Shown piece by piece: positions 1 to 64,000 of a DNA stretch of 64,000 nucleotides. The stretch's first letter is position 1. Each line of letters starts with the position of its first letter. The translations under genes were made by a program, and so were the position numbers. Source of the stretch: a virus. Taxonomy: Duplodnaviria > Caudoviricetes. The notes beneath the pieces are model-generated. The model was not told the origin of the DNA. It did no database searches and saw only the letters and a program-made list of their open reading frames with translations. Location of the stretch: the IMG/VR virus record IMGVR_UViG_3300008259_003073, one strand, 5' to 3'.

Positions 1-102
1 ATGCATCGCCTTTGTTTAGATATGATTTTACTAAATCAACATTGGCTTGTATTTCGGGTCTTAACCAATTTTCCCATTCATTTAATTCCATATTATTATA
101 AT

Positions 103-849
103 TTATTTTCCGTATTTTTGCCAATCGTTATGCATGAATAATCCTTCATTGTGGCCAACTTTAAATGTAGATTCGGCCCACCATTTTGCTATATTACCTT
201 CCAATGCGATACCATCTCCGGCAAATTTATTTACTACATCTAAATAAAATTGTTTTTTATATAAACATGGATTGTTTGTCCAATTACCGTAACGAGATGT
301 TGTCCAAAACATATCTTCTGTTTTATTTATATAATCACCAAATTCAATATCAGGTTCACACCAATGTAAAGAATCCAATAAATGTGGAGATGTACATTGT
401 GAGTTATCATCATAGTATGTTAACTCTTGTCCTTGATACCTAAATGAAAAATGTGGATAACCTGGATTCTTTCTGTGTCTTAAACGAACAACATCCATCC
501 CCATTTCAATTGCCTGATAACTTTTCTTTAATGTGTTATATGTGGTTTCCCTATTTTCAATTAAATTCCAATCATGCTCCAATACCAATACATAATCCGA
601 TTGTGCGTTTTGAGTTAGTTTAATAAATCCTTGCCCTATACCTACGTTTTGATTCAATCCTATGCAATCTAATCCAAAATGTTTTGCAATTTGATAATCT
701 TGCTCATTGAATTCTTGAAATAATATAGTAGTATCGTTTACCATATCAAACAATCCATTGTTATAATATGTGGTTAATGTATCAACTAATACTTGCCCAC
801 TATTCCAGGAAAGTATTCCTATACTAATTGGTAATTTATCCATGTACAA
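103..849 (-). CDS. Glycosyltransferase family 2-like protein
   Basis: 248-aa ORF; N-terminal strand ISIGILSWN, NVGIGQG, and DXD-like VLVLEHDW; lies in a GT cluster. Confidence 0.65.
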   Translation of the reverse strand: MYMDKLPISIGILSWNSGQVLVDTLTTYYNNGLFDMVNDTTILFQEFNEQDYQIAKHFGLDCIGLNQNVGIGQGFIKLTQNAQSDYVLVLEHDWNLIENRETTYNTLKKSYQAIEMGMDVVRLRHRKNPGYPHFSFRYQGQELTYYDDNSQCTSPHLLDSLHWCEPDIEFGDYINKTEDMFWTTSRYGNWTNNPCLYKKQFYLDVVNKFAGDGIALEGNIAKWWAESTFKVGHNEGLFMHNDWQKYGK

Positions 850-1474
850 ATAATTTTAAAAAGTTAACTTGGTCTTCCATTTTTCTAGCATCCCATTCTT
901 TCTCATCCGAAGTTGTACTCATTTCAGTTTCAACTTTGAAGTTTCTCAATATACCTTTTGGTGCTGGATTTTTATCTTTTATAAAATTATCGCCATACCA
1001 TATTTTAATATTTTCTGGAATGTTAATCCAATACTTTTTATGCAACATAATGAAACATCCCCATCCCCAATCATTGATTCCAGATTTCCAAACATCTATG
1101 AAAGGTCCTCTTTCTTCATCAATAGGTTCTTTGTAATTACCTTCACCCATTCCAATAATACCATACTGGGAAAGAACATCTTCGGTTATTACTTCAAAAA
1201 TATTTGGGTCAAAGTTAATATCATCGTTTAGTATCGCTATACTATTATTTTTAGCTAGTTTAACTCCTAAATTCCAAGCGGGGTTTACATAAATGTTTTC
1301 TTCTACTTGAACTAATTTAACTTTATCTAATCCTTCAAAATGTTCAAAGAATTTGCCGGCGTTATCTATTAATATAATTTCATCTACAAATTCACATTTT
1401 ATCAAATCAAATAATAGTTTTCCAATTCTATTTGATTTCCAAAGTGTTGGGATTACTATTGAATATTTTTGCAT
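836..1474 (-). CDS. Glycosyltransferase family 2 (GT-A)
   Basis: YSIVIPT start, EIILIDN, NPAWNLG, ILNDDI (DXD), WYGDN. Confidence 0.8.
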   Translation of the reverse strand: MQKYSIVIPTLWKSNRIGKLLFDLIKCEFVDEIILIDNAGKFFEHFEGLDKVKLVQVEENIYVNPAWNLGVKLAKNNSIAILNDDINFDPNIFEVITEDVLSQYGIIGMGEGNYKEPIDEERGPFIDVWKSGINDWGWGCFIMLHKKYWINIPENIKIWYGDNFIKDKNPAPKGILRNFKVETEMSTTSDEKEWDARKMEDQVNFLKLFVHG

Positions 1475-1476
1475 AA

Positions 1477-2037
1477 TTATTTTTTAATAATTTCCAATAT
1501 GATATCATCGTATCTGTTTTTGTTTTTTGTCAAATCAAATACTTTATATACATAATTTAAACTATGTACCTCATCAATTAATTTATTTAAATCGGAGTTG
1601 GATTGAATGTCTTCGATAATAAGTTTACCACCCAATTTTACTTTACTGAACCAATTTTTTATAGAGTATATTTGACTATCGATTGTATGTGGTCCATCAT
1701 CTATTAGATAATCGATTGAATCATTTTCAAACATATCTAATACATCTTGCGTATATGCATCTGCTTCTATAATCTGTATATCTCCCATTTTTCTAATATC
1801 ATCCGCCATACCTTCTGGTAAATTATAAAATGGGTCTATACCAGTTATTTCCGAATTTATAAACCAATCTCTTAATAGTTTCATAGAAGGGCCTCTATGT
1901 ACGCCTATTTCCAGTATTTTTAATTTATCATTTCTTTTTAGTGTAAATTCTTCCGAATAATACCCATTTATATAGTCGTGTGTCGTTCCTTTATCACTTT
2001 TAATTTCAGAAACTTCGTAAAATTCAGCAAATGTCAT
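1477..2037 (-). CDS. Class I SAM-dependent methyltransferase (possibly sugar O-methyltransferase)
   Basis: ILEIGV motif I, GIDP, IIEADA, LIDDGPH, GGKLIIEDI. Confidence 0.8.
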   Translation of the reverse strand: MTFAEFYEVSEIKSDKGTTHDYINGYYSEEFTLKRNDKLKILEIGVHRGPSMKLLRDWFINSEITGIDPFYNLPEGMADDIRKMGDIQIIEADAYTQDVLDMFENDSIDYLIDDGPHTIDSQIYSIKNWFSKVKLGGKLIIEDIQSNSDLNKLIDEVHSLNYVYKVFDLTKNKNRYDDIILEIIKK

Positions 2038-3032
2038 AATTTATTTTTCCAAAATGAGTAAATACCTTTATCAAGCTCGTATGATGGCCAGATAAATTGT
2101 TCTCTTTTAGGTTGATGTGATGCCCAAACCCACATATCCCACAATCCTTCATCTAAAGAAGTTTTATGTTCAAATCCTAATATATTAATTGATTTTTGAA
2201 AAGTTGGAATTGACCTTTTAACTTCGTGTCTACCCTCTTTATAAACAACTTCACCACTACCTATGATTGCTCTCAATAATGAATTTGCTTTGTTTATACT
2301 CCATTCCTCAATACCGCCCAAATTAATAATTTGTTTAGATGCTTCGGGTCTAATTGCCGAGTTCCACAATGGTTCTACAATATCATCTACACAACTAAAC
2401 GCTCTGGTTTGTTCACCATCTCCAAATATCGTCATTGGTTCTCCATTTAAATGCTGATACATCCAAATACCCAATACATTTCGATACTTGTCCCAAATGT
2501 TTTGATTGATACCATACACATTATGTGGTCTGATAATACACCAGTCTAAACCATGTTGTTCTCCTGCAATTTGTATATCCATCTCACATCCATATTTTGC
2601 AACTCCATACGGGTCGATTGGTTTAGGTGTGTGTGTTTCATCAAATAATCCACCTTCTCCATGACCATATACTGCAAGGGTTGAAGTGAATATCAATCGT
2701 TTAACATTATGTTTAATACATTGGTTAACTACTCTTGCAGTTGCAACCAAATTGTTTTCGTAATTATATTGTCTGATAAATGGTGATAACCCTTCTGCTG
2801 CGTATGCTGCAAAATGGAACACATAGTCAAATTTGTGAATTTCAAAACAATTTTCAATTGGGTGTGTTACCAAATTCATTTGCCAAAATTCTACTGTTGG
2901 GTTTACATTTTCTCTATATCCACCACTTAAATCATCAATTCCAACTATATGAACTTCTGGATGTTTTTCGGTTAACCAATCTGCTAATCTACTACCTAAT
3001 AGCCCCGCTACTCCCGTTATTAAAACTTTCAT
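2034..3032 (-). CDS. NAD-dependent epimerase/dehydratase (extended SDR, NDP-sugar modifying)
   Basis: GVAGLLG Rossmann motif, HFAAYAA, TST, YGVAK (YxxxK), RPHNVYG, IFGDGEQTRAF. Confidence 0.92.
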   Translation of the reverse strand: MKVLITGVAGLLGSRLADWLTEKHPEVHIVGIDDLSGGYRENVNPTVEFWQMNLVTHPIENCFEIHKFDYVFHFAAYAAEGLSPFIRQYNYENNLVATARVVNQCIKHNVKRLIFTSTLAVYGHGEGGLFDETHTPKPIDPYGVAKYGCEMDIQIAGEQHGLDWCIIRPHNVYGINQNIWDKYRNVLGIWMYQHLNGEPMTIFGDGEQTRAFSCVDDIVEPLWNSAIRPEASKQIINLGGIEEWSINKANSLLRAIIGSGEVVYKEGRHEVKRSIPTFQKSINILGFEHKTSLDEGLWDMWVWASHQPKREQFIWPSYELDKGIYSFWKNKL

Positions 3033-3879
3033 AATTTTCTATTAATTTATTTACTACTTGAATTTGTGTGTAATTATGCAACACTTTCATCATTCCGTTA
3101 TGTGCAATTCTTTCCCTTTCCTCTTCGTTTTCATTGTAATAGTTCATCTTCTCTATACAATCGAACATCTCATCGTAATATACAATATCTTCCCCTTCTA
3201 CAAACATTTCAGATAAACCAGTTTCATCTGGCAACCTATCAGTTAATATCATCTTACCACACGCCATTCCTTCAAAGATTCTACGGGTAATTTCTTTCCA
3301 TCTACTATTCTGAATTACTATTAAACCAGTATTCAAAAATTCCGTATGTTCTTTAGGTCCTAATCCATTTCTATTACCAACTGCTCCCTCTGCCCAATTT
3401 GTAAGATAATCTAAAAATTGGGAATTTCCAAGTCCTCGTGTAGTTACTGCAACATATTGTGGTTCTAAATTCATTGGAAACTGAACTTTAGTATCTGCGA
3501 AATGATTTATCCATTCAGCATTTATACCTCTGTTTCTATATTCTTGTGCAGATTGTTTATCGGGTGTGATTGTGTAATGGAAACGATTTGCTTTAGGATA
3601 ATTTCTTTCAAAGTTTTGTGGGTCATCACCACTTTCTTGTATCCAAAATGCAGGAACTAAATCCTTATTAAGATATTGTGAATCAAATCTACCCCAATCC
3701 ATAAACAATACGATATCTGTTTGTGGTTTGGAATTTACCCAATTCTTTAAATCAGTATCATTTGTTTTGATTATTTGAGTTTCCCACCCTCTTTCTTTAA
3801 ATTCATTTACTAATGCCAATGGAGTAGACCATACTTCCCCATCTCTATAATCGTATATGAATGTTATTTTATTTTGCAT
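2992..3879 (-). CDS. Glycosyltransferase, CgeB/YkvP-like (GT-B C-terminal domain)
   Basis: RRIFEGMACGKMILTD, FVEGEDIVYY, ERERIAHNG pattern. Confidence 0.75.
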   Translation of the reverse strand: MQNKITFIYDYRDGEVWSTPLALVNEFKERGWETQIIKTNDTDLKNWVNSKPQTDIVLFMDWGRFDSQYLNKDLVPAFWIQESGDDPQNFERNYPKANRFHYTITPDKQSAQEYRNRGINAEWINHFADTKVQFPMNLEPQYVAVTTRGLGNSQFLDYLTNWAEGAVGNRNGLGPKEHTEFLNTGLIVIQNSRWKEITRRIFEGMACGKMILTDRLPDETGLSEMFVEGEDIVYYDEMFDCIEKMNYYNENEEERERIAHNGMMKVLHNYTQIQVVNKLIENYESFNNGSSGAIR

Positions 3880-4498
3880 ATTCTTCTCTTTTAAATAAAA
3901 CCTGATAATGATTAGTTACTTCTAAATTATATGGTGAATATGGTTTCCAATTTACACCATTTTGAATATAATCGGTTTCTGCTGAAAACCTGTTTGTATT
4001 TATATTTTTTACATCTATCGTTTTCGCGTAGTCCGCTTTCATCCACCAAAAGTTACCAGAATATATTGTCCATTTTCCAGCATTACCAAGTAAGACACCG
4101 TATGTATTAAAATCAGTTTTTTCAAATAATTTAAAAACATTTCTGGTTTTTTCTATATTAAAATAATTCATAAGATGTCTCCAAGATGCAACATTTGTGT
4201 TTCCTTGTTTGGATGCACCTTTAGTATGAAAATACAAAATATAATCCGAATCTGCAAATTTTTCTACATCTTTTTGTATTAATTCCAATGTAACAAATTC
4301 ATTACCTCTCGCTCTGACATCCCTTACATTTTTAAATTTAGTCAACAGATGGTATATTGATTTATTTTCTTCTGCAAGAGAAATCCCTATATTTAAAATA
4401 TAGGGAAAATCAAAATGTTTTTTTAATAAAGAAATCTGCTCTTCCACTATTGATTCTACCCCGTCTATTGCGTATATGTGATAATAGACGTGTACCAT
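3869..4498 (-). CDS. Hypothetical protein, putative glycosyltransferase-like
   Basis: 209-aa ORF coupled to both neighbours; YFHTKG and YSGNFWW motifs; function inferred from context only. Confidence 0.45.
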   Translation of the reverse strand: MVHVYYHIYAIDGVESIVEEQISLLKKHFDFPYILNIGISLAEENKSIYHLLTKFKNVRDVRARGNEFVTLELIQKDVEKFADSDYILYFHTKGASKQGNTNVASWRHLMNYFNIEKTRNVFKLFEKTDFNTYGVLLGNAGKWTIYSGNFWWMKADYAKTIDVKNINTNRFSAETDYIQNGVNWKPYSPYNLEVTNHYQVLFKREEYAK

Positions 4499-5124
4499 TA
4501 TAGTGTATCGTAATAATTGTTTTGTCTTTCTTGCCTATCAATTGTTTTTGGATGTATAATACAATACACTTCATCTGATGGGAAATTGGTGTATGATTGA
4601 AACCCAACAATTCTTTCATGTACTTTACCACTCCAACCAATTGTTTCTGGATTGTTTTTGTAGATACGAGTCTGAACATCTGGGAAGTTAACCCATCCTT
4701 TCTCATTAACATTCCATCCCCATTTTTGAATATGTGCTTCAGTTAATCCTTCGACTGTATTGATTCTCGGAACTACTATCAAATCCTTATCAGTATTAGC
4801 TTCTAATAGCTCTTCCAAATTATAGATTAAATCATTTGATAGGTACTCATCGGCATCTAATTGAAATATCCATTCACCTTTACAATGTGAATTTAAAAAG
4901 TTTTTCCATTGTGCAAAATCATTATCAAATTCAGATTCAATTAAAGTGATGTAATTTGCATTAGCTTGCAATTCTAAATACTCAATCATTTCCGTAGAAG
5001 ATTTTGGAGTATCTAAAAGGACTACTATTTCCGAATTTTCACCTTTATAGTTTATCAGTTGTGTAATTAACCTTATAATTTCTTCATGCTCATTACAAGC
5101 CGTTATTGCGTAACTTAATTTCAT
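4498..5124 (-). CDS. Glycosyltransferase family 2
   Basis: LSYAITA, EIVVLLD, DFAQWKN, WIFQLDADE (DXD), VPRIN, W-x-G-x-VHE. Confidence 0.85.
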   Translation of the reverse strand: MKLSYAITACNEHEEIIRLITQLINYKGENSEIVVLLDTPKSSTEMIEYLELQANANYITLIESEFDNDFAQWKNFLNSHCKGEWIFQLDADEYLSNDLIYNLEELLEANTDKDLIVVPRINTVEGLTEAHIQKWGWNVNEKGWVNFPDVQTRIYKNNPETIGWSGKVHERIVGFQSYTNFPSDEVYCIIHPKTIDRQERQNNYYDTL

Positions 5125-5125
5125 T

Positions 5126-5587
5126 TTAATCTTCGTTGTGTTGAATTTTTATATCATCTAAACCGTCACCAGTTGTATATGGTGGATTATATGTATTATT
5201 TGTATAATGCCATGCTGAACCACTTGGGTATCCATATGTGGTTGATGTACTCATACCATTGGGTGTGATGATTGTACTAATACTGCTACCTGGTGTACTT
5301 GCAATTGTTATACCAGGTGTTGATGGAGTTACAAATCCAGGTGATGGTGCCGTTCCGTTTGGTTTGACACATGGTATCTCTACATTTGGATAATAAGTGT
5401 GAGGTTCTTGCCATCTTGGAAATGGTTGTGTATTTGGAACATCCGCTCCAGTATATCCAATGGGTTGTGTATCGTTAACCTCTGCCAATTTTGCTTTTAG
5501 TATATCCCACTGCATTGGGGTAATGTTATACTGATGTACTCCTTCAGTAAATCCTTGTAACCAAATTACAAATTCTTTTGATGTCAT
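5126..5587 (-). CDS. Hypothetical phage protein with Pro/Thr/Ser-rich tail
   Basis: 153-aa ORF filling the gap exactly; compact N-terminus (EFVIWLQGF) then low-complexity P/T/S region. Confidence 0.65.
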   Translation of the reverse strand: MTSKEFVIWLQGFTEGVHQYNITPMQWDILKAKLAEVNDTQPIGYTGADVPNTQPFPRWQEPHTYYPNVEIPCVKPNGTAPSPGFVTPSTPGITIASTPGSSISTIITPNGMSTSTTYGYPSGSAWHYTNNTYNPPYTTGDGLDDIKIQHNED

Positions 5588-6066
5588 AACTGTGTATTTT
5601 CGTTATTTTGTTCTTTAATAGTTTTTATTGATTTTTTTACATTAGGAGTCAATCCTTCAATATCCATTTCTAATTCAGTTATTCTACCAAACCCACTTAT
5701 TTTATAAGTTCTATATGCTTCATTTGTTATTATAGGTACTTTAGAAACTACGGATGAATAAAACTTTTTTGCACCACCCTTCATTTCTAATTTATCTTCA
5801 TCTTCGTTTACAAATTTACCAAAAAATCTTTTTACTAAAGCCGGATTTATATTTGATACTTTAACTGCATGAACTACTCCTTTGGCTCTAGATACAAACA
5901 AAGTGTATATAATTGGTCCATCACCTATAGAGTATGATTGCTTTGTACCATCTACATATTCGTATTGCATTATCATATAGAATTTTCCACGCCTCATTCT
6001 TTCGGGTGATACTGATTTATCACCCTTATCTATGTACTTGCGATATATACGATTATATGCTGACAC
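5584..6066 (-). CDS. Hypothetical protein (basic)
   Basis: 160-aa ORF, overlapping start/stop with neighbours. Confidence 0.65.
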   Translation of the reverse strand: MSAYNRIYRKYIDKGDKSVSPERMRRGKFYMIMQYEYVDGTKQSYSIGDGPIIYTLFVSRAKGVVHAVKVSNINPALVKRFFGKFVNEDEDKLEMKGGAKKFYSSVVSKVPIITNEAYRTYKISGFGRITELEMDIEGLTPNVKKSIKTIKEQNNENTQL

Positions 6067-7334
6067 TACTTATTTAACATTTTTAGTTTAGGTAATTGCA
6101 GTTGTTGAAACTTTGGTTGTATCTTACTATAAATACCATATTGATTCAAAATTCCATCAAACAATTTAGTCATTTTTTCCAATCCAAAGTTTTGTTTATT
6201 TTGTTTGCCCAATTGTAAAGATGCCGTTTTGTATTTTTCATAGTTCTTATAAACATCTTTTATAGATGATAATGCTTTTGAAATGTTTACATTAAACCAT
6301 TGTGATTCTTTTAATAAGAATTGGTCTGCTGCTGATTCATGTACTGGTTTTAATTCACCTTCCAATAAAACAGCTCCTTGCTTTAAGAAATCCAAATGTC
6401 CACTCCAATTAGATACAATTACAGGTTTACCCGTCAAACTGAACTCCAATAGGGGTCTACCAAACCCTTCACCTTTTGTGAAGTTTAACATTGCTTTTAC
6501 TTTCGGATGTTCATACAATCCGTTCATTTGAGCAGGTGTTAAATCACCATGCAACAAATAGATTGGAACTGATTTATAATCATTACCCAATACCTCTCTA
6601 ATTTTTTTAATAGTGGTTTCTCTATCCATTACAGAGAATCCTGCTGAAGATGTTTTAAGAACCAATGCGGGTTTTACCTTTTCATTTTTGAATGCCATTG
6701 CGAATGTTTTAATCATCATTCCCACATTCTTTCTATCTTCACCCAAATCACCTCTTAACCAATGTCCTACAAATAGGAATGCAAACTCTTCTTTGATTGA
6801 ATCCAATTCGGTAATATGCTCAAAGGTTTTGGTTCCAAAATCAGCTTCATCAAATCCTTCGAAGAGGATTTCAACAGGTTTTTGAATTCTGTGTTGTGCA
6901 ACTAATTGTCCACTTTGTTTATCTTGCTCATTATATACCGTATCTACTAAACTTTTCTTTGAATGTTCGGATGGAACTATAATTAAATCCATTCGATTGC
7001 ATCCATGAATCCAATCTAATGCACAATGTGTAGTTTCAATTGCTGCAGTAATTCCAATGTTATAAAACCCTAATGGTTGAAATTCATTTGGAACTGTAAC
7101 TTGAATATAAATGTCAGGTTTTTCTGTAATCTGTGGAATGATGTTATCTACCGCCCATTTATGAAATTCATTATCATAATTAAGAGCATCCATTGGGGTA
7201 TTCCCCCAACGAGTGCTAATAATTTTAATATCAAACTTATCTAATTTATATAAAGAGTGTAACAAATCTCTCGCGTGGTCACCATACCCACTTCTTGTTG
7301 CAATTGGTGCCTGAAATACTAATGTTGGTTTCAT
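6066..7334 (-). CDS. Glycosyltransferase family 4-like (GT-B)
   Basis: SGYGDHAR, IIVPSEHSK, RKNVGMMIKTF, GEGFGRPLLE, VIVSNWSG. Confidence 0.88.
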   Translation of the reverse strand: MKPTLVFQAPIATRSGYGDHARDLLHSLYKLDKFDIKIISTRWGNTPMDALNYDNEFHKWAVDNIIPQITEKPDIYIQVTVPNEFQPLGFYNIGITAAIETTHCALDWIHGCNRMDLIIVPSEHSKKSLVDTVYNEQDKQSGQLVAQHRIQKPVEILFEGFDEADFGTKTFEHITELDSIKEEFAFLFVGHWLRGDLGEDRKNVGMMIKTFAMAFKNEKVKPALVLKTSSAGFSVMDRETTIKKIREVLGNDYKSVPIYLLHGDLTPAQMNGLYEHPKVKAMLNFTKGEGFGRPLLEFSLTGKPVIVSNWSGHLDFLKQGAVLLEGELKPVHESAADQFLLKESQWFNVNISKALSSIKDVYKNYEKYKTASLQLGKQNKQNFGLEKMTKLFDGILNQYGIYSKIQPKFQQLQLPKLKMLNK

Positions 7335-7335
7335 A

Positions 7336-8718
7336 TTATAACTCTATTAACTTAAATTTTTTCTTTGGTTTCCAATTTTCAAATGCACCTTCCATACCAT
7401 CTGATAGTGTTTTACACATTGCTTCTCTGCTCAACAATCCATCACCTAACATCCACTTTCTTCCTTTTAATGCTGCTGCATCTCTATCTTCTTTTGGAGT
7501 TAAATACCATTCCATAATCAATGGTGATATATCTTCGAAATCAACCCTATCATCAAAAATATAAGGAGTAGGAACTGAACCCGTGGTTGAACGAACTGGC
7601 CAAATTGGTTTAACCCAATCTCCCCAAACTACACCTGCTTTTTTATGTCTATCATGTAATGAACCTATCTCTACATAATCTTCTGCGGTTAGTAATTTTC
7701 CAGTTGTAATATCTCTAAACCCACATTGGTCTTGCAATCCACCTGTTACCGTTACAATAATTGGAGTTCCTGCCATTACCGATTCTGCAGTTGCTAATCC
7801 AAATCCTTCGTTAGATGCTACGTTAATTGTTACATCTCCCAAATTATAAAGATAATTCAATTGTTCTTCTGTATATCGGTTTGGAGCGAATACTACATTT
7901 GTTTCAGATGAACAACACTCTGCTATAGTTCTCGGTAAATCCGTTCCATGCTCTTCAACTGGATTAGTGTGCATCAATAAACATACTTTACTTCTATGCT
8001 CTGGAGCTAATGCCTCCACAAATTTATCAAATGCAAGAATTACATCAATTGGTTGTTTTCTACGAATGTTTCTATTATTCCAATATAAAACAAAATCGTA
8101 TTCCTTTTCACCAAAGATTTCTTTTTTGAAATCAGCTGGTACTTCAACTGGCTTATACAAATCCGAATTGATACCATGCGGTACATAACTTACTTGCCAA
8201 TCAGCAGGTGGTGTCCAATGCTTTTCTTTATCCCATCCCCAAACTCTACGAGTAATCCCATAAGTTTGCTTTGAAATACATCCAATCCAATCACAACTTT
8301 CGTAATAATCTCTATTGTATTTTGGGTCTGGTAAATCATCCCAAATGTGATAAAAGAAAAGGGGAACTGATTGACGAATTTCATGTTCAATTTCATACAA
8401 CCAAATCCAATATCTAGGGTCAGTAAAGTGTAAGATAGCATCAGGCTTTTCTACCATCAATAATTGACGAATAATGCCTGGATTACCATAACCATCTGAT
8501 GGGTAAATTTTTACATTCGCATCTTTTACGCCAGTTTGTTCTCTAACACTTTCGTTTAAATCTAAAATCTTACCTGCTTCTGGATGTTTGATTGCTGCAC
8601 CTAATTGAACCCAATCATATTTATCAACCGTTCCCATAACTAATTGTTTGGAAACATTAGCTATACCACTCGACATTCGCAAGTCGTCCGATAATAATAA
8701 AATCTTCTTTTTTGCCAT
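7336..8718 (-). CDS. Glycosyltransferase family 4 (GT-B)
   Basis: SGIANVS, YVPHGI, NRNIRRKQ, NEGFGLATAESVMAGTPII. Confidence 0.9.
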   Translation of the reverse strand: MAKKKILLLSDDLRMSSGIANVSKQLVMGTVDKYDWVQLGAAIKHPEAGKILDLNESVREQTGVKDANVKIYPSDGYGNPGIIRQLLMVEKPDAILHFTDPRYWIWLYEIEHEIRQSVPLFFYHIWDDLPDPKYNRDYYESCDWIGCISKQTYGITRRVWGWDKEKHWTPPADWQVSYVPHGINSDLYKPVEVPADFKKEIFGEKEYDFVLYWNNRNIRRKQPIDVILAFDKFVEALAPEHRSKVCLLMHTNPVEEHGTDLPRTIAECCSSETNVVFAPNRYTEEQLNYLYNLGDVTINVASNEGFGLATAESVMAGTPIIVTVTGGLQDQCGFRDITTGKLLTAEDYVEIGSLHDRHKKAGVVWGDWVKPIWPVRSTTGSVPTPYIFDDRVDFEDISPLIMEWYLTPKEDRDAAALKGRKWMLGDGLLSREAMCKTLSDGMEGAFENWKPKKKFKLIEL

Positions 8719-8746
8719 AACTCTTTTTATAAATAATTATTGTTTT

Positions 8747-9613
8747 TTATATTTTTCCATCACAAATTCCTCTTTGTTTAAATTCACACCAATCACAAAG
8801 TTTTGATGGATATTTAGGATATTTTGAATCTACATTATATTCACCACTCTGGTCAAACACATTATTAACGAATTCAGTAAACCCTTTCCATGCCTTATTC
8901 ATAGATGGTTTACCACTAGCAGGTACGTGTCTACTGATACGAGGAATGTTATAATCTGTATTTTCGGATACCTTACGCTTTAAAATAATAAATTCTACAT
9001 CTATTATATCTTCTGATATGTTTAGTAATTCTGCGTAAAACTTTTTGTATAAAAGTAATTGAGTACTTTTAACCGAGTCTGCTTTTTGGGTTTTGGTCCA
9101 GCCTCTAGTTGAGGTTTTGAAATCCGTAATACGGTATCTACCCGTTGATTTACTTCTAACAATAAAGTCAATGAATCCTAAAAAGTTTACATTTTCTGCA
9201 ATTTTGGTATTGATTGGTTGCTCTATTGCAATCAACTCATCATCTTTTAATGAAAAAAAGTTGTTGAAATTTTTAGACTTCTGAAAGTAATCTAAAATAA
9301 GATTACCATCTTCTAAAAACTCAACTAACTCTTCTTTGGAACATATTGGATTTTGTCCTTCGTTTGATTCTTTTAAAAAGGATTCTCTCATTTTTTCTTT
9401 GAGAAACTCCTTTGTATTCATATTCTTATCTGCTTGCGATTTAGAAATACGCAAACATCTACTTAAATATTCTTGCAAAGTCTCATGCATTGCAGAACCA
9501 AATACGGTGTGGATGCTAGATGATGATTCTCTCAAACCATCTATGTAAGCCAGTTTGTATTGATGGGGACATGAAGACCACATACTGTATTGGGAAAACG
9601 AAACTCTTGCCAT
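8747..9613 (-). CDS. PD-(D/E)XK exonuclease, Cas4/RecB-like with probable Fe-S cluster
   Basis: SSCPHQY, GSAMHETL, GFIDFI, DFKTS, QLLLY, C-terminal CDWC...C. Confidence 0.88.
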   Translation of the reverse strand: MARVSFSQYSMWSSCPHQYKLAYIDGLRESSSSIHTVFGSAMHETLQEYLSRCLRISKSQADKNMNTKEFLKEKMRESFLKESNEGQNPICSKEELVEFLEDGNLILDYFQKSKNFNNFFSLKDDELIAIEQPINTKIAENVNFLGFIDFIVRSKSTGRYRITDFKTSTRGWTKTQKADSVKSTQLLLYKKFYAELLNISEDIIDVEFIILKRKVSENTDYNIPRISRHVPASGKPSMNKAWKGFTEFVNNVFDQSGEYNVDSKYPKYPSKLCDWCEFKQRGICDGKI

Positions 9614-9629
9614 AGTGTGTTATTTAAAT

Positions 9630-9661
9630 ACAATATACACAATTTATTTCGTTTTTCCAAA
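9630..9661 (-). promoter_or_regulatory. Putative Bacteroidota-type housekeeping promoter
   Basis: Minus strand TTTG-N20-TATATTGT just upstream of the 9613 start. Confidence 0.5.
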
Positions 9662-10495
9662 TGTTTCTTCAATATAATTTTTTAATATATCAGTCCAAAT
9701 GTCACACGCTTCTAAATTTGGATGACCTGAATTTCCTTTAAAATAATGGTCACAATCATTAAATTCGGTAATACCTTTATCAAAAAAGAATTTAAGCATT
9801 GCTGGAATTTGTTTAAATATGTAATGATTACTAAATACATTATTTATTAAATTTTCATTAATGACATAACCACCTTCTCTTCTAGTAATATACCTTTCAA
9901 AATCTTCAAAATATGTTTTTATTTTAAATTCTTCATTTATGTTATCAGAATTAGATTCTTTTAGATAAAAATTTCCGTTATGCTCAAATGGTTTATGGTC
10001 ATTTATACCATCAAATATTATGTAAGGATATCCTTTTGATTCAAAATAAGAAGTTAGTGATAGTATATTTTGAAATGTTTTATATAATGCAAATGTTATG
10101 TTGTTGTATACATAAATCAATTCATCTTTATTTTTATAAATCCATTTTGATGCACCATTACCATCTTTAAAAGAATTCATATGTCTCTGAAAACATAATG
10201 GAGTTACATGCCATTCTTGTGGTGGGGTTCGCATATCATCATAATAGACATGGTATCTCAAACATTCTGTTAATTGAATAACAAATAATGAATTTTCTGC
10301 AATATCTTTTTTGATTTCGCAAAATTCTAAAGTTCTCCACGTAATGGTATCATTTCCACTACCACCTTTACCTATATTCACAACCTCTAAATTTAGTTTT
10401 TCTCCTAAAAATTTAGGCCATGCTCCTTCATTTCCTAGCATATGGCCTTCCGTAAAGGAACACCCATTTGCTACCAAATATTTTTTACCTAACAT
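9644..10495 (-). CDS. SGNH/GDSL hydrolase-like protein
   Basis: ANGCSFTEG (block I Ser), GSGND (block II), C-terminal GHPN (block V His). Confidence 0.6.
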   Translation of the reverse strand: MLGKKYLVANGCSFTEGHMLGNEGAWPKFLGEKLNLEVVNIGKGGSGNDTITWRTLEFCEIKKDIAENSLFVIQLTECLRYHVYYDDMRTPPQEWHVTPLCFQRHMNSFKDGNGASKWIYKNKDELIYVYNNITFALYKTFQNILSLTSYFESKGYPYIIFDGINDHKPFEHNGNFYLKESNSDNINEEFKIKTYFEDFERYITRREGGYVINENLINNVFSNHYIFKQIPAMLKFFFDKGITEFNDCDHYFKGNSGHPNLEACDIWTDILKNYIEETFGKTK

Positions 10496-10947
10496 TAAAT
10501 CTTTAATTTTAGCTTCGTAATTTGTTTTTTATCAACGGCATATTTCTCACATACATATTTTATATGCTCTCTACCTTCTCTGGTTGCATATAGGACTTCA
10601 GCATAATCTATTGCATGTCTTTCTGAACAATCGTATTCTTTCTTAATTAAATCAACTAAAAATGATTCGTATTTTTCTTCTCCCTTTCCTTTGATGTATT
10701 TTAGATAATACTTGCCTTTGGGTATGATACTGATATACAACTTATACATTTCCCTCGGTTCTAATGTTTGAGTCAAAGGTAATATAGTTGCAATCAGTTC
10801 TACCCATTCTGGTTTCATAGAAAGAAATCTGTTAATCATAAAGTTGCTCCACGACTTAACATCTTCCTCTGTAAGTTTATCAAAATACTTTGGGTCTTGC
10901 TCCGATGTGATTGCAGCAATATGGTCAAATAGTTTTTTTCCTGCCAT
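10495..10947 (-). CDS. Clamp loader small subunit (T4 gp62-like)
   Basis: Start moved to MAGKKLFDHI at 10947, just after the upstream stop at 10950; FMINRFLSM, YLKYIK; next to the gp44-like gene. Confidence 0.6.
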   Translation of the reverse strand: MAGKKLFDHIAAITSEQDPKYFDKLTEEDVKSWSNFMINRFLSMKPEWVELIATILPLTQTLEPREMYKLYISIIPKGKYYLKYIKGKGEEKYESFLVDLIKKEYDCSERHAIDYAEVLYATREGREHIKYVCEKYAVDKKQITKLKLKI

Positions 10948-10949
10948 TA

Positions 10950-11186
10950 TTATACTATTGATGGTGGGGTGTCTCTTAATTCCAAAGGTAATAACTCTTG
11001 CAATGCTTTTCCACACTGGGTACAAAGATACATTTCAATTGGAATGATTGAATCTTGTGCATTGCCAGTCATTATTTTACTTAATTTTTTAAATCTATAT
11101 CCTGGCATAAATGTTTTATTTCCACATTCACATACCATATCTCTCGCATCATTTAGGCTGACACCATTCGGTAATCCTTGTTCCAT
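10950..11186 (-). CDS. Small zinc-ribbon protein
   Basis: CECG...CTQCG, 78 aa, coupled to neighbours. Confidence 0.65.
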   Translation of the reverse strand: MEQGLPNGVSLNDARDMVCECGNKTFMPGYRFKKLSKIMTGNAQDSIIPIEMYLCTQCGKALQELLPLELRDTPPSIV

Positions 11187-12133
11187 TATTTTATAATATT
11201 TAAAATTTGAATAATTGTACTCATAAACACTATTTCTTTATCTACTACTAATGCATCTTTGGATAATCCTTCTGCAATAGTTAAGATTACATTGGCAGTA
11301 TTACCTGCTGCGTATTCATCAACTCTACTATATAACATAGAATACATTTCCGAATAATCGTTTAATCTATTATCAGCAACTGCTTGTCTGATATTCATAA
11401 ACATATTTCTCTTATCATCATTTGCTTTTAACAAATCTACCAATTTTGTTTGGAAATTAGATTCAACCATAATTTGATGGTCTACTTTCAACTCTCCTTT
11501 TGCAGATTGTAATTGGCAAGTATTTAAGATTCTACGAATATCAGGATAATATGAACTGATAATATCAGCAACATTCTTAACATCGTATTTGATTTTTTCA
11601 GCATCTAAAATTCTAGTAACCTGAATTGCAACATCTTTCTTTGTAGGTGGTGTGATTGCAAATGTTTGGCATCTACTTTTGATTGGGTCAATAATCTTTT
11701 CGTGATAGTTACACGTTAAGATAAATCTACAATGTTTAGAGAATGTCTCCATTAAGTTACGCAAGATTGCCTGTGCGTTTGGAGTCATATAATCAAACTC
11801 ATCCAAAATGATAATCTTAAATCCTGCAAATCCCATAGAGGATGCGAAGTTCTTCACCTTATTACGAACTGTATCTACGTTGTTCTCATCCGATGCGTTG
11901 ATAATCATACTATCACATTTGATTGTATTTACAATTAGTTTTGCAAGTGTGGTTTTACCAGTTCCTGCTTTACCATGTAATAACAAATGTGGAATATCAT
12001 TATTATCCAAATACTGCTGAATGGTTTCCTTTACGGTTTCATTACCTACATATTCGGAAAGTGTTTGTGGGCGGTATTTCTCCACCCACAAACTATGCTC
12101 TCTCTTACTAATATCGTTTTGAAAAAAGCTCAT
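11186..12133 (-). CDS. Clamp loader AAA+ subunit (gp44/RFC-like)
   Basis: WVEKYRP (RFC box II), GKAGTGKT, INASD, DEFD, SRC motif. Confidence 0.95.
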   Translation of the reverse strand: MSFFQNDISKREHSLWVEKYRPQTLSEYVGNETVKETIQQYLDNNDIPHLLLHGKAGTGKTTLAKLIVNTIKCDSMIINASDENNVDTVRNKVKNFASSMGFAGFKIIILDEFDYMTPNAQAILRNLMETFSKHCRFILTCNYHEKIIDPIKSRCQTFAITPPTKKDVAIQVTRILDAEKIKYDVKNVADIISSYYPDIRRILNTCQLQSAKGELKVDHQIMVESNFQTKLVDLLKANDDKRNMFMNIRQAVADNRLNDYSEMYSMLYSRVDEYAAGNTANVILTIAEGLSKDALVVDKEIVFMSTIIQILNIIK

Positions 12134-12138
12134 AATAA

Positions 12139-12444
12139 TTAGTTATTTTCTTTAGATTTTTCTCTCTCTAATTTTGATTCTTCCGAAATTGGTCTTGGGA
12201 AGATTGTGAACTGCATTCCATTTTGTTGAAAATTTAATCCTTGTCCTTCTATTGGTTGGATTCGTAATGTTAATGGTGATGGCTCTGAATTTTCATCTGA
12301 CCATGCAAACACTATAGGCTCATTATTAAAAAATTGAAAACACCATTCTACATCTGCGATTGGAGTTGCTTCAGATACACCAATAATATCTGCATCCTGA
12401 TTTTGTAATTTCTCTTCCGGAAATAATTCTAATTGCTTTTTCAT
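12139..12444 (-). CDS. Hypothetical protein
   Basis: 101-aa ORF on the coding strand filling the gap. Confidence 0.6.
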   Translation of the reverse strand: MKKQLELFPEEKLQNQDADIIGVSEATPIADVEWCFQFFNNEPIVFAWSDENSEPSPLTLRIQPIEGQGLNFQQNGMQFTIFPRPISEESKLEREKSKENN

Positions 12445-12482
12445 TGTATATAATTTATTTTTCGTAATTTAGTTTATTTTTT

Positions 12483-13229
12483 TTATATTTCAAAATTTTC
12501 TTTAATATATTTGTATAGATTTTTTGCGTATTCTTCATTTTGAAGTGATGTTGCATGTGTGTGACTATCTTTAAAATTTGGATAATCACCATCAAATCTA
12601 CTTTCATCGGTATATTCCGTCCCAACAAATGTACCATTCCAAATAAACGGAATTTGTTTTGATTTCAAATAATAAGTTATTAATTGGTGATTTTTATACC
12701 AATTTATAAAATCTTCTTTATCATTTGATGATGCAATTTTATTAGCCCATATCATTCTACCTTCTTTTTCTTCATCAAAATATCCCCAAGGATTTGGGTG
12801 GTATGGTTCTACATCACCATTATCTCTGTAGAATTCTCTCCTATGAGGATATGTGTACATCACCAATACTATTGATGGTTTTAATTCGTCTACCCAAGTT
12901 AAAATACTTCTGGCAATATAATCATTACTTCTACCACTTATACCCAAATTTAAATCAACACCATTTGGTATCATTCTAGATAAACAATGTGACCAAGTTT
13001 GTCTATCATGTACACCTATTCCTTCAGTGTGAGAACATCCAACTGACATTATTTTCAATCCTTTCTTTTTAGGTGAATCACCTCTAAATCCTAACTCATT
13101 GAATGTATAATAACAAGTTCCAGCATCTGAACCGTTTCCTAATAATTCTTTATTCTTTCTTTCTTTTAATAGCCACTTATAACTTGCTATATCAAATCCA
13201 TTTGGATTCCAAAATTTTAAACTTTCCAT
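12483..13229 (-). CDS. SGNH/GDSL hydrolase-like protein (paralogue of 9644..10495)
   Basis: SVGCSHTEG, GRSND, C-terminal HTHAT...NEEYA. Confidence 0.55.
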   Translation of the reverse strand: MESLKFWNPNGFDIASYKWLLKERKNKELLGNGSDAGTCYYTFNELGFRGDSPKKKGLKIMSVGCSHTEGIGVHDRQTWSHCLSRMIPNGVDLNLGISGRSNDYIARSILTWVDELKPSIVLVMYTYPHRREFYRDNGDVEPYHPNPWGYFDEEKEGRMIWANKIASSNDKEDFINWYKNHQLITYYLKSKQIPFIWNGTFVGTEYTDESRFDGDYPNFKDSHTHATSLQNEEYAKNLYKYIKENFEI

Positions 13230-13231
13230 AA

Positions 13232-15793
13232 TTAAAATGTAAAAAACTTTTTCGCAGTTTGTGTTTCAGTTGATGCTTTTTCCCACTTCAATGCTTTATA
13301 AAAATCATCTAATTTGTTTTCCAATTCTGCTTTGAAAATCATATCTCTATCTACATATTGTTCTACGAAGTCCATAATCTCTTTTGGGTCATTGTAATCT
13401 TTGAATGCAACTGTATCTAATCCTAATGGATTTTGCTTTAAATACACCCACTTAACCTTATCACCATCTCTAATTGGTTCGTGCTTAAACGGACAGTCAA
13501 AGAATTTCAACAATCGATTGTATGATATACCTGCTTTCACGTGTGCAGGAGTTCCTTTCTCAAAGTTAGCAATCTGTAATCCACTATCTTTTCTCCATTT
13601 ACCATTATCGTATTTACTTAATTCCTTAATGGCACCACCCTTTGCTATTTTATTAACAGGTAAAGTCATCATACTCTTTTTGAAATCCAATAACTTCTTA
13701 TCAACATAATCATTATCTTTTCCCATAAGAATATCCTTTAACATTCCGGACATATAATCCTGAAATGCTTTTGGGAATGATGAACGAACTACATCCAATC
13801 CTTTCACATCCAACTTATCACAAGGGATACCATTTTTCAAAATCATCCATTGTGCGTATCTTTTCTTTGCTACCCAAAATCCTGCTTTACTGATATATTC
13901 CTTCTTAATTTCAAATCTGTGTTTATCTTTTGGAATACAGAAGAATCTTTCCGCTAATAAATCATAAAATGAATTAAGGAATGATTGAGTTTCATCGGCT
14001 ATAATGTTGACCTCCTGTGCCATTCGGTTTTGGTCAAATGTCTTATATTCTGGATAACGATGTTTTACCAATGGTTCTGCCATCATATAAATGGAATCAG
14101 TATCGATGTATACATTATAATCTTCTTTCGTACCTAACTCCTTATTATATTTGATGTTAGCCATTTCTGCAGTTTTCTTAATTACAGTCTGACCCGTAAT
14201 CGTAACTGCCTCTGCATTATCAATATCATAGAAACGGAATGCTGGTAATCCCAATACTCCATACATTGAGTTTAGAAGAATCTTTTGTACCAACTGTCTT
14301 TTAGCATAGAATTCATACTTTTCGGTATCACCTGCTTCACCATATTGTTTTTCTAATTTACGAAATTCAACCCTCTGCTTAAACCATGTATCCAAAATAT
14401 CTGCAATCAATCCTGGTTTATCTTGATTATACAACACTCCGTTTGCAGCTACTCCTAAATTACTATCTTTGATTACATCTTTTAATTCTTCTTTGGTGTA
14501 ATCATATGTATCACCACCTGCACCTACAATCGTATACCTATCATTTCCACCTCTAACCCAATGTTCGGCATCCCAATCTTTAATCTTTCCAATTTTGGTT
14601 TCAGGTGAAATGTTTAGGGTCATAATGATTGATGGATATAGAGATGTTAAGTCCAAGTCATAAATCCAATCATACTTTCCAACAATGGGTTCTTTTACAT
14701 AAGCTCCGATAAACTTCTCTTCGTTATTATCACGAAGTGCCTGCATCTTTTCTTTCCTATCCTTCGGTTTGTTTGGTGCTACCAACCCTTTAGTTTTAAG
14801 ATATGCTAAACATGCTCCCTCCAAATACTTCGATGAAAACATATAATCTTCATACGGAACAAATCCTGCGTGGCAAATCGCTCTACATAATTCAATGAAT
14901 TGAAGTTTCTCATCCATTGATACAACCAAGTCCACATCGACAATGTTATATTCAATAAACTTCTCCAAATCATTCTCAAACAAATCATCCAAACTTCCTT
15001 CATACTCAACCTTACCTCTACCCAATTCTTTGGTAGCAATGTGATTTAGAGTATAGGATGATTCTAACCCATAGTTATAGTTCTTATAGAGATTGATATA
15101 ATCCAAAATAGATACACCCGCAAAACTCCACTTCTGTCTGTAAGGTGAATAAAAGGTTTGTCCAATCGGAGATAATCTTTTAGCATGTCCTTCCCCACAT
15201 ACATTCTTAATACGATTGTAAAGATATGGAATATCAAAGAAGTCAATGTTCCAACCTGTTAAAATAGTTGGATTGACTTCCTCATAATAATTAAGAAATG
15301 CAATTAGAAGATTTTTTTCATTATCAAAAATATGCAGTTTGACATCTCTACCATCTTTACTGAATTGTTTTGCATTGTTTTTAACTTTCCTTGCTTTATC
15401 TAATACAAATACATCGTACAATTTAGTTACACCATCATGTGATGCTATTGCAGTAATTTCATTTTGTGCAAATTGAGTATTAGGCAACCCACTAACCATT
15501 TCAACTTCTATATCAAAGGTCATTGTTCTGTTTCCTTTTGATGGAGTGTCGGAATCGTATATATCAACTAATACTCTAGTGGTTTCGGGTACATCTGATT
15601 CAAACAAATCTTCAGCTTCATCCTTTTCCCACTTTGAAATACGAGTCAATCTATCACCATGCATTGATGTATGCTGACCGTACGGGTCTTTCTTATATGC
15701 ATACTTTCGATATGGGAATGTTTGATAACCATTTTTATCATCCCATAGATGGATAAGATTTTGGGTTCTTTCGTAAAATATGTTCTGATACAT
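13232..15793 (-). CDS. polB: Family B DNA polymerase (T4 gp43-like)
   Basis: Exo motifs FDIE, GWNIDFFD, YNIVD; Pol motifs DLTSLYPS, KILLNSMYG, YIDTDS, KKRY. Confidence 0.97.
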   Translation of the reverse strand: MYQNIFYERTQNLIHLWDDKNGYQTFPYRKYAYKKDPYGQHTSMHGDRLTRISKWEKDEAEDLFESDVPETTRVLVDIYDSDTPSKGNRTMTFDIEVEMVSGLPNTQFAQNEITAIASHDGVTKLYDVFVLDKARKVKNNAKQFSKDGRDVKLHIFDNEKNLLIAFLNYYEEVNPTILTGWNIDFFDIPYLYNRIKNVCGEGHAKRLSPIGQTFYSPYRQKWSFAGVSILDYINLYKNYNYGLESSYTLNHIATKELGRGKVEYEGSLDDLFENDLEKFIEYNIVDVDLVVSMDEKLQFIELCRAICHAGFVPYEDYMFSSKYLEGACLAYLKTKGLVAPNKPKDRKEKMQALRDNNEEKFIGAYVKEPIVGKYDWIYDLDLTSLYPSIIMTLNISPETKIGKIKDWDAEHWVRGGNDRYTIVGAGGDTYDYTKEELKDVIKDSNLGVAANGVLYNQDKPGLIADILDTWFKQRVEFRKLEKQYGEAGDTEKYEFYAKRQLVQKILLNSMYGVLGLPAFRFYDIDNAEAVTITGQTVIKKTAEMANIKYNKELGTKEDYNVYIDTDSIYMMAEPLVKHRYPEYKTFDQNRMAQEVNIIADETQSFLNSFYDLLAERFFCIPKDKHRFEIKKEYISKAGFWVAKKRYAQWMILKNGIPCDKLDVKGLDVVRSSFPKAFQDYMSGMLKDILMGKDNDYVDKKLLDFKKSMMTLPVNKIAKGGAIKELSKYDNGKWRKDSGLQIANFEKGTPAHVKAGISYNRLLKFFDCPFKHEPIRDGDKVKWVYLKQNPLGLDTVAFKDYNDPKEIMDFVEQYVDRDMIFKAELENKLDDFYKALKWEKASTETQTAKKFFTF

Positions 15794-15802
15794 TTGTTAT
15801 TT

Positions 15803-17374
15803 TTAAGGTTTGTAGAAAATAAAGATTGGTTCATATTTGTAGGATGTACCACCTATTTTCATACTATTTTTCACTCCACTCAAATCAACTCCAGTCATTG
15901 GAGACATTGTCATTCTCAACTTACCTTTATACTCCATTCCTAATTCAACCAATATATCAATTGAATCTTGTTCTAAAGTAAACCACTTATCAGAACCAAC
16001 TTTAATATCGGCAATGTTCCAACAGATGTATCTATCGTTTCGTAAATACTCATACGCGGTTGTTAAAGTAGGTAGTAGGAATCCATCTCTCCAACTATCG
16101 TAGTTATTGAACTTCTTAAATGATTGAGATTCATCATCTGAATATCTCTCTCTATCAAAGTAAGGTGGTGATGTGAATACAAAATCTAGTTTACCTTTGT
16201 ATTTCTCAAATCTGGCATCTAAATGAATTATTTCAGAACCCGTTGTAAATATTTCATACGTTGATTTATGCCCCCAAAATGGATTTGCAGCTCCAGGTAC
16301 TTTACTATTAAAGAATTCACCTAAATACTCATACCTAGTCTTTTGAATTTCAGGAATAAAATTTTCAGTATTTGGGTCATTACCAATATAATGAATATTT
16401 CTATCATCCACACTCAATGCACCTAATATCCTACCACCCCAACCTGCTGATGGGTCATACACATTGATTACATCTTGCGTTTTAATGTGTTCTGTAAATC
16501 TTTGATACAGATACTTCGCAGTTAGTGGTGGAAAATTTACTGCTGCCTGTGTTCCCATACCAATACGGAATGCTGCAGTTGCTTCTGGAAAGATAGTTTG
16601 ACCAAACGGATATGTTTTAATCTGTATAGGTTGTTTTGGAATATCAACTAAATTGTCAATATTATCTCCCCAATCCGCAGTTTTAAGTGATGAGATATTC
16701 TCATACTTTAATATACCTGCTTTGTATAAATCCTTTACTTCCTGTGCAGTAATTGGTGGAGATGGAACTTTACTATCTGCCTGTGATAAACAAAATCCAT
16801 GTCCTTCTTGAACTTCACCCGCTGCCCATCTTTCAATCCATTCCTTACCACTCTGAATATGTGAGTTATGAAAATCTTTGTGATTTAAGTGTAGGGTTTT
16901 AGAAAAACGATACATACCATCTTGCCTAGTCAATCTTCGCATTTGCTTAATAAACTCTGGCAAATATGCATCATCTACAAATATATCATAAATGGATGGT
17001 TTTGGTTTATCGTATGAAGAACCACCAATACCAGTCTTATACATTGCAGGAAAAAATTGATTTACAGGAGTAGCGAATTTATTGAAGTTAAAAATTACTT
17101 CATTACCATCATCATCTCTTTCTTCAAACTTATCTACCTTATAGGTTTGTAGTTTAGAAAAGTTTTCTATGATTTCCGCTTCATCTATACCAATTCTTGG
17201 AGGTGCGTTTGTAGCTGCCCATCTTTCAACGGCAGTTTTACGAAAGAATGCCACCCACTCTCCAAATTTAGTGAATGGCATTTTCAATACATCTTCGTAT
17301 TTAAGATTTATTTCAGGCGAATAAATCCAATCGTTTCTTTCGTAAAAATACTTCTTTGTATAGTTGAAGCTCAT
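15803..17374 (-). CDS. DNA amino-methyltransferase-like protein (N4-C/N6-A type) with long N-terminal extension
   Basis: YDPSAGWGGR (motif I), GNDP, FTSPPYF (motif IV), WNIAD, EPIFIF. Confidence 0.85.
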   Translation of the reverse strand: MSFNYTKKYFYERNDWIYSPEINLKYEDVLKMPFTKFGEWVAFFRKTAVERWAATNAPPRIGIDEAEIIENFSKLQTYKVDKFEERDDDGNEVIFNFNKFATPVNQFFPAMYKTGIGGSSYDKPKPSIYDIFVDDAYLPEFIKQMRRLTRQDGMYRFSKTLHLNHKDFHNSHIQSGKEWIERWAAGEVQEGHGFCLSQADSKVPSPPITAQEVKDLYKAGILKYENISSLKTADWGDNIDNLVDIPKQPIQIKTYPFGQTIFPEATAAFRIGMGTQAAVNFPPLTAKYLYQRFTEHIKTQDVINVYDPSAGWGGRILGALSVDDRNIHYIGNDPNTENFIPEIQKTRYEYLGEFFNSKVPGAANPFWGHKSTYEIFTTGSEIIHLDARFEKYKGKLDFVFTSPPYFDRERYSDDESQSFKKFNNYDSWRDGFLLPTLTTAYEYLRNDRYICWNIADIKVGSDKWFTLEQDSIDILVELGMEYKGKLRMTMSPMTGVDLSGVKNSMKIGGTSYKYEPIFIFYKP

Positions 17375-17375
17375 T

Positions 17376-18095
17376 TTATGCGGTTAATTGTACTTCTACC
17401 AAATAATAGTTTGCAGTGAAATCATCAATTTTGAATTCAACGTGCGCCAATCCTGAAGTAGATATTTTTAATACTACCGAAGTAGCTTCTTTGTTTGCAG
17501 AGAAAATCTCTTTGAGATACTTTGCGGAGAATGAAATAGGTTTAACTTCTTCACTATAATCTTTGTTAACTGAAAATTCAATTAGAGTTGAATTTACATT
17601 TGAATAACCTAATACAAGTTTCAATTCACTATTCTTTGTAAGAACGGTAAATGTGTCTACATCAGATAGTGCGTTTTTAGCTTTGATAAATTTGTCAATA
17701 AATTTACCATCAAATGCGATTTCAACATCAAATTCTGGTAGAGATTTCAAATCCGGAACTGATGGAATAACTGCTAAATCCGCTAATTGGAATTGAGCTT
17801 TTGTGTCATCACTTTTGATAAATAGACTTACAGCCTTTCCATCAACTTGCTGAACATCCAGTTCAACATCATCACCTACAACTGATAACAATTTTGTCAA
17901 TTGAGATGTTGTGTAAATACCTAAATTAGGTGTTGTTTGCGTGAAATTATCTAGTTGAATTTCACCTAATACCGTCTTATCATCGGAGATAAAACGAGTA
18001 ACCAATTTCCCATCTGCTGCTTTCCATGCAACCGATTCTACTAATCCTGCCAAATTGTACTTTTGGATAAATCTTGTAATTCTTGTTTTGTTCAT
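17376..18095 (-). CDS. Sliding clamp (T4 gp45-like)
   Basis: 239 aa, alternating beta/alpha pattern, C-terminal YYLV; near PolB and clamp loader. Confidence 0.8.
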   Translation of the reverse strand: MNKTRITRFIQKYNLAGLVESVAWKAADGKLVTRFISDDKTVLGEIQLDNFTQTTPNLGIYTTSQLTKLLSVVGDDVELDVQQVDGKAVSLFIKSDDTKAQFQLADLAVIPSVPDLKSLPEFDVEIAFDGKFIDKFIKAKNALSDVDTFTVLTKNSELKLVLGYSNVNSTLIEFSVNKDYSEEVKPISFSAKYLKEIFSANKEATSVVLKISTSGLAHVEFKIDDFTANYYLVEVQLTA

Positions 18096-18118
18096 GTTTT
18101 TTAAAATTTAATTGTTTA

Positions 18119-18150
18119 CGAATATAATATATTTTTTTGGTATTTACAAG
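18119..18150 (-). promoter_or_regulatory. Putative Bacteroidota-type promoter
   Basis: CTTG-N20-TATATTCG upstream of the clamp gene. Confidence 0.55.
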
Positions 18151-18153
18151 TCA

Positions 18154-19305
18154 TTATGGTTTTTTCCATATCCATACTGGCTCACAAAATGTTTTGTTTT
18201 TTGCTTCTTCCGCTTTTAATAAAGCTTCTTCTGTATATCTTTCCTCATCCCCTTCTATAATTGCTCCTGCACCTGCTGAACCTGGTCTCTTTGCCATCTC
18301 CATCCCTAAACACCCTTCATAGATACCTCCCAATGATTTGATGTAATCGTTCATAGGGTTTGTTATTTCTTGGTATCCTTTACCATCCCCTTTGGAAGAT
18401 GCATATACATCTGCAATGTTAATTGCTAAATACCCACCCTTTCTAATAGTAGGCCAAACCTTTTCGATTGTTTTATGTAAGAATAATTTATTCCATGCAT
18501 CAATGTTGTTGTATCGAACCCAACTTTGGGTATCGTCATAAGAATATCGTTCAACATTGAAATATGGGGGTGAGCTGAAAACAATGTCAAAATAATCGGT
18601 GTACTCACTATAATCCATGTCTTCAGCTGGAATTGGGTGATTTTCTTTTCTCGGGTCAATACCCACATAATGTTCTCCTTTTTCAGATGCCATAAATCCA
18701 CACAATCTATCTCCCCATCCCGCCGATATGTCTAACACATTTTTTGCACCTACCATATCGTAAAGTGCTTTGGCAACATTGGGTTTGAATTGTGAGCAAA
18801 TGTACTTTCTTAAACTCAAACAAACTCGCAGTTCGTTTCTTCCTACTTCATCAAATTTAAGAGTGTATAACCCACCCATTAAAGACGTCATAAAATCCTT
18901 ACTTGCCCACGTTCTATGAGGACCTGGCGAAACGGTGCCGTCTACACTCCAACGATTTGCTTGTTGAAAGAAATTGGATGCAGAGTTACCAGTGTTTAAC
19001 CTTTTTACAAATTGCTTCTTACCTCTGAATGTTAAAGGATAATTACTTTCCGATGCTTTACGAGGAAACCACTCACCCTCTTTAAGTAGTTCGTTGTAAC
19101 GAGTTCCTTTGAGAGCAAGGTATTCCTTTCTAGCTTCGGTTTCTGTGATTTCGGCATACGGTAATTCGTATTCCATACACAATTGCGCAAGAGAGTCTTT
19201 TACATCATCTCTGTCAAAAGTGCTTTTAATATAACTCCACTCTTCACTATTGATGTGAAGGTATGGAGCCATATTTTTGAACTTGTTAAAGTATTCTATA
19301 TACAT
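18154..19305 (-). CDS. Second DNA amino-methyltransferase-like protein, apparently with an internal in-frame deletion
   Basis: LDISAGWGDR, GIDP, FSSPPYF, INIAD, EPVWIW; short spacing between GIDP and SPPY. Confidence 0.8.
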   Translation of the reverse strand: MYIEYFNKFKNMAPYLHINSEEWSYIKSTFDRDDVKDSLAQLCMEYELPYAEITETEARKEYLALKGTRYNELLKEGEWFPRKASESNYPLTFRGKKQFVKRLNTGNSASNFFQQANRWSVDGTVSPGPHRTWASKDFMTSLMGGLYTLKFDEVGRNELRVCLSLRKYICSQFKPNVAKALYDMVGAKNVLDISAGWGDRLCGFMASEKGEHYVGIDPRKENHPIPAEDMDYSEYTDYFDIVFSSPPYFNVERYSYDDTQSWVRYNNIDAWNKLFLHKTIEKVWPTIRKGGYLAINIADVYASSKGDGKGYQEITNPMNDYIKSLGGIYEGCLGMEMAKRPGSAGAGAIIEGDEERYTEEALLKAEEAKNKTFCEPVWIWKKP

Positions 19306-19315
19306 AACTTAATAA

Positions 19316-21586
19316 TTAATTATTCTGTAATTCCGTAACATAAGAATCTAAAACAACATTTCCACTTTTAAAAGAATAACTGCTATTATATTCAATTTCA
19401 AAATAAGAAAGTACAATTTTTAAATTTTCTCGTGCTTTCTTTGCGTTGTTGTAATCTTCTTCTTTTGCTTCATTATCGCTATCTTCAATGAATTCAATCT
19501 TTCTTTTATTTAGAGTATCATTGCAATTTGCAATCATTTCTTTCCAAAATAAGTCAAATGATTTTTGATTTAGTTTAAATTTATGTCTATTATCTTTATT
19601 AAACTCAAATATCCACATTTTATCACGAAGAACTCCACCATCCGAATCAGCTTCTAAATGCCCAACATCAAATTCTTCAACTTTACGAAGTATTCCATCA
19701 CGCGTATTAAAGATTTTAAAATTTGATAAATCGTTATTTTTTATTTCTTTTTTAAGAAAATTTAAAAATTTCAATCTTTCTTTTGAAGTAGTTGATGCAT
19801 CTATATATTCTAAATCTAAAACTGGTTTTACAACATCAATGAAAAATGTATCTATAACTGCATATATTTTTTCGATATTACCACCTTTAAAATGATATAA
19901 TGGACCAAATGTAGGCGTATCATTTCTATCATCTAAATCCGATGCTCTACATACATCTTTCCAATCATCAATATTATACTCAAATTTAAAAAATGATTTA
20001 GGTCCTTCATATAAATCAATTTCAAAATTCCAAACAAAATCTAACCACTTTTGAGTTGTAATTTCAATAACTCTATTAAGCACATCTGTAATATGTGTTT
20101 CGGATAGATTTTTGTTTTGTAATACAAAATCAATAGTATTTAATAATATTGGATAAAGTAATTCTTTTTGTTGTAATCTCAACTTATTAACAGTACCTAA
20201 ATTACCAGGTTTATCTATACCAATATTTTTAAGATATTCTCTAATTATTTCGGTTTCCTTTTGTAAATGAGTATTCCATAGTTGAATTATTTTCTCGTTA
20301 TTTAACCCAACATTTTTTTGTGAATTTTGAATTCTATTATATCCTAATGTAGCTTCAACCATATTAAAAACTTTTAGAAATTCGGATTCTAATTGCTTTA
20401 CATTTCGTTTGTTTCTTTCGGAATATTCAATATATTCGGCAACAGTCTCTTGAACTATTTTAGTTCCTTTATCAAACGGCCTAGCTAAACCATTATAAAA
20501 CCAATTTTGATAACGCTTTAAACCATAATCACTTTTAATATCCGCACCATTAATTTGAATTAAACATGATGTAAGAAAATGATAAATGTATCTATCATAT
20601 TCATTATATTCAGAACCATGAATATTATCATTAATTACTCTAAAAAATGGATTGTTTTTATCAGATTTTGCAAAACATGCGGATAAAATGGCTGGTTTAT
20701 GTACATCTCTTGGATTTTTACTATTATCATATACTACATTATCATGCCAAGCATCTTTTACCATAGTCATTGATAAATTCACATCCGATTGTCCGGCACC
20801 TCGTTTACCTTCTCTATGATACGATTCACTTTCACATCCATTACTTTTTCTTTCTAATATTACATTTGGTTTTAAATCAAGAATTGAATTAATTAATTTA
20901 AAATATCCATTCTCTTTTAACCAACTAACAGTTAAAAATTGATTTTTTGTAATTACAAAATCATCTTTAAAAGCACCTAATGCTAATTTTAAAAGATTTA
21001 ATAAATCTGAATTTTTACCGTTTTCCCATCTATTAGAATTTTTAATATATCTGTTTTCAACTTCATTAAATTCTCCTTTTTCATCAAGAACTTTCCATAC
21101 TTTTGAATCGGTAAAATAACTAAACCATCTCCATACTAATTGAAATTTACTTTCACCATCCCATATACCAACTAATTTAAATTCTCCATAAGTATCTGTA
21201 TTTATTTTTAAAGTTGGAATTGAACTGTGTGTAATCCAAGATATAAAACCATCACTAATACTATCGTAATCCCAAGTAGATGTTCCACAATCTTCGTTCT
21301 TATTAAGAGTTCTTATTACCGAAGATTTACCCCTTTGTCCTTTTGATGGTAAAAATATTGTTGTAGACATTACAGGTTTTACATTATACTGCACATCTCT
21401 AAAAGATATAGGTTCATAATGAAACAGTAAATCTCGATAGGTTAGTTCTTTCAATGTTCCCCACGTACTTGATGAGTTATTGAAGTTTTCTATTACATTT
21501 CTGATTTGTTCTTCTTTGGTGAGAACGATACCTGATAGATTAGCTCTGTCTAACAAAGCCTTATCAATTTTTTTTGAGTATCTCAT
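19316..21586 (-). CDS. DUF262 + HNH protein (GmrSD-like nuclease candidate)
   Basis: IWDGESKFQLVWRWF resembles DUF262 DGQQR; C-terminal DVGHLEADSDGG...NKDNRHK resembles an HNH. Confidence 0.55.
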   Translation of the reverse strand: MRYSKKIDKALLDRANLSGIVLTKEEQIRNVIENFNNSSSTWGTLKELTYRDLLFHYEPISFRDVQYNVKPVMSTTIFLPSKGQRGKSSVIRTLNKNEDCGTSTWDYDSISDGFISWITHSSIPTLKINTDTYGEFKLVGIWDGESKFQLVWRWFSYFTDSKVWKVLDEKGEFNEVENRYIKNSNRWENGKNSDLLNLLKLALGAFKDDFVITKNQFLTVSWLKENGYFKLINSILDLKPNVILERKSNGCESESYHREGKRGAGQSDVNLSMTMVKDAWHDNVVYDNSKNPRDVHKPAILSACFAKSDKNNPFFRVINDNIHGSEYNEYDRYIYHFLTSCLIQINGADIKSDYGLKRYQNWFYNGLARPFDKGTKIVQETVAEYIEYSERNKRNVKQLESEFLKVFNMVEATLGYNRIQNSQKNVGLNNEKIIQLWNTHLQKETEIIREYLKNIGIDKPGNLGTVNKLRLQQKELLYPILLNTIDFVLQNKNLSETHITDVLNRVIEITTQKWLDFVWNFEIDLYEGPKSFFKFEYNIDDWKDVCRASDLDDRNDTPTFGPLYHFKGGNIEKIYAVIDTFFIDVVKPVLDLEYIDASTTSKERLKFLNFLKKEIKNNDLSNFKIFNTRDGILRKVEEFDVGHLEADSDGGVLRDKMWIFEFNKDNRHKFKLNQKSFDLFWKEMIANCNDTLNKRKIEFIEDSDNEAKEEDYNNAKKARENLKIVLSYFEIEYNSSYSFKSGNVVLDSYVTELQNN

Positions 21587-21628
21587 AATTCTATGAAGTT
21601 TAAAAGGTAATTCAACCCGTTATTAATA

Positions 21629-21660
21629 CAAATATAAGAAAAGTATTTCGAAATATCAAG
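21629..21660 (-). promoter_or_regulatory. Putative Bacteroidota-type promoter
   Basis: CTTG-N20-TATATTTG upstream of the 21586 start. Confidence 0.65.
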
Positions 21661-21678
21661 CACTTTCTCATTTACTTT

Positions 21679-22518
21679 TTAAGAAAAAATCCATCTTCCT
21701 CCAATGTTCCAAAATAGTATATCTCCATCTAATTTTTCAATGTTATCCGATAACCATTTCCACTGTTTAATATCCCAAAATTGATTGCAAGGAAATGGTG
21801 CTTCAAAATTATCTAACCTATCGTTAAATCCATACTCTGATTTTTCAATATGAACATTGGTTGGGTCATATACATTGTGTTGTACATACGTTCCTTTGAC
21901 CGTTCTGTAAGATGAAACACAAGTACTCCAAGCGTGTCTATCTGGTTTTTCCCAAAAGTTATTCCTTTGCCCTACGAATTTTTTAATCAATCCAGATGAT
22001 GTTACTCCCTCACCCGATGAAACTACTAAATGTTTAAAATCACCCTTTTCTTCCAAAACCCTTTCCATCTTTTTTTCCATGTAATCAACATAGAAACCAT
22101 CGTTGAATGCATAAGGTAATAACTGCCATTTTCCTACCGATGAATTTTTTAATTGAGCATACATTATATCCTGTATGTTGTTTTGAATAGGATTGAATAT
22201 CGTTTTGGGGTGTAGTGTTTTAACCTTTTCTATTAGGGCCTGGCTGATTACTTTATTGTCAGGATACGAATATATGAAGTCTATCCCTAACTCCTCACAT
22301 ATCGCAGCTAATGCCCAACCAGACCAACTTCCGTTTACTACCAAGTGGGTTAAAGGTTTTGACCTATCAACATACTTATCTACTAAATTATAGATTGCTT
22401 CAATTTTTCCCCAAGGTGGTAGTGATTCACCATCACCCATCAAATCATCTCGCTTAACCCAAACCTTTCTACCTTTCAATTCATACACCTCTAATGGTGT
22501 ATTTGTATTTAAAACCAT
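21679..22518 (-). CDS. PLP-dependent fold-type II enzyme (ACC deaminase/D-cysteine desulfhydrase-like)
   Basis: VWVKRDDL...WGK (candidate Schiff-base Lys), VVSSGEGVT phosphate loop, LFWNIG end. Confidence 0.75.
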   Translation of the reverse strand: MVLNTNTPLEVYELKGRKVWVKRDDLMGDGESLPPWGKIEAIYNLVDKYVDRSKPLTHLVVNGSWSGWALAAICEELGIDFIYSYPDNKVISQALIEKVKTLHPKTIFNPIQNNIQDIMYAQLKNSSVGKWQLLPYAFNDGFYVDYMEKKMERVLEEKGDFKHLVVSSGEGVTSSGLIKKFVGQRNNFWEKPDRHAWSTCVSSYRTVKGTYVQHNVYDPTNVHIEKSEYGFNDRLDNFEAPFPCNQFWDIKQWKWLSDNIEKLDGDILFWNIGGRWIFS

Positions 22519-23351
22519 ACTCTTTCGTGTCTTTTTAGATGGGCATCTTCTATAGTGTTTTCTTTACATTTATCAATTAGTTTTTTCAAATCATCTGCAA
22601 AGTTACTATTAACATACCCACCAATCTTACCTTTAATAATTGGTTGATTGTAACTCCAAGATACGTGTTCATAATATCTGATGTTTGGAAATTCTGTTAT
22701 TTGAGGTCTATGGTCGGATGTTAGCATATCAAAGTGTCCTTGCTTTAACTTACCACTTGCTATGAAATTAACTAACGCAGGATTACTGATTACTTCTCCT
22801 CTACTAATAGAAATTATATCAACTTCTTTTCGTATTTTTGAAAACAATACATCATCAAAATATCCCTTTGTACTATCATTTAAAGGTAGTGTAATTACAA
22901 TAGTTTTAGCAAATGCTAAATATCTATCCACTTCTTCTTGTGCAGTTTTGGTATTAACAACATTGAAATTTCCAATGTGTTTTTGTAACTCTTTACTGAT
23001 ACTACCGTTACCAAATATCAATACCGCATCATCTTCTTTAATCTTATCTTTAATCCAATTTGCACAAGGTACTGCAGTTGGTGATAATGCAACAACTCCG
23101 ATGTTCTTATCTTTACAATCTTTTAAGTTTACCATATCCACACCATGTGAACGACAAACTATCCATTCTAAATTTGGATACTTATTTAAAGTTTGTTTGC
23201 CAATCTTTGAAAACTTAACAGAAAGAACCTTAACTTCTGGATATGTATCTTTTGGTCTTTCGTATGCACCCAATACTTGTACATTCGGTAATCTTTCTAA
23301 AACGGATTCTACAATATCAGCTTTATCTTTTAATAATACATCGTTATACAT
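22509..23351 (-). CDS. D-isomer-specific 2-hydroxyacid dehydrogenase-like
   Basis: SHGVDMV, GNGSIS dinucleotide loop, ITLPLNDSTKG, SISRG (Arg), EHVSW (His); start MYNDV at 23351 overlaps the asnB stop. Confidence 0.8.
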   Translation of the reverse strand: MYNDVLLKDKADIVESVLERLPNVQVLGAYERPKDTYPEVKVLSVKFSKIGKQTLNKYPNLEWIVCRSHGVDMVNLKDCKDKNIGVVALSPTAVPCANWIKDKIKEDDAVLIFGNGSISKELQKHIGNFNVVNTKTAQEEVDRYLAFAKTIVITLPLNDSTKGYFDDVLFSKIRKEVDIISISRGEVISNPALVNFIASGKLKQGHFDMLTSDHRPQITEFPNIRYYEHVSWSYNQPIIKGKIGGYVNSNFADDLKKLIDKCKENTIEDAHLKRHERVWF

Positions 23352-24894
23352 TTGTAAACTTTTTAAGGGTTGATTTATTGTCATATTTTATAAATGATTC
23401 ATCAAAGTATTCTTTGATTTTATCTTTTTCTTGCTTTAAAAAATCGGTATGACATCCAACTTGAAATGTTTTTTTAGGTCTCCATAGAATTTCATCCGAT
23501 ATTTCACCCTCAAATGATTTCCGTAAAAGATATTTCATAATTTTTCCCCTACCATTTGCTTCATCTCTATATCGTGTTGGTGTTTGTAATCCAAATTCAA
23601 CTAAAGTTTTATCTAAAAACGGTGTTCTTAATTCAACAGTACCACCATACATCATTGCTTTGTTTGTTCTAATCAAATTACTTCTATGTAACTCTCTTAA
23701 CAATTGAACTCGTTTTGAATGATACAATTTTGGGTCTTGCCAACTCCATCGAAATACATCTCCGTAACTTGCAAATATCTCATCACTACCTTCACCACCA
23801 AACACAACTTTAAAACCACGATTGTCAATTTCTTTTGCCAAAAACAATTGTGCTACTGCTGGAGATATTTGAGTCCACTTCCAATCTTCGGATGCGTAAA
23901 TTGATTCTTTTAATTTATCAACTATTTCTTCTTTGGTAACATTTACTTCTATTAACTCAATACCAATTTCTTTACTGAATTCTCTTGCGTAATACAAGTC
24001 ATCTTTTAAGTTTGCTTTTCTTGTGCCAGATGTTACATTTACAACAAATGCTTTTAGATTTTTAACACGCTTACTCAACAGATATGTAATAATTACTGAA
24101 TCTATTCCACCACTTAAAATTGTACAAATAGGAACATCTGCTATTAACTCATTATCAACTGCTTTGTTTAATAACAAATTCAATTTAGATGTATAGTGTT
24201 CTAATCCTAAATCATTTGAATCAGTATCTTTTTTTAAGAAGTCATTGAAATTAAAATAAGTGTGGGTATGTGTATCACCTGTTTCCAAATAGTAAATCAT
24301 ACAAGTACCAGGTGTTACCGTTCGTATAATTTCTTCTTTTCTATCCTTTGAATTTTTATTTGCGTGATGATAATTTACTTTAAACGAATCCGTTAATGCT
24401 TTTATCTCACTAGCAAATGCTATTTTTCTATCAGCATCTTCCAAATAATAAAAAGGAAGTCTACCAATAAAATCTCTTCCTAAAAATAAAAAATTAGATT
24501 TTCTATCGTATATACAAAAACTGAACATACCATCCAATCGTTTCATAAAATCAATTGGTTCATGTCCAAATTTTTTGTACATCAATGCCAACAATTCGGT
24601 ATCTGAACTTTCTGTTTTTGTTTTGTATTCATTTCTTAAATACGAATACTCATCTATTGTATTTTTCCAAAGTTCTCCATTGAATACAACAACAACCTCC
24701 CCATCCACATCTTCAAATGGTTGGTTTGCTATTTCAGAAAGGTCTTGGATTGACAAACGATTATGAGCCATAAACAATCCGTTTAATGGTTCAATGACGG
24801 TAGAGTTATCCCGTCCTCTATGTATTATTTTTTTAAGAGATAACTCTACCTGTTCTTTACTATTAAATGCGTTTCCGCCGATTATTCCACACAT
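23344..24894 (-). CDS. asnB: Asparagine synthetase B-like glutamine amidotransferase
   Basis: MCGI (Ntn Cys), HRGRD, HNRLSI, FNGE, RDFIG, LSGGIDS (PP-loop), GEGSDE, RTPFLD. Confidence 0.93.
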   Translation of the reverse strand: MCGIIGGNAFNSKEQVELSLKKIIHRGRDNSTVIEPLNGLFMAHNRLSIQDLSEIANQPFEDVDGEVVVVFNGELWKNTIDEYSYLRNEYKTKTESSDTELLALMYKKFGHEPIDFMKRLDGMFSFCIYDRKSNFLFLGRDFIGRLPFYYLEDADRKIAFASEIKALTDSFKVNYHHANKNSKDRKEEIIRTVTPGTCMIYYLETGDTHTHTYFNFNDFLKKDTDSNDLGLEHYTSKLNLLLNKAVDNELIADVPICTILSGGIDSVIITYLLSKRVKNLKAFVVNVTSGTRKANLKDDLYYAREFSKEIGIELIEVNVTKEEIVDKLKESIYASEDWKWTQISPAVAQLFLAKEIDNRGFKVVFGGEGSDEIFASYGDVFRWSWQDPKLYHSKRVQLLRELHRSNLIRTNKAMMYGGTVELRTPFLDKTLVEFGLQTPTRYRDEANGRGKIMKYLLRKSFEGEISDEILWRPKKTFQVGCHTDFLKQEKDKIKEYFDESFIKYDNKSTLKKFTNV

Positions 24895-24912
24895 AACTAT
24901 TTTAGAAAAATT

Positions 24913-25176
24913 TTACTTTAAGTGCTCATTTAACGCATTCATATATGTTAATTTAGAAGATACACCAGTAAATCTTTCAACCTCTACACCGTTCTTTTCT
25001 ATCACAATTGTTGGTACTGAACGAATTGAGTATTTAGTTGCTTCATTATATGCCTCATCCACATCATAATCTTCAAATTTTACATTTGAAAATTGAGTTT
25101 TAACTTCGTTAATTACTGGTGCCAATGCTCTACATGGACCACACCAAGATGCACTAAATTTCTTTACTGTTAACAT
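24913..25176 (-). CDS. trxA: Thioredoxin
   Basis: WCGPC, cis-Pro SVPT, 87 aa. Confidence 0.95.
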   Translation of the reverse strand: MLTVKKFSASWCGPCRALAPVINEVKTQFSNVKFEDYDVDEAYNEATKYSIRSVPTIVIEKNGVEVERFTGVSSKLTYMNALNEHLK

Positions 25177-25345
25177 ATTTTTTATTTTTTGGTTTTCCTT
25201 TTAATTTTTCAATTAACTTAAATTTTCTAACTTGCTTTAATTTTCTGTCTAACGGATTTTCGTTTTCTTCAACTCTATTTAGCTTTTTTTCTAATTGAAG
25301 TAGTTTTTTAGCTACCTTTCCTTTGTCAATTTTGTTTTCACTCAT
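25154..25345 (-). CDS. Small basic hypothetical protein
   Basis: Lys-rich ORF between nrdA and trx; likely start MSENK at 25345. Confidence 0.5.
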   Translation of the reverse strand: MSENKIDKGKVAKKLLQLEKKLNRVEENENPLDRKLKQVRKFKLIEKLKGKPKNKKYVNSKEI

Positions 25346-25364
25346 AGTATTGTTTTTTAATTGT

Positions 25365-27146
25365 TTATCCTTCACAACTTACACATTCTGGGTCCATTGC
25401 CTTTGCTGCAATATCACCTCTTAAAACTGATTCGGTTCTCATATAATATAATGTTTTTACTCCTTGTTTCCAAGCTTCCATATGAATTTGATTAATCCAC
25501 TTTGGTTCTGCGGTTGCAGGGAATGCCAAATTTAGGGAAACTGCTTGGTCGATATATTGTTGTCTAACACCTGCTTGTCTTACTAAATCTAATTGGTTGA
25601 TTTCTTTAAATGTTTTGAATACATCTTTAACTGAATTACATCTGTGTGCTCTTTCATCTATAGATACTTCTTTACATTCAAGTAACTTACCATCTGAAAA
25701 ACAGTAATCATCTAAAAAGTCCAAATCTTGTACTGAACCACCATCTGCTAAAATCTTATCCCATACCTCTTTGGTATTTTTTCCAATCTTACGAAGTACT
25801 CTTTCCAATTCAGGATTCTTTCTAATGAATGTACCCTTTGCAGTTTGTTCTGTAAACACATTTGCTGCCCAAGGTTCAATACCACTACTAACATTACCAC
25901 TCAATTTAGAGTTTGATACCGTAGGTGCTACTGCTCTCAAATGTGTATTTCTCATACCACTCTCTTTACACCATAGTGGTTCACCATATTCACTAGCTAA
26001 CCATCTACTTGCTCTTTCAGATTCAATCTTTAATTGAGAGAAAATCTTACGAGTTTCAAATTGAGCTTGTAAACCTTCAAATGGTAATCCTTTTTGTTGT
26101 AAGTAAGTGTGCCATCCCAATACACCTAATCCTAATGCTCTACCTCTTTCTGCTGAACGAACTGAATTCTCAAATCCTTTCATATTTTTAGCTCTTTGGA
26201 TAAATTCTTCCAACACACCATCTAAAAATATAGTAGAAGTATATATCAAATCGGTATCTTTCCACTCATCGTATTTAGCTAAATTCAGTGATGATAAACA
26301 GCAAACAAATGAATGTTGTTCATCGGTGTGTAGAACGATTTCAGAACAAATGTTGGTCATATGAACTTTCAATCCATTCTTTTTATACATTTCAGGATTT
26401 GCTTTGTTTACATTTCCCTTGTACATAATGTACGGTTCACCAGTTGCTTTTCTTTTCTGAAGTATCTTACCCCATTTTCTACGAGCTTCCGAATCACCTT
26501 CTTCTACCTTTCTCATAAACCTATCACTAACCACAACACATTGATGTAAGTTAAGTGATTGACGATTCACATCTCCCTTTGGTTCTCTGATTTCTAAAAA
26601 ATCTTCAAAATCCTTATGTTCTACTTTAATGTTTACCGATGCTGCTCCTCTACGAACTGAACCTTGATTTGTAGCAAGAATAGTTGAATCATAGATTTTA
26701 GCAAATGGTACAATACCATCGGATGTTCCGTTACCAGTAATTTTACTACCTGCTGGTCTAATCATATTGATACCAATACCAACACCACCACCATGCTTTG
26801 CCAACAACATCAATTCTAAATTTTTAGAACCAATTTCATAGATACTATCACCTACATCAATACCGAAACATGAGATTGGTAAACCTCTATCAGTACCAGT
26901 ATTTGATAATACAGGCGTTGCTAAACACAACCATCCTTTCCAAATGTAATCAAAGAACTTTGTTGCCAATTGTGGTTTCTCCAATCTTTTAGCAACTGCC
27001 GTAGCAACTCTCCAATATGCATCCTTTGGTTTTTCACCAGCTTGTAGGTAAGTTTTAGATATAGTTTTTACATATATCTCATTATTTCCCCAAGATGGGA
27101 AATCAACATCTACTTCCCATCCGTATTCTTCTCCGTAATTTCTCAT
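25365..27146 (-). CDS. nrdA: Class I ribonucleotide reductase alpha subunit (short, no ATP cone)
   Basis: ATPVLSN, ISCF, GGGVG, TNICSE, VAPTVSNS, KTLYY, C-terminal CVSC. Confidence 0.96.
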   Translation of the reverse strand: MRNYGEEYGWEVDVDFPSWGNNEIYVKTISKTYLQAGEKPKDAYWRVATAVAKRLEKPQLATKFFDYIWKGWLCLATPVLSNTGTDRGLPISCFGIDVGDSIYEIGSKNLELMLLAKHGGGVGIGINMIRPAGSKITGNGTSDGIVPFAKIYDSTILATNQGSVRRGAASVNIKVEHKDFEDFLEIREPKGDVNRQSLNLHQCVVVSDRFMRKVEEGDSEARRKWGKILQKRKATGEPYIMYKGNVNKANPEMYKKNGLKVHMTNICSEIVLHTDEQHSFVCCLSSLNLAKYDEWKDTDLIYTSTIFLDGVLEEFIQRAKNMKGFENSVRSAERGRALGLGVLGWHTYLQQKGLPFEGLQAQFETRKIFSQLKIESERASRWLASEYGEPLWCKESGMRNTHLRAVAPTVSNSKLSGNVSSGIEPWAANVFTEQTAKGTFIRKNPELERVLRKIGKNTKEVWDKILADGGSVQDLDFLDDYCFSDGKLLECKEVSIDERAHRCNSVKDVFKTFKEINQLDLVRQAGVRQQYIDQAVSLNLAFPATAEPKWINQIHMEAWKQGVKTLYYMRTESVLRGDIAAKAMDPECVSCEG

Positions 27147-27154
27147 AATCTTTT

Positions 27155-28168
27155 TTAAAATATATCATCCCAATTTTCACCTTCTCCTGCCTTTGAATAA
27201 TCAGTTGGTCTGATTGCAAAGAAGTCGGTATGTGTAACACCTCCCGTAAGATGATAAAACCAATCCAATTCAGATGCTTTCTTCTCATCAAATTCAAAGT
27301 AGTCATCTCCACCTTTGATGGGGGTGTATCCCAATTCTGCTAACTTCTCATTAACTCTTTTTGTAATGAATTCCTTTAGGTCATCTTTTTTAAGATTCTC
27401 CAAATCACCCATTTCAAAAATTTTATCAATGAATTTATGTTCCAAATCTCTAATAATTTCAGCTGCTTTGTAGATATCAGCTTTTGCTTCTTCTAACAAT
27501 TCAGGATACTCTTCACACATATGCCTGAATAACTGGCAACCCATCTTTGAATGTAGTGATTCATCTCTAACACTCCACTTCATTTGTTGTCCAATTCCTT
27601 TTAATAAGTTTCGCATTTGAAAACTATAAAGAACTGCAAATGATGAATAAAGTGCTACACCCTCTGTGAATGCTGAAAATATAGCAAGTGAACGTGCTAC
27701 CTCAACTCTAGCCTGATGATTTGTTTTTAAATCTTCAGGTGTCCATTCGGCAGTTACATTGGTTAGTAATTCAAATCTTTCTTTCATAACTTCATCATGC
27801 ATAAAACCTGCGAAGTCATCTAATCCCAATGTTTCATTTAGATAAGAATATGCAACTGAATGTATTGTTTCTTGAGAACCAAATGCCATTGCCATCTGAC
27901 GGATTTCATGCTTTGGAAACCATTTAGTAACCATACCAGTCCAATAATCAGAAACGGCACATTCGGTTTGAGCAAATCCTAAAAGTATATTACCTACTAA
28001 ATGCTTTTCTTCTTTTGTTAAATTCTCATTCCAATCTTTCACATCCATCTGCATTGGTATTTCAGTATGCAACCAAAATGCCTGCATTTGTTTCAACCAA
28101 CCCTCATTGTAATAATCTGGATATTCGAATGGTTTATATGGGATTCTTTCTGTAAATAATTTACTCAT
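27155..28168 (-). CDS. nrdB: Class I ribonucleotide reductase beta subunit
   Basis: FWLHTE, ETIHSVAY (radical Tyr), EGVALY, RDESLH, DFF...Y. Confidence 0.96.
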   Translation of the reverse strand: MSKLFTERIPYKPFEYPDYYNEGWLKQMQAFWLHTEIPMQMDVKDWNENLTKEEKHLVGNILLGFAQTECAVSDYWTGMVTKWFPKHEIRQMAMAFGSQETIHSVAYSYLNETLGLDDFAGFMHDEVMKERFELLTNVTAEWTPEDLKTNHQARVEVARSLAIFSAFTEGVALYSSFAVLYSFQMRNLLKGIGQQMKWSVRDESLHSKMGCQLFRHMCEEYPELLEEAKADIYKAAEIIRDLEHKFIDKIFEMGDLENLKKDDLKEFITKRVNEKLAELGYTPIKGGDDYFEFDEKKASELDWFYHLTGGVTHTDFFAIRPTDYSKAGEGENWDDIF

Positions 28169-28256
28169 ATTTTTAATTTATTTATGTTTTGAATTGTAGG
28201 TATAACTATCTAATGAACTTACAAATTTTCTATTTTCTTTAGAAAACTTTATACAA

Positions 28257-29615
28257 TTATCCCATATTCTCAACATACTTTTTGTGTAATAATTTTTTCT
28301 CTAATCCCTCTCCGTTTTTACTATCTTTTGTAGAAGCCATTCCATCAATTGAAGTTGCAGCGTATACATCCATAACTCCATGAAAGGTATCAATCTTTGC
28401 AGGAAATGTCATTCCATCAGGTCCAAATCGATTCTTAACGATGTGAATACGACCTGTGTTTGATAACTTATCCTTTGTTTTTCTACTAACACTCATAATA
28501 AAATCAGCAGTTTGTACTTTCTTATACGAGTCACCAACCGAATCAGCCTGAATAACTTCGTGGTCAATAGCTGCTCTATTGGTTTGGGTTGCAGTCCATA
28601 CTGGTATTTGTGCTTCACCACTCAATCCTCTCAACTCTTCATAGATTCCACCCAATTCAGCATATAATCCATCTCTATTACCATTACCCGATTTCAATAA
28701 GTCCGCGTAATCGATGATAATCAATTTAGGATTAAACCCAACCTGTCTTACTTTTTCAATATGAGCAGCAATTGTTTTTGCTGATGCAAATTGAGGTGGA
28801 TAGTATTTGATACGAACTCTACCTGGAATCTGTTTGATTTTACGAATAATCTCATTCTTTCTTTCCTTATGCTCCGATGTTTGGATACCTGTAAGAATTG
28901 TTGTGTATCTCTGCCCTACATAACTTTCGGATAATTCCAAAGTATAATGTAACACATCAATTCCTCTTTCCAATGCGGAACACGCTATTTTAGATAAGAA
29001 CCAACTTTTACCAATACCCGATGGTGCCATAACTACTCCTAATTCTCCAGGTCCTAGTCCACCATCCATTAGTTCATCGATAACATCCCATCCAGTTGGA
29101 CTAGAATCTCTCTTAACATCCTCCATAATGGATTCAAAGTTTTCAATATAATCCAATCCTAAATCAGATTCTACACCAACTTTGGATGCCGCCATCATCG
29201 TATCTATAATCTTATCGTAGTTTCCTGCTTTGAGCAAATCTACCGATTTTAGAAGGGCATCTTTAACTTTCTGATTTTTAGCAAATGTAAGGTATTCTTT
29301 CTTTACATAAGGTAAATCTTCTGAACCAACCTGTAAATATACATTTTTAAGTTGGTCAACTACCGTTTGTTTTAAACCTTTATCATCTATAGTTCCTACT
29401 TTAATTTTGAACACTTCCATTGTAGGAACTGCTCTGTACTCATTAAAGTAATCTAGTAGAGAATTTATAATCCATTGATTTGCTTGCGATTCAAAGAATG
29501 TAGGTTTAGTAATTTCGTTTACCTGTTCAAGAAACTTGACATCTGTTATAAGAGAAGCAACAACTTTAGATTGATACGATTGTCCATACTTTACCAATGT
29601 ATCTACTGCTTCCAT
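28257..29615 (-). CDS. dnaB: Replicative DnaB-like helicase (gp41-like)
   Basis: APSGIGKS, YTLEL, IIIDYADL, TATQTNR, KNRFG. Confidence 0.93.
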   Translation of the reverse strand: MEAVDTLVKYGQSYQSKVVASLITDVKFLEQVNEITKPTFFESQANQWIINSLLDYFNEYRAVPTMEVFKIKVGTIDDKGLKQTVVDQLKNVYLQVGSEDLPYVKKEYLTFAKNQKVKDALLKSVDLLKAGNYDKIIDTMMAASKVGVESDLGLDYIENFESIMEDVKRDSSPTGWDVIDELMDGGLGPGELGVVMAPSGIGKSWFLSKIACSALERGIDVLHYTLELSESYVGQRYTTILTGIQTSEHKERKNEIIRKIKQIPGRVRIKYYPPQFASAKTIAAHIEKVRQVGFNPKLIIIDYADLLKSGNGNRDGLYAELGGIYEELRGLSGEAQIPVWTATQTNRAAIDHEVIQADSVGDSYKKVQTADFIMSVSRKTKDKLSNTGRIHIVKNRFGPDGMTFPAKIDTFHGVMDVYAATSIDGMASTKDSKNGEGLEKKLLHKKYVENMG

Positions 29616-29821
29616 TATTTTTTACGTTTCTTTCTTGCTAATTTTTTTTCTTCAATCGATAATTCGGCTACTTCCGCAACTACTTCGGTTTTGATTGGCT
29701 TTCTTAACGCTTTCCATTCTGATTTGGGTACGAACACCCAACCATATTGTAACACTTTTAAGTCTGCTTCTTCTTCTTTTACTCTGCGGATTTCTCCTTC
29801 TTTACTTTTGATACACTTCAT
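29615..29821 (-). CDS. Small hypothetical protein
   Basis: 68-aa ORF coupled to the helicase start. Confidence 0.55.
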   Translation of the reverse strand: MKCIKSKEGEIRRVKEEEADLKVLQYGWVFVPKSEWKALRKPIKTEVVAEVAELSIEEKKLARKKRKK

Positions 29822-29842
29822 CTGTTCCGTGTTTAATTTAAA

Positions 29843-30148
29843 TTATTTAACTACCATTAAAATTTCCGATTCTCTTAATAGGATATATTTGTTCCCACCA
29901 ATTTTAATTTCTTGTCCTTGATGGTATGGTGGGAGAATTACTTCATCACCTACTTCAACATTCATTGGAATCAATGTTCCACTTTGCGTATAAATGCCAG
30001 GTCCTGTTGATTCTACCTTTGCTCTTTTTACATCTTCACTTCTTACTGAATCGGGTATAATAATACCACCTGCAGTTTGTGAAACTTCTGGTGCTAATTC
30101 TGTTAGTAGAACTCTATCTCCTAACGGCTTTACTAATTTGTTTGTCAT
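29843..30148 (-). CDS. groES: Co-chaperonin GroES (cpn10)
   Basis: KPLGDRVL, TAGGIIIPD mobile loop, GPG, VEVGDEV, LRESEIL. Confidence 0.95.
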   Translation of the reverse strand: MTNKLVKPLGDRVLLTELAPEVSQTAGGIIIPDSVRSEDVKRAKVESTGPGIYTQSGTLIPMNVEVGDEVILPPYHQGQEIKIGGNKYILLRESEILMVVK

Positions 30149-30152
30149 TTTT

Positions 30153-31211
30153 TTAAAATTTTGCTATGTGAGAAAATGTGGATTGTAACCAGTCCGTAAC
30201 ATTTGGAAACGAATCCAATATACGGGCTTTCAATCCTACTTTTAGGAATTCTTGCTTACTGAACTTTGGTGGTGATTCTTCAAATCTATCTATAATTTTC
30301 ATTCGAAGATTACCACTAAATGTTGGTTCGGATAGTTGAAACAACTTACGATTTCTTTTTAATAATTCCAAGTTATTTTCAAACAATTCGTGTCCTTTTA
30401 CCTTTTTTGGTTGCGAGTTAATGTATTCTAACATAGAATCAGTAGTATGAACTTCCTCATCTGCTAATATTGGAAATGCTTTAAGAATAGTTTTCAATCC
30501 TAATCCTGAAATGCCCTCTACATTATCGGATTTATCACCATCAATTATTCTGAAATTGATAAAATTATGTGGGTGAATACCAAATTCCTCAATTACTTCG
30601 GGAATGTTGTAGATTTTCTTTTTAGATGGTGAATATACACTTACGTCTTTGTTGACTAATTGAATGAAATCCTTATCGGAACTCATTATTACAACCTTTT
30701 CGTTTTCTTTCTTTAATTGAGTAGCAATATATGCCATCACATCATCGGCTTCAATTCCATCGTAAATCATAATTGTAACAGGTAGAACCGAAAGTAATTC
30801 ACCTAATGCCGTCATTTGACGTTTCATAGATGCACCTTCTTCTTCAGGTGTCATTTCCATAGATGCAGCACGATTCAATCTCATTTTGATTTTATTCTTG
30901 CCTCTCTCTGATTTGTATCCGGAATATATTTCCTTTCTACTATTAGAGCCACCTTTACCGTCAAATACGATTACAACTCTTGTGGGGTTGATTGTTCGGA
31001 TGGCATAGCCGATACTTTTTAAAGTACCGACTATTCCTCCAATATGGTCACCATTTTCGTTAAGATTAGGTGCCGTTGACCAGGAACGAATGAAGGTATT
31101 AAGACCATCAATAACTAATGTTTTGGAGTTACGATGTAAATCTCCAAAATCATTATGTTCCCTATCTATTTGTTTTAGTATATCTAAATACTTTTTGTTA
31201 ATCTGACTCAT
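30153..31211 (-). CDS. 5'-3' exonuclease / flap endonuclease (T4 RNase H-like)
   Basis: IDGLN, VFDG, YKSER, EADD, SSDKD, DGDKSDNVEGISGLG; likely start MSQINK at 31211. Confidence 0.92.
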   Translation of the reverse strand: MSQINKKYLDILKQIDREHNDFGDLHRNSKTLVIDGLNTFIRSWSTAPNLNENGDHIGGIVGTLKSIGYAIRTINPTRVVIVFDGKGGSNSRKEIYSGYKSERGKNKIKMRLNRAASMEMTPEEEGASMKRQMTALGELLSVLPVTIMIYDGIEADDVMAYIATQLKKENEKVVIMSSDKDFIQLVNKDVSVYSPSKKKIYNIPEVIEEFGIHPHNFINFRIIDGDKSDNVEGISGLGLKTILKAFPILADEEVHTTDSMLEYINSQPKKVKGHELFENNLELLKRNRKLFQLSEPTFSGNLRMKIIDRFEESPPKFSKQEFLKVGLKARILDSFPNVTDWLQSTFSHIAKF

Positions 31212-32304
31212 TGGCTTCGTCCGTTGTAAGTTCAACTTCATCCGAATTGGAATTGTTTTTGTATAATAAAATTGTTGCTTCGCAAATTCTACGATAGATT
31301 TGGTCTTTTAGTTCTTCATCCTCTAATAATTTTGCAAAATCTTTAGATTGGAATTTGATTTCTTCACCACTTTCAATATCGACGTATGAATACCAAGCTC
31401 CACCTTGCTTTAATAATTTAGCATCTTTCATAACTGCTAACCATCCTCCGTAGTTATCAATACCTCTATCAAAGAAAATATCAAAATCTGCGTGTCTTAA
31501 TGGTGGTCCCATTCTGTTTTTGATAACCTGACAACGAACCTTAATACCTACGATTCTATCCCCTGCTTTCAATTGCCCCATATTCTTCAAACGAACTCTA
31601 ACAGATGCGTGAAATGCCAATGCCTTACCACCCGATGTTGTCCACGGGTCACCGAACATTGCGTTCATCTTCTGTCTCAATTGATTTGTGAATATAAGTG
31701 CAATAGATTGTCTACCAATCATATTGGTAATCTTTCTCATTGCTTTGGAAATGATAATTGCCTTATCAGTTGCGTAACCATCCTTACCATAATCGGCTTC
31801 TAACTCCTTATGTGTAGATGCTGCTGCTACTGAATCCACAACGATAGTTACTAATCTATCTTTATCACCTTTACGAACTTGCTCAATAATTGTTTCACAT
31901 GCTTCGAAAATACCTTCAACGGTATCAACTGAAACATATAGGAGTTTTGAAACATCTACTCCAATTGCTTCTAAAAATTCTCTACTAACTGCGGTTTCCG
32001 TATCAATCAATACTGCTACTCCACCTTTCTTTTGGGTTTCGGCAAGAAGATGGGCAGAGAGCAGAGATTTTCCACTCTGCTCTAAACCCGTAATCTCCGT
32101 AATACGTCCAACTGGCAATCCACCATAAGGTCGGTTTGAGATTGCTACATCTAACATTGCGTTTCCGGTAGATACCCAATCCTTTACATTGGTAGGGGCA
32201 TCTCCACCCTCATCAGTTAGAAAGTAAGCAATCTTACCATCCTTATTTTGTTTGTTTAGAGAATCGGCAAGTAAACTTGCTAAATCTTCTTCTCTTTTTG
32301 CCAT
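31198..32304 (-). CDS. recA: RecA/UvsX recombinase
   Basis: GLEQSGKS, IDTE, DSVAA, IFTNQLR, TSGGKALAFHASVR, KNRMGPP. Confidence 0.95.
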   Translation of the reverse strand: MAKREEDLASLLADSLNKQNKDGKIAYFLTDEGGDAPTNVKDWVSTGNAMLDVAISNRPYGGLPVGRITEITGLEQSGKSLLSAHLLAETQKKGGVAVLIDTETAVSREFLEAIGVDVSKLLYVSVDTVEGIFEACETIIEQVRKGDKDRLVTIVVDSVAAASTHKELEADYGKDGYATDKAIIISKAMRKITNMIGRQSIALIFTNQLRQKMNAMFGDPWTTSGGKALAFHASVRVRLKNMGQLKAGDRIVGIKVRCQVIKNRMGPPLRHADFDIFFDRGIDNYGGWLAVMKDAKLLKQGGAWYSYVDIESGEEIKFQSKDFAKLLEDEELKDQIYRRICEATILLYKNNSNSDEVELTTDEANESD

Positions 32305-32315
32305 TATAATTTTTT

Positions 32316-33173
32316 TTAATTGTTAAATAAATCATCGAATGCCGATGCTACATCTTCTTTAAGAGGAGATGCTTTTTGTGCAGTCTTTGGAGTTTCATCT
32401 TCCCACGGAAGTTCACCAATATCTTGCGAACCACCCATATCGGTAGATACGGTTGATTGTTTAGGTTGAGGTTTTGCCGCTGCTAATTCCTCATTGATTG
32501 GGTTTCCACTACCATTAGCTGGAGCAGATGGGTTTAACCAATTTTCCAATACACCCTTCAATTCATCATAAGATAATTCAGAATACAATTCCGTAATTTC
32601 TTTCTGTGCGTTCAACAATTCGGTTACTGCATCTGCATCTGGTAAGATTTTAGATGTTGCAGGTTTAACTCTGATTGTAGTTGTTGGGTATGCTGCATTT
32701 GATTCTTCTGCAGATACTACTTCCAATACAATATCACGACCTGTATGTGGGTCTGTAATATCACCATAATCAGGGTCTGCAATATATCCTAAAATATCCT
32801 GATATACGGTCTTACCGAATCCCCAAAATTTAACACCTTCACTCTCCTTACCTCTTACGATTACAGGTGCGAATGTTCTTAATTTTGGTTCCATCTTCTT
32901 ACCTGCTTTCCAATCATCAGTGTCACCAGTTCGTTTAAGTTTTTCTGCAAACTCTACGATTGGGTCAGGTCTACCAAATGAGATAGGACTCAAATAAGTT
33001 TTGTTGTTAATGTTGTAGTGAAAATACAATTCGATAAAAGGATTATCCTTATTGAATTTGTAAGGTACTAAACGGATTTGAGATTTTCCGTTTGCCGGTT
33101 TCCAAATTGAGTCCGACTTCTTTGTGTTGTTTTGAAGAGAGCTAAATCTCTTGAGTGCTAATGAAATGTCCAT
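32316..33173 (-). CDS. Single-stranded DNA-binding protein (gp32-like)
   Basis: WKP...IRLVP, FHYNI, FWGFGKTVY, TGRDI; acidic C-terminus DDLFNN; adjacent to recA. Confidence 0.85.
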   Translation of the reverse strand: MDISLALKRFSSLQNNTKKSDSIWKPANGKSQIRLVPYKFNKDNPFIELYFHYNINNKTYLSPISFGRPDPIVEFAEKLKRTGDTDDWKAGKKMEPKLRTFAPVIVRGKESEGVKFWGFGKTVYQDILGYIADPDYGDITDPHTGRDIVLEVVSAEESNAAYPTTTIRVKPATSKILPDADAVTELLNAQKEITELYSELSYDELKGVLENWLNPSAPANGSGNPINEELAAAKPQPKQSTVSTDMGGSQDIGELPWEDETPKTAQKASPLKEDVASAFDDLFNN

Positions 33174-33272
33174 TGCTTTTTTAAGTTTTAAGTGTTAATA
33201 AATTGTTTTAAGTTTGAAGGTTTTATCGCGATTCCCTTATATCTAAATATAACCTTTTTACTTTTGTTGTAA

Positions 33273-33304
33273 CAAATATACAATATTTTTGTTACATTTC
33301 CAAG
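33273..33304 (-). promoter_or_regulatory. Putative Bacteroidota-type promoter
   Basis: CTTG-N20-TATATTTG upstream of the SSB gene. Confidence 0.65.
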
Positions 33305-33306
33305 TA

Positions 33307-33663
33307 TTATTTTGCCCACTTTCCTCTACTCACTAATTGAGAAATTACGGAGTAAACTGCTAGGTCTTGATAGGTATCTTCGATGGTTTCACCCACTTCA
33401 TCAGGGTGTCCTAATACTACCAATTGTTTTAATCTGTTGATTTTATCATTCTTTCTGAACCATAGACCACTCAATGATAATTTAATATCTTCTTTAGTTT
33501 TAAGTTGTGTACCTACTGAAATATTTCCAGGTCCATAGTTTCTTTGCTTTTTACAAAAAGTAGCATACATTTCATCCAAAATGTTTTTGAATTCAAAAGT
33601 CATTTCTGGATAATTTTCTTCACAATACTCAATTGCGGATTGTTCTTTTTTGGTGTTTAACAT
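33307..33663 (-). CDS. DUF1599 / nucleotide-modification-associated domain 1 (MazG-like fold)
   Basis: KKQRNYG, RKNDKINRL, EDTYQDLAVY. Confidence 0.75.
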   Translation of the reverse strand: MLNTKKEQSAIEYCEENYPEMTFEFKNILDEMYATFCKKQRNYGPGNISVGTQLKTKEDIKLSLSGLWFRKNDKINRLKQLVVLGHPDEVGETIEDTYQDLAVYSVISQLVSRGKWAK

Positions 33664-33983
33664 AACTTATTTTTTAGTAACTTTTTATTTATTTTATTTT
33701 TTAATTTAACTCCTAAAGCACACATTTCATACTCCTCATATTCTACGAGGGTTTCTATGTTTTCATCCAATAAATTTAAAAATTCTTTACTCTCAATTGC
33801 AAGCATAATAACAATCGAATGTTTGATTATTACATGCGCAAAATCAACGCGTGATTTATCGTTTCGAATTCCGAAAGAAATCGAGTCAATAATTGCTTTA
33901 GATATTTCCATTCTATGAGTTTGGAAAATATCTACAGGGTCTTCAACATAAATTTGGATAGGTTTAAATCTATTTTTTTTCAT
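33657..33983 (-). CDS. Hypothetical protein
   Basis: 108-aa ORF; C-terminal YEEYEMC resembles a UVR-like helix. Confidence 0.6.
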   Translation of the reverse strand: MKKNRFKPIQIYVEDPVDIFQTHRMEISKAIIDSISFGIRNDKSRVDFAHVIIKHSIVIMLAIESKEFLNLLDENIETLVEYEEYEMCALGVKLKNKINKKLLKNKLC

Positions 33984-33987
33984 ACTA

Positions 33988-34019
33988 TGAATATATGAAA
34001 AAAAAATCAGAATTACAAC
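33988..34019 (-). promoter_or_regulatory. Putative Bacteroidota-type promoter (variant)
   Basis: GTTG-N20-TATATTCA upstream of the 33983 start. Confidence 0.4.
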
Positions 34020-34414
34020 TCATCTGTGTTAAAACTTTTAAAAACTTTTGTAGGGATTTTTTTGTATCCAATCGAAGATGTTGTAATGATGCAATTTTTA
34101 AATTCATCCCAATCAATCATATAAGAATTATCCAGTATTCCACCTGTCTTTGATTTAACTACTTCGTTGAGTGCATTGATGGTGTATATTGTATTTGATT
34201 GTTTTTTTCTATGAACTAAAATCGTTTTCCATTCGGAATCTATTGCAGAAGAACCTTTCTCTACATTAAACGTAATGTATAGTTCTCCCTCATTTATTTT
34301 ATTTTCTAGTACAAATACGTTTGGATTTGTAAGTATATACTGATTTAGAACGAATTCTACCGATTTATTTAACTCTCCCTTTGTGGTAAAAAGGCATAAT
34401 AACTGTGTATTCAT
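34013..34414 (-). CDS. Hypothetical phage protein
   Basis: 133-aa ORF, HRKKQSNTIYTINALN; preceded by ATATTTAT motif. Confidence 0.7.
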   Translation of the reverse strand: MNTQLLCLFTTKGELNKSVEFVLNQYILTNPNVFVLENKINEGELYITFNVEKGSSAIDSEWKTILVHRKKQSNTIYTINALNEVVKSKTGGILDNSYMIDWDEFKNCIITTSSIGYKKIPTKVFKSFNTDEL

Positions 34415-34440
34415 CTATTTTTGGTTTATTAACTTTACCG

Positions 34441-34448
34441 ATAAATAT
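34441..34448 (-). promoter_or_regulatory. Late-type motif ATATTTAT (partial)
   Basis: 26 nt upstream of the 34414 start. Confidence 0.4.
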
Positions 34449-34473
34449 AAAATTTCAAACCAAAAGTGATTTA

Positions 34474-36345
34474 TTAAGGATAAACCTGTCTATTAGCCTT
34501 TATAATTTCTTTAGCAAACTCGTCATTTACCACCATTTCAAACTTAAATTGCCCTCCATAATTTCTACCATCTTCTCTAATATCTATGTTTGCAATAGGT
34601 ATAACTCTACCTCCAACTTTAACTTTAAATGCAATAAATGGTGGTGGTCCAGGTTCTGAAATTAATCCTTGTTTAAATTCTTCAAAATCACTTGTACCAA
34701 ATATAACTTCCATTGTACTCTTATCCAACATATATTCCCCTAATGCAATACTTTCTTCACCATCTGCAACAGATTTTAGTGGAAATTCCGTTTTAACCTC
34801 ATTTAACATACCATCTCTCAATCTCTCATTGGTTGTAATTGCCTTTACCGCCTCTGCAACATAATTAGCATGGTCCGCATCCATTTCATTGATAAAATCA
34901 GTAGCTACTTTAGATGATTCTCCTTCTCCTTTTCTTTGTAAAGCCCGTATCCCTTCAAATAAAACTTTATTCTTTTCTCTACTACCTTTTCCTTTAAGAG
35001 TATCAGCCAGTGCAGTATCGAAATCAATACCTTTTTCTTCCATTGCCTTTTTAAAATCTTCATCTTCTTCGGCAAGTTGTCTAATAGCATCTGCGTTTTC
35101 TTCGCAGAATTTTGCCAGTTTCGCCCTTTCATTTTTTGCAAACATTTGAGGGTTGATATTATCAGGAACATCATCTTTCCCCAGCCATTCAAAAAACTTA
35201 CCTGTTCCAGAATTAAGTAAGTTAACTTTTAGATTTTGTTTTAGAGATATTTCTTCCAAAAGTGGTTCTCCGTTTTCATTCTCAAGTCGTATATAAATGT
35301 CAGTTGAAAATCCTTTATCACCATAACTACCTAATCCAAGTGATTCAACATCAGATTTGGTATCCCAAGATGCTGCGGTGATTTTATGACCTGGATATTG
35401 TTTTTCTACTTTTTTAAGTATTGCTTTTCTGTTGTTTGTAGCAGCCTTTAACCAAGTTTGATTTACAATTCGGGTACCATCTTTTTTCAATTCTGGATTC
35501 TGTGATGTTAATGCTTTTATATGTTCCGATACTGCTGATTGCATTTCATTCCACTCATCATCACTCATCGTACACGCCATCATCGTCATCAACTCACCAG
35601 CTTGAGCTGGCAGTTTACCAGCTCCACCTGGAAAATTTGAAAAGTGAGAAATCTTTTTTGCTGCTCCGACATGTTGTGTATTCATCATTCTCTCAAACAA
35701 TTTCAAATATTTTTTAGGAAATTTTGGATTGTTAGCAATACTTTCTGGTATTTTAAATGGTGGTGGTGGAATCGGATTTGCAAACTTTTTATTTTTTTCA
35801 GCAAATTCTTCATCATTTGGGTCTAAATCTTTTTCAAATTCTTCAGTTTCCAATGGATTTTCCGAACTTAAAGTTTTATCCTTTCCGTTTACAATTCGTT
35901 TTTTAGGTTCTGTTTCGGTTGGTTCTGTGGATGGCTCATCAAATACACTTGCACCGCCACCAGTACCGAATACGTTTGTACCTTTAACTGGCTCTTCTTC
36001 ATCGGAAGATGGAAGTTTGCCACCACTTTTTTCTTTTGCCTGTTTTATTTCGGCAGGTGTTGGTTTATCGTGTTTGTCTGGGTCCATCTTCTGAACTGTG
36101 TAGATATTACCAGATTTTTTACTCTTTACAATATCTTCTTCTTTAAGAACACGTTTTGGTTTTGGAGTATTTTCTAGGATGTATTTGAATACAACGGATG
36201 CTCTATCCACCAATTGTTGTGCAGATGGAATATCTCTTTCTCTTAAAAGTTTTACCAATAATTGTTTATGTGATTCTTTTGTTAAATCAGGAATCCCTAC
36301 GTGAAATTTTAATTCGTCTAGTATTTCATCAAAATCTGGATACAT
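34474..36345 (-). CDS. Large hypothetical protein with PD-(D/E)XK-like motif
   Basis: 623 aa; charged linker then STDIY...EEISLK. Confidence 0.65.
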   Translation of the reverse strand: MYPDFDEILDELKFHVGIPDLTKESHKQLLVKLLRERDIPSAQQLVDRASVVFKYILENTPKPKRVLKEEDIVKSKKSGNIYTVQKMDPDKHDKPTPAEIKQAKEKSGGKLPSSDEEEPVKGTNVFGTGGGASVFDEPSTEPTETEPKKRIVNGKDKTLSSENPLETEEFEKDLDPNDEEFAEKNKKFANPIPPPPFKIPESIANNPKFPKKYLKLFERMMNTQHVGAAKKISHFSNFPGGAGKLPAQAGELMTMMACTMSDDEWNEMQSAVSEHIKALTSQNPELKKDGTRIVNQTWLKAATNNRKAILKKVEKQYPGHKITAASWDTKSDVESLGLGSYGDKGFSTDIYIRLENENGEPLLEEISLKQNLKVNLLNSGTGKFFEWLGKDDVPDNINPQMFAKNERAKLAKFCEENADAIRQLAEEDEDFKKAMEEKGIDFDTALADTLKGKGSREKNKVLFEGIRALQRKGEGESSKVATDFINEMDADHANYVAEAVKAITTNERLRDGMLNEVKTEFPLKSVADGEESIALGEYMLDKSTMEVIFGTSDFEEFKQGLISEPGPPPFIAFKVKVGGRVIPIANIDIREDGRNYGGQFKFEMVVNDEFAKEIIKANRQVYP

Positions 36346-36370
36346 ATTTTATCTGTGTTTCTGTATATCT

Positions 36371-36379
36371 TATAAATAT
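36371..36379 (-). promoter_or_regulatory. Late-type motif ATATTTATA
   Basis: Exact 9-mer ~25 nt upstream of the 36345 start. Confidence 0.5.
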
Positions 36380-36384
36380 ATAAT

Positions 36385-37649
36385 TTATCCTAAATGAACC
36401 AAATTATTGTAACTGGTTCCTTCATCAATTCGAACGGGAAACCCACCCTTTTCCATAATGGTCGGTAAAAGTTTTAAAATCCCCTCCCTCTCCATCGGAT
36501 GTGTATCTATGAGAAACGCATCATAGGTGTATAGAATCAATTTCGATTTCATCTCACTCATTTGGTTTAGGATATCACTCATCTTTTTATAATTCACTTC
36601 CGTTTCTAGAGCTTGTAAGAGATAATTAAATACCTTTTGTTCAGTCCCTCCTTCTATTTTAGTGAAATGAATTTCCCTTCCGTATAGGGGTGTTTTCAGA
36701 ACTCCGGAGATTACGAACTTTTGGTAAACCTCTTTGATGTATTTATCAACGGTTTGAAAAAACGGTATCTCCCTTGCGAACGAATCCAACCCCCCATAGA
36801 GATACTTAAAGGTTAGAGCTTTGGCCGTTTCGTAATCCGTTCCATAAAGATTGGCAAGGTGTTGGTGAGCAGTTTCTCCTTTTGGAAATTCATACCCTAC
36901 GATTTTCGCAATCAAACGGATGTGGTAAGACTCGTAATCGAATTGTAAGAGAGTACCCCCATCAAAACGGCTAACAAAACAATCTCTACTACCATCGGAT
37001 TTGTTAAGAGCGGAGTAATTTACATTAAGGTGTCTATTGGATGGTCTACCTGTAGTTGTGTATGGATTGTATTTCGTATACACTTTACCATTATGTATGT
37101 GCTTGGGAGAGAAACTAAATCTATCAATAAATTTTTCCTCTTCGACTTGTACCCCAGCCCCTCCAGCCTCCCTAACTCTTTTATGGAATCTGAATAAATA
37201 CGATACCAACTCTTTCTGTTTTTTATATCAGGGATTGATTTTAAGAGTTCGTACCACTTCATTAGCGGGATACAATCATTCAACTCATTATAATCGGACC
37301 TATACCCCTTAAAAAGAGTTTCTACCCATTCAGAGAAATTAAATGGTTTACCATATTCTTCGAAGTAGACCCATTCATAATCTAACCCTTCTGATTGAAT
37401 GTATCGGTTTCCCAAAACCAATGTATTTTCATTACAAAGTTTATGTATTGGAAAATTTGGTAAGGTTGAAGCATCAACATGATTGAAATTTATTATACCA
37501 TCATCGGTTTCAGTTCTGTAATACAGAAACGATAGATGCGTACCAAATTCATGTGCTTTGGGTGAACTCCACACTGGTATCAATAATCTAATGTTTGGAT
37601 TAGATTGGACAAAAAAATGTAGGGTATCCCTATTTTCTATTAAGTTCAT
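36385..37649 (-). pseudogene. Small family A DNA polymerase-like gene split by a 1-nt frameshift (pseudogene, recoding site or sequence error)
   Basis: ORF 37020..37649 (N-part) overlaps ORF 36385..37209 (C-part: TGRPS, FDYESYHIR, KALTFKYLYG, NYLLQALE, YDA); joined length would be 421 aa. Confidence 0.75.
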
Positions 37650-37655
37650 ACCCTA

Positions 37656-37687
37656 CAAATATATAAAATTTATTTCAATAATCCAAG
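37656..37687 (-). promoter_or_regulatory. Putative Bacteroidota-type promoter
   Basis: CTTG-N20-TATATTTG directly upstream of the PolA-like start. Confidence 0.65.
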
Positions 37688-38467
37688 TTATTCTCCCCAA
37701 TGGTTTTTACGAAGTTCATATACATCGATTGGCTCACGTTTCATGTGATTACCTTGATTAAAGTATGCTCCTTTTTTTAGATATCCACCCAAAAAGTTTC
37801 GTCTAAATCTATTTGATTTATTTGGTTCTGAACCATGAATTGTGTGTGAGTGAAGTAAAACAACTTCTCCTTTACGAAGATATCCTTCTACTTTTCTAAA
37901 ATCATGTCCTTCTGGCATAACACACGGCTTACCTCTTTCGTTTCTCCAAAACTTTGGATTACTCTTTGCTCTTTCCTCATCAATTTCAATCGGTAAGACT
38001 GGTAATCTGTGTGAACCTTCGTAATTCCAAACTGCTCCGTTTTCGGGATCGTGGTTATCCAACGCTAAAGCAGTATTGATAATTTCGTTATGTTTACAAC
38101 CTGTATAGAATCCATTTTGGTGTTGGTCTCTACCCAATTGTCCTGGTGGTTTGAAATATGCCCAAGTTTGTAAGCCTATCAACTCCCCCTCCATCAAAAA
38201 CTCCATTGCTTCAATCAACTTTGGATGGACAAATAATTTTTCTAATTTTGATGATAATTTGTGTGGATATGCAAATGGGTCCCATTCTCCCCATTCATCA
38301 CCATTGTCTTTAGTAGTCAATGACCGTTCTTGACGTAATCTTTCTAATTCATCATTAATTTCATCACATTGTTCCTCTGTAAGGAGTTGTAATACGGTCC
38401 AACCTCGATATCTCCAATCGAAGGTCATTTGTTGAATTTCTTCTTGTGTAAGATGTTTAAATGCCAT
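37688..38467 (-). CDS. PhyH-family Fe(II)/2-oxoglutarate dioxygenase
   Basis: YFKPPG...H-Q-N, ALDNHDPENGA...GSH, GEVVLLHSHTIHGS, RR. Confidence 0.85.
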   Translation of the reverse strand: MAFKHLTQEEIQQMTFDWRYRGWTVLQLLTEEQCDEINDELERLRQERSLTTKDNGDEWGEWDPFAYPHKLSSKLEKLFVHPKLIEAMEFLMEGELIGLQTWAYFKPPGQLGRDQHQNGFYTGCKHNEIINTALALDNHDPENGAVWNYEGSHRLPVLPIEIDEERAKSNPKFWRNERGKPCVMPEGHDFRKVEGYLRKGEVVLLHSHTIHGSEPNKSNRFRRNFLGGYLKKGAYFNQGNHMKREPIDVYELRKNHWGE

Positions 38468-38489
38468 AACTATTAATTTGTTCTTTAGG

Positions 38490-38521
38490 TAAATATACTA
38501 TAAATATTTTTTATTTCCAAA
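38490..38521 (-). promoter_or_regulatory. Overlapping Bacteroidota-type promoter and late-type motif
   Basis: TTTG-N20-TATATTTA (38490-38521) with ATATTTATA at 38499-38507 in the spacer. Confidence 0.5.
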
Positions 38522-38534
38522 TTTTTAAATAATT

Positions 38535-38912
38535 TTATGATTTGTAAAATTGTGTTACATTTGGTAAATACAATCCTATATTTTTTAATGTAGTAGATGC
38601 AATGAACAAAGATGATTTATTTGAATCAATGATTCCCTTATCGGTAATATCACCTTTTTCATTATAAACTGCATTTAATGGTCCTGATATTCTCCATCTA
38701 ACGATTTCAACATTCCAATTTGGATTTTCATTTAATTTTTGAAATGTATTTAATGAAATTTCATATACAAATCCGTTTACATCGTTTGCTTTTTGTGCAA
38801 AATATCTATCTATACTTCCAATTGAATAATCGTCTTCGGTTGGAGACGGTACAATCGTACTTGGAGTAGATAGTGGATAAAAAGTTTTATTTTTAATTAA
38901 ATCTTTATACAT
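38535..38912 (-). CDS. Hypothetical protein (tail module)
   Basis: Likely start MYKDLIK at 38912, just after the upstream stop at 38914; RYFAQK, WRISG. Confidence 0.65.
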   Translation of the reverse strand: MYKDLIKNKTFYPLSTPSTIVPSPTEDDYSIGSIDRYFAQKANDVNGFVYEISLNTFQKLNENPNWNVEIVRWRISGPLNAVYNEKGDITDKGIIDSNKSSLFIASTTLKNIGLYLPNVTQFYKS

Positions 38913-38913
38913 A

Positions 38914-41148
38914 TTAATCTTCTTCTTCTTCTTTAACTTCAATTCTATAAGATGCGACAATTGTAGTTTTCCAACCATTTTCATCTAATCCATGTTTTAC
39001 ATTCGTAATTTGAAAATACCCATTTCTGTTGTATATTTCAGGAACTCCATCTATAAGGAAATATTCTCCAGAACTCAATCCAGCAATTCCATCTATTGCT
39101 AGAGTTATTTCTAAAAATGTTAGAGCAGTGGTTCCTTTTGATTGTTTTCCTATTGTAGATTGTATTAAACTTTTATCAGTATAAATTAAATTATTAGCAG
39201 AAGTTTTACTATCTTTATTTGATTTAAATTTAACGAAATTTTGACTCAAAACTTCATTCATATTTGTTTTTTCCTTTTCCCCATCTTTGTTTTCGGTAAT
39301 GTTTGTTACACTTCCTCCAGAAGTTAGAATTTTATTCCATTCATCGGAATCTTTTACCAATTTAATTTCAAGAGCATTTATTGAATAGTATCCATCAGCA
39401 TTTGGTGTTCTATAATTAATAGCATCTTTATATGTTCTACTTGCATTTGTTTCCGTATCTTCAGTTTTATCCTTTTGAATATTATTTATTGCAAGTTGAG
39501 ATGAATATAATGCCTGTGATTGAGCTAAAACATCTAATGCCATATCAAACGTAAATTCTTTTACGATAGAACCCTTTGCACCTATTTTAAATCTATATTT
39601 TTCAACAGGTGGTGGTGGTGTTTGTAATTTTCTATCAATTATAGTATTAGTTGAAGAAGCGTTTGGATTATCATCTGGTTTACCGATTTCTAATTCACAT
39701 AACCCAAACATATTATCATTAATCAAACTTGTTAAAGCATTTACAATATCAGCTTGAGCGTATGCTTGTGAATAAAATTGTACAAATGTGGACCATTTAA
39801 CAAATACATTTAAAAGATTACCACTTATAGATGATAATGAAACAGTTTCAGATGTGTTAGATTTACTGGTTAATGTTATGTTTGTAGCTTCTTTTCCATT
39901 TGAAATATTAAAACTATATCCATTTATCGGCGCATCTACAAAACTTCCGCTTTTATCTATTATTATTTGTTCTTTTAAATTAGCATCAGTTACTACTTTT
40001 ATAGATGGTAATCGTCCTGGTAATATAAAATCTGATGTAGTTGATATAATATGTGGTGATGAATTTACTGGTATAATATCTTTACCATCCAATGTATACG
40101 CCGCATCTAAAATGTTTTTAGATTGTTTATATACCTGAATATTATTTAATATTTTCATTAGTAATCTAAATGAAACATATTGTTCTTTATTAAATTTAGT
40201 ATCTTCCTGCTTTTCGTTTAAAACCCCCCAGTTAAAAAATTCATTCTTGTCATCTTTTTCAGTTATTACGTTTTCAAGTGGTGGTTCATTCATATCCGCA
40301 GCGATTTTTTTAACCCAAGATTGAAATCCTGTTACGTTTGGGTCACTTGAAGGTTTACTTCCTTTCGCTGCTGGTTTTGCTTGTTTTACGGGCATCCATA
40401 ATTGCAATTCATTTCCTGCGGATACTTCTAACATTATATCGTATGTACCATCTTCCTGGGGACTGAATGTGTAATTAGTAACATTCCCTGCCATGTAATC
40501 ATACTCATAGTTAGTTTCCTCTATCGTTTTTAAATACGCCAATCTAGCCTCTCTATATGCGTTATCTTTGTGAGAAAATATTTTCATATAGGCATCTACA
40601 TAATCTGTAAATTTCTTTTTTGCAAATAATTTAGAACCAATTATATATTTATTGGATTTGTTTTTAATATCAGTATTCCACCCCCATTCTACTACAACTT
40701 TAGTAGCAGGTCTTAAAAAAAACAATTCAAACATTTCTAGTTGTTTCAAACTAAATACTTTTATTTGAAGTTGTGCAGTTTTTAGTGTATTATTATTACC
40801 ATCCGTATCCAACTCCATTGATAATATAATTGGAGTAGATATTCTTCTATTTGTTTCTTTTAGAACTTCTATTGGTTTCCCATTTAAATCATATCCAACA
40901 ATTGTGTTACCAGTTTGATATAAGTTTTTTATATCAGTAGTATTTGCAACCACACATCCTTGAAACGCGTTTGTATAATCTTGATTTTTTACTATTTCTT
41001 CATACGGAATACTTTTATCCGTAACTACGGTAGCAGAACTCAACATGATAAATGGTGATAGAGAATTTACATAACTAATATCATTTTCTCTTTCTGTTAA
41101 TTTTTTTACTATACCCGGTTTTAAAGGGGCTAAAAATGGAAATCCCAT
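38914..41148 (-). CDS. Putative baseplate hub / tail structural protein
   Basis: 744 aa; C-terminal GEYFLIDG...YFQITNVKH...WKTTI resembles hub-like late-control proteins; position in tail module. Confidence 0.55.
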   Translation of the reverse strand: MGFPFLAPLKPGIVKKLTERENDISYVNSLSPFIMLSSATVVTDKSIPYEEIVKNQDYTNAFQGCVVANTTDIKNLYQTGNTIVGYDLNGKPIEVLKETNRRISTPIILSMELDTDGNNNTLKTAQLQIKVFSLKQLEMFELFFLRPATKVVVEWGWNTDIKNKSNKYIIGSKLFAKKKFTDYVDAYMKIFSHKDNAYREARLAYLKTIEETNYEYDYMAGNVTNYTFSPQEDGTYDIMLEVSAGNELQLWMPVKQAKPAAKGSKPSSDPNVTGFQSWVKKIAADMNEPPLENVITEKDDKNEFFNWGVLNEKQEDTKFNKEQYVSFRLLMKILNNIQVYKQSKNILDAAYTLDGKDIIPVNSSPHIISTTSDFILPGRLPSIKVVTDANLKEQIIIDKSGSFVDAPINGYSFNISNGKEATNITLTSKSNTSETVSLSSISGNLLNVFVKWSTFVQFYSQAYAQADIVNALTSLINDNMFGLCELEIGKPDDNPNASSTNTIIDRKLQTPPPPVEKYRFKIGAKGSIVKEFTFDMALDVLAQSQALYSSQLAINNIQKDKTEDTETNASRTYKDAINYRTPNADGYYSINALEIKLVKDSDEWNKILTSGGSVTNITENKDGEKEKTNMNEVLSQNFVKFKSNKDSKTSANNLIYTDKSLIQSTIGKQSKGTTALTFLEITLAIDGIAGLSSGEYFLIDGVPEIYNRNGYFQITNVKHGLDENGWKTTIVASYRIEVKEEEED

Positions 41149-41152
41149 AACT

Positions 41153-41455
41153 TTATTTATTTATTTTTTCTAAATCATTTAATACCGTAGATATGCTACC
41201 TGGAATTCTTAATTGAGTTCCTGGATTTATAAAAAACGATGCATCATTTAAGTTATTTGCAACTGCTATTACCCACCATAATGCTTTATCTCCAAAATAT
41301 TTAGAAGCAAGTATATCCAATCTATCCGATGCCTCTGAAATAATATAAAAATCATTATCGGATGGTTTTATTTTTGGATATATAGTACTACTTATATACT
41401 GCTTTTTAGTATCTTTGGTTGTTAAATTTTTGGAATACAAATATCTACTTGCCAT
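41153..41455 (-). CDS. LysM-like baseplate protein (gp53/tail X-like)
   Basis: DRLDILASKYFGDKALWWVIAVAN...GTQLRIP. Confidence 0.8.
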   Translation of the reverse strand: MASRYLYSKNLTTKDTKKQYISSTIYPKIKPSDNDFYIISEASDRLDILASKYFGDKALWWVIAVANNLNDASFFINPGTQLRIPGSISTVLNDLEKINK

Positions 41456-42909
41456 TATTCTTTTGTTTCATTTATAATAAATTTACCACCATTTATTCGA
41501 GAAGTACTCATTCCCCATACATTGTTAAAATCATTATTAGGTGTTATACCATCGGATTGATATGATAATCCATCGAAATTGTACTTGTATTTAGTTATTC
41601 CTCCTTCGGTTACTGTTTTATGATTTTCAATAATTTTCATACCAATTTGTACATCTATTACAGATGGATATAGTGTATTATCATTATTTAATCCAAATTT
41701 TACATAAATAGGATGTCTTCCATCTTGTGAGCCATTAGGGTCACCATTAGGCCATACGGTATTATCATCTATTTCAAATGATAAACTTTCTATATATCCG
41801 TAAATGTTTTTATACATATCACCAATTGTTAAGTAAAACAAATTTGGAGAAAATGCATATTGTGAAGTTTGCGTATCATTACCATATTTCATTTGTGAAA
41901 TTTCTTCATAAGGAAATGCTAATGATTTAAGATAATTTACCTTTTTTATCATTACATCTTTTTCTTTAACAGTTGTGTAATATAATTTTAAAGTAAATTG
42001 TAAAGTACGCTCCACTCCCAAATATCTATTCACTTTAAATGGTGAACCTAAATATCTGAAATTTGTCCATTCAGGACTTACATTTTCAGATAATCCTGTT
42101 ACTGCTCCCGCAAATGGAACTATTGATTTATTTCCTTCTTTTCTGAATAATACCCAAATTTGATTTACATCTCTATATTTTTGTATATCGGTATTTAATA
42201 AAGTTATATCATCATATTTTTCCTTCTCATTTACATTTTTAGTAGCACCATCCCATCCGTTTCTAGAAATTCCATTTCTAAATTCAGTAGATGTTATTGT
42301 ATCATCAGTAAGTGGACTTTTTGCAGGTGTGAATCCACCAAAACTCAAGTTTGTAATTTGTTTATAATCTGAAAACTTTTTTTCTGGAGCCATAGTCTTA
42401 CCTCCAAGTTGGGTTCTTCCAAATAATGGAGCAAACCCTTCAGGAGCTCCATTTTTTATTTTTAATTCTTTTGCTAATTTTTTTAATTCTCTGGCTGAAC
42501 CAAATTTATTTAAAGCCTGTTGAGCAACAAATCCAGCTGCTGAAGCAGGAGATGTTCCATCTAATAACCTTTTTATTATTGAGTTTGGAGCGGGTGTATC
42601 TTTTACATAATAAGATTTACCAGCTTCTACCGCGTTTCTTAATTGAGCTTGAGTTAATGCAACGAGGGTTATTGGTTTTGCAAATGGTAATTCACTTCTA
42701 AAAATAGTATCATCTGGCCTGTTTGCAAATCCACCTAAAGCACCTCCGACTTGATTTCCAACGATATCTGCTACTTTATTGGGTGATGATGTTAATAATG
42801 CTGCACTACGGGCTACATCAACGAATCCTTTGCTTTCAATTCGGACTTCTCCTAATTTTCCATAAAGGTCTTTTTTTTGTGATTTGAAAAGGTCTCTAAT
42901 TTGTGCCAT
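41455..42909 (-). CDS. Baseplate / tail tube initiator-like protein
   Basis: C-terminal LSENVSPEW...YLG...RTLQFTL...P...LTIGD tube-like module. Confidence 0.6.
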   Translation of the reverse strand: MAQIRDLFKSQKKDLYGKLGEVRIESKGFVDVARSAALLTSSPNKVADIVGNQVGGALGGFANRPDDTIFRSELPFAKPITLVALTQAQLRNAVEAGKSYYVKDTPAPNSIIKRLLDGTSPASAAGFVAQQALNKFGSARELKKLAKELKIKNGAPEGFAPLFGRTQLGGKTMAPEKKFSDYKQITNLSFGGFTPAKSPLTDDTITSTEFRNGISRNGWDGATKNVNEKEKYDDITLLNTDIQKYRDVNQIWVLFRKEGNKSIVPFAGAVTGLSENVSPEWTNFRYLGSPFKVNRYLGVERTLQFTLKLYYTTVKEKDVMIKKVNYLKSLAFPYEEISQMKYGNDTQTSQYAFSPNLFYLTIGDMYKNIYGYIESLSFEIDDNTVWPNGDPNGSQDGRHPIYVKFGLNNDNTLYPSVIDVQIGMKIIENHKTVTEGGITKYKYNFDGLSYQSDGITPNNDFNNVWGMSTSRINGGKFIINETKE

Positions 42910-42927
42910 CTATAGTTCTACATTTAC

Positions 42928-42936
42928 TATAAATAT
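42928..42936 (-). promoter_or_regulatory. Late-type motif ATATTTATA
   Basis: Exact 9-mer 18 nt upstream of the 42909 start. Confidence 0.5.
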
Positions 42937-42971
42937 CTCTAATTCAGATTTATTATTAATTTTCAAATGTA

Positions 42972-45779
42972 TTATATGAAATCACCAATGGTCTTTCTAC
43001 CGTTTCCACCTAATGCATAAGACCTTCTGGCTTCTTCACGAAGTCTTTCTGAAATTACTTTACCATCCAGATTAAGTGTGCCTTCAAATAGACCTTGTGT
43101 ATTTATAGCAATTTCTGTCAATATTGTAGTAGCCAATCCGAGTAATGAAACGGTTTCTATTTGTAAAGCGGAATTAAATTCGGCTTCAGTTAATTGACTA
43201 GCTCCTGTTTCTTGTAGTTTTTTATCTAACTCTTCTTGAGTTAACGCTTGAGTAAATAACTGACTACCATTGGTTATTGTGGCATTTTTAGCTTCGTCCA
43301 TTTTTAGCTTTACTTCCTCCTGGTTTGCTACGTCAGATAGGCCGTTTGTTGCAACATTATTAGCTAATTCTAATGTTTTCTCTGTATTTTCTTCAGTAGC
43401 TGCAACTGTAGATTTATAACCTACTAAATTTGCCTGTCTTAATTCTTCTAATTTTTTCTGGTCAACAAAATACTCTGTATTGGCTTGGCCTTTAAATCGT
43501 CCTTGTTGTATTATCACCTGTTGTGACCCAACTAAACTCTTTATCATCTCAAATTCTTTATCCGATACTCCCTGCTGCTTTTTCCAATAGGCTCCCCCAT
43601 CACGTAAAATGGGACCTCCTTCATTAATAAAAGATTGCGCAAGATTTTGAATTCGTCTAATTTCTCTATCTGTGTCCTTATTCTTGTCTGCTATTTGAGT
43701 TCCAAATGTAGATTGAGTTACTTGTCCCAATGTTGCTTCTACCGCTGCTTTATCTTTCATATCCACATTATTTTTCTCTAATGCATCATTGAAAGATAAA
43801 ACTAATTTACCAACATCTTCACTTTTTATACGTTCCTCCTTCAATAACTGCATTACTAGATTACTAGTTTCTGCACCTTGTCCTATACTCGCATCTAACC
43901 CATAAGCCGCCATTGCGGTGGCCATATCTGATTTACTTTTCGCACCCATCAAAAGAGCACCACTTGCAACGTCAGCTAACTCCTGTGCTGCTAGGTCTTC
44001 CTTTTCCATATCGGCAGCAAACTTTAATTCCCAGTATGCTCTATATCTTGCTTCTTCTTTTATTAAATCCATTTTTTGAGCCTGTTCTAACAACATCATT
44101 GCCGCTCTCTGTCTCTGCTCAAACTCTAATAACTTTTTTCTCTGTTCTTGCTCTAATGCCAATTTTGCACCAGCATTTGCCAAATCTTGATTAAGAGCCG
44201 CATCTGCAAATGCTTTTCCTTTGGCAGCTTCCGCTTTTAATTCACCAGCAACTTTTGGGTCTTCTTTACCTTCCATTAATGCCATTAACGCAGATATATC
44301 CATTCCGGTAGCCTGTGATAATTGTTGTTTAGCAAATGGATTCATTGCACCGATATCCATGCCACCCAACGCGGATTTAAGAGCAGCTGCACCTCCTGCT
44401 TGGTCACCTGCCATTAATTTAGCTCTTACTTCGGAAAGATTTACATTTTTACCCAACATTGCGGATAAACTCATTTCCGCTTTAATACTATCTTTATAGT
44501 TTAATACCATAGTATCCGATGCCTTCATCATTGATGACATTGATACACTCATTTTACTTAATAAAACCGCTTGTTTTGCAAAACTATCAGCAGTACCATT
44601 ACTGAATTTATATATATCTTCACCCGCTTCTTTAATTTGATTGAAGATTACTTGAGGTGCTATATCATTTATTTTAGCAAATGACTCAAATCCTCCTATT
44701 AAATTTTGAGCCGTTTCAGCTGAAGTTTTACCCATCAAACTGAATAATTTTGTCATATTCATGACATCCTCATCACTTCCACTTAAATGATATGCCAATC
44801 CTTGCGCGTTTTCAGATAGTTGAAAACTTTGTTTAATTCCCAATCCAAATGTAGCAGTGAATTTACCTACACCTTCGAGTATTTGTTTTGTACCAGAACC
44901 GATTGCTTTTAAGGCTCTTTCTGAAATTGTTGCATATTTTTCTATAAATGAGATACCAGAAGCTGATATTGCTTTTCGTTTTTCTAATTCAGCATCTAAT
45001 GTTTCTTTTGCTTGGTCTAATTGGAATTGTAACGCATCTTTTCTTAAACCCATTTCATACTCAACTTCATCCTTGACTAAACTATGTTCGAATGCCATCT
45101 TATCCATCGCAATCCCTTTTGAATGGTCAAAAATTTCTCTCTGAAGTTGTTGTTGTAATTCTAATGGTTTTTGATAAGCATATTTTGCATCTATTTTTCT
45201 AAATGCTTCCGTACCTTCTAAACTACCTTTCATGTCTGCTATCCCACCAGGCCCTAACATACTACCTTTATTTGTAGCCATTTTTACTCCTGCTACCAAT
45301 TTAGCTAATCCACCACTATTCCAAAAATCAAAGGCCATTTTTAAACCACTCAATACCATTCCTGCTGGTCCAGCTGCTCTTAATATCGCACCTCCAGCGG
45401 AACCTAGTCCTGCTGCAGCTTTACCCAACATACCACCTGTTCCACCACCACCCTTTATACCAGCTAATCCTTTTTTGAATCCATTAAAATTTTCCTTACC
45501 CATTAATTTTCCGGCTACGCGCATGGTTTTTTTACCGAACATGTTTTCAAATTGGTCGACAGCATTGGCCACTTTTTTCTGGTCCCCTCTTTCTGCTTTC
45601 TTTTCTGATTCTACCTTTTTCTTTGCTTTTCGGTCTAGCTCTTGTGTTTTTGCAAATCCGGCAAAAGAATCTGCTAATCTTTCTGCTACTTTTGAAAAAT
45701 TGTCAACAGTTGCTTGAAAAGTACCTATACTTCTTTCTTGAGCTAAATCTAATTCTTCTTGTTTGCGACTCTTTGCCAT
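42972..45779 (-). CDS. Tape measure protein
   Basis: 935 aa, Ala/Gly/Lys-rich helical, SLSAMLGKNVNLSEVR; follows tube and chaperone genes. Confidence 0.8.
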   Translation of the reverse strand: MAKSRKQEELDLAQERSIGTFQATVDNFSKVAERLADSFAGFAKTQELDRKAKKKVESEKKAERGDQKKVANAVDQFENMFGKKTMRVAGKLMGKENFNGFKKGLAGIKGGGGTGGMLGKAAAGLGSAGGAILRAAGPAGMVLSGLKMAFDFWNSGGLAKLVAGVKMATNKGSMLGPGGIADMKGSLEGTEAFRKIDAKYAYQKPLELQQQLQREIFDHSKGIAMDKMAFEHSLVKDEVEYEMGLRKDALQFQLDQAKETLDAELEKRKAISASGISFIEKYATISERALKAIGSGTKQILEGVGKFTATFGLGIKQSFQLSENAQGLAYHLSGSDEDVMNMTKLFSLMGKTSAETAQNLIGGFESFAKINDIAPQVIFNQIKEAGEDIYKFSNGTADSFAKQAVLLSKMSVSMSSMMKASDTMVLNYKDSIKAEMSLSAMLGKNVNLSEVRAKLMAGDQAGGAAALKSALGGMDIGAMNPFAKQQLSQATGMDISALMALMEGKEDPKVAGELKAEAAKGKAFADAALNQDLANAGAKLALEQEQRKKLLEFEQRQRAAMMLLEQAQKMDLIKEEARYRAYWELKFAADMEKEDLAAQELADVASGALLMGAKSKSDMATAMAAYGLDASIGQGAETSNLVMQLLKEERIKSEDVGKLVLSFNDALEKNNVDMKDKAAVEATLGQVTQSTFGTQIADKNKDTDREIRRIQNLAQSFINEGGPILRDGGAYWKKQQGVSDKEFEMIKSLVGSQQVIIQQGRFKGQANTEYFVDQKKLEELRQANLVGYKSTVAATEENTEKTLELANNVATNGLSDVANQEEVKLKMDEAKNATITNGSQLFTQALTQEELDKKLQETGASQLTEAEFNSALQIETVSLLGLATTILTEIAINTQGLFEGTLNLDGKVISERLREEARRSYALGGNGRKTIGDFI

Positions 45780-45799
45780 AGTTAATTATAATAATTACA

Positions 45800-45808
45800 T
45801 ATAAATAT
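45800..45808 (-). promoter_or_regulatory. Late-type motif ATATTTATA
   Basis: Exact 9-mer 20 nt upstream of the tape measure start. Confidence 0.5.
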
Positions 45809-45816
45809 ACATATTA

Positions 45817-46050
45817 CTATTTTCTTCGTGCTCTACTAGGAGCAGATGCTGCTTTTTTAGTCGCGTTTTCATACAATTTAGCTTCGGTGTTCTTACTATT
45901 AAGTAATTCATTCCAATAAAATTCTCTTAATTTAGTGGGCATGAAATATACATCATGCCAAGTAAACCCGCCATTTGAGTTATAGATTAGTGAAAATATT
46001 TGTTTGTGTAAAGTTACAGAATGATTAGTCGGCAGGGTAAAAAAAGTCAA
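45817..46050 (-). CDS. Tail assembly chaperone extension (gpT-like), probably reached by frameshift
   Basis: No good start (TTG); in the +1 frame relative to the upstream gene across a T7 run. Confidence 0.6.
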   Translation of the reverse strand: MTFFTLPTNHSVTLHKQIFSLIYNSNGGFTWHDVYFMPTKLREFYWNELLNSKNTEAKLYENATKKAASAPSRARRK

Positions 46051-46843
46051 GTCCTATTGGGACTTTAAGAGCCTCCTTCTCCCCTGTGAACGGTGATGTA
46101 TATTCAAAACTTAAATTTATATCTGGAGTAATTTTTTGTATATATTTTCTTAAAGCTCTGGAGTCAGAAGCTCTCAATTGATTTACAACAAAATTACTGA
46201 TAAAACCCAAATCTCTGTTACCATCTATTTCTAAAATAATTCTTCTTAATCGTGTAGTAACTTCTTTACCTTCTTTCAAAGTTTTTTCAGATGCTTCAAT
46301 ATCTTTATTTATAGCCATTTCATCACCATGCGTCAATAATTTAAATTTAATTATTGATTTAGATTGTGGTAATGTGAATTGATATTCATTTTCTCTGTTA
46401 AGTAAATTTTCATCAATTTCTTTAATTGATAATTTACTCATATCAACTTTAGTTTGAACTGCTTCGTTTTCTACTGGGTCTGTAACGGTAACATCATACT
46501 CTGGTCCGTATGCCAACACTCTAGTTGCAATTAGAATTGCATTCTTATCTCCAATTATCAAATCAGAAAGACTTACTCCTGGTTCTACAATTATTGATTC
46601 TAATAATTTATCAATTACTATACCCTTACGGATAAGATTTGTAGAAGTAAGAATATCTTCTTCTTTAGCAGTCATTAATTTAACAGTCACCTCACCTTTT
46701 GATAATGGAGATGATTCGGGATAACATAATCCCTTTGATGGTAAACTAATAATTTCCGTTGGGAATGGATACGATTTTTGTTGTTGATAAACAGGATTAG
46801 AATTTAATCCTCTACTAACTGCTTGTTCGGTAATTTCTTCCAT
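46025..46843 (-). CDS. Tail assembly chaperone / baseplate hub assembly protein (gp26-like)
   Basis: LPSKGLCY, MTAKEEDIL, GDKNAILIATR; likely start MEEITE at 46843 because the longer start lies inside a terminator hairpin. Confidence 0.75.
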   Translation of the reverse strand: MEEITEQAVSRGLNSNPVYQQQKSYPFPTEIISLPSKGLCYPESSPLSKGEVTVKLMTAKEEDILTSTNLIRKGIVIDKLLESIIVEPGVSLSDLIIGDKNAILIATRVLAYGPEYDVTVTDPVENEAVQTKVDMSKLSIKEIDENLLNRENEYQFTLPQSKSIIKFKLLTHGDEMAINKDIEASEKTLKEGKEVTTRLRRIILEIDGNRDLGFISNFVVNQLRASDSRALRKYIQKITPDINLSFEYTSPFTGEKEALKVPIGLDFFYPAD

Positions 46844-46864
46844 AATAATAACATTTTGTTTAAT

Positions 46865-46873
46865 TATAAGTAT
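46865..46873 (-). promoter_or_regulatory. Late-type motif variant ATACTTATA
   Basis: One mismatch; 21 nt upstream of 46843. Confidence 0.4.
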
Positions 46874-46882
46874 ATGTAAAAC

Positions 46883-46912
46883 AAAAAAATGGGATGTATT
46901 TCTACACCCCAT
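46883..46912 (-). terminator. Rho-independent terminator
   Basis: ATGGGGTGTA-GAAA-TACATCCCAT (one G-U) followed by a T-run. Confidence 0.8.
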
Positions 46913-46940
46913 ATTAAATTATTTTAAAATACTATTTTAA

Positions 46941-47135
46941 CTACCAACCAGGATAACCCCTTTGAGCTAATTCCTGTGTAACCTCATGATACTTCTCCTC
47001 ACTCACTACACCATTCCAAAAACACCAATCATAATTGGTCTTATGGGGGTCATTATGTCCATTGAACTCCGCAGTAGAAATCAACAAATCACAATACTCA
47101 CTTACACTCATGCCAGCAATTTCTTCAGTTTCCAT
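46941..47135 (-). CDS. Small hypothetical protein
   Basis: 64-aa acidic ORF in a promoter/terminator-bounded cassette. Confidence 0.55.
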   Translation of the reverse strand: METEEIAGMSVSEYCDLLISTAEFNGHNDPHKTNYDWCFWNGVVSEEKYHEVTQELAQRGYPGW

Positions 47136-47153
47136 ATCTTATTTATTTATTTG

Positions 47154-47417
47154 TTAGTATTCAATTAAGGAAATTGGAACGATAAACACACCACCACTCT
47201 TTACACTTAAAGTAGCCTTTGTTCGATTAATTTTATTAACCCACAAATCTTTACCTCGCAATTTCGGGTGATTAACCGTAACTTGCATACCCACACTTAA
47301 ACCCACTTTCTTTTGAAGTGATTCGATATTGCGTTTTTGTTTGATTAACTCAACAACAATCTGATTGATGTTACGCAATTCTGATACTGACAATTTTGAT
47401 AATTCTGAAATGTTCAT
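47154..47417 (-). CDS. Small hypothetical protein (SH3/KOW-like C-terminus)
   Basis: 87 aa; LSVGMQVTV...KINRTKA pattern. Confidence 0.6.
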   Translation of the reverse strand: MNISELSKLSVSELRNINQIVVELIKQKRNIESLQKKVGLSVGMQVTVNHPKLRGKDLWVNKINRTKATLSVKSGGVFIVPISLIEY

Positions 47418-47462
47418 AACTTTTAGATTTTAGATTTTAAATGTTTAACTCTTATTACATAG

Positions 47463-47494
47463 TAAAGGTAATACATTCTGCTATAAAAGTCAAG
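47463..47494 (-). promoter_or_regulatory. Putative host-type promoter
   Basis: CTTG-N20-TACCTTTA upstream of 47417. Confidence 0.5.
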
Positions 47495-47542
47495 TCTTTT
47501 TTCAATTATTTTTTAAATTTATAATGGTTCTAAATAAGACAT

Positions 47543-47572
47543 AAAAAAAGGGATAGAAATCTACCCCTTTTT
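47543..47572 (-). terminator. Rho-independent terminator after tail tube gene
   Basis: AAAGGGGTAG-ATTT-CTATCCCTTT (one G-U) followed by a T-run. Confidence 0.75.
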
Positions 47573-47599
47573 AATTATTTTAAAGTTTACAATTAAAGA

Positions 47600-48088
47600 T
47601 TAGTATTCAAGAATTGCGTAATCATAAGTTAAAGTTAATTCTATCGATAGTGGGTCGTTTGAAGCCCAATCCAATTCACCAAAGTTTGCTGAAGTGATAA
47701 ATGCTCCTTTTAAAGTCCATTGTTCAATCTTATCACCTACTGGTCCTAATAAGAAGAAGTTAATATCTTTCTTATAGAATGCCGCGTATCCATCTCTACC
47801 TGTTAGAGATTCGTGTGAACTTCTAACCCACTCCATTACTTGCTGTGCTCCAGATGGAACGATTGGGTCATAAAGAGAGATAGTAATATCATCCCAAGTG
47901 GATTTACCCTTAATCTTTCTTTTTACGTTGATGTGGTCTAGTTCAACTATTTCCGATGTGAAAGTTGGTCTACTAGCCGTTTTGATGATGTATGATTCAA
48001 TACCATTGATTTCCATAATAAATCTATTCCCCAATTTGGGTTCAAAATTTCTGTAGAACATCTTGTCAAACTCTAATATTTCTGGCAT
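47600..48088 (-). CDS. Tail tube protein (T4 gp19-like)
   Basis: NRFIMEI, RPTF, WDDITISLYDP, W-L-GAF, LTLTYDYA; follows the sheath gene. Confidence 0.92.
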   Translation of the reverse strand: MPEILEFDKMFYRNFEPKLGNRFIMEINGIESYIIKTASRPTFTSEIVELDHINVKRKIKGKSTWDDITISLYDPIVPSGAQQVMEWVRSSHESLTGRDGYAAFYKKDINFFLLGPVGDKIEQWTLKGAFITSANFGELDWASNDPLSIELTLTYDYAILEY

Positions 48089-48113
48089 CTTTTTTTTATT
48101 TAATTGTTTCTAA

Positions 48114-48122
48114 TATAAATAT
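48114..48122 (-). promoter_or_regulatory. Late-type motif ATATTTATA
   Basis: Exact 9-mer 25 nt upstream of the tube start. Confidence 0.5.
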
Positions 48123-48134
48123 CTAATTTCTAAA

Positions 48135-50369
48135 TTATCCGTTAAAACTTGCTCCAGTTGGTAAGATGTTGAAATCAATTTGAATGAATTCAGCGGTTTT
48201 AGTCGGTTGTAAGAAGATAGCTCCTGCTAATATGTTTCTATCAATTACATCAGGCGTATTGTTAGTATCATCCATCACTACTCTAAACGCGTAAAGTCCT
48301 TGTCTCTGTTGGATGCTATCCAAATATGGATTAACAATGTTTAAGAATCTGTTTCTAGTTTCAGAAGTATTTTGTTCAAACACTAAATATCTAGATGAAG
48401 ATGCGATATACTTTCTAACAGTCAACAACAATCTTCTTACGTTGATTCTATCCAATGCAGATGGTCTATCTTGCAATGTTTTTTGTCCGAATACTACAAT
48501 TCCTTGTCCAGGGAACTGAACGATTGGGTTTACTTTGTTTTCGTATAATGAATCTTTTTCGGATTGAGTTAAACGATTTTGAACACTTACTGCTCCAATT
48601 AAACCACCTCTATTCAAACCTGCTGGTGCAAACCATTCAGCTGCTACTCTATCGTTAGCCGCAAATACCCCAGGCAATAATACTGATGGTGGTACTGCGA
48701 TTAGTTTGTTAGTGTTAACATCGATTGTTTTAACCCAAGGGTAGTAAGTTGCTACCATATTTGAATCGATTGATTGTGCTTCTGTATTTGCTTGTCCAAT
48801 TGAATCACCATAAGCGGTTGTATCCAAAATGTAGAAACAATCATTTCGTTGCTCAACCATATCCAATACTGAAGTTGCTACTGAAGAGTGTAATCGTTTG
48901 ATAACACCTGGAGTTACAACCATATTGATGTCAAATTCATCTACATTTGATAATGCCGCGATATGTTTAGCGTATGCTGCTGAACCACTAGCATTTACTG
49001 TTGATAAGTTAAATCCTTGTGAGTTTCCTGCTGAAATATCTGCTCCTGTCAATATTGGAGTTGCTGGATTCATACCATCAAATCCTTCTTGGAATCCTAC
49101 AATGAATTGTGCCGAAGTTGAACCTACTGCTAATGTACCACCATTTGATGCATCTAATCCAAATACAGAGTTAGAACCTACACCTGCTCCAGTCGGAATT
49201 GGCTTTAAGTAGATATTGTTATCAGTATTACCATCTAAATTGATACCACCATATTGTGTTGCCGATGAAGTTAAGAATGTTACTGCAGGAATCAATGCTC
49301 CAACTGCTGCCGATGCGGATACTGGTAAAGTATACGCTGCGTGTCCGAATGGAACTGCTTGTACGGGAGCCGATGTATTTAAGTTAGCAATTCTAACATA
49401 TTTTGAATTACTTACCCAATCTCCAGATTCAGATATTTTACCCTCTGAATCAATTGATAATTTTCTATCACCGATTACTCTACTAATATAGTTAGGAGAA
49501 TTAGGGTCTAAATTTACATTTGAATAAGTTTCTAATACTACTTTTTTCTTATTTGTATCACCAAATTCTCTTACAACTACGGTGAATGTACCATAATCAG
49601 TACCATTTACAGAACCTGCTGCTTTAATATTTGTGATACCAATTTTTACTTTAGTATTTGCCGCATTACCTGCTCCGATTGTTTCAAATTGGAATAAGTT
49701 ATATCTATCACCAGAGATTACTTGAGATGTAATCATTGGTGTTAACGCCTCTTGCGCATCAAATGTAAAAAGTTGGTCACCCAATACAGTTACTGAAGAA
49801 GATGCACTGGAATTAAATGTTATAGAAGAATTTTTAAAGAATCCATACACATAAGGGTCTTTAGAACCAAACGCAGATGTTCCAAATACTGCTTCAATAT
49901 CGTTTGTATCGGTTACATCCAAAGAAGCAGATAGGTTTAATCCACTACCTCTTAATACGAAATCACCTGCTCCTGCATTAGAAGAAGTTAATTGTGCGTC
50001 TGCAAAACCTCCGTTTGCACTTCCTGAAGTATTGAATAAGATACCTAAAGATGCTGATACAGCTCCTGAAGTTGCAGTTAATAATAAAGGTGCTACTTCG
50101 GTATATCCTCCAACACCCCCAACTCTACAAATTGTAGCAGTTCCTGCCTCTCTTAAATAATTTTGTACGGCTAAAGGAGTAAGATATGTGCCATCTGCTG
50201 CTCCAAATAATTTTTCAAATTCTGCCTGTGAATTTACGATTGTAGGTACCAATGGTCCTTCTTTGAAAGGTCCGATAAATGCTGCTCCAATATCTGCTAC
50301 CCCTTGCTGTAAGAATGAAAGGTCATTTTCTTTTGTAAATACACCTGGTGATACTATTTTGTCTGCCAT
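48135..50369 (-). CDS. Tail sheath protein (T4 gp18-like)
   Basis: SPGVFTKEND, WFAPAGLNRG, LYENKVNPI, GQKTL, DRINVRRL, PTKTAEFI. Confidence 0.96.
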   Translation of the reverse strand: MADKIVSPGVFTKENDLSFLQQGVADIGAAFIGPFKEGPLVPTIVNSQAEFEKLFGAADGTYLTPLAVQNYLREAGTATICRVGGVGGYTEVAPLLLTATSGAVSASLGILFNTSGSANGGFADAQLTSSNAGAGDFVLRGSGLNLSASLDVTDTNDIEAVFGTSAFGSKDPYVYGFFKNSSITFNSSASSSVTVLGDQLFTFDAQEALTPMITSQVISGDRYNLFQFETIGAGNAANTKVKIGITNIKAAGSVNGTDYGTFTVVVREFGDTNKKKVVLETYSNVNLDPNSPNYISRVIGDRKLSIDSEGKISESGDWVSNSKYVRIANLNTSAPVQAVPFGHAAYTLPVSASAAVGALIPAVTFLTSSATQYGGINLDGNTDNNIYLKPIPTGAGVGSNSVFGLDASNGGTLAVGSTSAQFIVGFQEGFDGMNPATPILTGADISAGNSQGFNLSTVNASGSAAYAKHIAALSNVDEFDINMVVTPGVIKRLHSSVATSVLDMVEQRNDCFYILDTTAYGDSIGQANTEAQSIDSNMVATYYPWVKTIDVNTNKLIAVPPSVLLPGVFAANDRVAAEWFAPAGLNRGGLIGAVSVQNRLTQSEKDSLYENKVNPIVQFPGQGIVVFGQKTLQDRPSALDRINVRRLLLTVRKYIASSSRYLVFEQNTSETRNRFLNIVNPYLDSIQQRQGLYAFRVVMDDTNNTPDVIDRNILAGAIFLQPTKTAEFIQIDFNILPTGASFNG

Positions 50370-50402
50370 TTTATATACTAATTTAAAATTTTATTATCTC
50401 AT

Positions 50403-50411
50403 TATAAATAT
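50403..50411 (-). promoter_or_regulatory. Late-type motif ATATTTATA
   Basis: Exact 9-mer 33 nt upstream of the sheath start. Confidence 0.5.
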
Positions 50412-50437
50412 AAACTTTTATTTCAAAACAACAATTA

Positions 50438-52165
50438 TTACTTTAATGTTGTTGAGAAATGATTATATACCTGCGCTACTGATGTAGAATTCTGTAATAC
50501 ATTGTAGAATAATACGGCTTGGATACCTCCATTCCAAAATGTTGTTCTTGCACTATTACATCCAATTGTTACAAAGTTAGTAGAAGATGGAGCAGTAAAT
50601 GCTGATGAAGTGAATGTTCCTACTGAACTACCATCAACGTATATGGTACAAGTACCTGATGGTTGGAATGCTGCTGAAATTAAATAGTTTACCCCACTCG
50701 TTAATGATGTGGTTAATTGTGCACTATTTCCTAATGAACTACCATAAAACTTAACTCTATTTAATGTAGAATTATCAGTAGATTCGATTGCTAACCCATA
50801 AAATCCAGCATAATCAAAAATATGTCGCGATGCTACACCCAATGTTGTAGTTGGTCTAATCCAAACGTGGATTGTACCAGTATTTGTATTAAATTGTGAA
50901 TATCCACCATTAATGTTAGTTGTCGTATCTTTGTAGAAGAATTGGTTAGTTCCGTTAAATGTTACAAATGATGCTTTCTTATTTGCACCATTTGTAGATG
51001 TTGGATTACCACCCGTAATTCCCGCATCGTTTATAACACCTGCAGGTCTAACACCTGTATTATATCCACTCAAATCTAACCAGTCTGCTGCTGCAGAACC
51101 TGAATTATAAGATGCCGTTTTATATTGGTCAACATATAATCTTAATCCTGAAGATGGAATATATGGTTGTGTAGTTGTTCCTTTGTTATGAGATATGATA
51201 CCGTTTGCCAAATAAACGTCAGCATTTTCCACATTAAGTGTTACGATTTCAACATCTTCAATTATTACTTCAATATCAGTAATTTCTACCTCATTTAAAC
51301 CAGTTACCGAATCGTATGTTACTACTAAATCACCAATTAATACATCTTCGATATTCTTAAAACGATATTTTTCGATTTCAGAATCCCAAACCCAAAGAGG
51401 GTGAGTTCCAGTTGCTTTTATCAATCCACCATTTAAATCGTAATATCCACTTGCAAAGTTAAATACAATATCTGCTACATTTACTTCTTGATATGAACCA
51501 GATTGATTTTCTAACATATAGAATCTCCAATCAACTTGGTCTGATTCTGGATCCTGGTCTTCATCAGGTAAACCATCAGGTACCCATGCTTTAATAGTAT
51601 CACCTACTGAAAGGTCTTCTACATTTACAAGAGTTCCATCTGCTTTAGTTATTTTTGTTCCAAATAGTAAACAGAAATCTGGTTGGTTAATTGTATTATA
51701 AACATCTACTGCAAATAGGGTTTTGGTAGATGGTGTGTTATATCCAGTTGCTGCCAAATTATAACCATCGGCATAATTTAAAGTCAATACTGAAGATGCT
51801 TCCGAATATGTTGATTGTGCAATAGATGCAGGTGTAATTGGAAATGACGGAGATGCACCTAATGTTGGAGAACCTACTGAAAAGTTTGCGTTATTAAAAG
51901 ATGCAGTATAATTTGCAGCTACACTACCTACTTTCGAACCATGTAATGAACCCGCTGTCCCAAATGAGAATGTTGCGGTTTCTGTTGTAGATTCTACTAT
52001 ATAAGTAAAAGTTGGCAAATTTGGCGTTACGGAGTCTATTGCGAATGAAGTTAGTGAACTATTCGAAGCTCCACCTGATAACCCTCCCAATGAAACTGCT
52101 CCGGCTCTGTTTGAACCACTAACCGCTCTAAATAAATTTCCTAATGATAAATTAGTTCTTGGCAT
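50438..52165 (-). CDS. Structural protein with internal Hint (intein-like) domain and C-terminal LamG/ConA-like domain
   Basis: Hint from CLLFGTKI to SHN; C-terminal WLDLSG...FNGTNQ...HVWIRP...IYVDG...YNVLQ. Confidence 0.8.
   Translation of the reverse strand: MPRTNLSLGNLFRAVSGSNRAGAVSLGGLSGGASNSSLTSFAIDSVTPNLPTFTYIVESTTETATFSFGTAGSLHGSKVGSVAANYTASFNNANFSVGSPTLGASPSFPITPASIAQSTYSEASSVLTLNYADGYNLAATGYNTPSTKTLFAVDVYNTINQPDFCLLFGTKITKADGTLVNVEDLSVGDTIKAWVPDGLPDEDQDPESDQVDWRFYMLENQSGSYQEVNVADIVFNFASGYYDLNGGLIKATGTHPLWVWDSEIEKYRFKNIEDVLIGDLVVTYDSVTGLNEVEITDIEVIIEDVEIVTLNVENADVYLANGIISHNKGTTTQPYIPSSGLRLYVDQYKTASYNSGSAAADWLDLSGYNTGVRPAGVINDAGITGGNPTSTNGANKKASFVTFNGTNQFFYKDTTTNINGGYSQFNTNTGTIHVWIRPTTTLGVASRHIFDYAGFYGLAIESTDNSTLNRVKFYGSSLGNSAQLTTSLTSGVNYLISAAFQPSGTCTIYVDGSSVGTFTSSAFTAPSSTNFVTIGCNSARTTFWNGGIQAVLFYNVLQNSTSVAQVYNHFSTTLK
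51185..51673 (-). other. Hint domain (bacterial intein-like), 163 aa, no homing endonuclease
   Basis: Cys1 codon at 51671-51673, block B TGTHPLW, block F VTLNVE, terminal His-Asn, then Lys. Confidence 0.85.
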
Positions 52166-52176
52166 ATTCGTATGTA

Positions 52177-53175
52177 TTATTCTCCGTTATAAATATCTAA
52201 AAGTTTTTCTTTCCATACTTCTTTGTTTGAAAAGTGGTTTATCATCCAACTTTTAAGTTTTTCAAATTCTGTTTTACGGGTTTCGTAATCATCGTTACAA
52301 ATCGTTTGGTAGGTCTGCTTAAATGTTTCCGCATCACTAGCTTTGTATTTGTAGTCAAGTGGAACATGCCAGTCTTCATGTAATATGGGAAGCTTACCCC
52401 AATCCACTGCCTCAAATATACCGTATCCGAAGGGTTCGTACTCAAAACAAGAATGAGAGATTCCCCAATCAAGTCCATAGAACCTTTCTTTAAATTTGTA
52501 ATCAAATTTGTAAACCTTTGACTTTTCGAATTTGAAGCCATATTTCTTTTTATAGTATTTGTTGAATGTTTCTGAATTTGTAGAAATAAATCCACCCAAA
52601 CCATCCATATATTCAACATTCTTTCTACCTTCTACTCTTGCGGCATATCCTATCTCAATAGATTTAGAAAGTTCTTTATTTTGTGTAAATTCATATACAT
52701 TTGGAATGTGATATAAATTTTCTGTTTCGTATGGAAAATGGTATAATCCTACCCAAACTTTATTTTTAATTTTATTAATTAATTCACTTTCGTATTCCCA
52801 ATTACCATACCAATGAAGATATTCATCTTTCTCCATTTGTGCCAATAAAGACACTTTTGTTAAATTGTGGAAAATAATCGAATCAATTTTTTCCAAATTT
52901 TGATGTATAGCTCTGGTTGGAGTGTAATGACCATGTAATATGTGAATACGTCTAGCACTATCTAATATTTTTATAATTTCATCTTCAGATGTTTCCCAAA
53001 TATGTTCAATATCAATAGGGAATTCTTCGTAATTTTGGGGTTTATGTCTATGGAAAAGAAGAAGTGGCTTCACTTCTAAATGAGGAGCCACTTCTTTTAT
53101 CCATTCGGTTACCCACATATCAGCACCGCTATTGAACCAAGGACCTCCAGCGGTGGTGTAGTACACATCATACAT
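52177..53175 (-). CDS. GT-B (GT4-like) glycosyltransferase inside the tail module
   Basis: SGADMW, AARVEGRKN, YEPFGYGIFEA. Confidence 0.75.
   Translation of the reverse strand: MYDVYYTTAGGPWFNSGADMWVTEWIKEVAPHLEVKPLLLFHRHKPQNYEEFPIDIEHIWETSEDEIIKILDSARRIHILHGHYTPTRAIHQNLEKIDSIIFHNLTKVSLLAQMEKDEYLHWYGNWEYESELINKIKNKVWVGLYHFPYETENLYHIPNVYEFTQNKELSKSIEIGYAARVEGRKNVEYMDGLGGFISTNSETFNKYYKKKYGFKFEKSKVYKFDYKFKERFYGLDWGISHSCFEYEPFGYGIFEAVDWGKLPILHEDWHVPLDYKYKASDAETFKQTYQTICNDDYETRKTEFEKLKSWMINHFSNKEVWKEKLLDIYNGE
52188..52196 (-). promoter_or_regulatory. Late-type motif ATATTTATA
   Basis: Exact 9-mer 22 nt upstream of 52165, inside the end of the upstream gene. Confidence 0.45.
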
Positions 53176-53178
53176 TGA

Positions 53179-56049
53179 TTATAAACCTTTGTTATTTCTA
53201 CAATTATTTAAATCTATTCTTAATTGCTCTATTTGTAATTGTTGTTCTTTAATACCTTCAATTAGTAATGCTACTAACTTATCGTATTTAACTGCTTTGA
53301 ATCCACTTTCTCTCGTCTGAACTAATTGTGGTAATACTGCTTCAATTTCTTGTGCAATTACACCCACATCGTTTCCTTCGTATCCGTGCTCAACTTTATT
53401 TTCTTCTTTCCAATCGTAAGTGTTACCACTAATCTTTCTGATTTTGTCGATTGCGTTTTCAATTGGTTTGATGTTTTCTTTGAAACGAATATCAGAAGAT
53501 GAGAATGCTACAACATCATTTGCCGCATCAATTCTACCAGCGGTAGCGGATGCTGTCATACCAATACCCAATGAGTTGAATTGTACGTTAGATGATGTTG
53601 CTACTGCTTGTCCGATTGCAATTGTTGGGGTTGCTCCCTCACCACTATTATTTGTAATAGTAACACCAGTTCCTTGTACCAAAGATGCTACATAATCACC
53701 CGTTGTATCAGTGCCCAATGCAACTTGATTTGCCGCTACCGTAGTTGCAAATGAAACATTACCTAAATTTGTAATAGTTCCTGTACCAGTTACATCACCA
53801 GTTAAAGTGATTGTAATATCAGTACCTTCCAAATTACTTAATCTTGTTAATGCAGAAGAACTAAATGCTTCTAAATTAGCAGTTTCAACTTCCAATACAC
53901 CTAATCTAGTGATTGCAGAACCACTTGCAGTTGATAATTGGTCTAATCTACTCGTTTGTGTAGTGTTAGTCGTATCATTTGATGCGGTGTATGAGTTTAA
54001 TGAACTCAATATGCCGATTACTTGCGATGAACCACTAACAACCGTTTCTGCATTTAATCTTGTCTTAATTGTTGTATTAATAGAAGATGTAAATAATTCT
54101 AAATTAGCAGCTTCAACTTCTAATGCCGATAATCTAGTTAATGCAGAAGAACTAAATGATTCTAAATTAGCAGTTTCAATTAGTAAACTCGCAGTTGTGG
54201 AGTTTACATTTGAATTAAATACTGAAATATCAACTCCATCAACTGTTCCTGATATTGTTATACTACCAGTTACTGCTACATTTGAACCCAATGAAATTGT
54301 AGTTCCATCATCAAATATATTTGAATCTACGATATGCTCTTTACCAGTTCCTTTTACTAATCTATTATTTGTTAAGTAAGTTTCATTACCTAAATTATTA
54401 TAAGTTTCAGGACCCATCAATAGAACCGATGATGTTGTATCAGTTCCATTTCCTCTGTGAATAAATAGAAGTTCGTCTTGTACCGCATCGTATAGGAATG
54501 AACCAGAACCACCAGATGAACCACTGTCTATAATTTGTAATCCTGCAAATCTAGATGATGGAGTTGCTGTATTTAATGTTACAATTGATGCTCCAATTAC
54601 TAAATTTGAAGAACTAATAGTTTGAATTGATGAAGAACCTAATACAATTAAATCTTCTGTTACAGTCAATGAACCACTAACAGTTTGAGAACCGTTAAAT
54701 GTATTTGTTGAATTTGTTCTTGCAAAAGTCCCACTAACTGCCTCATTTGCTGCAACTCTTTGTGTTAAACTTGCAGTTGTAGAGTTTAAGTTTGTTATTG
54801 AAATATCTTGTGAGTCATTTGTAGTTTTAGCAGCTGATGCCGAACTAATTAATGAACCTGTGATAGTTGCTAATGCACTATTTTGAGTTAATTGCGAACC
54901 ACTAAAATTATTTAAATTTGATACTGAAATATTTAAACTAGCGGTAGTTGATTCTAAATTAGTTAATCTACCATCTTGTGAGTCATTTGTAGTTTTAGCA
55001 GCTGATGCTGAACTAATTAATGAACCACTTATTGTTGATAAAGCAGTATCAAATGCGGAAAATCCAGTTGTTGATTGTAAAGTTACTTGAGATGAACCAC
55101 TTACAACCCCATTTGTTGCTGCAATGGAACCAGTGATGTTTGCACGAATTGAGCCCGATATTTCAACTACCGAACCACTATTACCTATAGTAATAAACTC
55201 ACTATTATATGCTCCAATTTGTACATAATCACCATATACTAATGCTTGTGATTGTCCATTTTTTAAATCTTGGACAGATACATTTGCTGTATTGCCACCA
55301 AGTACCCCTCCCGAAGGATATGCCTGCATATGTGCTCTGAATGGTGATACATTTAATTCCGCACCATAAGTTGGATTAGAATCATTATCAAAAGAATGTA
55401 TTTGTAAAGAATGTTCGTATGTATCCGTACCATCATTCCAATGTTCAATTGCAATACCAATACCTTCATAAGGTCTGCCATTAGATGCAGTAAATGGTGC
55501 AAGTCTTAAAAAGTGTGACTCGCTTCCTACTGATGGCCATCCTCTTGTAAATTCTATATTAGAACCACTTGCAATCAATGAACCAGTTATACTTACACCG
55601 TTTGAAAAGTTTTGAGAACCATCTGCATTAGCAGATAATGTAGATATAACTGTATTATTTGCTACAAATTTAATAGAGCCTGTTGAAACATACAAATCTC
55701 TCCAAACTTTAGTAGCAGAACCTAAATCAAATGCATTTGTAGTTTGTGGGATAAGTGAAGAACTTAAAGATGCTACAACATTTACAGTATCTGCAGTTGC
55801 ATCACCAATTGTAATAGCTCCACCAATTGTTACGTTACCTCCAATGTTTGCGTTGCCAGTAATATCCAATCCAGAACCTGAAATAGGTCCGAAATTTCCT
55901 GTGCTACCTGTACCACCTGCTGATAAAACGATGTCTCCGTTTGGACCACCGACTAATAGAGTTCCTAATGTTGTGTTTACGAATGGTTCTCCGAATGCTA
56001 ACGAACCTGATTGTTGTGCGGTTGTCCCACGTCTAAATTTAAGTGCCAT
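53179..56049 (-). CDS. Tail fibre with C-terminal peptidase S74-type intramolecular chaperone
   Basis: MALKFRRG start, S/G/T-rich shaft, SSDIRFKENIKPI, GVIAQE, VKYDKL, terminal coiled coil. Confidence 0.88.
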   Translation of the reverse strand: MALKFRRGTTAQQSGSLAFGEPFVNTTLGTLLVGGPNGDIVLSAGGTGSTGNFGPISGSGLDITGNANIGGNVTIGGAITIGDATADTVNVVASLSSSLIPQTTNAFDLGSATKVWRDLYVSTGSIKFVANNTVISTLSANADGSQNFSNGVSITGSLIASGSNIEFTRGWPSVGSESHFLRLAPFTASNGRPYEGIGIAIEHWNDGTDTYEHSLQIHSFDNDSNPTYGAELNVSPFRAHMQAYPSGGVLGGNTANVSVQDLKNGQSQALVYGDYVQIGAYNSEFITIGNSGSVVEISGSIRANITGSIAATNGVVSGSSQVTLQSTTGFSAFDTALSTISGSLISSASAAKTTNDSQDGRLTNLESTTASLNISVSNLNNFSGSQLTQNSALATITGSLISSASAAKTTNDSQDISITNLNSTTASLTQRVAANEAVSGTFARTNSTNTFNGSQTVSGSLTVTEDLIVLGSSSIQTISSSNLVIGASIVTLNTATPSSRFAGLQIIDSGSSGGSGSFLYDAVQDELLFIHRGNGTDTTSSVLLMGPETYNNLGNETYLTNNRLVKGTGKEHIVDSNIFDDGTTISLGSNVAVTGSITISGTVDGVDISVFNSNVNSTTASLLIETANLESFSSSALTRLSALEVEAANLELFTSSINTTIKTRLNAETVVSGSSQVIGILSSLNSYTASNDTTNTTQTSRLDQLSTASGSAITRLGVLEVETANLEAFSSSALTRLSNLEGTDITITLTGDVTGTGTITNLGNVSFATTVAANQVALGTDTTGDYVASLVQGTGVTITNNSGEGATPTIAIGQAVATSSNVQFNSLGIGMTASATAGRIDAANDVVAFSSSDIRFKENIKPIENAIDKIRKISGNTYDWKEENKVEHGYEGNDVGVIAQEIEAVLPQLVQTRESGFKAVKYDKLVALLIEGIKEQQLQIEQLRIDLNNCRNNKGL

Positions 56050-56096
56050 CTAGTTTACCTTTTTTTTAGTACGTTAATAAAATTATTATGTATGTG

Positions 56097-56105
56097 TATA
56101 AATAT
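56097..56105 (-). promoter_or_regulatory. Late-type motif ATATTTATA
   Basis: Exact 9-mer 47 nt upstream of 56049. Confidence 0.45.
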
Positions 56106-57701
56106 CTATTTATTTTCCAATACTTTAATTTTAGCTGATAATTCTTTGATTGCCTCAATTAGTAATGGAACTATTTTTTCATATTGAACTGCTTTAAATC
56201 CGTTATCTCTATTTGTTACAATTTGTGGAAGTATTTGTTCAATTTCTTGTGCAATTACCCCAACATCATTTCCTTTATGAGAATGAACTACATCATATCC
56301 CTCTTTCCAATCGTAAGTGTTACCACTAATTGATTCAACTTTTTCTAATGCATTTTGAATTGGTTGGATATTTTCTTTTAATCTAATATCAGATGAATAA
56401 AATGCAGTAATATCTCCAGTTGCTCTAATCTCACCAGTAGTTGTTGATGCGGCAGTTCCTATACCCAATGAATTGAATTGTGGATTTGCATCGGTTTTTA
56501 TACTCTGTGCTAATGTCAATGTTACATCTGCACTTTCCAATCCGGAACCCGCAGCAGTTAAACCATTAGAAGTATTGCCCGTAATAGTTTGAACATAATT
56601 ACCAGATGTTCTCGTTCCTAATGCAATATCACCCGTTGTGGATGCTACATTGATTTGAGATGAACCAGAAACAACACCATCCGTATTTAATTTATCTTTA
56701 ATAGTTGTATTAATGGATGATGTAAATGTATTTAAACTCCCAGTCGAAGTTTCTAATAAACCTAATCTAGTATTTGCTGATGATGTAAATGTTTCTATAT
56801 TTGTTATAGAAATTTTAGCAGAAGCAGAAAATGTATTTAATTCAGTTAAAATTGATATTATTTGAGATGAACCCGATACAATCCCCGCAGGTATATTTGA
56901 TAAATTAGGATACGAAACTTGTGATGAACCAGATACTAATGTAGTTCCAGTTGCGTAAAATGTTCCGTTTACAACCGAATTTGACCCAAGAGTTATTAAA
57001 GTTCCAGTATCAGTGATATTTGAATCATTGAGGTGTTCTTTACCACTTCCTTTTGGTACTCTATTATTTGTAAGATAGGTTTCATTTCCTAAATCATCGT
57101 ATGTTTCAGGTCCTAATAGGAAATGGGATGATGTTACATTTGTTCCATTACCTCTGTGTACAAATATGAATTCATCTTGAAGTGCATCATATAGGAATGA
57201 ACCAGATTGTCCTGCGGAACCACTATCGATTACTGCAATACCACCAAATCTTACCGATGGTTGATTTACTGCTACAGTAATTAAATTAGTTCCAATATCT
57301 AAAGTAGATGAACTAATATGTTGTATAGATGATGAACCCAAAACTACAAAATCTTGAGTTACAGTTAATGAACCACTAATTATTTGATTATCAGTAAATG
57401 TATTTACCGCAGCTAATCTTGCAAAACTAGATGTTAATTGAGAAGAACCCGAAACTACACCTTCTGGAAGATTTGAACTAACGCTTCCTATTTGTAATTG
57501 AGTCCAACCATTTGAATTTCCAACATTTGTGGTATCAGTCAATACCCATATTGTGTTACTATCTTGTTGAAAAACTAGTAACCCTTCATATACATTAGCA
57601 GATGATAAAGCGTAACGGGCAGTCTGGTCCGCTAATGTTATTCTAGCATCAACGGGTTCGTTGTTAGTTATGTTAAATCCACCAGGTAATATAATTGCCA
57701 T
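56106..57701 (-). CDS. Tail fibre with C-terminal S74-type chaperone (paralogue of 53179..56049)
   Basis: SSDIRLKENIQPI, GVIAQE, VQYEKI; shares a long shaft segment with the neighbour. Confidence 0.88.
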   Translation of the reverse strand: MAIILPGGFNITNNEPVDARITLADQTARYALSSANVYEGLLVFQQDSNTIWVLTDTTNVGNSNGWTQLQIGSVSSNLPEGVVSGSSQLTSSFARLAAVNTFTDNQIISGSLTVTQDFVVLGSSSIQHISSSTLDIGTNLITVAVNQPSVRFGGIAVIDSGSAGQSGSFLYDALQDEFIFVHRGNGTNVTSSHFLLGPETYDDLGNETYLTNNRVPKGSGKEHLNDSNITDTGTLITLGSNSVVNGTFYATGTTLVSGSSQVSYPNLSNIPAGIVSGSSQIISILTELNTFSASAKISITNIETFTSSANTRLGLLETSTGSLNTFTSSINTTIKDKLNTDGVVSGSSQINVASTTGDIALGTRTSGNYVQTITGNTSNGLTAAGSGLESADVTLTLAQSIKTDANPQFNSLGIGTAASTTTGEIRATGDITAFYSSDIRLKENIQPIQNALEKVESISGNTYDWKEGYDVVHSHKGNDVGVIAQEIEQILPQIVTNRDNGFKAVQYEKIVPLLIEAIKELSAKIKVLENK

Positions 57702-57715
57702 TTCTTATTTTTATT

Positions 57716-60700
57716 TTATGTTAATGTATATGTTATGCTACTTCCTGCACCACCTGCATTCGGAACAGTTGTTCTGTAAACCTTATACTGTCCAATCGTT
57801 GTTAATGTAAATTGTCCTAATACCGCAAAACCACTCGTTGAGATACCTGTTAAGTTTGGTCTTGCTGAATCAAATACTATATAAAGATATTTATCACCCG
57901 TCCAACTAATTGTTAGGGTTTGTCCACTTGCAGTAGTTGTTCCTTTTGATATTGTACCAATTGAACCACCCAATGTAGTATCCCATGCTCCAATATTTTC
58001 CAATTCTCCGGCAGTAAATGAAGATGCGTCACTTGCACCATATCTTAAACTTCTAATTTTTGTATAAGTAGTAGTTGTCGTAGATGTGGTTGTTAAATCT
58101 GGTATATTATCACCTATTGGAGATGCGTAGTTCGCAGTAGCGGTTATACTAATTGAAGTAGAACCCGTTGCAGAACCTGTCACAAAGTATGGTGTACTAA
58201 CATTTGTTGTAGTATTTACCAAATTCCAACTATTAGATGGGTCTGCTGATGAAGATGTGAATGAAATACTACCAGTCGCACCTTGTTCGATTTGATTTGA
58301 TGATGCCCCTAACTGAACTGTCGCAGTTGGTGTCAACGTAGGAGAAGCGGGGCTTGATTTGGAAATTGTTCCAGTAGCCGTAGTTGACGTTTTATACAAA
58401 GTACCATCTAATGGAGAACTTGCAGTATATTCTAATCTATATGTATGTGAACCAGATGTAGTTGTACTGAATGATAATGATGTTCCACTACCAACTTCAG
58501 TTAATAAAGTAGAACCTTCGTATAAAGATGCACTTACTAATGTATATCCCTGATTACTCCAAGTACCATTTACAATGTACGCATCATTTACATTATTAAA
58601 TCTATCTGTTAAAAATCCACTTAAAGATGTTGCTATTGATGTTGGTATTGCTGGAGTTCCGAAAATAAATTTCAAAGTTCCATTTATAAATGTTACTGCC
58701 ACATTACTATCAAAATCTGCCACTTCGATTCCTGTTAATTGTTCTATACTATTTGTTACATAATTGATATATCCACTACTTGATTCTAATGCTGCAATAG
58801 ATGCGGATACGGATTCACTAAAAGATGATGTAAATGTATTTAAATTTTCAATCGAAATTTTAGCAGAAGCAGAAAATGTATTTAATTGTGTTAAAGGATT
58901 TCCTCCACTAATTCCACCAATTCCTTCTAAATACACAAGTCTTTCTTCGTGGTCTTTAACAGACGATGTCATCAATGATGCACTTATATATGATTGAGAT
59001 GCGGATATTATTAATGAACCCGTAATCGTTGCTAATGCAGTATTTTGAGTTAATTGAGAACCTGTGAAATTATTTAAACTTGCAGTAGTTTGGTAAATAG
59101 ATTCCAACGAAGCGGTTACACTTGCACTAAATAAATTTATAGATGCAGTAGTTTGGTAAACGGATTCCAACGAAGCAGTTACACTTGCACTAAAATTATT
59201 TAAACTTGCGGTAGTTTGGTAAACGGATTCTAATGATGATGTTACACTTGCACTAAAATTATTTAAACTTGCCGTAGTTTCGTAAATAGAACTCAACGAA
59301 GCAGTTACACTTGCACTAAAATTATTTAAACTTGCGGTAGTTTGGTAAACGGATTCTAATGATGATGTTACACTTGCACTAAATAAATTTAAAGATGCTG
59401 ATGATTGGTGAATACTTGCCAAATCATTATTTACAGATTGAGTATATAAATTTAAACTCGCAGTCGTCTGATATACGGAAACCAATGAAGCCGTTACACT
59501 TGCACTAAATAAGTTTAATGAAGAGGTAGTTTGATAAATGGATTCTAATGAAGTGGTTACACTTGCACTAAAATTATTTAAACTTGCCGTAGTTTGATTT
59601 AAAGAGGCAGTTGTATTATTTATTTCAGTTAATTGTAGTGAAGATGTAAATACACTATCACCACCTGCTAAAAGTATTTTTGATTCAGCTCCTTTTTTAC
59701 CAGCCTTCCAATAATCGATTGTACTATCCCATAACAATGAACCCGATAGTAAAGAACCACCAGTTGCATCCGTTACTTCAATACCCGCTTGGGTTTGAGA
59801 ATATCCATAATTTAATTGTATTATGTTATCTCCAATATTAACTTCATTACTATGAACTGTTGTAGTTACACCTAATACTGATAAATTTCCTAAAATGGTT
59901 GTATTAACACCATCAACTGTGATTGCAGTTTTTAAAGATGATGTATAGGAATTTAAACTAGCCGTAGTTTGATATATAGATTCTAATGATGAGGTTACAC
60001 TTGCACTAAAATTATTTAGTGGATTTAATATAGATATTATTTGTGATGAACCTGATACTAGCGTTGGTTTATTTAGAACATTTGCAAATTCTACGTCAGC
60101 AGCGGTTACACCAGTCAATCCACTACCATCCCCAACAAATGAAGAACTAATTACCGATGCACTTACATATCCACTAAAGTATGTATTAGATGAACTAATC
60201 AATAGTTCATTTACATTTGCACTGATTGTGTATTCGGATGTAGTTGTTACTTCACCTAATCCAGCCAATTTCAAACTTGCCAATCCTTCTCTTGCGGTTA
60301 AATTAGCCTGTGTAAATGTACCACCTACCAATACATTATCATTTGGTAGAAGTGTTACCGAGTTTACACTACCTGTGTTTAATCTATATGTACTAGTAGA
60401 AAATCCATCTATGAGACTTCCATTATCATAATCTACTATTATAAATCTATTAGTGGTTTGATATGATGCTAGAGGATTTCCAAGACTGGTAAAACTACCA
60501 CCTATTAATATTTTATCACCATCGTAAAAATCAAAATCATTTACATATTGTACTCCTGGAGTATTTTGGTCTGAACCACTTATGTATAGTCTAAATCCAT
60601 TATCATATGCACCCCTTCCAAAAGCCACATCATCGGTTGTTAATCTTGCAAATCCGGCATTTCTACCTTGTGCTCCTACTCTAGTATCTTTAAATCTACC

Positions 60701-62257
60701 AGCAATATAGATATAACCATTATCACCTGCGGTGTAGGCATCAGTTACTTTAATTTTTTGAATTCTATCTAAACTATTACCAGTAGCTATATCTAAATTA
60801 TTACCAGCAAATCCAAAATCTAAAGCACCACTAGGATGAAGTTTTACAAGATGATGGTAGTCGGAGAATGAATTCCATTGTTGAAAATCACCACCAATTA
60901 AAATTGCCTCTTCGGAACCACTAGGTAGTAATGCTACTGAATAAAAATTATCATCTCCAAATCCAGGAGATGTAGATACTACTAAAGAAGTATCAATAGT
61001 ACCATCTGGATTTACTCGTCTACTTCCTGATGGAAAACTACCTACACAAACTATTTTATTATCGCTTTGAATTGCAATATCTCTAATTTCACCAAATGAA
61101 CCCCAAGATTGAGCCTCAAATGATGTATCTAATATACCATCGGAATCTAACCTTGCAAGTCCATAACGCAATGCACCATTAACTCTACTAAAATTACCAC
61201 CTACTATAATTTTACCATCAGATTGAGTAACAAATGTATTTACATATCCGCCAGTATCACCTCCTATTGTTGTACTAAATACAGGTGCGGAGAAAGAAGT
61301 ATCTATCGTACCATTCGAATTTAATCTTGCTATATCATTTGTAGTATGTCCATCTACAGATGTAAATCTACCAGCAATTAATATCTTACCATCACCTAAT
61401 ACTAATGATTTTTTTATAATTGTAGATTCTGAACCTGAAAAATCTAAATTGAATGTGGAATTTAAAGCAGGTATATTTTGTGTCAATGATGCATCTAATT
61501 CAAACCCATCAGAATTAATACTACCACTCACTAAAACTGAACCAGATAGTATTGTTGGACCTATATTTCTAAAAGTAGATGAACCACTAATAGTTAAGGA
61601 ACCACTAATAGTTTGATTACCTACAAATATATTACTTCCAGTAGTCGCATAACTTGCAGTTACACTTTGTAAATTATCTACTTCACCTTGTAATGATGAA
61701 GTGATAAGTTCTATATTATCTAATCTACTATCAGCAGATTGAGTAAAAGTGTTATATCCAGTATTGATTGATTCTTGTGATGCAGTAAATGCATTTAAAG
61801 ATTGAGATACAATTGATATTGCATCAAATTGGGAATCTATTGAAGATGATAATAATACTATATCAATACCATTTACACTACCAGTAAAAGATGCACTTAT
61901 ACTATTAGCATATACAGTTCTCCATTTTGCACCAGATGTTCCTAAATCGAGAGTTCCGTTTCCACCTGGAACTAAATTAGTTGTAAATACACCTGGAACA
62001 CTAATATTATCCCCGGTGTTGTTTCCTAAAAATAAGTTACCAGATATTGCAACATCACCACTAAAATATGCGTTTGATGCGGTTATATTTCCTGTCAATA
62101 TAACATCACCATTTACAGGTGCATTTAAAGTTAATACATTGTAGTTATTTGAACCACTACCAAATTGTAAAGAACCAGAACCCTGATGTAGATATAATTC
62201 ACCTTCTGTAAGTGATTCATTTGTAGTTCCTCTTCTTATTTGAAATATAGCTGCCAT
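57716..62257 (-). CDS. Large tail fibre/spike with delta-60-type beta-propeller repeats and 21-aa coiled-coil repeats
   Basis: MAAIFQIRRG start; QSDGKIIVGGNF / ARLNSNGTIDTSF repeats; LNNFSASVTSSLESVYQTTAS tandem. Confidence 0.82.
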   Translation of the reverse strand: MAAIFQIRRGTTNESLTEGELYLHQGSGSLQFGSGSNNYNVLTLNAPVNGDVILTGNITASNAYFSGDVAISGNLFLGNNTGDNISVPGVFTTNLVPGGNGTLDLGTSGAKWRTVYANSISASFTGSVNGIDIVLLSSSIDSQFDAISIVSQSLNAFTASQESINTGYNTFTQSADSRLDNIELITSSLQGEVDNLQSVTASYATTGSNIFVGNQTISGSLTISGSSTFRNIGPTILSGSVLVSGSINSDGFELDASLTQNIPALNSTFNLDFSGSESTIIKKSLVLGDGKILIAGRFTSVDGHTTNDIARLNSNGTIDTSFSAPVFSTTIGGDTGGYVNTFVTQSDGKIIVGGNFSRVNGALRYGLARLDSDGILDTSFEAQSWGSFGEIRDIAIQSDNKIVCVGSFPSGSRRVNPDGTIDTSLVVSTSPGFGDDNFYSVALLPSGSEEAILIGGDFQQWNSFSDYHHLVKLHPSGALDFGFAGNNLDIATGNSLDRIQKIKVTDAYTAGDNGYIYIAGRFKDTRVGAQGRNAGFARLTTDDVAFGRGAYDNGFRLYISGSDQNTPGVQYVNDFDFYDGDKILIGGSFTSLGNPLASYQTTNRFIIVDYDNGSLIDGFSTSTYRLNTGSVNSVTLLPNDNVLVGGTFTQANLTAREGLASLKLAGLGEVTTTSEYTISANVNELLISSSNTYFSGYVSASVISSSFVGDGSGLTGVTAADVEFANVLNKPTLVSGSSQIISILNPLNNFSASVTSSLESIYQTTASLNSYTSSLKTAITVDGVNTTILGNLSVLGVTTTVHSNEVNIGDNIIQLNYGYSQTQAGIEVTDATGGSLLSGSLLWDSTIDYWKAGKKGAESKILLAGGDSVFTSSLQLTEINNTTASLNQTTASLNNFSASVTTSLESIYQTTSSLNLFSASVTASLVSVYQTTASLNLYTQSVNNDLASIHQSSASLNLFSASVTSSLESVYQTTASLNNFSASVTASLSSIYETTASLNNFSASVTSSLESVYQTTASLNNFSASVTASLESVYQTTASINLFSASVTASLESIYQTTASLNNFTGSQLTQNTALATITGSLIISASQSYISASLMTSSVKDHEERLVYLEGIGGISGGNPLTQLNTFSASAKISIENLNTFTSSFSESVSASIAALESSSGYINYVTNSIEQLTGIEVADFDSNVAVTFINGTLKFIFGTPAIPTSIATSLSGFLTDRFNNVNDAYIVNGTWSNQGYTLVSASLYEGSTLLTEVGSGTSLSFSTTTSGSHTYRLEYTASSPLDGTLYKTSTTATGTISKSSPASPTLTPTATVQLGASSNQIEQGATGSISFTSSSADPSNSWNLVNTTTNVSTPYFVTGSATGSTSISITATANYASPIGDNIPDLTTTSTTTTTYTKIRSLRYGASDASSFTAGELENIGAWDTTLGGSIGTISKGTTTASGQTLTISWTGDKYLYIVFDSARPNLTGISTSGFAVLGQFTLTTIGQYKVYRTTVPNAGGAGSSITYTLT
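59080..59600 (-). repeat. In-frame 63-bp (21-aa) tandem repeat
   Basis: Core GTTACACTTGCACTAAA at 59115, 59178, 59241, 59304, 59367, 59493, 59556; isolated copy at 59994. Confidence 0.9.
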
Positions 62258-62277
62258 TTATTGTTATTTCTGTTTTG

Positions 62278-62286
62278 TATAAATAT
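62278..62286 (-). promoter_or_regulatory. Late-type motif ATATTTATA
   Basis: Exact 9-mer 20 nt upstream of 62257. Confidence 0.5.
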
Positions 62287-62287
62287 C

Positions 62288-63088
62288 TTAAATATTAAAA
62301 TCTAAATCACCTGATTCCGAAATATATTTTGCCAAGTGCATATAGTTTGCAGTTATACTGCCAGTTGTTACATTTATTGCAGATGCACTTACCGATAAAC
62401 GAGTAGTATTACCAATTACAACATCAAATGAACCTGTCCGTGCTATTGCTAGAGTATTAGCAGTTGAATCTTCTATGAAGTTTACAGTTCCTGCTGCTTC
62501 GGGGTCTAAATTAAAATCAAATGTGTTTGGTCCTGCGGATACACCAACTTCTGTTCCATTTACTAAAAATGAACCACTTACAGAAACTGAACCTGTGAAT
62601 GAATGAATATCATCGGATGTATTACCGAATTTAGAACTACCACTTTCAAAAAGTATAGATGAAGAAATTACTGATATATTAAATTGTCTAGCATTTACTT
62701 CACCTAATACGGTTAAATTATTTGTAATGGTTTGAGAACCACTTAATATTAAGCTCCCACTTAATAATGCGGAACTACCTGTAATATCTCCACTTATATC
62801 AATATCACCTGCTCCTATAATATCATTTGTTACATACAAATCTCTAGTTATATTGGCGTCTTGTGTTACTACTAATTCCCCAAAGGAACCCGTTCGAGTT
62901 AAGGCTATAGAGCCAGTTGTAATTGAGTTTGTTACTACAATACCTTCTATGGAATCTAAATTTCCGGAACGCTTAATAAATACCTTACCATCGTAAGTGT
63001 TTATTGCTATTTCCCCAACATTTAATGAACCAGTATCTGGTACTTTGCCAGGTAGCGATGAACGCTTTAGTATAATACTTTGTGCCAT
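62288..63088 (-). CDS. Tail/virion structural protein
   Basis: LKRS...GKVPDTGSL..GE..N.YDGK N-terminal anchor domain, S/G-rich. Confidence 0.7.
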   Translation of the reverse strand: MAQSIILKRSSLPGKVPDTGSLNVGEIAINTYDGKVFIKRSGNLDSIEGIVVTNSITTGSIALTRTGSFGELVVTQDANITRDLYVTNDIIGAGDIDISGDITGSSALLSGSLILSGSQTITNNLTVLGEVNARQFNISVISSSILFESGSSKFGNTSDDIHSFTGSVSVSGSFLVNGTEVGVSAGPNTFDFNLDPEAAGTVNFIEDSTANTLAIARTGSFDVVIGNTTRLSVSASAINVTTGSITANYMHLAKYISESGDLDFNI

Positions 63089-63123
63089 ATATATGAGCTG
63101 TAGATTATTTGATATTATGTAAT

Positions 63124-63149
63124 AAAAAAAGGTACTATATAGTACCTTT
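63124..63149 (-). terminator. Rho-independent terminator
   Basis: Perfect 22-nt palindrome AAAGGTACTATATAGTACCTTT (63128-63149) followed by a T-run on the minus strand. Confidence 0.7.
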
Positions 63150-63157
63150 ATAAATAT
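63149..63157 (-). promoter_or_regulatory. Late-type motif ATATTTATA
   Basis: Exact 9-mer 60 nt upstream of 63088, but on the upstream side of the hairpin. Confidence 0.3.
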
Positions 63158-63176
63158 ATGATATTTTTATAATCGT

Positions 63177-63827
63177 TTAAAATTCTCCAGCATCTGGACC
63201 CAATGAAGAAGATGCTTCTAAAGCTGCTAATCTATTAGCTACTGAACCACTAAATGCTAATACATCTCCAATTCCATAAAGTGAACCACTAAAACCATTT
63301 GTAGTTGTAAAAGTTCCTCTAACTTCCTCATTGTATCTAAATTCAACTGCGGTAGGAGTAGTTGCTACTTTATAAAGAGAGCCACTACCTTGTATAAATC
63401 CGATTGTTCCTGCAAATGGTTCCGAATTGAAATCGAAATCATCGGGTCTCATTGAAGCAGTGATACCCGTCAATCCACCACCAAAACCTACATAAGCAGA
63501 TGCTGATACAATAGATGCGGATACTGCTCCTGCAATATCAATATCACCATTGCCAACAATATCTCTAGTTACAAATAAATCCTGTCCAATGTTTGCATCA
63601 AAATCAATACTAGCTTCACCAAATGAACCAGTTCCAGTCAATGTTATTGAACCAGTGGTAATCGAATTGGTAGTAACTAATGTTTGAATTGATTGTGAAG
63701 AACCCGATTTATGTAAATAAACTTTACCATCATATACGTTTACACCTAACTCACCTACTAATAGAGAGCCAGTATCAGGAACTTTTCCTGCTATGAGCGA
63801 CCGTTTTTGTAATATTTTTTGAGCCAT
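63177..63827 (-). CDS. Tail/virion structural protein (paralogue of 62288..63088)
   Basis: MAQKILQKRS..AGKVPDTGSL..GE..N.YDGK; shares FDFN motif. Confidence 0.7.
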   Translation of the reverse strand: MAQKILQKRSLIAGKVPDTGSLLVGELGVNVYDGKVYLHKSGSSQSIQTLVTTNSITTGSITLTGTGSFGEASIDFDANIGQDLFVTRDIVGNGDIDIAGAVSASIVSASAYVGFGGGLTGITASMRPDDFDFNSEPFAGTIGFIQGSGSLYKVATTPTAVEFRYNEEVRGTFTTTNGFSGSLYGIGDVLAFSGSVANRLAALEASSSLGPDAGEF

Positions 63828-63860
63828 TATGATTGATGTTTTTTGTTCATTTATAATTTT

Positions 63861-63889
63861 AAAAACCCCCCTCTTTGGAAGGGGGGTTT
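63861..63889 (-). terminator. Rho-independent terminator
   Basis: AAACCCCCCT-TCCAAAG-AGGGGGGTTT plus T-run, right after the stop at 63895. Confidence 0.8.
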
Positions 63890-63894
63890 AGTAT

Positions 63895-63999
63895 TTAGAA
63901 TGAACCACCATCAATTGTGTTACTCATTACAAAATCAGTGCCATCCCATTGTAGTAAATCTCCAGCTACACTTGCGGTTGGAACTAAATCCAAATTACC
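63895..63999 (-). CDS. C-terminal fragment of a structural protein (truncated by window end)
   Basis: Manual translation GNLDLVPTASVAGDLLQWDGTDFVMSNTIDGGSF*; not in the ORF track. Confidence 0.65.
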   Translation of the reverse strand, partial: GNLDLVPTASVAGDLLQWDGTDFVMSNTIDGGSF

Positions 64000-64000
64000 A

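Follow-up and report, generated by a model that had tools for sequence, protein, structure and literature searches.

Several families of restriction-like enzymes built on the DUF262 domain provide the background against which the present locus can be read. Within the GmrSD class, represented by Eco94GmrSD and by GmrS/GmrD of CT596, the latter pair is borne by a prophage and excludes T-even phages, which sets a precedent for a role in conflict between phages. P2/P4-type prophages and satellites hold cargo hotspots for defence genes. BrxU (PDB 7p9k), a GmrSD-family type IV restriction enzyme from a bacterial defence island, has the sequence DGQQR and a DUF1524 (DHIYP-type) nuclease, and (I/V)-D-G-Q-Q-R is the nucleotide-pocket motif of GmrSD/DUF262 proteins (PMC10952713). 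The phosphorothioate-sensing DUF262 nickases SspE (6jiv, 7drr) and DndI (9jfl) offer a precedent in which a self-mark is recognised by the DUF262 domain, which then turns on a nuclease directed at DNA lacking the mark (PMC10952713). A T4-like cyanophage also encodes a DUF262/Cas9-type HNH protein (PMC12284385). Bacteria and prophages are known to use DUF262 nucleases as weapons against phages; in the present case a jumbo phage of virulent type appears to carry a version that is hidden from sequence annotation.

The gene, termed ORF X, lies at positions 19316 to 21586 of the window, by which we mean the whole stretch of 64,000 nucleotides that was analysed; ORF X and all features given below are on the minus strand. 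The carrier is probably a jumbo T4-like phage of freshwater Bacteroidota. On balance we favour the reading that ORF X is an active DNA endonuclease, regulated by NTP, that belongs to the DUF262 + His-Me class (GmrSD, BrxU, SspE) and is carried as exchangeable phage cargo.

The ORF X gene and sequence searches

ORF calling returned a frame of 756 aa plus stop with an ATG start, in agreement with a first, sequence-only reading, and the AT-richness which that reading had remarked on holds against the flanks: GC is 0.268 and GC3 0.137, versus 0.30-0.38 and 0.19-0.32 in nine neighbouring genes. Recent acquisition from a foreign source was dropped as an explanation of the low GC, because one alternative allele (allele B) has a GC content like that of the flanks and dS of ORF X equals dS of the flanks. 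ORF X is a real gene under purifying selection, more than a chance reading frame, since about 20 homologue clusters were found and its dN/dS against a 95% identical relative is 0.25. At equal dS the nine neighbours show 0.00-0.09, and non-synonymous change in ORF X runs 5-20 times faster than in the neighbouring modification-type genes; a dN/dS that stays below 1 is by itself no proof of an arms race. Over 20628-21360, ORF X is matched identically by contigs from one estuary metatranscriptome, and these contigs show neither transcription, strand nor start.

No Pfam family was assigned at E<=1 to ORF X or to any of 17 homologues, and isolated C-terminal pieces gave no HNH and no PF07510 profile match. 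Nothing matching ORF X came from PHROGs, from PADLOC or from single and profile queries against PDB sequences; tblastn against 50,697 phage records yielded no match, scans of IMG/VR and GTDB genomes no relative, and a profile word search no homologue beyond those already found. Alignment by hhalign of the whole protein, or of three pieces, with 21 Bacteroidia PF03235 proteins was not significant (P 0.23-0.48), and the collinear arrangement of ORF X and DUF262 motifs that it displays is illustrative only. Of the sequence hallmarks of the GmrSD/DUF262 proteins, ORF X thus lacks a significant GmrSD_N (PF03235) profile match, a DUF1524 (PF07510) profile match and a DHIYP-type motif, its own motif being F-D-x-G-H and not D-H-I-x-P.

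Predicted fold and motifs

The AlphaFold (AF2) model of ORF X built on 17 homologues reached pLDDT 87.3 and pTM 0.83. A first AF2 run with 7 close homologues only (pLDDT 50) was unusable, and the ESM Atlas's own model is of poor quality, its structure matches being meaningless. The AF2 model matched DUF262/GmrSD_N proteins, DUF262+HNH clusters among them, in all structure libraries. All ten of the ten ESM Atlas rows were PF03235 (GmrSD_N) clusters, the highest TM by hit being 0.71, and row 3, a GmrSD_N+HNH cluster, aligned with residues 38-674 of ORF X at a TM by hit of 0.66. Rows from AFDB, BFVD and Swiss-Prot were DUF262/GmrSD/HNH proteins (E 2e-4 to 5e-2), those of AFDB named HNH aligning as far as about residues 668-672, and structural neighbours carry PF01844/PF13395. 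Foldseek against the PDB gave no row at E<=0.001, with weak rows for SspE, DndI and BrxU. Over its whole length ORF X is structurally closest to viral DUF262+HNH and DUF262+GIY-YIG proteins (ESM Atlas rows 3, 4, 9 and 10); these are 380-480 aa long and recognised by Pfam, whereas ORF X has 750 aa, a long helical insert and no visibility to Pfam. The library matches, together with family-invariant residues that fall on DUF262 landmarks and on a putative beta-beta-alpha nuclease motif, support the reading of the predicted fold as DUF262-HNH-like. The sequence-only reading had proposed a GmrSD-like (DUF262 + HNH) protein, to be checked by structure and profile comparison; the predicted fold, with its matches to DUF262 and DUF262+HNH proteins, and the motif layout uphold this, but GmrSD membership by sequence does not stand (no Pfam or PADLOC match, hhalign and the HNH/DUF1524 profiles not significant, DGESK for DGQQR, no DUF1524/DHIYP).

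From VIA-align and the ESM Atlas rows, residues 37-265 (20792..21478) are predicted to form a ParB/Srx-like DUF262 (GmrSD_N-like) NTP-binding domain. Over about residues 37-268, VIA-align gave BrxU 7p9k at Z 5.9 (43-264, 147-152 residues aligned), SspE 6jiv at Z 5.9 (37-262), PadC at Z 5.1 and KorB at Z 4.2, and for SspE and DndI together the DUF262 match is Z 5.7-5.9 over 37-263. These Z-scores are middling (best 5.9), and the ParB/Srx-like fold that characterizes GmrSD/DUF262 proteins is seen here in a predicted model. The landmarks on which family-invariant residues fall are QR, W, DGxxK (for DGQQR) and E..G..L. The first motif, LPSKGQRGK (residues 79-87, 21326..21352), is a candidate counterpart of DUF262 'IPxYQRxY', with R85 invariant and a collinear position in the non-significant hhalign. 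The second, IWDGESKFQ (residues 141-149, 21140..21166), would correspond to (I/V)DGQQR by its conservation and by its alignment with DGQQR, again in a non-significant hhalign; D143 and K147 are invariant and G144 nearly so (Cys in one homologue) among 17 homologues down to 17% identity, in confirmation of the degenerate DUF262-like motif DGESK named by the sequence-only reading. The canonical (I/V)-D-G-Q-Q-R is not present, as I-W-D-G-E-S-K has (E/x)S for QQ and an invariant Lys for Arg, and with Lys in place of this arginine the NTP chemistry of ORF X may therefore differ or be absent. A third element, E252-x3-Y-x-x-E/x-G...Q...L (residues 252-271, 20774..20833), is the likely counterpart of 'IFE.IN.RG..L...DL', with E252 invariant and the pairing taken from the non-significant hhalign. 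Between the window and the 95% relative, residues 101-250 (20837..21286) form the most variable stretch, holding 21 of the 40 substitutions, and are a candidate specificity region.

The middle domain, residues 266-600 (19787..20791), is helical in the AF2 secondary structure and weakly matches the C-terminal region of SspE (Z 4.3) and DndI (Z 4.3). It is followed by FDVGH-x5-GG-x10-E-x4-N-R-H (residues 639-671, 19574..19672), a predicted beta-beta-alpha His-Me/HNH-like motif suggested by conservation, the AF2 model and the Atlas/AFDB rows, in which the model places a strand at 639-642, then H643, a strand at 659-662 and a helix at 663-669 containing N666. G642, H643, G650 and E661 are invariant and N666 nearly so in the 17 homologues at 17-95% identity, which bears out the C-terminal HNH-like motif of the initial reading; H643 is a putative general base and N666 a putative metal ligand, the HNH call itself resting on the predicted model and the motif. 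A two-helix hairpin and tail (residues 672-756, 19319..19573) close the AF2 model.

Like BrxU, ORF X would thus combine in a single polypeptide an NTPase-type domain, a helical region and a C-terminal His-Me nuclease, all predicted in the case of ORF X. It differs from BrxU in having DGESK and FDxGH...E...N, in lacking a Pfam match, in being ~170 residues longer and in residing in a lytic-type jumbo phage and not in a bacterial defence island. From SspE and DndI it is set apart by another nuclease motif, by the lack of detectable sequence similarity and by the absence of phosphorothioate genes nearby. With GmrSD it shares the architecture class, but neither a PF03235/PF07510 match nor DGQQR nor DHIYP.

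A hypervariable slot behind the PLP-fold gene

The position behind the PLP-fold gene is a hypervariable slot. This gene (279 aa, 21679..22518), for which 386 homologues were found, lies upstream of ORF X, its 3′ end forming the left border of the slot, and in relatives with 78-97% identical flanks the slot holds ORF X alleles only ~30% identical, other genes, or nothing. Between the window and one relative (L012), ORF X is 31% and the flanks 78-82% identical; for a second relative (L011) the values are 57% and 59-63%, and between L011 and L007 they are 31% for ORF X and 74% for the PLP-fold gene. The sharpest case is a pair (L065 and L068) with 96.8% nucleotide identity up to the end of the PLP-fold gene, in which similarity resumes at the methyltransferase gene: between these points L065 encodes a 559-aa HATPase_c_3-like protein and L068 a 783-aa ORF X homologue. 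Other occupants are an HNH + ResIII/SF2 helicase (L066), a 525-aa protein of no recognised kind (L067) and, in one contig, a 442-aa HNH_4 protein; in L062-L064 the slot is empty. MAG contigs with 73-78% identical RNR proved to be other phages (PolB 31%) that have no ORF X, PLP-fold or methyltransferase-like gene, and are therefore uninformative on ORF X in close relatives.

On the downstream side, 10 nt from ORF X, lies an SPPY methyltransferase-fold gene (18154..19305, 383 aa here, 409-410 aa in relatives), which is probably co-transcribed with ORF X. In all occupied slots seen, this conserved methyltransferase-like gene comes next. All phages bearing ORF X belong to one lineage in which methyltransferase-like genes are universal, however, so their co-occurrence is uninformative on function. 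A seeming tie between slot occupancy and the presence of a 2-hydroxyacid dehydrogenase was dropped, as L066 and L067 are occupied without the dehydrogenase.

Upstream, the string TTG-N20-TATATTTG (21629..21659), a Bacteroidota-type -33/-7 promoter, lies 42 nt before the ATG of ORF X, in full CTTG-N20-TATATTTG at 21629-21660; the consensus is quoted as TAnnTTTG/TTTG (PMC2483708). The TATATTTG octamer occurs 16 times in the window against 9.75 +/- 3.3 expected, a count not clearly above chance. TTG-N19-20-TATATTTG immediately follows the PLP-fold gene in all relatives examined, including those where PolB or an unrelated protein comes next, and the promoter is therefore a backbone element and not specific to ORF X. 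The promoter proposed by the sequence-only reading is thus present where it was placed, but it is not dedicated to ORF X. The larger proposal, in which nuclease and modification genes form a fixed unit under a promoter of its own, is not supported, as relatives keep the modification-type genes with other genes or nothing in the slot: AsnB-like, PLP-fold and both methyltransferase-like genes are retained whether the slot is empty or filled by a non-homologous occupant.

Proposed role and alternatives

Since related phages replace ORF X by strongly diverged alleles or by other NTPase/nuclease proteins, we regard it as an accessory weapon and not as a step of DNA modification; it is probably an exchangeable weapon outside the fixed set of neighbouring DNA-modification genes. 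Standing first after a conserved promoter of host type, it would be transcribed with the SPPY methyltransferase-like gene, a clamp gene and PolB. Its ParB/Srx-like N-domain may bind NTP through R85, D143/G144/K147 and E252, and NTP binding or hydrolysis could then act as a switch, as in BrxU and SspE. The fast-evolving stretch at about residues 100-250 might then read DNA or its modification state, and the C-terminal beta-beta-alpha site (H643, E661, N666) cut or nick it. Possible targets are co-infecting rival phages or host DNA; the phage's own DNA would escape either because it is modified by the products of neighbouring genes or, if it is the mark that triggers attack, because it lacks one.

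The slot resembles the P2/P4 hotspots in that unrelated nuclease/NTPase genes are swapped at a fixed promoter-proximal site between near-identical backbones. It differs from them in that it belongs to the replication operon of a large phage of virulent type and, in all occupied cases seen, is followed by the SPPY methyltransferase-like gene. More tentatively, and with rather less confidence than in the endonuclease itself, it could be seen as a promoter-proximal 'weapon slot' in the replication operon of freshwater Bacteroidota jumbo phages that swaps unrelated NTPase-nuclease genes (at least 5 ultra-divergent DUF262-HNH alleles, an HNH-SF2 helicase and a GHKL-type ATPase protein) directly upstream of the SPPY methyltransferase-fold gene, a modular R-M-like layout in which 'M' is fixed and 'R' can be swapped, destroying host or rival DNA without the phage's own mark. 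If ORF X is active, it would follow that large lytic phages maintain restriction-like weapons, open to exchange, in their replication operon, possibly coupled to marking of their own DNA, and the DUF262-His-Me enzymes, which are of interest as modification-reading nucleases, would gain a further, highly diverged branch (DGxSK, GH...E...N) that is new.

Allele exchange at one site also invites another explanation, which we consider unlikely, namely that ORF X is a selfish, free-standing endonuclease of the homing type (like T-even seg and mob) that cuts genomes with another allele or an empty slot and is copied in by recombinational repair. Such behaviour would explain the place of ORF X between conserved genes, its AT-richness (GC3 0.137) and the allele replacements; the HNH-type motif, the presence/absence and allele polymorphism, the clean replacement breakpoints at gene borders of near-identical backbones, and a weak PADLOC 'homing endonuclease' match (E 0.008) in the HNH part of the L066 occupant are in keeping with it. 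However, known free-standing homing endonucleases are several times smaller than ORF X, which has 750 aa and a conserved NTPase-like domain, and the HATPase_c_3 protein and SF2 helicase fusion found in the slot are not of homing-endonuclease types. In the closest pair, moreover, synonymous divergence of ORF X equals that of the flanks, and an ORF X allele is kept in every member of backbone clade I seen.

Less probable still is a ParB-like DNA-binding or NTP-switch protein that does not cut, serving for example genome organisation or regulation, with the HNH-like motif purely structural. The ParB-family proteins PadC and KorB among the structural matches, the change of DGQQR to DGESK and the lack of an HNH profile match point in this direction, but G642, H643, E661 and N666, in a beta-beta-alpha setting, are invariant or almost so among 17 highly diverged homologues, the structures that resemble ORF X over its whole length are nuclease fusions, and the other slot occupants also carry nuclease or NTPase domains.

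It is very improbable that ORF X is an integral part of a hypermodification pathway of the flanking AsnB-like, 2-hydroxyacid dehydrogenase, PLP-fold and SPPY methyltransferase-fold genes, as a DNA-binding/NTP-using step or as the 'R' that a fixed R-M unit requires, for although it always sits between the PLP-fold and SPPY methyltransferase-like genes, adjoins the AsnB-like gene in a distant relative (L010) and has self-modification readers in SspE and DndI as DUF262 parallels (PMC10952713), those genes, the dehydrogenase excepted, persist without it, it evolves far faster at non-synonymous sites than they do, and the apparent tie to the dehydrogenase was lost with more sampling. The neighbouring putative hypermodification genes are accordingly best analysed without ORF X as a required member.

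Gene X and its genomic setting

The ORF referred to here as X (19316-21586, minus strand, 756 aa, ATG start) lies in the T4-like phage's block for replication and nucleotide metabolism, where the gene order is RNR, thioredoxin, AsnB-like amidotransferase, 2-hydroxyacid dehydrogenase, PLP-fold gene, X, SPPY methyltransferase-fold gene, PCNA-like clamp, second SPPY methyltransferase-fold gene and PolB. In Microcystis phage Mel-JY01, the nearest named phage by PolB (49%), the whole cassette is absent and thioredoxin stands almost directly before PolB. X is a genuine gene: of the 20 cluster representatives returned by an exhaustive HMMER search, 16 had E<=1e-10, and a 95% relative on a 237-kb metagenome contig gave a dS of 0.107 (neighbours 0.05-0.16) and a dN/dS of 0.25. 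The sequence-only reading had called X visibly AT-rich, and it is indeed the lowest-GC gene of its neighbourhood (GC 0.268 and GC3 0.137, against 0.30-0.38 and 0.19-0.32 in nine flanking genes and 0.329 for the window overall).

An estuary metatranscriptome library contains contigs identical to X over 20628-21360, with neighbouring genes covered as well; DNA carry-over is possible. Copies of the RNR large subunit (25365-27146, minus strand) with 73-78% identity occur on several contigs (L018-L025) assigned to MAGs under the names Flavobacteriaceae, Thiothrix and Acidimicrobiaceae. These look like mis-binned contigs of other phages that share RNR horizontally; the sole one with a PolB match (G002) carries a PolB only 31% identical to that of the window.

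Predicted fold and conserved residues

At the sequence level the proposed DUF262 (GmrSD_N, PF03235) identity of X was not recovered. X, its profile and 17 homologues had no match in Pfam, PHROGs, PADLOC or PDB sequences, no relative was found among 50,697 phage records, IMG/VR or GTDB genomes, and, after 30 authentic PF03235 proteins had been collected from genomes of Bacteroidia, hhalign of X against 21 such proteins was not significant (P 0.2-0.5). Structure search gave the DUF262 likeness instead, all fold evidence deriving from one predicted model. AF2 reached a pLDDT of 50 from 7 close homologues, and 87.3 (pTM 0.83) from 17 homologues with identity down to 17%. All ten ESM Atlas rows were GmrSD_N clusters, including viral GmrSD_N+HNH and GmrSD_N+GIY-YIG clusters, and one GmrSD_N+HNH cluster aligned 396 residues over 38-674 of X (TM by hit 0.66). 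AFDB clusters were named DUF262, GmrSD_N or HNH (E 2e-4 to 5e-2), BFVD matches were viral DUF262 proteins, and MJ0686 was the sole Swiss-Prot entry standing out. Over the PDB, VIA-align placed the DUF262 enzyme BrxU among the best matches to residues 37-268 (Z 5.9, rmsd 5.5, 152 aligned), together with SspE (Z 5.9, rmsd 3.7, 135 aligned) and the ParB-like PadC (Z 5.1) and KorB (Z 4.2); these Z values are middling alone, and their weight comes from the agreement of the libraries.

Twelve residues are invariant in all 17 homologues (R85, T104, W105, D143, K147, E252, Y327, F581, G642, H643, G650, E661) and eight nearly so (S81, K87, G144, Y256, Q266, L271, N666, K675). The non-significant hhalign line-up is collinear, pairing LPSkGQRgK with IPxYQRxY, STW with the next W, IWDGESK with VIDGQQR and E..Y.REG..G..Q..V.L with IFE.IN.RG..L...DL. 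Because of this collinearity, the suggestion that DGESK stands in for DGQQR holds, an invariant lysine taking the place of the arginine. The HNH-like C terminus proposed earlier has a conserved family motif, (F/M)D(I/V)GH-x5-6-G(G/N)-x10-E-x4-N, and no HNH profile match. In the model H643 sits at a strand end, followed by a second strand (659-662) and a helix (663-669) containing N666, a predicted beta-beta-alpha-metal arrangement of HNH-like type. The DUF1524 nuclease, in contrast, carries DHIYP (PMC10952713), which X does not.

A variable slot behind a backbone promoter

X occupies a slot between the PLP-fold gene (21679-22518, minus strand) and the methyltransferase-like gene or PolB. The homologues of the PLP-fold gene, 386 in all, far outnumber those of X. 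We surveyed this slot in a sample of about a dozen long metagenome contigs. In L062-L064 it is empty, with PolB directly following the PLP-fold gene. Other occupants are a 442-aa protein faintly matching HNH_4 in one contig, a 559-aa protein (L065:7907-9586) grouped by the Atlas with viral HATPase_c_3 clusters (score 0.97), a 541-aa protein (L066:6928-8553) with weak N-terminal HNH matches and a ResIII/SF2 helicase core (26.8 bits, cut-off 22.5), an unrelated, unrecognised 525-aa protein (L067:6928-8505) and, in L068, an X homologue of 783 aa (E 5e-243 with the X family HMM). The DNA of L065 and L068 is 96.8% identical along 6 kb ending 5 nt past the PLP-fold gene; the two have nothing in common across the slot, and their similarity resumes (85.7%) from the methyltransferase-like gene. 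L066 and L067 likewise have unlike slots between alike flanks, the backbones of all three non-X contigs being 85-97% identical to X-bearing contigs or to each other. Slot content differs among close relatives in all three backbone clades.

The promoter TTGATATTTCGAAATACTTTTCTTATATTTG (21659-21629, minus strand), 42 nt before the X ATG, matches the Bacteroidetes -33/-7 consensus TTTG/TAnnTTTG (PMC2483708); its octamer has no clear enrichment within the window alone. It had been read as dedicated to X, which comparison contradicts: TTG-N19-20-TATATTTG stands right behind the PLP-fold gene in every relative examined, before X alleles (L001, L005, L011, L012, L014), the unrelated 559-aa protein (L065) and PolB itself (L063, L064; the variant TATCTTTG in L062). 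Because it is conserved whatever comes next, it belongs to the backbone as the promoter of the operon downstream and is not X's own. The methyltransferase-like gene starts 10 nt after X, and the two are probably co-transcribed. Intergenic TTG-N20-TATATTTG sites also occur at 33273-33303 and 37656-37686 (minus strand), at distances of 99 and 6 nt from the minus-strand ORFs that they precede; both are candidate promoters of this host-type class.

X stands apart from the rest of the cassette. Comparison of the window with L005 gives 47.5 non-synonymous differences in X, against 0-7 in neighbours at equal dS, and 21 of the 40 amino-acid differences in X fall in residues 101-250. X is 31% identical to its counterpart in L012, L001 or L014 (flanks 77-84%) and 57% in L011 (flanks 59-63%), while L011 and L007 share 31% in X and 74% in the PLP-fold gene; with identities so out of step, the X and backbone trees conflict. 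At least five alleles exist, namely A (window, L005, L011), B (L001, L012-14), C (L007-9), D (L010) and the 783-aa form (L068), about 25-35% identical among themselves with all catalytic-type residues kept. These strongly divergent alleles have replaced one another at a single site. The most distant homologue seen with flanks (L010:507-3095, 862 aa, about 26% identity) is directly followed by an AsnB-like gene (3106-4701, 46-50% identity), and before it a sigma-70-like TTGACA-N17-TATATT takes the place of the Bacteroidota-type box, perhaps a sign of another host group.

Possible role of X and the modification-type genes

The predicted fold points to an active NTP-regulated nuclease of the DUF262-His-Me class, as do the conserved residues, and the behaviour of the slot argues for accessory conflict cargo; the identifiable alternative occupants are likewise NTPase or nuclease proteins. 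Against the main rival, a selfish nuclease of homing type, stand the size of X, the NTPase-like domain it carries and the kinds of protein that otherwise fill the slot. X is no required step of the adjacent putative modification pathway, the genes of which are retained in its absence. X may be coupled to neighbouring genes in the restriction-modification-like manner suggested earlier, since SspE shows that a DUF262 enzyme can use a self-mark by which its own DNA is spared (PMC10952713). Candidate targets of the putative nuclease are rival phage or host DNA, modified or unmodified.

In the SPPY methyltransferase-fold gene after X (18154-19305, minus strand), 26 aa are missing in frame between the motif I-like GWGDR and the motif IV-like SSPPYF; in all relatives, including one with an otherwise identical protein sequence, the gene encodes 409-410 aa, and the window copy may be inactive, altered or an assembly variant. 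The first methyltransferase-like gene and the clamp gene, separated by a gap of only 58 nt in the window, flank a third SPPY/N6_N4_Mtase-like paralogue (410 aa) in one relative (L012:11131-12363). Backbone clade III cassettes carry a 232-aa thymidylate-synthase-like gene (weak PF00303; e.g., L062:6805-7503, L066:3805-4503) and no 2-hydroxyacid dehydrogenase, and in L062-L064 the first methyltransferase-like gene lies upstream of the AsnB-like gene, not behind the slot. The putative modification cassette is modular in its own right.
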